A stretch of DNA of 21,132 nt from Gemmatimonadota bacterium. GTDB taxonomy: Bacteria; Latescibacterota; UBA2968; UBA8231. The stretch spans positions 1-21,132 of the forward strand of contig JAYOYH010000064.1 in assembly GCA_038153405.1 (NCBI GenBank), read 5' to 3'. Both the position numbers and the translations under genes were made by a program. This document shows positions 1 through 21,132 of this stretch, one piece after another (position 1 is the first letter of the stretch; each line of letters opens with the position of its first letter). Below the pieces are notes generated by a model that was not told the DNA's origin, searched no databases, and worked only from the letters and a program-made list of their open reading frames with translations.

Positions 1-108
1 CAGCAGGATCAGCAGGATCAGCAGGATCAGCAGGATCAGCAGGATCAGCAGGATCCACAAGACCAGCAGGACCAGCAGGATCCGCAAGACCAGCAGGACC
101 AGCAGCAG
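1..108 (+). repeat. In-frame 9-bp tandem repeat (CAGCAGGAT)n encoding QQD
   Basis: Six perfect CAGCAGGAT units (1-54), then variants CCACAAGAC, CAGCAGGAC, CAGCAGGAT, CCGCAAGAC, CAGCAGGAC, CAGCAGCAG. Confidence 0.95.
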
Positions 109-222
109 GGGATTAGTCAAGCCGAAGCAGAACAACTGCTCGATGCGCTAAAAGAGCGCGAGATGGATGCGCAGAAACGCCGCTACCGGGCAACCGGCCA
201 GAGCCGCGGCAAGGACTGGTAA
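1..222 (+). CDS. BatC-like protein, C-terminal fragment (5' end outside window)
   Basis: Frame 1 is open from base 1: (QQD)6 PQDQQDQQDPQDQQDQQQGISQAEAEQLLDALKEREMDAQKRRYRATGQSRGKDW*, TAA at 220-222. A Q-rich linker, an 'AEQLLDAL' helix and terminal KDW are typical of BatC/BatB-TPR C-termini. It lies 3 nt before batD. Not in the ORF track. Confidence 0.8.
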   Translation, partial: QQDQQDQQDQQDQQDQQDPQDQQDQQDPQDQQDQQQGISQAEAEQLLDALKEREMDAQKRRYRATGQSRGKDW

Positions 223-225
223 CGG

Positions 226-2022
226 ATGTGGATCTTGGCGACGTGTGCGCTGCTGCTGGCCGCCCCGCTGGGCGCGCAGGAAATCGAGTTTGACGCCAGC
301 GTAGATCGCACTCGCATTGGGCAGTCGGAACCGCTGCAGCTAACGCTGCGCATCGTCTCCGACGAAAACCTGCAGCACGTGCCGGCTCCAACGCTGTCTC
401 TCGATGGATTCCACGTCGAGGGGCCCAGCGTCAGCTCGCGCATTGAAATGGTTAATTTCAGCACGAGCTTCACGCGCGAACTGACCTATCGCCTCTTTGC
501 TAAACGCCAGGGGAAAATGCGCATCGGAGCGGCCAGTATCACCATCGGGGGCAAGACCTACCAGACCCAGCCCATCAATATAGAAGTCCTGCGCACCGCA
601 CGGCGCGGCAATAGCGGCAGTGCGGGAAGTGCCGGCGGCGCGTTTAACATAGATGACCACCTCTTTGTGCAGGCGCGCAGCGATCGCCAGCGCGCCTATG
701 TCGGCCAGCAGGTCACGCTTGATTTTGATCTATTCTATCGCGTTCAACTGCACAATGTAGGGTTTAAGGAGATACCCACCTTTGCCGGCTTTTGGATTAA
801 GGAGCTTTTCGTAGCTCAGCAGCTGCAATCGCATCGCGAAGTGGTTAACGGCGTCACCTTTAATGTCGCCCCGCTGCGTCGCGTGGCGCTCTTTCCCACC
901 AGCGCCGGTAAGCAGATCGTCGAGCGCATGGCCGTGTCCTGCGAAATACCTGCCGGTCGCTCGCAGCGCCGCAGTTTGCTCGACGACTTCTTCGCCTCCG
1001 ATCCCTTTTTCGGTCGGACACAGAGCGCACTATTGCAGAGCGAGCCGGTGGAGATCGAGGTGCTGCCCCTGCCCGATGAGGGGCGCCCCGCCGAATTTAC
1101 TGGCGCCGTTGGCCGCTTTGCGCTATCGGCCGATGCGCAGCCGACGCACGTGCAGGCCGGCGACCCCGTTACGCTGCGCGTAGAAGTCTCGGGGGTCGGC
1201 AATATGGCCGCGGTGCAGGTGCCCAATATCCAAATTACCGAGGGCATAAAGCTGTATGAGCCGACGGTGCAAGAAGAGGAGCAAATTGCCAACGGCAACT
1301 ACGGCGGTCGGCGCATATTTGAGTACATCCTCATTCCCGAGACGGGTGGGGTGATGGAAATTCCAGCTGTTCGCTTCGCCTATTTTGACCCATCGGTCGA
1401 ACGCTATATCACCTTGAAATCGGCGCCGATATACATCCATAGCGACGGCGCCGTGGAGCAGAATGGCGGAGAGGGCTACGGACTGAGCCGCAAGGACATT
1501 GAAGCCGTCGGAAGCGATATACGCCATATTAAACCGGATGCCAGCGCCCTAGGTCATGGCACGGCGCTCTACGCCAGTGGGCTTTTTTGGGTGCTACAGG
1601 CCAGTTTGCCGCTGGCTTTTCTCGGTTTGGTGCTCTTGCAGCGCCACCGCGAGCGCCTGCGCGGCGATGTGGCCTATGCGCGGCGTCGGCGCGCTCGCGG
1701 CGAAGCGTCAAAGCGTCTAGAGCGCGCCGACGTGCTGATGGAAGAGGGCGATTCCGGCGCCTTTTACGGAGAGCTTCAGCGCGCTGTATTGGCCTTTTTG
1801 GCCGATCGGCTCAATATAGCGGCTGCCGGACTGACGGCCGAGGCCTGCGAGGAGGCCCTGCTCGCGCGTGGAATCGACGAAGAAACCATCGATGCGCTGC
1901 GCACTTGGCTAGCCCGCTGCGATTATGCGCGCTTTGCCCAGGGAGTGGGAGGCCGTGCCGATATGGATGATGCGCGCGCGCAAGCGGAGCGCCTCATCAC
2001 CTCGTTGGAAAAGCGCATATGA
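226..2022 (+). CDS. batD: BatD family protein
   Basis: Signal peptide; repeated beta-rich BatD modules (ASVDRTRIG, AYVGQQVTL, ALFPTSAG, FTGAVGRF, FAYFDP); DIRHIK followed by one TM segment and a C-terminal 'CDYARFA' helical domain; Bat operon context. Confidence 0.9.
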   Translation: MWILATCALLLAAPLGAQEIEFDASVDRTRIGQSEPLQLTLRIVSDENLQHVPAPTLSLDGFHVEGPSVSSRIEMVNFSTSFTRELTYRLFAKRQGKMRIGAASITIGGKTYQTQPINIEVLRTARRGNSGSAGSAGGAFNIDDHLFVQARSDRQRAYVGQQVTLDFDLFYRVQLHNVGFKEIPTFAGFWIKELFVAQQLQSHREVVNGVTFNVAPLRRVALFPTSAGKQIVERMAVSCEIPAGRSQRRSLLDDFFASDPFFGRTQSALLQSEPVEIEVLPLPDEGRPAEFTGAVGRFALSADAQPTHVQAGDPVTLRVEVSGVGNMAAVQVPNIQITEGIKLYEPTVQEEEQIANGNYGGRRIFEYILIPETGGVMEIPAVRFAYFDPSVERYITLKSAPIYIHSDGAVEQNGGEGYGLSRKDIEAVGSDIRHIKPDASALGHGTALYASGLFWVLQASLPLAFLGLVLLQRHRERLRGDVAYARRRRARGEASKRLERADVLMEEGDSGAFYGELQRAVLAFLADRLNIAAAGLTAEACEEALLARGIDEETIDALRTWLARCDYARFAQGVGGRADMDDARAQAERLITSLEKRI

Positions 2023-2765
2023 AACGCGCCCTGTATCTCTTGCTGGTTTGGGTCTGTGCCGCCGGCGCCCAGTCGGCCGCACTCGGCCTGTATAACGAGG
2101 GCAATAGCCACTATCGCAATGGCGATTTTCCCGCTGCCCAGCGCGCCTATCAACAGGCGGTGGACAGCGGGATAGAAGACGCCCGGCTATTCTACAATTT
2201 GGCCAACGCCCAGTTTAAGCTGGGCCAGCTGGGCGAGGCTATTTTGTGGTACGAACGCGCCCACCGCCTCGACCCCCGCGACGAAGATATTGCTGCAAAT
2301 TTGCGATTTGCACACCAGATAAAGAAGGACCGCGATCCGCAAACGGAGGAGAATGCCGTCAGTCAGTTTCTTACTAGTGCATTTTTCCATCCTAGCTTGA
2401 GCGAGTTGGCGCTGCTCTTTGCTGCGGGGTGGTTTGGCCTATTCGCGCTGGGCGGTTGGCGCGTGTGGTTTCGCCGCAGCGCCCCGCTGTGGCTGGTTGG
2501 CTTATTGGTATGTGGTGCCGTGGCCGCGCTGGCGGGCGGCTGGCTGGGGGGGCGAGTCTACCATCAGGCGGACGAGGAGTTGGCCATCGTCGTCGCCGAT
2601 GTTGTGACGGCGCGCAGTGGACCGGACGCGGGGCAAACGGAAGTGTTCATCATGCACGAGGGTACCAAGGTCCGCGTGGTGCGACGCGAGGATGATTGGA
2701 TGCTGGTGCGCCTACAGAATGGACTCGGGGGATGGGTCCGGGCGGGAGAAATCAAGGCGATATAA
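2019..2765 (+). CDS. batE: BatE-like TPR + TM + SH3b protein
   Basis: Signal peptide, TPR (YNEGNSHY, LFYNLANAQFKLGQLGEAILWYERA, DIAANL), two TM helices, C-terminal SH3b (ARSGP, HEGTKV, GWV). ATGA overlap with batD. Confidence 0.9.
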   Translation: MKRALYLLLVWVCAAGAQSAALGLYNEGNSHYRNGDFPAAQRAYQQAVDSGIEDARLFYNLANAQFKLGQLGEAILWYERAHRLDPRDEDIAANLRFAHQIKKDRDPQTEENAVSQFLTSAFFHPSLSELALLFAAGWFGLFALGGWRVWFRRSAPLWLVGLLVCGAVAALAGGWLGGRVYHQADEELAIVVADVVTARSGPDAGQTEVFIMHEGTKVRVVRREDDWMLVRLQNGLGGWVRAGEIKAI

Positions 2766-2843
2766 GCCCGCTTGCTGTTTATGCTCTTTTCCGCGATGTT
2801 TTCCGCGGTTTGTTGAACGTTCACCTATTGGGAGGAAGAAAAA

Positions 2844-3896
2844 ATGGGCAAACTACGAGTTGGGGTGATCGGCGTTGGTGGCATTGCGCGCACGCACATG
2901 CCGGGATGGGCCGCATCGGAACACGCCGAAGTCGTCGCCGGTAGCGATGTCAACGAGGACGTCTTAAAGCGCTGGGGACAGGAACACGGCGTGAGCAAAT
3001 TACACACCGATCCGACCGCGCTGTTCAGCGATGGCGATATCGATGTGATCGATATTTGTACCCCTAATATGTATCACGCGCCGCTGAGCATTGCCGCGTT
3101 AGAAGGGGGCAAGCACGTGCTGTGTGAAAAGCCGCTGGCGCCGACACCGGACGATATTCGCAGCATGATAGCCGCGCGCAACCAGTCTGGCAAGACGCTG
3201 ATGACGGCGCAGCACTTTCGCTTTCAGGGTTCTTCAAAGGCGATGAAAGCGGAGATCGAAGCTGGGGCGCTGGGCGATATCTACCATGCGCGCAGCTGGA
3301 TGCTCCGGCGCGCCGGCGCGCCGACGGGTGGCGGCTTTATCCTCAAAGAGCACAGCGGAGGGGGGCCGTGCATCGATATCGGCGTGCACATCCTCGATCT
3401 GACCCTGTGGTTTATGGGCAATCCAGAGCCCGTCGCCGTCACTGGAGTGGCGCGCGCCGAGTTAGCGCACAGACAGGGGGCCTTTAGCCAGTGGGGGCGC
3501 AAGGAGATTCCGCCGCAGTATGACGTGGAGGATTTTGCTGCCGCATTTGTGCGCTTTGATAACGGCGCGACGTTGATCATTGAGGTCAGTTGGCTACTGC
3601 ACCACGACACGCAGGGCGAAGATATGCAGATGTGGCTCTACGGAACGCAGGGCGGCGCTCATTGGCCCAAATGCGAACTCTACGAGAGCAATTACCAGAC
3701 GCGCCAGCAGTACAATCGCCAGCTCAAGCTGATGTACGATGGTCTGGAGGCGCACGCGCAGGAATGCGTAGAGTTTGCACGCGCCGTGGCGGAAGGACAG
3801 CCCTCGCCGGTACCGGCCGAGCAATCGCTGCAGGTATTGCAGATTCTCGACGGCATTTACCGCAGCCAGCAGAGCGGCGGCGAGGTGCGGCTATAG
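2844..3896 (+). CDS. Gfo/Idh/MocA family NAD(P)-dependent oxidoreductase
   Basis: VGVIGVGGIA Rossmann motif, HVLCEKP, GGGPCIDIGVHILD, VEDFA; GGAGGA RBS upstream. Confidence 0.93.
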   Translation: MGKLRVGVIGVGGIARTHMPGWAASEHAEVVAGSDVNEDVLKRWGQEHGVSKLHTDPTALFSDGDIDVIDICTPNMYHAPLSIAALEGGKHVLCEKPLAPTPDDIRSMIAARNQSGKTLMTAQHFRFQGSSKAMKAEIEAGALGDIYHARSWMLRRAGAPTGGGFILKEHSGGGPCIDIGVHILDLTLWFMGNPEPVAVTGVARAELAHRQGAFSQWGRKEIPPQYDVEDFAAAFVRFDNGATLIIEVSWLLHHDTQGEDMQMWLYGTQGGAHWPKCELYESNYQTRQQYNRQLKLMYDGLEAHAQECVEFARAVAEGQPSPVPAEQSLQVLQILDGIYRSQQSGGEVRL

Positions 3897-3908
3897 TTTA
3901 GGTTGAGT

Positions 3909-3966
3909 TACCCCCATACAAAAGGCCTCCATCTCACCGCAGATGGAGGCCTTTTGTATGGGGGTA
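3909..3966. terminator. Bidirectional intrinsic terminator, 26-bp perfect inverted repeat
   Basis: TACCCCCATACAAAAGGCCTCCATCT (3909-3934) - loop CACCGC - AGATGGAGGCCTTTTGTATGGGGGTA (3941-3966). AAAA/TTTT tracts flank the inner GC stem. It sits between convergent stops at 3896 and 4001. Confidence 0.85.
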
Positions 3967-4000
3967 TTTTGCTCAGACGCGGCCAAAGGCAGTGTCGGGT

Positions 4001-5194
4001 CTACGAGGTTTTGGTGCCCGCGATATCGCTGTCAATCGGCAGGACAACCGAAATTGTCGTGCCTCGCCCCAGCTTGCTTTCAACGCCAATTGAGCCGCCG
4101 TGATTTTCGATAATGCCCTTGCAAATAGACAGGCCCAACCCGGTTCCACTGCTTCCCTTGGTCGTGAAAAAGGGTTCGAATATGCGCTCGAGCACATCGG
4201 GGGCAATGCCCGAACCATTGTCGCGAATTTGCACCGCAATCGACAGGTTGTCTGGGGCCTTTGTGGAAATGGCGAGCTGACCGCCCGCTTCAAGGGCATC
4301 AATAGCATTGTTAATCAGGTTGAGCAGCACCTGCGATATTTGCTCGGGGTCTACGTTAACCCATTCGCGCGCCGTCAGAGAGCGCGAGATGTCGATGCTT
4401 TTCTGCTTTATGGGATGGATCAGAAGGTCTAGGCAGTGTTCGACCAGCTTGTTGATATCGGTAGCGGTTTTAACGGGGTGCTTTTTGCGCGAAAAATCGC
4501 GCATGCTTTCCATGATGCCGGCGGCGCGAAAAATTTGCTCCGTTACCGTCGACAGCGAAGCGCGCTGGTCCGCGCTGATATTGTCCGATTTAGACACGGT
4601 TTCCACCCATCCCACGGCAATTGTAAGCGGCGTCATAACTTCGTGCACGATGCCGGCGGCTAGACGGCCCAGCGTCGACAGACGCTCGCTGTGCAGCAGC
4701 TGCTGAGTGCGCTCGACGATGCGCTGTTCAAGCGTCGCATTTAGCTCGCGCAGTTCCTGGTTGCTCTCGCTGAGTGAGTCGGTCAACGAAAGGTTGGACT
4801 GGATGAGCTCGAAGCGCTCAAAGCCTTGTTCTATGGCTTGTGCTAATTCAACGGAGTTCCAGGGCTTGTGCAGATAGCGATGGACTTCTCCCTCGTTTAT
4901 GGCGGCAATCGCCGCTTGAATATCGGCGTGCCCGGTCAACAAAATGCGAAAGGTTTGGGGGGAGAATTCGAGGACGCGGTGAAGAAACGTCGCGCCGTTC
5001 ATGCCGGGCATGCGCATGTCGGATACGACGACTGCCGCGTTGTGCTCTTCGAGTAGCGATAGGGCATCTTCGCCACTGGTTGCTGTAACAACCTTGTCTG
5101 CGACATGGCGCAGCTCGCGCTGCAGAGCGCGCAAGATATCCGCTTCGTCGTCTACGCAGAGGACGACTCGTTCATGGTTATTCACGGGAAACAC
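4001..5194 (-). CDS. Hybrid response regulator-histidine kinase (REC-coiled coil-HisKA-HATPase_c)
   Basis: REC: VDDE, SDMRMP, LLTG, KPW. H-box LAAGIVHEVMTP, N-box QVLLNLINNAIDA, G1 DNGSGI, F-box [10 protein letters not shown]2 GTGLGL. The GTG start is approximate. Confidence 0.93.
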   Translation of the reverse strand: MFPVNNHERVVLCVDDEADILRALQRELRHVADKVVTATSGEDALSLLEEHNAAVVVSDMRMPGMNGATFLHRVLEFSPQTFRILLTGHADIQAAIAAINEGEVHRYLHKPWNSVELAQAIEQGFERFELIQSNLSLTDSLSESNQELRELNATLEQRIVERTQQLLHSERLSTLGRLAAGIVHEVMTPLTIAVGWVETVSKSDNISADQRASLSTVTEQIFRAAGIMESMRDFSRKKHPVKTATDINKLVEHCLDLLIHPIKQKSIDISRSLTAREWVNVDPEQISQVLLNLINNAIDALEAGGQLAISTKAPDNLSIAVQIRDNGSGIAPDVLERIFEPFFTTKGSSGTGLGLSICKGIIENHGGSIGVESKLGRGTTISVVLPIDSDIAGTKTS

Positions 5195-5206
5195 TCATCA
5201 TGTTCG

Positions 5207-5854
5207 TTATGGTTTTTGCGAATAGTGGGTTTGTTGGGGAGTGCGCAACTGCGACAGCGCATCGTCGAGCTGCTTTTTCCAGCTGTGCAGTAGGGCGTCG
5301 CGCTGGGAAATTAGGCTGCGCAGCTGTTCGTTCTCAGCGCGCAGTGCCGCTAGGTGATCGCCTGTGTGTGCGCTAGTCGGCGCGCGTTCGGCCAACAGGT
5401 TTGCATTCTCCTTTTTGAGCTGTGCTATGGTGCGTTTCAGATCATCTATAATGCCCTCGCGCTGACGGGAGAGATCGTGAAAAACCAGAGCTTGGAGAAT
5501 GCAGTGTTTGAGCTCCATATCGTCCCAGGGCTTGCTGAGATAGCGAAAAATCTGCCCTTCGTTGATACTGCGCACGGCATCGTCTATGTCGCTATAGCCG
5601 GTCAGTAGGATGCGCACGGCGTGTGGGGCGATGTGTATGCTCTGCGCCATGAGCTGCGCACCGCTCATACCGGGCATGCGTTGGTCGGAGACGATGACGG
5701 AGACGTCGTTCTCTCGGAGCACCTCGAGGGCTTCTTGGCCGCTCGTTGCCAAGAGCAGGCGGTAGTCCTCGCGGCGGAACACGCGCCGCAGGCCGTTGAG
5801 AATGCCCACCTCGTCATCGACGAAGAGTAGCGTATAAGCGTAGTGCGTCTGCAT
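5207..5854 (-). CDS. Response regulator: HupR-like REC plus C-terminal coiled coil
   Basis: FVDDE, SDQRMP, LLTG, INEGQIFRYLSKPW; C-terminal heptad-rich helices (LKRTIAQLKKENANL, LRAENEQLRSLI); no recognisable HTH or enzyme domain. Confidence 0.9.
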   Translation of the reverse strand: MQTHYAYTLLFVDDEVGILNGLRRVFRREDYRLLLATSGQEALEVLRENDVSVIVSDQRMPGMSGAQLMAQSIHIAPHAVRILLTGYSDIDDAVRSINEGQIFRYLSKPWDDMELKHCILQALVFHDLSRQREGIIDDLKRTIAQLKKENANLLAERAPTSAHTGDHLAALRAENEQLRSLISQRDALLHSWKKQLDDALSQLRTPQQTHYSQKP

Positions 5855-5866
5855 CAGATTTTTCGA

Positions 5867-8026
5867 TCAAGACCTATCAGAGGACGCCTGTTCTTCGGAG
5901 CTTGCTTGCCCATCTTCTCCCTCCTCAGTGCTGGTTATGGGTTTGGCTTCGATGCCCATAGATTCCAGCCGAAAGCAGAAGCCGACGTGATCGGCGATCA
6001 GCGTATCTTCGCTATTACCCATCACTAGGCGCACACCGGCAAATGCCTTGCCGGTAACGACAATTTCTGCATTCTCCAGCGAGGAGTCCAGCATTTTTTT
6101 AAGCTCCTCCCTCTGGTTAAACGATTTTTCTCTGATCTCGAGCAGGTCGTAAAGCTTTTTAACGACTTCTCGCACGATTCTCTTTTTGCCGGGGGCCGTA
6201 TTGCGTAGGACCACTTTGATCTGCGCCGAGTTGGCCTCTTCGAGACCGAGGGTGCGCAGGAGACGCATGGAATTTGAATCGCAAAAATCAACTTGCTCGT
6301 TGATCTTGTTGATCTGCGCCGAGACTTTCGGATCGGCGCTAATGCTGATGAGCGTGCCGGATGTGGTGGCCGAACCCGCATACTGACAGGTGATGCAATG
6401 GGCGGCAATGGCCTCGCCGCCAACGATGCTGCCGCCGCGATCGCCGCCTCCGGGATGGACTGTGATATTGCTGTTGGATCGCAACATAGAGTTAAAGGCA
6501 TAGCTGCCAATCTCGATGTCGCCCTTGGCCGCAACCGCGGCGTTGAGAATGAACTGCGCCTGCACACAGCCTTCGGAGAGGGCGCCCAAGGCCACGACGC
6601 TCGTGCCGCCGCCGATAATGCCGCGCGAGATAATAATATCGCCCTTAGCGCGCAGGGTTGCACCGCTCTCGACGTTGCCGCCGACAGTGATCGATCCTCC
6701 GGCTTTGACGGTAAAGCCGGAGCCCACGTCGCCGTTTATCTGCACATCGTGCGGCGTATCGATATTGCCAACTTCGTAGTCGACGTTGCCGCTCACGACA
6801 AAAACCTGTTTGACGTCGATGCTGCCCTTGCCAACGTGCACGTTGCCGCTGGTCATCGCGTAGAATTGAGTGGGCGGGTTGCCTTCGCTGCGCACATTTT
6901 CACCGGCGGTAAAGCTCAGCGAATCGTCGCCGTCGTTGGCCGTCAGCGCATTGCCGCACACGTCGATCCCCGCCTGCCCCTGCGTCGCTTGGATCAGCGT
7001 GCCTAGCAGTTGGCCTTCCTCGACGGCAATTACCGAGTTGCGCTCGCGTAGGTCGATGCTGCCGTCGGGGTTGATCTTACCGGCCAACTTCTCCGGGTTG
7101 AATCCCAAATCCATACGGGCGTCTTGCCCGTGGGCCGGCGGGGTGCCGCGTGCGATCAGGCGCGCCTTAGGCTGAGTGTGAGGCAGGGGCTTCTGACTGA
7201 CCAACTCTATGTTTTTAGTGACAAATCCAGATTTGACGCCACATTCGTTAAGCGTAGCCTGTAGGACTTCTGAACCGATGGACGGATGGCTCTTCGGTAG
7301 TGGGAAATGGACGAAGTAGGCGCGCATGGAGTCTTCGGTAATCCAGATGGGAGGAATTACCGATAATGTATCCTGTATCTGACAAACATATCCCATCTGG
7401 TCGGCGATAAAGCGGTTATCCGTTTGGCTTACGTTGGAACCCGCCTCCAGCGAGACTTCTTCTCCTGGCTTTTCGATGCTATTGCCGAGGACTTCGCGGC
7501 CCGGTGTGCCCGGCGTGGCGGCAATGACCGTTGCCAACTCGTCGCCGGGCATGACCCAAATGCACTCCGTGCTCTTGGCTAGCACCGCTTCAATTGTTTT
7601 CTGTTCGAAGGCGTCTTTAATCTGCCTGTAGGCTGGTAAAGGGCCGCTGTGCTCTTTTAGGTAGGCGTATTCGATGCGTCCGTTGGTGCCGGGCTTGGCT
7701 AGCGTGCCAAGGGCCACGACAAAATTCCCCTGTACCGTCTCTTCGGGATCTTCCAGACACTTTTCGGCCAGTTCGGCAACGGCATCGCCGTCGAGGCCGT
7801 GTTTTATATCGTACTGCTCGGTTAGCGCAGTGGTGATATCGCGATGGGACAGGTCGGCATGGCCGCCGAAGGAAATCTGTTTGACGACGGCTTGCATGCG
7901 GTCTGCGGATATATTGACCACCATCCAACTCTCCGGATCGTCGCCGAAGGATTGGCGCTCTGGGGGGAGTTCGACCTCGTCTCGGTCCTCTGAAGTACTT
8001 GCGGTAGCCGCTTGTCGATTATTCAT
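5867..8026 (-). CDS. FapA/DUF342 family protein, paralogue 1 (two tandem FapA_N domains + beta-solenoid)
   Basis: IARGTPPAHGQDA, DGSIDLRERN, AGENV, VSGNVDYEVGNID, INGDVGSGFTVKAGGSITVGGNVE, GSIVGGE, then a coiled-coil insert and terminal solenoid turns. Confidence 0.9.
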   Translation of the reverse strand: MNNRQAATASTSEDRDEVELPPERQSFGDDPESWMVVNISADRMQAVVKQISFGGHADLSHRDITTALTEQYDIKHGLDGDAVAELAEKCLEDPEETVQGNFVVALGTLAKPGTNGRIEYAYLKEHSGPLPAYRQIKDAFEQKTIEAVLAKSTECIWVMPGDELATVIAATPGTPGREVLGNSIEKPGEEVSLEAGSNVSQTDNRFIADQMGYVCQIQDTLSVIPPIWITEDSMRAYFVHFPLPKSHPSIGSEVLQATLNECGVKSGFVTKNIELVSQKPLPHTQPKARLIARGTPPAHGQDARMDLGFNPEKLAGKINPDGSIDLRERNSVIAVEEGQLLGTLIQATQGQAGIDVCGNALTANDGDDSLSFTAGENVRSEGNPPTQFYAMTSGNVHVGKGSIDVKQVFVVSGNVDYEVGNIDTPHDVQINGDVGSGFTVKAGGSITVGGNVESGATLRAKGDIIISRGIIGGGTSVVALGALSEGCVQAQFILNAAVAAKGDIEIGSYAFNSMLRSNSNITVHPGGGDRGGSIVGGEAIAAHCITCQYAGSATTSGTLISISADPKVSAQINKINEQVDFCDSNSMRLLRTLGLEEANSAQIKVVLRNTAPGKKRIVREVVKKLYDLLEIREKSFNQREELKKMLDSSLENAEIVVTGKAFAGVRLVMGNSEDTLIADHVGFCFRLESMGIEAKPITSTEEGEDGQASSEEQASSDRS

Positions 8027-8044
8027 CGCCTCTGCGCGTGCTGA

Positions 8045-9064
8045 TTAGAGGTCCCAGTCCTTGAGTACAGCGGCGATCTCGCCCTTCCACGAATCCATAT
8101 TGCTGTGTATTTGAGCATCGTTTATGGCCATAGCTGCCTGTAGGGCAAAGCTGGCGACGACGCTTAGTTCGTCGGCCGAGATGGTTTCCCGGCTGCGCGG
8201 TGAAGCCACTTCAATGAGTCCGAGCACATTTTCTCCGCGCACGATGGGTGCGATGGCAAAGGGGGGAACGTCCGATTCTTCGGTGTGCTCCATATTGACC
8301 GGCTGGCGGGTTTCGGCGACGCGGGCGAAAGCCTCGGCATGCAGCGAGGTGGGCTGGATCTTTAGCACGTCGCTGGGTTGGAGAATGCGGCCGGCATAGT
8401 CGATGGCCGCTACAGCTTTGGGCGTGCCTTCCTTCATCAAATAGACCACCGCCTCTTCCATCTCGATAATTTCGGAAACGACCTGTAACACGATCTTGAG
8501 CGTTTCATCTAGGGAGTGCACGCTGAGCATGTGCTGGGTAATGCGATCCTTGCCAGCCAGTTCCTTGACCTTTAGCTGCAACTCCCGCGTGCGCTGCGTA
8601 ACCGCCTCTTCCAGCCGCGCATTAAAATGCTCCAACTCCTGGTTTTTTCGGATGAGCTCTGCGGTGAGTTTCCTGTTTTCAAATTCTAGCTCGTACTGCT
8701 TCAGGGCATCGCGCACGGATTGTTTGATGTCTTGGTCGTTCCACGGCTTGGTTATATAACGCGAAATGCCGCCGCGGTTAATCGATTCTGTTACCGAGTC
8801 TGCGTCGGAAAAGCCCGTCAGCATGATGCGCTTGCAGTGGGGGGCGACCTCGATGGAGCGGGCGAGAAATTCGGGACCCGTCATATGCGGCATGCGGTAA
8901 TCGGATATGATGAGAGACACCTCGTTTTGTTCGAGCACGCTCAGGCCGTCGGTGCCGCTGGTGGCAGCCAGTACCTGATAGCCTTCGCGAAGAAAGAGGC
9001 GGCGCAGGGCGTTGATTATGCTCTCCTCGTCATCGACCAGTAGTAGGGTATGTTGCATGGCCAT
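8045..9064 (-). CDS. Response regulator: REC-coiled coil-GAF
   Basis: LVDDE, SDYRMP, MLTG, YITKPW; S-helix-like LEEAVTQRTREL; GAF (SLDETLKIVL ... IAPIVRGENVLGLIEV ... FALQAAMAINDAQ); AGGAG RBS. Confidence 0.9.
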   Translation of the reverse strand: MAMQHTLLLVDDEESIINALRRLFLREGYQVLAATSGTDGLSVLEQNEVSLIISDYRMPHMTGPEFLARSIEVAPHCKRIMLTGFSDADSVTESINRGGISRYITKPWNDQDIKQSVRDALKQYELEFENRKLTAELIRKNQELEHFNARLEEAVTQRTRELQLKVKELAGKDRITQHMLSVHSLDETLKIVLQVVSEIIEMEEAVVYLMKEGTPKAVAAIDYAGRILQPSDVLKIQPTSLHAEAFARVAETRQPVNMEHTEESDVPPFAIAPIVRGENVLGLIEVASPRSRETISADELSVVASFALQAAMAINDAQIHSNMDSWKGEIAAVLKDWDL

Positions 9065-9076
9065 GGGGGAATTCTC

Positions 9077-10306
9077 CTAGTGTGAAGCAGTGTGCAGTGA
9101 GCGCACTTGCTGCGCTATACGCTCTACGTCGCTCGAGGTTAAATCCAGTATACTATACACTTTGGGACTGCTGATGGGAAGCGTTTCCGTCGTCTCTTCA
9201 TCCTGCTCAAGATGGTGAGATAGGGCGTTGGCTAAGTGGATTAGGCAAGCCAATTTTTTGTCTATGCTGGCGTTGGTCGGCTGGTGGTGATAGCGCACGG
9301 CTTCGCAGATTCTGGGCGGCAGGTTCCACAATTCCGCCGCGTAGCCACCAATTTCCGCATGGTCCGTTCCCAGCACCTCGCGTTCCACAGCGCAAATATC
9401 CTTTCCTTGACTCAGTTTGTCCTGCACCTCGTCGTAGCGAGTGGCGGCAAAGCGCGCCAGGATGAGCTTGCCCAGATCGTGCATCGTCCCGGCGAATAGA
9501 GCGGTTTCCTGCATGGAGCGATCGCCATTTTGGATGCGGGCAATGTGGCGGGCTACAAAGCCACACGACAGCGAGTGTTGCCAGAGCTGGTCGTTGTTAA
9601 AATTGGCCGACTTGTTGTTGGCCAACTGCTGAAAGGCACCGGTGGCCAGCACGAGGTTCTGCACGAAGTCCAGTCCCAGCACGAAAATGGCACGGCTAAT
9701 CGTTTCTACGCTGCGCCGCTGGCCAAAGAACGTGGAGTTAGACACCTGCAGCAGACGAGTGGCCAGCGGGGGGTTTTGGTTGATGGCATCGGCGACGACA
9801 TCAGCCGACTTTTCTCTCGCTTCGTTGAGCGCCTGCTGCACGGCTTGGTAGGTCTGGGGAAGCGGCGGCAGCGCCTCAAAGCTGTTGATTAGGTTGTGCA
9901 GGCCGGGGCTGAATTCCTTGGGCGAGCTGCTCTTCTCCAACAGATCGCGCACGGTCTGTTTTAATTCGTCATCGTCCCACGGCTTGGCTATCATTTCCTG
10001 GACGTTGATTTCCGAAAAGATGCGGGTAACGGCTTCCTTCTCGGCGTAGCCGCTGAGCACCATACACGCGGTATCTGGGTGGCGTTTGCGCACGCGGCTG
10101 AGGAATTCAACCCCGTTCATTTCGGGCATGCGCACATCGGAAATAACCAGGTCAACTTCGTGTTGATCCAGCAGGTTAAGCCCCTGCTGAGCACCTTTGG
10201 CCAGAAGAATTTTGTAGCCTTCGCGATGAAATAGGCGCCGCAGCGAGCGGAGAATATTTTCCTCGTCATCGACGAAGAGAATCGTCTTTTCATCAGCCGT
10301 TGTCAT
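9077..10306 (-). CDS. Response regulator: REC-HDOD
   Basis: FVDDE, SDVRMP, VLSG, KPW; HDOD motifs LPPLP, NPPLATRLLQVSNSTFFG, AIFVLG, LWQHS, HDLGK, DHAEIG, WNLP, YHHQP. Confidence 0.93.
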   Translation of the reverse strand: MTTADEKTILFVDDEENILRSLRRLFHREGYKILLAKGAQQGLNLLDQHEVDLVISDVRMPEMNGVEFLSRVRKRHPDTACMVLSGYAEKEAVTRIFSEINVQEMIAKPWDDDELKQTVRDLLEKSSSPKEFSPGLHNLINSFEALPPLPQTYQAVQQALNEAREKSADVVADAINQNPPLATRLLQVSNSTFFGQRRSVETISRAIFVLGLDFVQNLVLATGAFQQLANNKSANFNNDQLWQHSLSCGFVARHIARIQNGDRSMQETALFAGTMHDLGKLILARFAATRYDEVQDKLSQGKDICAVEREVLGTDHAEIGGYAAELWNLPPRICEAVRYHHQPTNASIDKKLACLIHLANALSHHLEQDEETTETLPISSPKVYSILDLTSSDVERIAQQVRSLHTASH

Positions 10307-12105
10307 ATTGTGTCCTTCGCATTCTGAGGAATTTTTATGGTGAAAGTGGTTCCCACGCCCACCGCGCTGTCGACCAGAATCTGTCCGCCGTGCAGCGACG
10401 CGATGGTGTGGTAGGCGAGGCTGAGGCCCATGCCGGTGCCACTGCCGACGTCTTTGGTTGTAAAGAATGGTTCAAAAATACGCTGTTTTACCTCTGGGGT
10501 CATCCCCTTGCCGGTATCGCTAATTTCGATGCAGATGGAATCCCCTTGCCGATAGGTTCGCAGCGTGATGGTGCCGCGTTCTTCAATGGCCTGTGCGGCG
10601 TTGAGCAAGAGGCCCATAAAGACTTGGTTGAGCTCGCGTGGATAGCAAATACATTCGCCGACTTGGCCGTATTCCTTGTGCACGGTGGCCTTTTTACCGA
10701 TTTCACCAGCGGCTAAGCTGAGCGTCTTGTCGAGGTTTGAATTGATGTCGACGGGCGCTTTCTCATCGCGGTCGACGTGCGAGAAATCGCGCAGATTGGC
10801 GACGATATCGCGCACGCGCTCCAATCCTTCGCGCGACTCGCGTATCAATTCATCAATGTCGGATAGCACGTAGTCGATGCCGGACGTGCTGCGCTGGCTA
10901 CCCACGTAGTCGAGCAGGGCACGGGCTTCTTTCTCGTCGCCTTCCTTTAGATGCTGTTCCAGCGTTTGGTAGGTCTCGATAAGCGCAGATAGGTCGCGCG
11001 CATACTCTTCCAACGCGTTGAAATTGCTAAAAATAAACCCCAGCGGATTGTTGAGTTCGTGGGAGAGGCCGGCGGCTAACTGGCCGATGGATGCCATTTT
11101 TTCGGCCTGCAGCATCTGCACTTGGTTTGGCTCCGATGGCCGGTTGGTCCGTTCCGGTTCTGCTCGGCGCTTGGCTTGTGTATCGTCGCTATCCGGGAAA
11201 AAGGTCGTCTCGCAGCCGTAGATGTCGACGCACTGGTCTTCTTCGCGCGGGACTAGCGTAAGCACGTAGGTGCGCTTATCGTCGCCAACCAGAGCTACTT
11301 CCGTGCTCTGGCGACTGGCAAATGCGGAGGCCACCTTGAGTTGCCAAGCGTCGGGAATGAGTGCGTCGACCTGGGTTTTCCAGCCGTTGAAGAGGGGGGT
11401 CGCTGCGGCGTTGGCATAGAGCAGCAGGCCGTCTTTTGATATGCGCATTAGTGGATGGGGGCTATCCCTGGAAAAGCGGGCGAGGAGTTCCAAGTCGACG
11501 TCGCTTCTGGCGTTGGCATGTACCTCGTTGCGGGGCGGTCGCGTTCTGTAGGGTGGGGTCGGACGGGTATTTAGACGCCGGGGAGCCCAAAGCAGATAGG
11601 CGAGGGTGGCCGAAAAGAGCGCAGCCAACGCGGCGATGGGCGCGGCTTCTTGTAGGGAGCTACCCTGCTGGCTGCGCACGGAGAGGAAGAGCGATCCCCG
11701 CAGCCGGTCGTCGGGATCGATGGGTTCGAACAGAAAGGTATAGCCGTCGCTGGTGTAGTGGCCCTGGGGAATGGCGCGCTCGGGTATGCGCTGGGCGTCG
11801 TCTGCCTCATTGGCGCAGGTGGCCACTCGCGTGCCGTCGGCCGCGTAGAGCGCCGCTGACGCAACGTGCGGTTGCTTAGCGCATTCGGCATCAAAGAGCG
11901 CGTCAACCTGGTTCGGGGCGGTGGTTGACGCGCGCACATCGGGAGGTCTAAATCGATGCGCAGCCGCGTAGAGTCGCTGGAGCTCGCGTTCGTCGGATGC
12001 GGACAACCCGCCGTAGAAGAACGCGATACTGGCCACTAGACAGACCAGACCAAGGGCCGTCAATAAGGGTCTGGCCTGCTTGCTTAACTCTGCGAGTCTT
12101 GCCAT
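10303..12105 (-). CDS. Membrane sensor histidine kinase (TM-periplasmic sensor-TM-PAS-HisKA-HATPase_c)
   Basis: Start moved from 12213 to ATG 12105 to avoid overlapping the upstream kinase. Two TM segments, PAS-like [22 protein letters not shown]-box [22 protein letters not shown]1/F/G2 boxes. ATGA overlap with the HDOD gene. Confidence 0.9.
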
Positions 12106-12130
12106 GGGGCAAGGGCGAGAAAGGCGCGCA

Positions 12131-13405
12131 TTAATCTTTGGGAATTTTAATGGTGAACGTCGTACCCTGGCCCGGTTCGCTATCGACCAACAGCTGCCCG
12201 CCGTGCTTTTCAACGACGATTTGATAGGCCATGCTCAGCCCCAGACCTGTTCCCTCGCCCACCTTCTTAGTGGTGAAGAAAGGTTCAAAAATACGCTTTT
12301 GCACTTCCGGCGGCATGCCGTGACCGTCGTCGGTAATTTCCACACATACGTGATGTTCTTCCTCGTAGGTGCGAATGCGTATTAGGCCCCCTTCGTCAAT
12401 GGCGTGTCCCGCGTTGACCAACAGGTTCATAAAGACCTGGTTGAGCTCTTGCATAAAGCAGGATACTTGAGCTATGGGGCCGTACTGCTTGTCGATCGTC
12501 GCCTTGTACTTGAGTTCGTTCCAAACGATATTGAGCGTACTCTCAATGCCCGCGTTGATATCGGCGTGCATTTTTTCTTCGCGACCCACGTGAGAGAATT
12601 CTTTTAGGTTGAGGACGATTTTGCGCACGCGGTCGGCACCTTCGCGCGACTCGCGCACGAGATCGTCTATGTCGTTCAATAAATACGACAAATCGATGCG
12701 CTCTTTTTCGCTCACGACCGCCGCTAAACGCTCGTTTGCAGCAGCGGTATCGCCGCCTTTAACGGCGCCCTCTAGCGCGCCATAGGCGTTGATCAGGCTG
12801 GTAATGTCTTCCATGTATTCGGCCAGCGTGCCTAGGTTGCTGTATATAAATCCCATCGGGTTGTTGATCTCGTGTGCCACGCCAGCAGCCAGTTGGCCAA
12901 TGGAGGCCATCTTTTCCGACTGCAGTAACTGCGACTCGAGGAGCTTGTAAGTAGATAGGTCGAGCGCAACGCAGACCACGCCCGTAAGCTGGTTGTCGGC
13001 ATAGAGTCCAGAGCTCGAAAAGAGCACGGGAATGGAATCGCCCGTTTTGGTGCGGTACTTGGCCTCGTTGCGCGGGGCTGCATTGGTCAAATCGGCCACC
13101 GCTCCCAAGTCTATGCTGTTGTCGGGCGCGCCGAGAACCGTGAGCGGCTGTCCGAGCAGCTCTGCGCGCTCGTAGCCGAGCATGTCGAGCGTGGTCTCGT
13201 TAGCCGATTGGATCATGCCTCGAGCATCGGCGACGACGAGGCTCGAGAGCATTGAGTTGATCACGTTTTCGAAGTCGTCGCGCGTTTTCTCCGCCTGTTG
13301 ATTGGCCACGGCAAGCAGGTGGCTTTTTTCCTCAATTTCCTGCTGTAAAAGCTGGATTTTTTCTTCGGCTTGTGCCAGGCGCTCGGCGAGTGCGCTCTCT
13401 TCCAT
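12131..13405 (-). CDS. Cytoplasmic PAS sensor histidine kinase (HupT/HoxJ-like H-box)
   Basis: Likely start ATG 13405 (GGAG 9 nt upstream) or 13411 rather than 13513. Coiled coil, PAS (LVVADARGMIQSAN ... LGYERAELLGQP), H-box [20 protein letters not shown], full ATPase boxes; no TM. Confidence 0.92.
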   Translation of the reverse strand: MEESALAERLAQAEEKIQLLQQEIEEKSHLLAVANQQAEKTRDDFENVINSMLSSLVVADARGMIQSANETTLDMLGYERAELLGQPLTVLGAPDNSIDLGAVADLTNAAPRNEAKYRTKTGDSIPVLFSSSGLYADNQLTGVVCVALDLSTYKLLESQLLQSEKMASIGQLAAGVAHEINNPMGFIYSNLGTLAEYMEDITSLINAYGALEGAVKGGDTAAANERLAAVVSEKERIDLSYLLNDIDDLVRESREGADRVRKIVLNLKEFSHVGREEKMHADINAGIESTLNIVWNELKYKATIDKQYGPIAQVSCFMQELNQVFMNLLVNAGHAIDEGGLIRIRTYEEEHHVCVEITDDGHGMPPEVQKRIFEPFFTTKKVGEGTGLGLSMAYQIVVEKHGGQLLVDSEPGQGTTFTIKIPKD

Positions 13406-13520
13406 TCCCATACACTCCAAGTGCAAAAATGAGGTGCGGTGCCCATCGGTCCGACCGCGAAGGCGGCAGCCAATTGCGCGCGACGCGAGCCGACTGTTGG
13501 GCGGCTGCGCCACGTTAAAT

Positions 13521-13549
13521 TAAAGTATCTAAACTGCGGAAAATCGCAA
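13521..13549 (-). promoter_or_regulatory. Possible sigma70-type promoter for the kinase/RR operon
   Basis: Minus strand TTGCGA-N16-TACTTT in the only AT-rich patch of the intergenic gap. Confidence 0.3.
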
Positions 13550-13626
13550 AGGCAACGCGCGAATGACCGGGTGTGTTGGAGGGCATTGCGCGGAGGAATT
13601 AGATCGACGTGCAAGAGGGTGGCAGC

Positions 13627-13669
13627 CGCGCGCCTAGCGCCAGAGCAAGGGAATGGTGCTAGGCGCGCG
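13627..13669. repeat. 16-bp imperfect inverted repeat just downstream of FapA paralogue 2
   Basis: CGCGCGCCTAGCGCCA (13627-13642) and TGGTGCTAGGCGCGCG (13654-13669), 15/16 complementary, 11-nt loop; no U-tract. Confidence 0.7.
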
Positions 13670-13677
13670 ATGGCACT

Positions 13678-15816
13678 TTAAATGGATCGGTGAGCTACGT
13701 GCTCTTCTTCCAAGTAGAACGCCGAGCGCTTGATTTCCTTGGAAACCATAAAAATGGCGTCGCCAATGTCAATTTCTACGCCAGAGTGCACCGTGCCGGC
13801 GATTTCGATGGTCGCACCTTCGGCAACCTCGGCATTCTTTTCGATCAGCGGTTCCATGTCGGTGTTCACCTTTTCGCGCAGCTCGGCCATCTCATACAGT
13901 TTGTCGACCGCTTCTGAAATCATCGCCTTGCGTGCGTTAGGGGCCTGGCGAATCAAATTTTTCAGACGTTCGACATCGATAGAATCGACGCCGAGAGAGT
14001 GCAGCTGGCGATCGATGGAGACGTCCAGTTCGCGCAGCTGCTTGCGCAGCTTGGCGAGTTTGATAGCGGAAACGGGGTCCGCGTTAAGGCCTATAATCGT
14101 GCCGGCAGTCGTCGAGGAGCCGATCTGAGTTGCCTGAATTGACTGGGCGGCAAAGACCTCGCCGCCGACGATGCTGCCGCCGCGCTTGCCGCCGCCGGTG
14201 TGGACGGCTATTTGCCCGCCGCAGCGCACCTGAGCATTGAAGATGTAGCTGCCAATTTCTATGCCTTCCTTGGCCAATACGGCGGCGTTTTGAATAAACT
14301 TACACTGCACGGTGCCCATGGAAATCAGGCCGCGCGCCACCACATTTGTGTGCTCGCCGACGATGCCCTGCGCGACGATGACATCGCCCTGAGCTACGAC
14401 GGTGGCGCCGGGCTCTATGGAGCCGCCAATTGTAATGGTGCCGCCCGACTCAACGGTGAAGCCCGAGCGCACCGTGCCGGCGATTTGCACGTCGATGGGC
14501 GTGTCGATATTGCCCGTCTCGTAGTCGACGTCGCCGCTGATGACGTAGAGCGGTTTTACGTGTAGCGTATCGCCCGCTACGTGCGCGTTGCCTTCGACGG
14601 TAGCGTAGAAGGCGGTAGGAGGGTCGCCTTCGGCGCGCACGTTCTCTCCCGCCTTGTAGACGTACTCCGTGCCGTCGGTCGCGGGCAGCTCTTCGCCAAA
14701 AATCGTATAGCCCTTCAGGCCTTCAGTCGCCGGGTGCACGGTGGCTAACTGCTGGTCCTCGGCCACGCCAATAACCAGGTTGCGCTCGCGAAAGTCGATG
14801 CTGCCATCGGGTAGGATCGTGCCGGCGCGCTTCTCCGGATCAAACGTGTATTCGATGCGCGTGTCCTCGCCGTTCATGGCTTTGCTCCCACGGGCAAGCG
14901 TCAAATAGCGCTTGCGCTTAGGCGAGAGGCGTTTGGAACACAGCTTTTCCACGGCTCGATCGTCGGTGCCTTGGGTCACGCCAGCTTGGGCGATCATGGC
15001 GTGCACCATTTCGGGCGTCGGCAGGGGCGGTTTGGCCAGCAGCTCGAGGTGGATATAGACGGCGCGCATGGCATCGGCTGACAGCCATAGGGCAGGTGCG
15101 ATGGACAGTTCGTCGTCTTTCAGACCTACGTAGCCGTACGCTTCGGAGATAACGGCATCCTCTTCGATGCGCACGTGCGCGCCGGCCTCAATGGGCGCTT
15201 GTCGCCCGGACACATTGAGCTCTTCGCCGTGGATATTGCGCCCCGGCTTGCCAGGGGTCGGCGGATGGATGCGCGCTAGGACCTGGTCAGGTGCTACGAT
15301 AATGCCGCGCGCATCGCTTTTCATAACAGCTTCTAGCGGCTGCTGGCGTATGGCCGCATGCACGCGGTAGGCCTCGGTCAGGCGCTCTTCGCTTAGGCCT
15401 TTTTCCCACTCGATGCGGCCGTCATCACCGGGGATAGCGTTGGTGGCGCGCGCGATGACCTGATTGCACTTCATCACGCTGTGCGGCTTTGTCAGCGCGC
15501 GGCCCAGCACGGCGACAATCGCCTCCTCATCAATGCCGTGTTCGATGTTATAGTGCTCGGTCAGCGCCTGGGCAATATCGCTCGGCGTTAAATCCGTATC
15601 GCCCCCGGGTGCCAGCTGGGTCAGCGTGGCTGACGTGCCGCGCTCGCTGACGCGCACGGTCATCCACGTGGCCGGTCCCTGGCCAAAACTCTGGCGCTCG
15701 TCAGACGGTGCTTCTTCTGTGTCGTCTTGGCTGCCGCTTCGCTCTAAATAGCGCTCATCTAGGCTGGCAGCGCCTTTGTGTTCGCGGGTGCGCGCGCGTC
15801 TGCTTGGTTGTATCAT
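13678..15816 (-). CDS. FapA/DUF342 family protein, paralogue 2 (two tandem FapA_N domains + beta-solenoid)
   Basis: Same motifs as paralogue 1: LARGSKAMNGED, DGSIDFRERN, AGENVRAEGDPPT, ISGDVDYETGNIDTP, GGSIVGGE. Confidence 0.9.
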   Translation of the reverse strand: MIQPSRRARTREHKGAASLDERYLERSGSQDDTEEAPSDERQSFGQGPATWMTVRVSERGTSATLTQLAPGGDTDLTPSDIAQALTEHYNIEHGIDEEAIVAVLGRALTKPHSVMKCNQVIARATNAIPGDDGRIEWEKGLSEERLTEAYRVHAAIRQQPLEAVMKSDARGIIVAPDQVLARIHPPTPGKPGRNIHGEELNVSGRQAPIEAGAHVRIEEDAVISEAYGYVGLKDDELSIAPALWLSADAMRAVYIHLELLAKPPLPTPEMVHAMIAQAGVTQGTDDRAVEKLCSKRLSPKRKRYLTLARGSKAMNGEDTRIEYTFDPEKRAGTILPDGSIDFRERNLVIGVAEDQQLATVHPATEGLKGYTIFGEELPATDGTEYVYKAGENVRAEGDPPTAFYATVEGNAHVAGDTLHVKPLYVISGDVDYETGNIDTPIDVQIAGTVRSGFTVESGGTITIGGSIEPGATVVAQGDVIVAQGIVGEHTNVVARGLISMGTVQCKFIQNAAVLAKEGIEIGSYIFNAQVRCGGQIAVHTGGGKRGGSIVGGEVFAAQSIQATQIGSSTTAGTIIGLNADPVSAIKLAKLRKQLRELDVSIDRQLHSLGVDSIDVERLKNLIRQAPNARKAMISEAVDKLYEMAELREKVNTDMEPLIEKNAEVAEGATIEIAGTVHSGVEIDIGDAIFMVSKEIKRSAFYLEEEHVAHRSI

Positions 15817-15919
15817 GGCCGGGCCACTTCTGCGATAAGGGCTAAATTCAATGGAGCTCGTAGGGAGATACGGGCCTTGTTTCAGCTAATATACAAATTC
15901 AGGCGAGGTGAAGCACTAG

Positions 15920-16570
15920 TTATCTATTTTTTGTGGCGGCTTTGTACGAGCTCAGCACGAATTGGACGAGCTGGTCGAGTGGTCGGGAGCCGGGGGCTAT
16001 GCAGTCGGCGTGTCGGTGAGTGGGTATAACGTACTGTTGAGCCATGGGATAGACCTGCTCGGCAAACTGGCGACGAATGGCCTCTGCGCCGCGTCCGCGC
16101 TCTGCCGCGTCGCGTGCTAACCTGCGCTGTAGGCATAGATCGGGGTCGGCATCCACGTAGACGCAGTAGGTGTAGAGGGGCAATAGCTGGGCAAAGTGAA
16201 GGGCGAAAAGACCCTCGATGATGATGTGTGTGCCCGGCTGAATGCGCTGGGCGTTGGCGCTGCGGCCGTGCGTGACAAAGTCGTAGATCGGCGCGTCCAC
16301 GGGTAGACCGCTGGCCAGACGGCCCACGTGTGCACACAGGAGGTCGGCGTCGAGCGCTTCCGGGGCATCAAAATTGCAGTGGGTGCGTTGCTCAATGGGG
16401 AGGTGGGAGCGATCGGCGTAATAGGCGTCGAGCGGAACGTGCACGGCATCGGGCAGTGCCGCCACCAGCGCGCGCGCCAGCGCGGTCTTGCCTGCGCAGG
16501 AAGGACCGGCCACGGCAATTAGGTGGGGTGTGGCCCTAGTGGCGCTCGTGCAGGAAGCGGCGGAACGCAT
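15920..16570 (-). CDS. udk: Uridine kinase
   Basis: P-loop IAVAGPSCAGKT, LDAYY, NFDAPEALD, PIYDF, IIIEG, RRLARDAAERGR. Start uncertain; ATG 16570 is the nearest ATG before the P-loop and overlaps the polX 3' end. Confidence 0.88.
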   Translation of the reverse strand: MRSAASCTSATRATPHLIAVAGPSCAGKTALARALVAALPDAVHVPLDAYYADRSHLPIEQRTHCNFDAPEALDADLLCAHVGRLASGLPVDAPIYDFVTHGRSANAQRIQPGTHIIIEGLFALHFAQLLPLYTYCVYVDADPDLCLQRRLARDAAERGRGAEAIRRQFAEQVYPMAQQYVIPTHRHADCIAPGSRPLDQLVQFVLSSYKAATKNR

Positions 16571-18254
16571 GCAAATCGAGCGCGTTGAGCACGTCTTGGG
16601 GCCCCAGCCACCCCTTGCGCGCACAGCCGATGCCGTAGGCCAGGTGGTCTAGGCCTGCGGTGCGGTGTGCATCGGTGTTGACGCTGAGTAGGACACCGGC
16701 CTGATGCGCCCTGCGCACGTGGCGCCAGTCTAGGTCTAAGCGCGCCGGATGGGCGTTGATCTCAATGCTGACGCGGTGTTGGGCAGCTGCCGCAAAAATT
16801 GCCTCGAAGTCGAGATCGTAGCCCTCGCGGTCGAGGAGCAGGCGGCCGGTCAAATGGCCGATGATCGTGGTGGCCGGATGCTCGATTGCGCGCAGAAAAC
16901 GCCGAGTCATGGCGTCGCGGTCGAGGTTGAACTGCGAGTGAACGGAAGCGACGACAAAGTCGAATTGCTCCAGTATGGAATCTTCGTAGTCGAGCGATCC
17001 ATCGGCGAGGATATCCGACTCAATGCCCTTGAAAATGTGGAAGGGCGCTAGCGCTTCGTTGAGCGCGTCGATCTCGTCCCACTGGCGTTTGACAGCGTCT
17101 ACTTTTAGGCCGCCGGCGTAGGCGGCCGACTGGCTGTGGTCGGCCATGCCCATGTAGGGGTAGCCCCGTTCTTGCACAGCGGCGGCCATGGCCGCAATCG
17201 AGTCGGCGCCGTCGCTGTAGGTCGAGTGCAGATGCAGCATGCCGCAGACGTCATCCGCGCGTATCAGCTCGGGGAGTTGGCCGGCGGAGGCCGCCTCAAT
17301 CTCGCCTAGTCCCTCGCGCAGCTCCGGCGCAATATAATCGAGTCCGAGCGCGCGGAAAAAGGTCTCCTCGTCGGCGCATTCGACGAGCTCGTCTCCCTTG
17401 AAAAGGCCGTATTCGTTGATCTTGAGGCCCATATCATTCGCGCGGGCGCGCAGCGCGACATTGTGATCCTTGCTGCCGGTAAAGTGGTGCAGTACATAGG
17501 GAAATTCATCGTCGGCAACTACGCGCAAATCGGCCTGTATGCCGCCGTGCAGGCGCACGGCGCTCTTGGTGGGCCCTTGCTGCAGGATCTCGGCGACGGA
17601 GTCGTGCCCGACAAAGTAGGCGCTGCTGGCTTCGGGGTCGCTCGAACTGAGCACGAAGTCGATGTCCTTGACCGTTTCGCGCCAGCGGCGCAGCGAGCCG
17701 GTCGCTTCTACGCGCAGGGTGGCCGGATGGGCGCGCAACGCCTCGAGCAGGGGCTGTGCGCTCTGGCGCGCCTGGTCGGCGCGCGACCGGTCCTGATAGC
17801 GGCGAATGTGCTCGATGCCCTTGAGGATGTTGTCCTGAGTCTTCTTGCCAAAGCCCTTGAGCTCGCCCAAGCGGCCGTCGCGGCAGGCCGCCGCCAGCGC
17901 CTCGAGGTTGTCAATGCCCAACGCGCTGCGAATGGCGTTGATCTTGCGGGGCCCTAGGCCGGGCACGCGCAGCATATCGAGCAGCCCCGGTGGAATTTCG
18001 CCGCGCAGTTTTTCGTAGGCCTGTGCCGTGCCGCGCTGAGCATATTCGCCGATTAGGGTAGCCACGCTCTTGCCGATGCCCTTGATGTCGGTGAGGGTGT
18101 TGCGGTCGATGAGGTCCTCGAGGTCGCCGTCGAAGTTTTCGATGATGCGCACGGCGTTGGCGTAGGCGCGGGTGCGAAATGCATCGGCACCGCTCAACTC
18201 GAGCAGGGTGCAGTATTCGTCGAGGAAATCGGCTATTTCGCGCGCGCTTTTCAC
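16536..18254 (-). CDS. polX: DNA polymerase X / PHP 3'-5' exonuclease
   Basis: AFRTRAY, HhH IKGIGKS / VPGLGPRK / LKGFGKKT, GSLRR..TVKDIDF and ADLRVV (catalytic Asp triad intact), HFTGSKDHN; PHP motifs HLHSTYSDG, DHS, GIESDI, VHS, GHLTGR, EIN, TDAH. GTGA overlap with the cysQ-like gene. Confidence 0.95.
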   Translation of the reverse strand: MKSAREIADFLDEYCTLLELSGADAFRTRAYANAVRIIENFDGDLEDLIDRNTLTDIKGIGKSVATLIGEYAQRGTAQAYEKLRGEIPPGLLDMLRVPGLGPRKINAIRSALGIDNLEALAAACRDGRLGELKGFGKKTQDNILKGIEHIRRYQDRSRADQARQSAQPLLEALRAHPATLRVEATGSLRRWRETVKDIDFVLSSSDPEASSAYFVGHDSVAEILQQGPTKSAVRLHGGIQADLRVVADDEFPYVLHHFTGSKDHNVALRARANDMGLKINEYGLFKGDELVECADEETFFRALGLDYIAPELREGLGEIEAASAGQLPELIRADDVCGMLHLHSTYSDGADSIAAMAAAVQERGYPYMGMADHSQSAAYAGGLKVDAVKRQWDEIDALNEALAPFHIFKGIESDILADGSLDYEDSILEQFDFVVASVHSQFNLDRDAMTRRFLRAIEHPATTIIGHLTGRLLLDREGYDLDFEAIFAAAAQHRVSIEINAHPARLDLDWRHVRRAHQAGVLLSVNTDAHRTAGLDHLAYGIGCARKGWLGPQDVLNALDLHAFRRFLHERH

Positions 18255-19039
18255 GAGTTGACCTCGTCAATCAGGTGCAGCATCTGCCCGGTCAGCGCTT
18301 CGTTGCCGGCGACCAGGCCACCGCGCAGTAGGGGGTCGGGTTGGTTGTAGTGGCGCTGACGGCCCGTTAGGTCGAGCATGCGCCCACCCGACTCGCGCAC
18401 CAGCAGGTCGCCGGCGCAGATATCCCACTCGTTTTTGCTCTGCACGCTAAAGTTGAAATCGCAGGCACCAGCGGCTACCAGCGCCAGTTTGTAGGCCACG
18501 CTGCCGACCGGCGTTATCGCACCCAGATGCGGACGGAAGGGGTCTATTTCGCCGCGCTTGTCCTCGCTGCGGCTGACGACCGATGTGGCCGTCGACAGGT
18601 CGTCTTGCTCTGAGCAAAACACGCGTTTGCCGTTGAGAAAAGTGCCGCCGTTGCGCACGGCTGCATAGAGGTCGTCTTTAGCCGGATTGAAGATGACGCC
18701 GACGCTGGGCACGCCGCCCTCGACCAGCGCGACGCAGACGACGTATTCGGGCAGGCCCTCCACAAATTCGCGCGTGCCGTCGATCGGATCGACGATCCAG
18801 GCCTTTTCTCGAGTCAGCCGCACGCCGTCGTCTACCGTTTCTTCGGAGAGCCAGCCGTAGTCGGGACGCGCCGCGAGCAGATGCTCTTTGAGCAGGGCAT
18901 TGGAGGCCAGATCGGCCGTGGTTAGCGGGTCGCCGCCGCCCTTGTCCTCGACGGTATATGCTCCCCTAAAATGCTGCAGCGTGAGGGCTCCGGCCTGGCG
19001 CGCGGCGTCCATGGCTAGCTCTAAGTCGGCGTGTTTCAA
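18251..19039 (-). CDS. cysQ: 3'(2'),5'-bisphosphate nucleotidase CysQ / inositol monophosphatase family
   Basis: DPLTTAD, WLSEE, WIVDPIDGTREF, GSVAYK, EWDICAG. Likely start TTG 19039; the ORF-track extension to 19129 is non-homologous and reaches the terminator U-tract. Confidence 0.85.
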   Translation of the reverse strand: MKHADLELAMDAARQAGALTLQHFRGAYTVEDKGGGDPLTTADLASNALLKEHLLAARPDYGWLSEETVDDGVRLTREKAWIVDPIDGTREFVEGLPEYVVCVALVEGGVPSVGVIFNPAKDDLYAAVRNGGTFLNGKRVFCSEQDDLSTATSVVSRSEDKRGEIDPFRPHLGAITPVGSVAYKLALVAAGACDFNFSVQSKNEWDICAGDLLVRESGGRMLDLTGRQRHYNQPDPLLRGGLVAGNEALTGQMLHLIDEVNS

Positions 19040-19127
19040 AAGGCAATATCCGGTTTGTATGAGCGAGCGCCTGAAAATAGGCGATGCGGCAAACGCGGGC
19101 AATGCTTGGTGGGGAGTGGGGCGGGGC

Positions 19128-19155
19128 AAAAAAAAGTCCCCACTTCCCTGTGGGG
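19128..19155 (-). terminator. Intrinsic terminator of a minus-strand transcript
   Basis: Minus strand CCCCAC-AGGGAA-GTGGGG-AC-TTTTTTTT. No credible minus-strand CDS ends upstream of it. Confidence 0.8.
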
Positions 19156-19280
19156 TTTAAGCCAACGTCCCTGTCGGCTGGATTTGTGCTGCTGCGCGTC
19201 GAGCACAATTCCTTTTAACTCGTTTATCGGCAAATTGCCGATCCTCTCCAGCGCTCTTTTCAACGGGTCTTCAGCTTGAC
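19128..19280 (-). ncRNA. Candidate structured sRNA or leader RNA with CsrA/RsmE-type GGA hairpins
   Basis: Four consecutive hairpins on -: AUCGGCA/UGCCGAU, UUGUGCU/AGCACAA, AGCCGAC-AGGGAC-GUUGGCU, CCCCAC-AGGGAA-GUGGGG-(AC)-U8. The 5' end is inferred. Confidence 0.55.
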
Positions 19281-19304
19281 ATATGAAGGGGGCAAAAGTA
19301 GATT
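19276..19304 (+). promoter_or_regulatory. Sigma70-type promoter for the downstream + strand genes
   Basis: TTGACA (19276-19281) - 17 nt - TAGATT (19299-19304). Confidence 0.75.
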
Positions 19305-19363
19305 GAAAACGCTCGACTTACCACTTTCCCATATGCAGAAACTGAGTGCTGATGAGATCAATT

Positions 19364-19996
19364 ATGCGATATATTGCGCTCTCTGTTGCGACGCTGCTGG
19401 CCGGTGTGACGGAGGGCGCAGAGGCGCAAATAGAGGCGGGTCAGGTGCGCACCCTGCTCGAGGAGCTCCAGTCCGACAACCTGTGGGGCGAAGCCGTGCT
19501 GGCCGGTGGTCAGATACGCTCCATACAAGTGGGCGAAATAGCGGAGGACAGCGTGCACGTCACCGAGGTTTACGGCGCCCTACAGCGCCGCCAGGCCACC
19601 TATGCCGTGGCCGATTTTAGCGCGCTGCGCCCGCTGGGCAGCGAGCGGATACAGCTGCGCCGGGCTGCCTACGGACGCAGCAAGTCCATGCTCGGAGCCC
19701 TGCTCTTAGAAACCGTCGTGCCTGGTGGCGGCTACCTCTATATTGGCGAAACGCGCCAGGCGCTGGCCCTATGGGGGCTGACGGGTGTGGCTGCGGCTAC
19801 CGCCATTGCCACGGGCGAAGACGGGGCGGCCGGCTGGGCCCCTCTGTCGGCGTGGATCAAGGTGGCGTCGCTCTTTCAACTGCGCGACAAGGTGCGGGCG
19901 ATGAACGCCAACGCTGTGGCTTGGCGCGTAGACGTCGGTGCGTTAGCCGGTCGGCAGGGTGCCGTGCCCGCGCTGAGCGTGCGCGTCGGCTTCTGA
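19364..19996 (+). CDS. Secreted/membrane hypothetical protein (TM2/DUF5683-like glycine-rich hairpin, C-terminal Phe)
   Basis: ATG 19364 gives signal peptide MRYIALSVATLLAGVTEGAEA/Q; motif ALLLETVVPGGGYLYIGE..QAL followed by hydrophobic helices; ends ALSVRVGF. Confidence 0.7.
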   Translation: MRYIALSVATLLAGVTEGAEAQIEAGQVRTLLEELQSDNLWGEAVLAGGQIRSIQVGEIAEDSVHVTEVYGALQRRQATYAVADFSALRPLGSERIQLRRAAYGRSKSMLGALLLETVVPGGGYLYIGETRQALALWGLTGVAAATAIATGEDGAAGWAPLSAWIKVASLFQLRDKVRAMNANAVAWRVDVGALAGRQGAVPALSVRVGF

Positions 19997-20040
19997 GCGC
20001 GAAGTCGCTCAACAACAGGCAAGCGAACGAGGAGTAACAT

Positions 20041-20463
<423 letters not shown>

Positions 20464-20483
20464 GCGCGCAGATACGTAGATAG

Positions 20484-20525
20484 AAAAAGAGCGGGGTCGG
20501 TTGCCACTGGGCGACCGACCCCGCT
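20484..20525. terminator. Intrinsic terminator hairpin between convergent genes
   Basis: AGCGGGGTCGGTTGCC-ACTG-GGCGACCGACCCCGCT (20490-20525, 15/16). The A-tract at 20484-20488 gives a U-tract on the minus strand. Confidence 0.75.
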
Positions 20526-20628
20526 GCCGTTTATCACTTAAAGCAGATGGTGCGAATTGCTGGCGCCCGGTGCGCGCGCCGGCCCCCGCGCCCCGGCGCC
20601 CCGCGAAGGCGGGCGCGGCGAGGCTGAG

Positions 20629-21132
20629 CTACACCGCGCCGGAGTCGTCGGCATGGGCTTCCTCGAGGGTGTCCTTGTAGCGGACGTCGGGGCTTTCGAT
20701 GCCGTGGAGCATCATGTTCATGCTCCCGATGCGGAGCATGGTGGAATCGAAATCAAAGCCATGAAAGATGTCCTCGGAAAAGCGCTTGCGGGCGGCTTCG
20801 TCGGCAAAGATCTCGGCCTGGTGGTTCTCGCGCAGGTATTCCCCGGCGGCCACGAGGAATCCGCAGGTCCCGCAGGCGGGGTCGCAGATGACGTCGGCGG
20901 GGGTGGGCGCGGTCATCTTCACCATCAGATCGATGATGTGGCGGGGGGTGCGAAACTGTCCGTTTTGCCCGGCGGAGGCGATCTTGCCCAGCATGTATTC
21001 GTAGACGTCGCCCTTGAGGTCGCGGTCGTGCATGGGGAGCTCGTCGAGCCGGTCGATGACGTTGGCGAGCAGGCGGGGTGTAGGCATGATGAAGAGGGCC
21101 TCCTTCATGTGGGAAGCGTAGAGGCTTTCGGG
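20629..21132 (-). pseudogene. hsdM: Type I restriction-modification methyltransferase subunit, truncated before motif IV (5' end outside window)
   Basis: Frame is open to the window edge. KGDVYEYML, GQNGQFRTPRHII, motif I DPACGTCGFL, GFDFDSTMLRIGSMNMMLHG; TAG at 20629-20631 precedes the expected NPPF motif. Confidence 0.85.

Follow-up and report, generated by a model that had tools for sequence, protein, structure and literature searches.

A predicted flagellin-leader-like RNA with two CsrA-type sites and a sigma28-type promoter in a FliW-bearing bacterium of an uncultured phylum

The usual picture of CsrA antagonism is one of sRNA sponges under BarA-UvrY in the Gammaproteobacteria and of the protein FliW elsewhere. 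The RNAs of the CsrB/CsrC and RsmX/Y/Z type are free-standing, present many GGA motifs in hairpin loops, end at an intrinsic terminator, sequester CsrA competitively and are controlled by BarA-UvrY or GacS-GacA (PMC7652899). In a 2020 review, FliW and sRNAs are described as anti-correlated, and whether they act together in any species 'remains to be determined' (PMC7652899). In 2014, CsrA RNAs with two sites were predicted for Clostridia and Bacillales (PMC4333381), and TwoAYGGAY (RF01731) and the reverse complement of Bacillaceae-1 (RF01690), both with two CsrA-type loops, have been proposed as sponges outside the Gammaproteobacteria (PMC4333381; bioRxiv 10.64898/2026.09.22.753630; PMC2864571); the two loops of TwoAYGGAY stand on a shared basal stem, and in Pseudomonas it occurs in multiple copies associated with repeats (bioRxiv 10.64898/2026.09.22.753630). 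Non-coding RNAs with a late-flagellar promoter are represented by FlmR/CJnc170 of C. jejuni (PMC11187230) and by the attack-phase sRNAs of Bdellovibrio (PMC3627812), for which the available parts of these papers describe no CsrA sites, the Bdellovibrio paper making no mention of CsrA. The closest tested case for the element reported here is the flaA leader of C. jejuni, a FliA-dependent RNA whose two neighbouring GGA hexaloops, 21 nt apart, are believed to be bound by a single CsrA dimer; flaA titrates CsrA beside FliW, is an mRNA and itself a target, and a short 'flaA_mini' decoy has been engineered from it (PMC4894983).

The element lies in a contig of 21,132 nt (JAYOYH010000064.1; this whole stretch is referred to as the window) and its parts are listed in Table 1. 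We read it as a free-standing, flagellin-leader-like RNA that would bind one CsrA dimer in a FliW-bearing bacterium, and give this reading a probability of roughly three in four. As in the flaA leader, two adjacent hexaloops, here 23 nt apart, follow a promoter of the flagellar type; unlike flaA, the element is non-coding, ends at a predicted terminator of its own and stands apart from flagellar genes. Judged by consensus match, the order of parts is that of flagellin mRNA leaders of the hag/flaA type, a sigma28-type promoter and then two CsrA sites, but site 2 leads into a terminator stem and U tail instead of a flagellin ribosome-binding site, and the next gene is cysQ-like. The predicted build is that of a flagellin leader whose copy of the motif at the ribosome site became a terminator loop. 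With CsrB/CsrC and RsmX/Y/Z the element shares its free-standing form, GGA hairpin loops, intrinsic terminator, predicted competitive sequestration and a host that encodes CsrA with the RNA-binding residues; it differs from them in exposing two sites instead of many, in its promoter, in matching no family of their Rfam clan at cut-off, and in a host that has FliW where those organisms do not. It is also unlike TwoAYGGAY: a basal stem is missing, the loops are mostly AGGGA, it occurs as a single copy in a genome, its promoter is of the sigma28 type, and site 2 is the loop of the terminator; a search of the genome with RF01731 gave no match up to E 10. A literature search at the level of listings and abstracts found no report of the element or of a sigma28-driven stand-alone CsrA decoy, although motif catalogues may list it, and the accessible part of a 2026 survey of CsrA proteins names no such RNA (PMC13443453).

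Table 1. Predicted parts of the element and flanking features (positions in the window).
Feature	Position	Strand	Remarks
Predicted sigma28 -35 box, TGGAG	19246..19250	-	family form T-N-R-A-G, drifted from TAAAG of the genome's own flagellin promoters; function inferred
Predicted sigma28 -10 box, GCCGATAA	19224..19231	-	GCCGATA invariant in the 13-sequence alignment
Predicted small RNA	19128..19218	-	about 90 nt; start inferred 6-8 nt past the -10 box; covariance-model match and fold
P1, 5' hairpin	19180..19212	-	sequence variable, structure kept
P2, hairpin with CsrA-type site 1 as hexaloop	19160..19179	-	ACAGGGACGU at 19174-19165
P3, predicted intrinsic-terminator hairpin, loop is CsrA-type site 2	19138..19155	-	ACAGGGAAGU at 19151-19142
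U8 tail of predicted terminator	19128..19135	-	kept in homologues
Predicted sigma70-type promoter of downstream gene, TTGCCC-17-TATTTT	19074..19102	-	past the terminator; in genomes with and without the RNA; consensus match only
Inositol-monophosphatase-family gene, cysQ-like, then polX, udk	18251..19039	-	PF00459; start 19039 or 19012
Predicted sigma70-type promoter of divergent gene, TTGACA-17-TAGATT	19276..19304	+	flank, outside the RNA; kept in relatives with and without the RNA
Divergent gene	19346-19996	+	no Pfam or NCBIfam match; position conserved across the family

An earlier note, made from this DNA alone, had placed here an RNA of about 150 nt in which a terminator followed three further hairpins, the last two presenting CsrA-type loops. 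Both 10-mers lie where it put them, and their AGGGAN-type hexaloops closed by AC/GU are predicted with a probability of about 1.0; no credible CDS leads into the terminator, and P3 with its U8 tail is the only terminator-like site of the region. The predicted terminator is not a separate structure, since site 2 is its loop, and the first of the proposed hairpins (19242–19226) overlaps the conserved -10 box and is not kept as a hairpin in the homologue alignment. The additional GGA sites proposed in the note did not hold up: those of CUGGAGAGGAU fall within the predicted -35 box and the spacer and are therefore probably not transcribed, and that of AAAAGGAAUU is predicted to be paired in a stem (unpaired probability 0.01). 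Because the conserved sigma28-type promoter (19250–19224, a consensus match) lies inside the interval of the earlier note, the start of the RNA is likely near 19218 and its length about 90 nt. It exposes only two GGA sites, both perfect matches to the CsrA consensus and predicted to be unpaired, while its other two GGAs are predicted in this copy to be mostly paired (unpaired 0.01 and 0.34).

The 90-nt unit folds into the three P hairpins in sequence, without a basal stem, with an energy of -34.8 kcal/mol (z -4.15). Because the fold of the plus strand is almost as good (z -3.91), the strand is assigned by the promoter box and the U tail and not by energy. The covariance model finds 19129–19218 at 90 bits as its sole match in the genome, and neither this model nor BLAST yields any paralogue there. 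Single matches to the CsrA consensus are common (3 in the window against 1.6 expected, 317 genome-wide), but only 7 of the 317 lie in a stem of at least 6 bp and two of these 7 are the present pair; pairs of sites on the same strand at most 80 nt apart number five in the whole genome, one being this element and one a flagellin leader. At another locus of the host genome (C2 near 68707, plus strand; L253), two consensus matches lie 29 nt apart upstream of zapA, which may be chance or a non-flagellar target. The earlier note called the RNA RsmY/Z-like; membership of that family is not supported, given the two sites, the sigma28-type promoter and the absence of any Rfam match at gathering score in the window or at nine other loci (five of them homologues). 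A strong match to another family, which that note had named as a ground for rejection, was not seen either. In E-value mode the only match to the Csr/Rsm clan was RsmV in one homologue, at 10.5 bits against a cut-off of 100, and plus-strand matches to SorX, SorY and mir-1249 (12–14 bits, far under cut-off) were taken as chance. A small-peptide gene was likewise rejected, a closed ORF of at least 10 codons lying inside only 12 of 55 homologues. The one RNA run with a word share of 0.10 gave a single contig that covers 19336–19471 only, i.e. outside the element.

For the gene downstream of the element, the best NCBIfam model is CysQ, under its cut-off; polX and udk are over theirs. Elsewhere in the window, two long minus-strand genes resembling FapA (flagellar assembly protein A) stand at 5867–8026 and 13678–15816 among response regulators and histidine kinases, the second confirmed by Pfam and the first judged from its translation. 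Beyond the divergent gene there is a gene for the catalytic chain of ferredoxin-thioredoxin reductase (20041–20463, plus) and, at the contig end, a fragment of an N6-adenine methyltransferase gene (20629–21132, minus).

A T-N-R-A-G box with GCCGATA spaced behind it is the form of a sigma28 (FliA) promoter. In the homologues GCCGATA stands some 50–60 nt ahead of site 1, with the T-N-R-A-G box 14 nt further up, and three flagellin genes of the host have an identical -10 box ahead of them. An independent check on the box comes from a GTDB scan whose pattern asked for the two hairpins alone, with no promoter box: of its 24 hits 20 are the family's element, and all 20 have GCCGATA 48–62 nt before site 1 and a cysQ-like gene downstream, while the other four, unrelated hits in Cellvibrionaceae have neither the box (0/4) nor the cysQ-like gene (0/4). 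The chance of the -10 box is about 0.3% per 15 positions, with the reservation that the 20 hits are related to one another. Those Cellvibrionaceae loci (L038, L042, L052 and L055, at about 1500–1550) carry three tandem CsrA-type hairpins inside a basal stem, a TwoAYGGAY-like build without an Rfam match at gathering score. The -35 box is less regular, being TGGAG in 24 of the 55 distinct homologues, TGAAG in 12, TCAAG in 5 and of other forms in 14; as it is seldom TAAAG (2 of 55), the promoter may be weak or need another factor. The sigma28 consensus has been given as TTAAG-N16-CCGATA (PMC3627812). With as many as 3 mismatches allowed, the surroundings of the element contain no match to a GacA-box pattern.

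By DNA search, 13 of 41 genomes, the host among them, have the element. In 13 of 13 element-bearing genomes located via the neighbouring protein both loops are intact, in agreement with the expectation of the earlier note that the GGA loops be conserved. This latter figure is the unbiased count, because the larger set of 55 distinct homologues was picked by consensus and the invariance of the sites among them is circular. Within that set the two N positions of ACANGGANGU vary freely (at site 1, N1 is G43/U5/A4/C3 and N2 is C33/U21/A1), and with G at N1 in 43 (one site) and 46 (the other) of 55 the loops are mostly AGGGA. The CsrA ligand obtained by SELEX has ACA, GGA and GU fixed in an AC/GU-closed hexaloop (PMC7652899), a consensus with which the N-only variation of both sites agrees. 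The sites are 22–33 nt apart in 49 of the 55 homologues, within the 10–63 nt over which a CsrA dimer bridges sites (PMC7652899). In six long forms hairpins are inserted between the sites, which are 54–85 nt apart, and in five of these the distance of 72–85 nt is past the linear bridging range of the dimer; one copy (G085) is without site 1.

P1 keeps its structure while its sequence varies. Folded one by one, 22 of 22 homologues have a minimum free energy of P1 that is lower than the mean of their shuffles (z -2.4 on average), and all nine of its pairs show two-sided changes in an alignment that was fitted to the model; the stem of P3 has a probability above 0.9 in 52 of 55, and pairing of the terminator stem is complete (100%), one pair being compensated (outer C-G to A-U in 2 of 49). 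In a plain alignment of 21 sequences the share of paired cells (81%), the two-sided changes and the covariation score exceeded all 500 shuffles, while the pair counts were not above them (176 and 53 of 500); in 49 model-aligned sequences, an alignment that leans to structure, all five pairing measures were high. Pairing exceeds all slid controls as well as all 500 shuffles. From the first alignment, of 13 sequences, RNAalifold recovered P2 and P3 only, with zero two-sided changes, and the support for P1 consists of the per-sequence folds and of alignments counted against a given structure. The invariant columns are those of the two sites, the terminator stem and the U tail, and the loops and the box are kept across 12 of 18 genera while the spacers diverge. 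The element is a real, conserved, non-coding one.

Both csrA and fliW, whose presence the earlier note had suggested checking, are in the genome, csrA over its profile cut-off and in the gene order flgL, fliW, csrA; fliA and flgM are present as well, with one FliA-type match per genome. The host CsrA of 76 aa keeps R44 (aligned to solved structures), N55 and the C-terminal extension. Among solved structures its closest match is 5DMB, a FliW-CsrA complex with N55 as the FliW contact (bioRxiv 10.1101/2020.07.02.184341). Nine flagellin-family hits include four with a perfect CsrA-type site over the ribosome-binding region and three clear cases of TAAAG-spaced sigma28-type boxes. Given csrA, fliA, fliW, flgM, the CsrA residues and the flagellin sites together, the flagellin-FliW-CsrA switch appears, at the level of genes and motifs, to be complete. 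The earlier proposal of a CsrA-sequestering sRNA accordingly keeps its core as a prediction (csrA in the genome, loops intact, variation at N positions only) and loses its length and its extra GGAs; the sigma28-type promoter and the co-occurrence with FliW, absent from that note, are the interesting parts.

Some further loci of the same genome deserve mention. A gene for a 100-aa protein with no Pfam match (C10 near 104051, minus strand; L251:922-1221) has a hairpin CsrA-type site and a near-match at its ribosome site and is a candidate CsrA target. Sigma28-type boxes with a TGAAG or TCAAG -35 element occur at C14:5684, C61:16104 and C39:33913 (L247, L248, L249), where they precede an SprA-related gene, a gene for a large exported protein and a stretch without a clear gene; these are possible members of the sigma28 regulon.

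Across 76 genomes of the family the covariance model finds the element, always as a single copy, in 28, and the six weakest matches were on inspection long-form orthologues at the same locus; in 151 genomes of the phylum there are outside the family only six weak matches (21.7–25.9 bits, E 0.01–0.043), and viral contigs gave none. The distribution follows that of the flagellar genes. With csrA in 29 and fliA in 35 of the 76 genomes, RNA and csrA are found together in 22, the RNA only in 6, csrA only in 7 and neither in 41; the corresponding figures for fliA are 26, 2, 9 and 39, so that 39 of the 41 genomes without fliA are also without the RNA. Fisher tests on these tables give p 5e-8 and 2e-10, values that overstate the association because the genomes are related and kin genomes are not independent observations. 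In genus g14 the RNA is present in 5 of 31 genomes, 4 of which have csrA, and the other 26 have neither. Where csrA-less genomes were inspected at the locus, the whole cassette of box, hairpins and tail had gone together in 6 of 6 with the locus kept, and in 5 of the 6 both flanking sigma70-type promoters remained. On a quick tree of the neighbouring protein (40 rows, leaving aside family genomes whose neighbour gene was not fetched), joint absence needs 5 changes, of which strong branches force only 2, and loss of the RNA alone takes 3.

The exceptions go in both directions. Three csrA-positive genomes (G003, G007, G013) have the locus but not the cassette, and a fourth (G042), with csrA, fliA and flagellins, has kept the promoter box upstream of the cysQ-like gene while both sites have decayed (L231); all four have flagellin genes, which makes the RNA dispensable. 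Three other csrA-positive genomes without the RNA (G010, G011, G080) are missing the neighbouring orthologue from the assembly. Among the carriers without csrA, two (G018, G088) have a contig break at flgL-fliW, and three (G047, G085, G086) have the RNA and fliA with no match to flgL, fliW or csrA, probably through assembly gaps; the flgL query is only partly informative as a test for gaps, having also missed csrA-positive G087. The 96% complete G083 has a perfect long-form RNA, no fliA or csrA match and flagellin fragments broken by stops (L107, L112, L117), and may have lost motility recently. Genomes that lack the flagellar system hardly ever retain the RNA, but the flagellar system can do without it.

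A metagenome scan for the box with two sites returned 108 hits, of which 35 are this RNA, 24 are flagellin leaders and 49 are unclassified. The 24 loci (e.g. L128, L129, L139, L153, L209) are flagellin leaders of other bacteria, laid out as a sigma28 box, a CsrA-type hairpin and a second site over the ribosome-binding site. The shared build suggests that the element may have originated from a flagellin leader.

Following the B. subtilis and C. jejuni systems, sigma28 freed at hook completion would transcribe the flagellin genes and the RNA together. The two loops would then span the two RNA-binding faces of a single CsrA dimer, so that the pool of free CsrA would drop at the time of flagellin demand and flagellin translation would rise, the RNA adding a buffer or threshold to the flagellin-FliW-CsrA partner switch. 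With somewhat less assurance than for the reading above, we favour a dedicated, minimal, sigma28-timed CsrA decoy for one dimer, built as a detached flagellin leader and acting with FliW in this uncultured phylum. Among the points against the reading of the element as a CsrA-binding RNA are that site 2 is in a 6-bp G-C stem, whereas the SELEX ligands favoured stems of at most 4 bp (PMC7652899), and that two sites are a low capacity next to RNAs of the CsrB type.

The low number of sites also speaks for the most serious competitor, in which a sigma28-dependent sRNA binds CsrA but acts mainly by base-pairing with mRNAs, CsrA protecting or guiding it. FliA-dependent pairing sRNAs exist, such as FlmR of Campylobacter (PMC11187230), pairing sRNAs with two or more GGA motifs do bind CsrA (PMC7652899), and G083 retains the RNA where csrA is not found. 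We nevertheless consider this improbable, as outside the two loops there is no conserved single-stranded seed and the loops themselves vary at the N positions.

Slightly less probable still is the earlier note's alternative of a CsrA-gated attenuator or leader of the cysQ-like gene, polX and udk, in which CsrA bound to the terminator loop would control how much transcription from the sigma28 promoter reads through. The element does always lie immediately before the cysQ-like gene on the same strand, as do 31 of the 35 metagenome copies, the loop of the terminator is formed by site 2, and in the nascent RNA the 5' arm of the terminator has a mean pairing probability above 0.5 in 16 of 55 homologues. 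The downstream gene has, however, its own predicted promoter, a separate sigma70-type match past the terminator that is also there in genomes lacking the RNA, which makes attenuation unlikely, and the three genes remain where the cassette is deleted; nothing found ties them to flagella. The fold energies of the 55 homologues reveal no conserved antiterminator competing with the terminator, the best terminator-free fold costing a median of 7.1 kcal/mol and less than 3 in only 3 of 55, although there may be a protein-stabilised alternative to the terminator. Synteny is the best explanation for the fixed position ahead of the cysQ-like gene.

It is very unlikely that the RNA is real and its loops bind another GGA-reading protein, or that a sigma factor other than FliA reads the box. 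In 53 of 55 homologues the -35 box is not the TAAAG of the flagellin promoters, csrA was not found in 6 of 28 carriers and the RNA tracks fliA slightly better than csrA; on the other side stand the exact match to the CsrA consensus, down to which positions vary, the identity of the -10 box with that of the genome's own flagellin promoters and the single FliA-type match in each genome. Finally, an untranscribed remnant of a flagellin leader since deleted, or a chance sequence next to a terminator, would account for the leader-like architecture, the frequency of single sites by chance and the decayed copy in G042, but is hardly credible for an element whose loops and box outlast the spacers in 12 of 18 genera, whose pairing stands above every shuffle and slid control and whose losses take box, hairpins and tail as one block.

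The interest of the predicted sigma28-timed decoy is tempered by the fact that sequestration of CsrA by RNA is a known mechanism, that two-site RNAs outside the Gammaproteobacteria had been predicted (PMC4333381), that the flaA leader titrates CsrA where FliW is present (PMC4894983), that the element is confined to one family and that the readings are predictions. It is nevertheless a testable candidate, consisting of a 90-nt RNA, a 76-aa CsrA and FliW from one genome, with relatives that have naturally lost the element as controls. If the reading is true, RNA and protein antagonists of CsrA would exist side by side in the same cell as parts of the flagellar hierarchy, and two-site decoys of this kind could indicate how the CsrA-sponge sRNAs first evolved from flagellin leaders.
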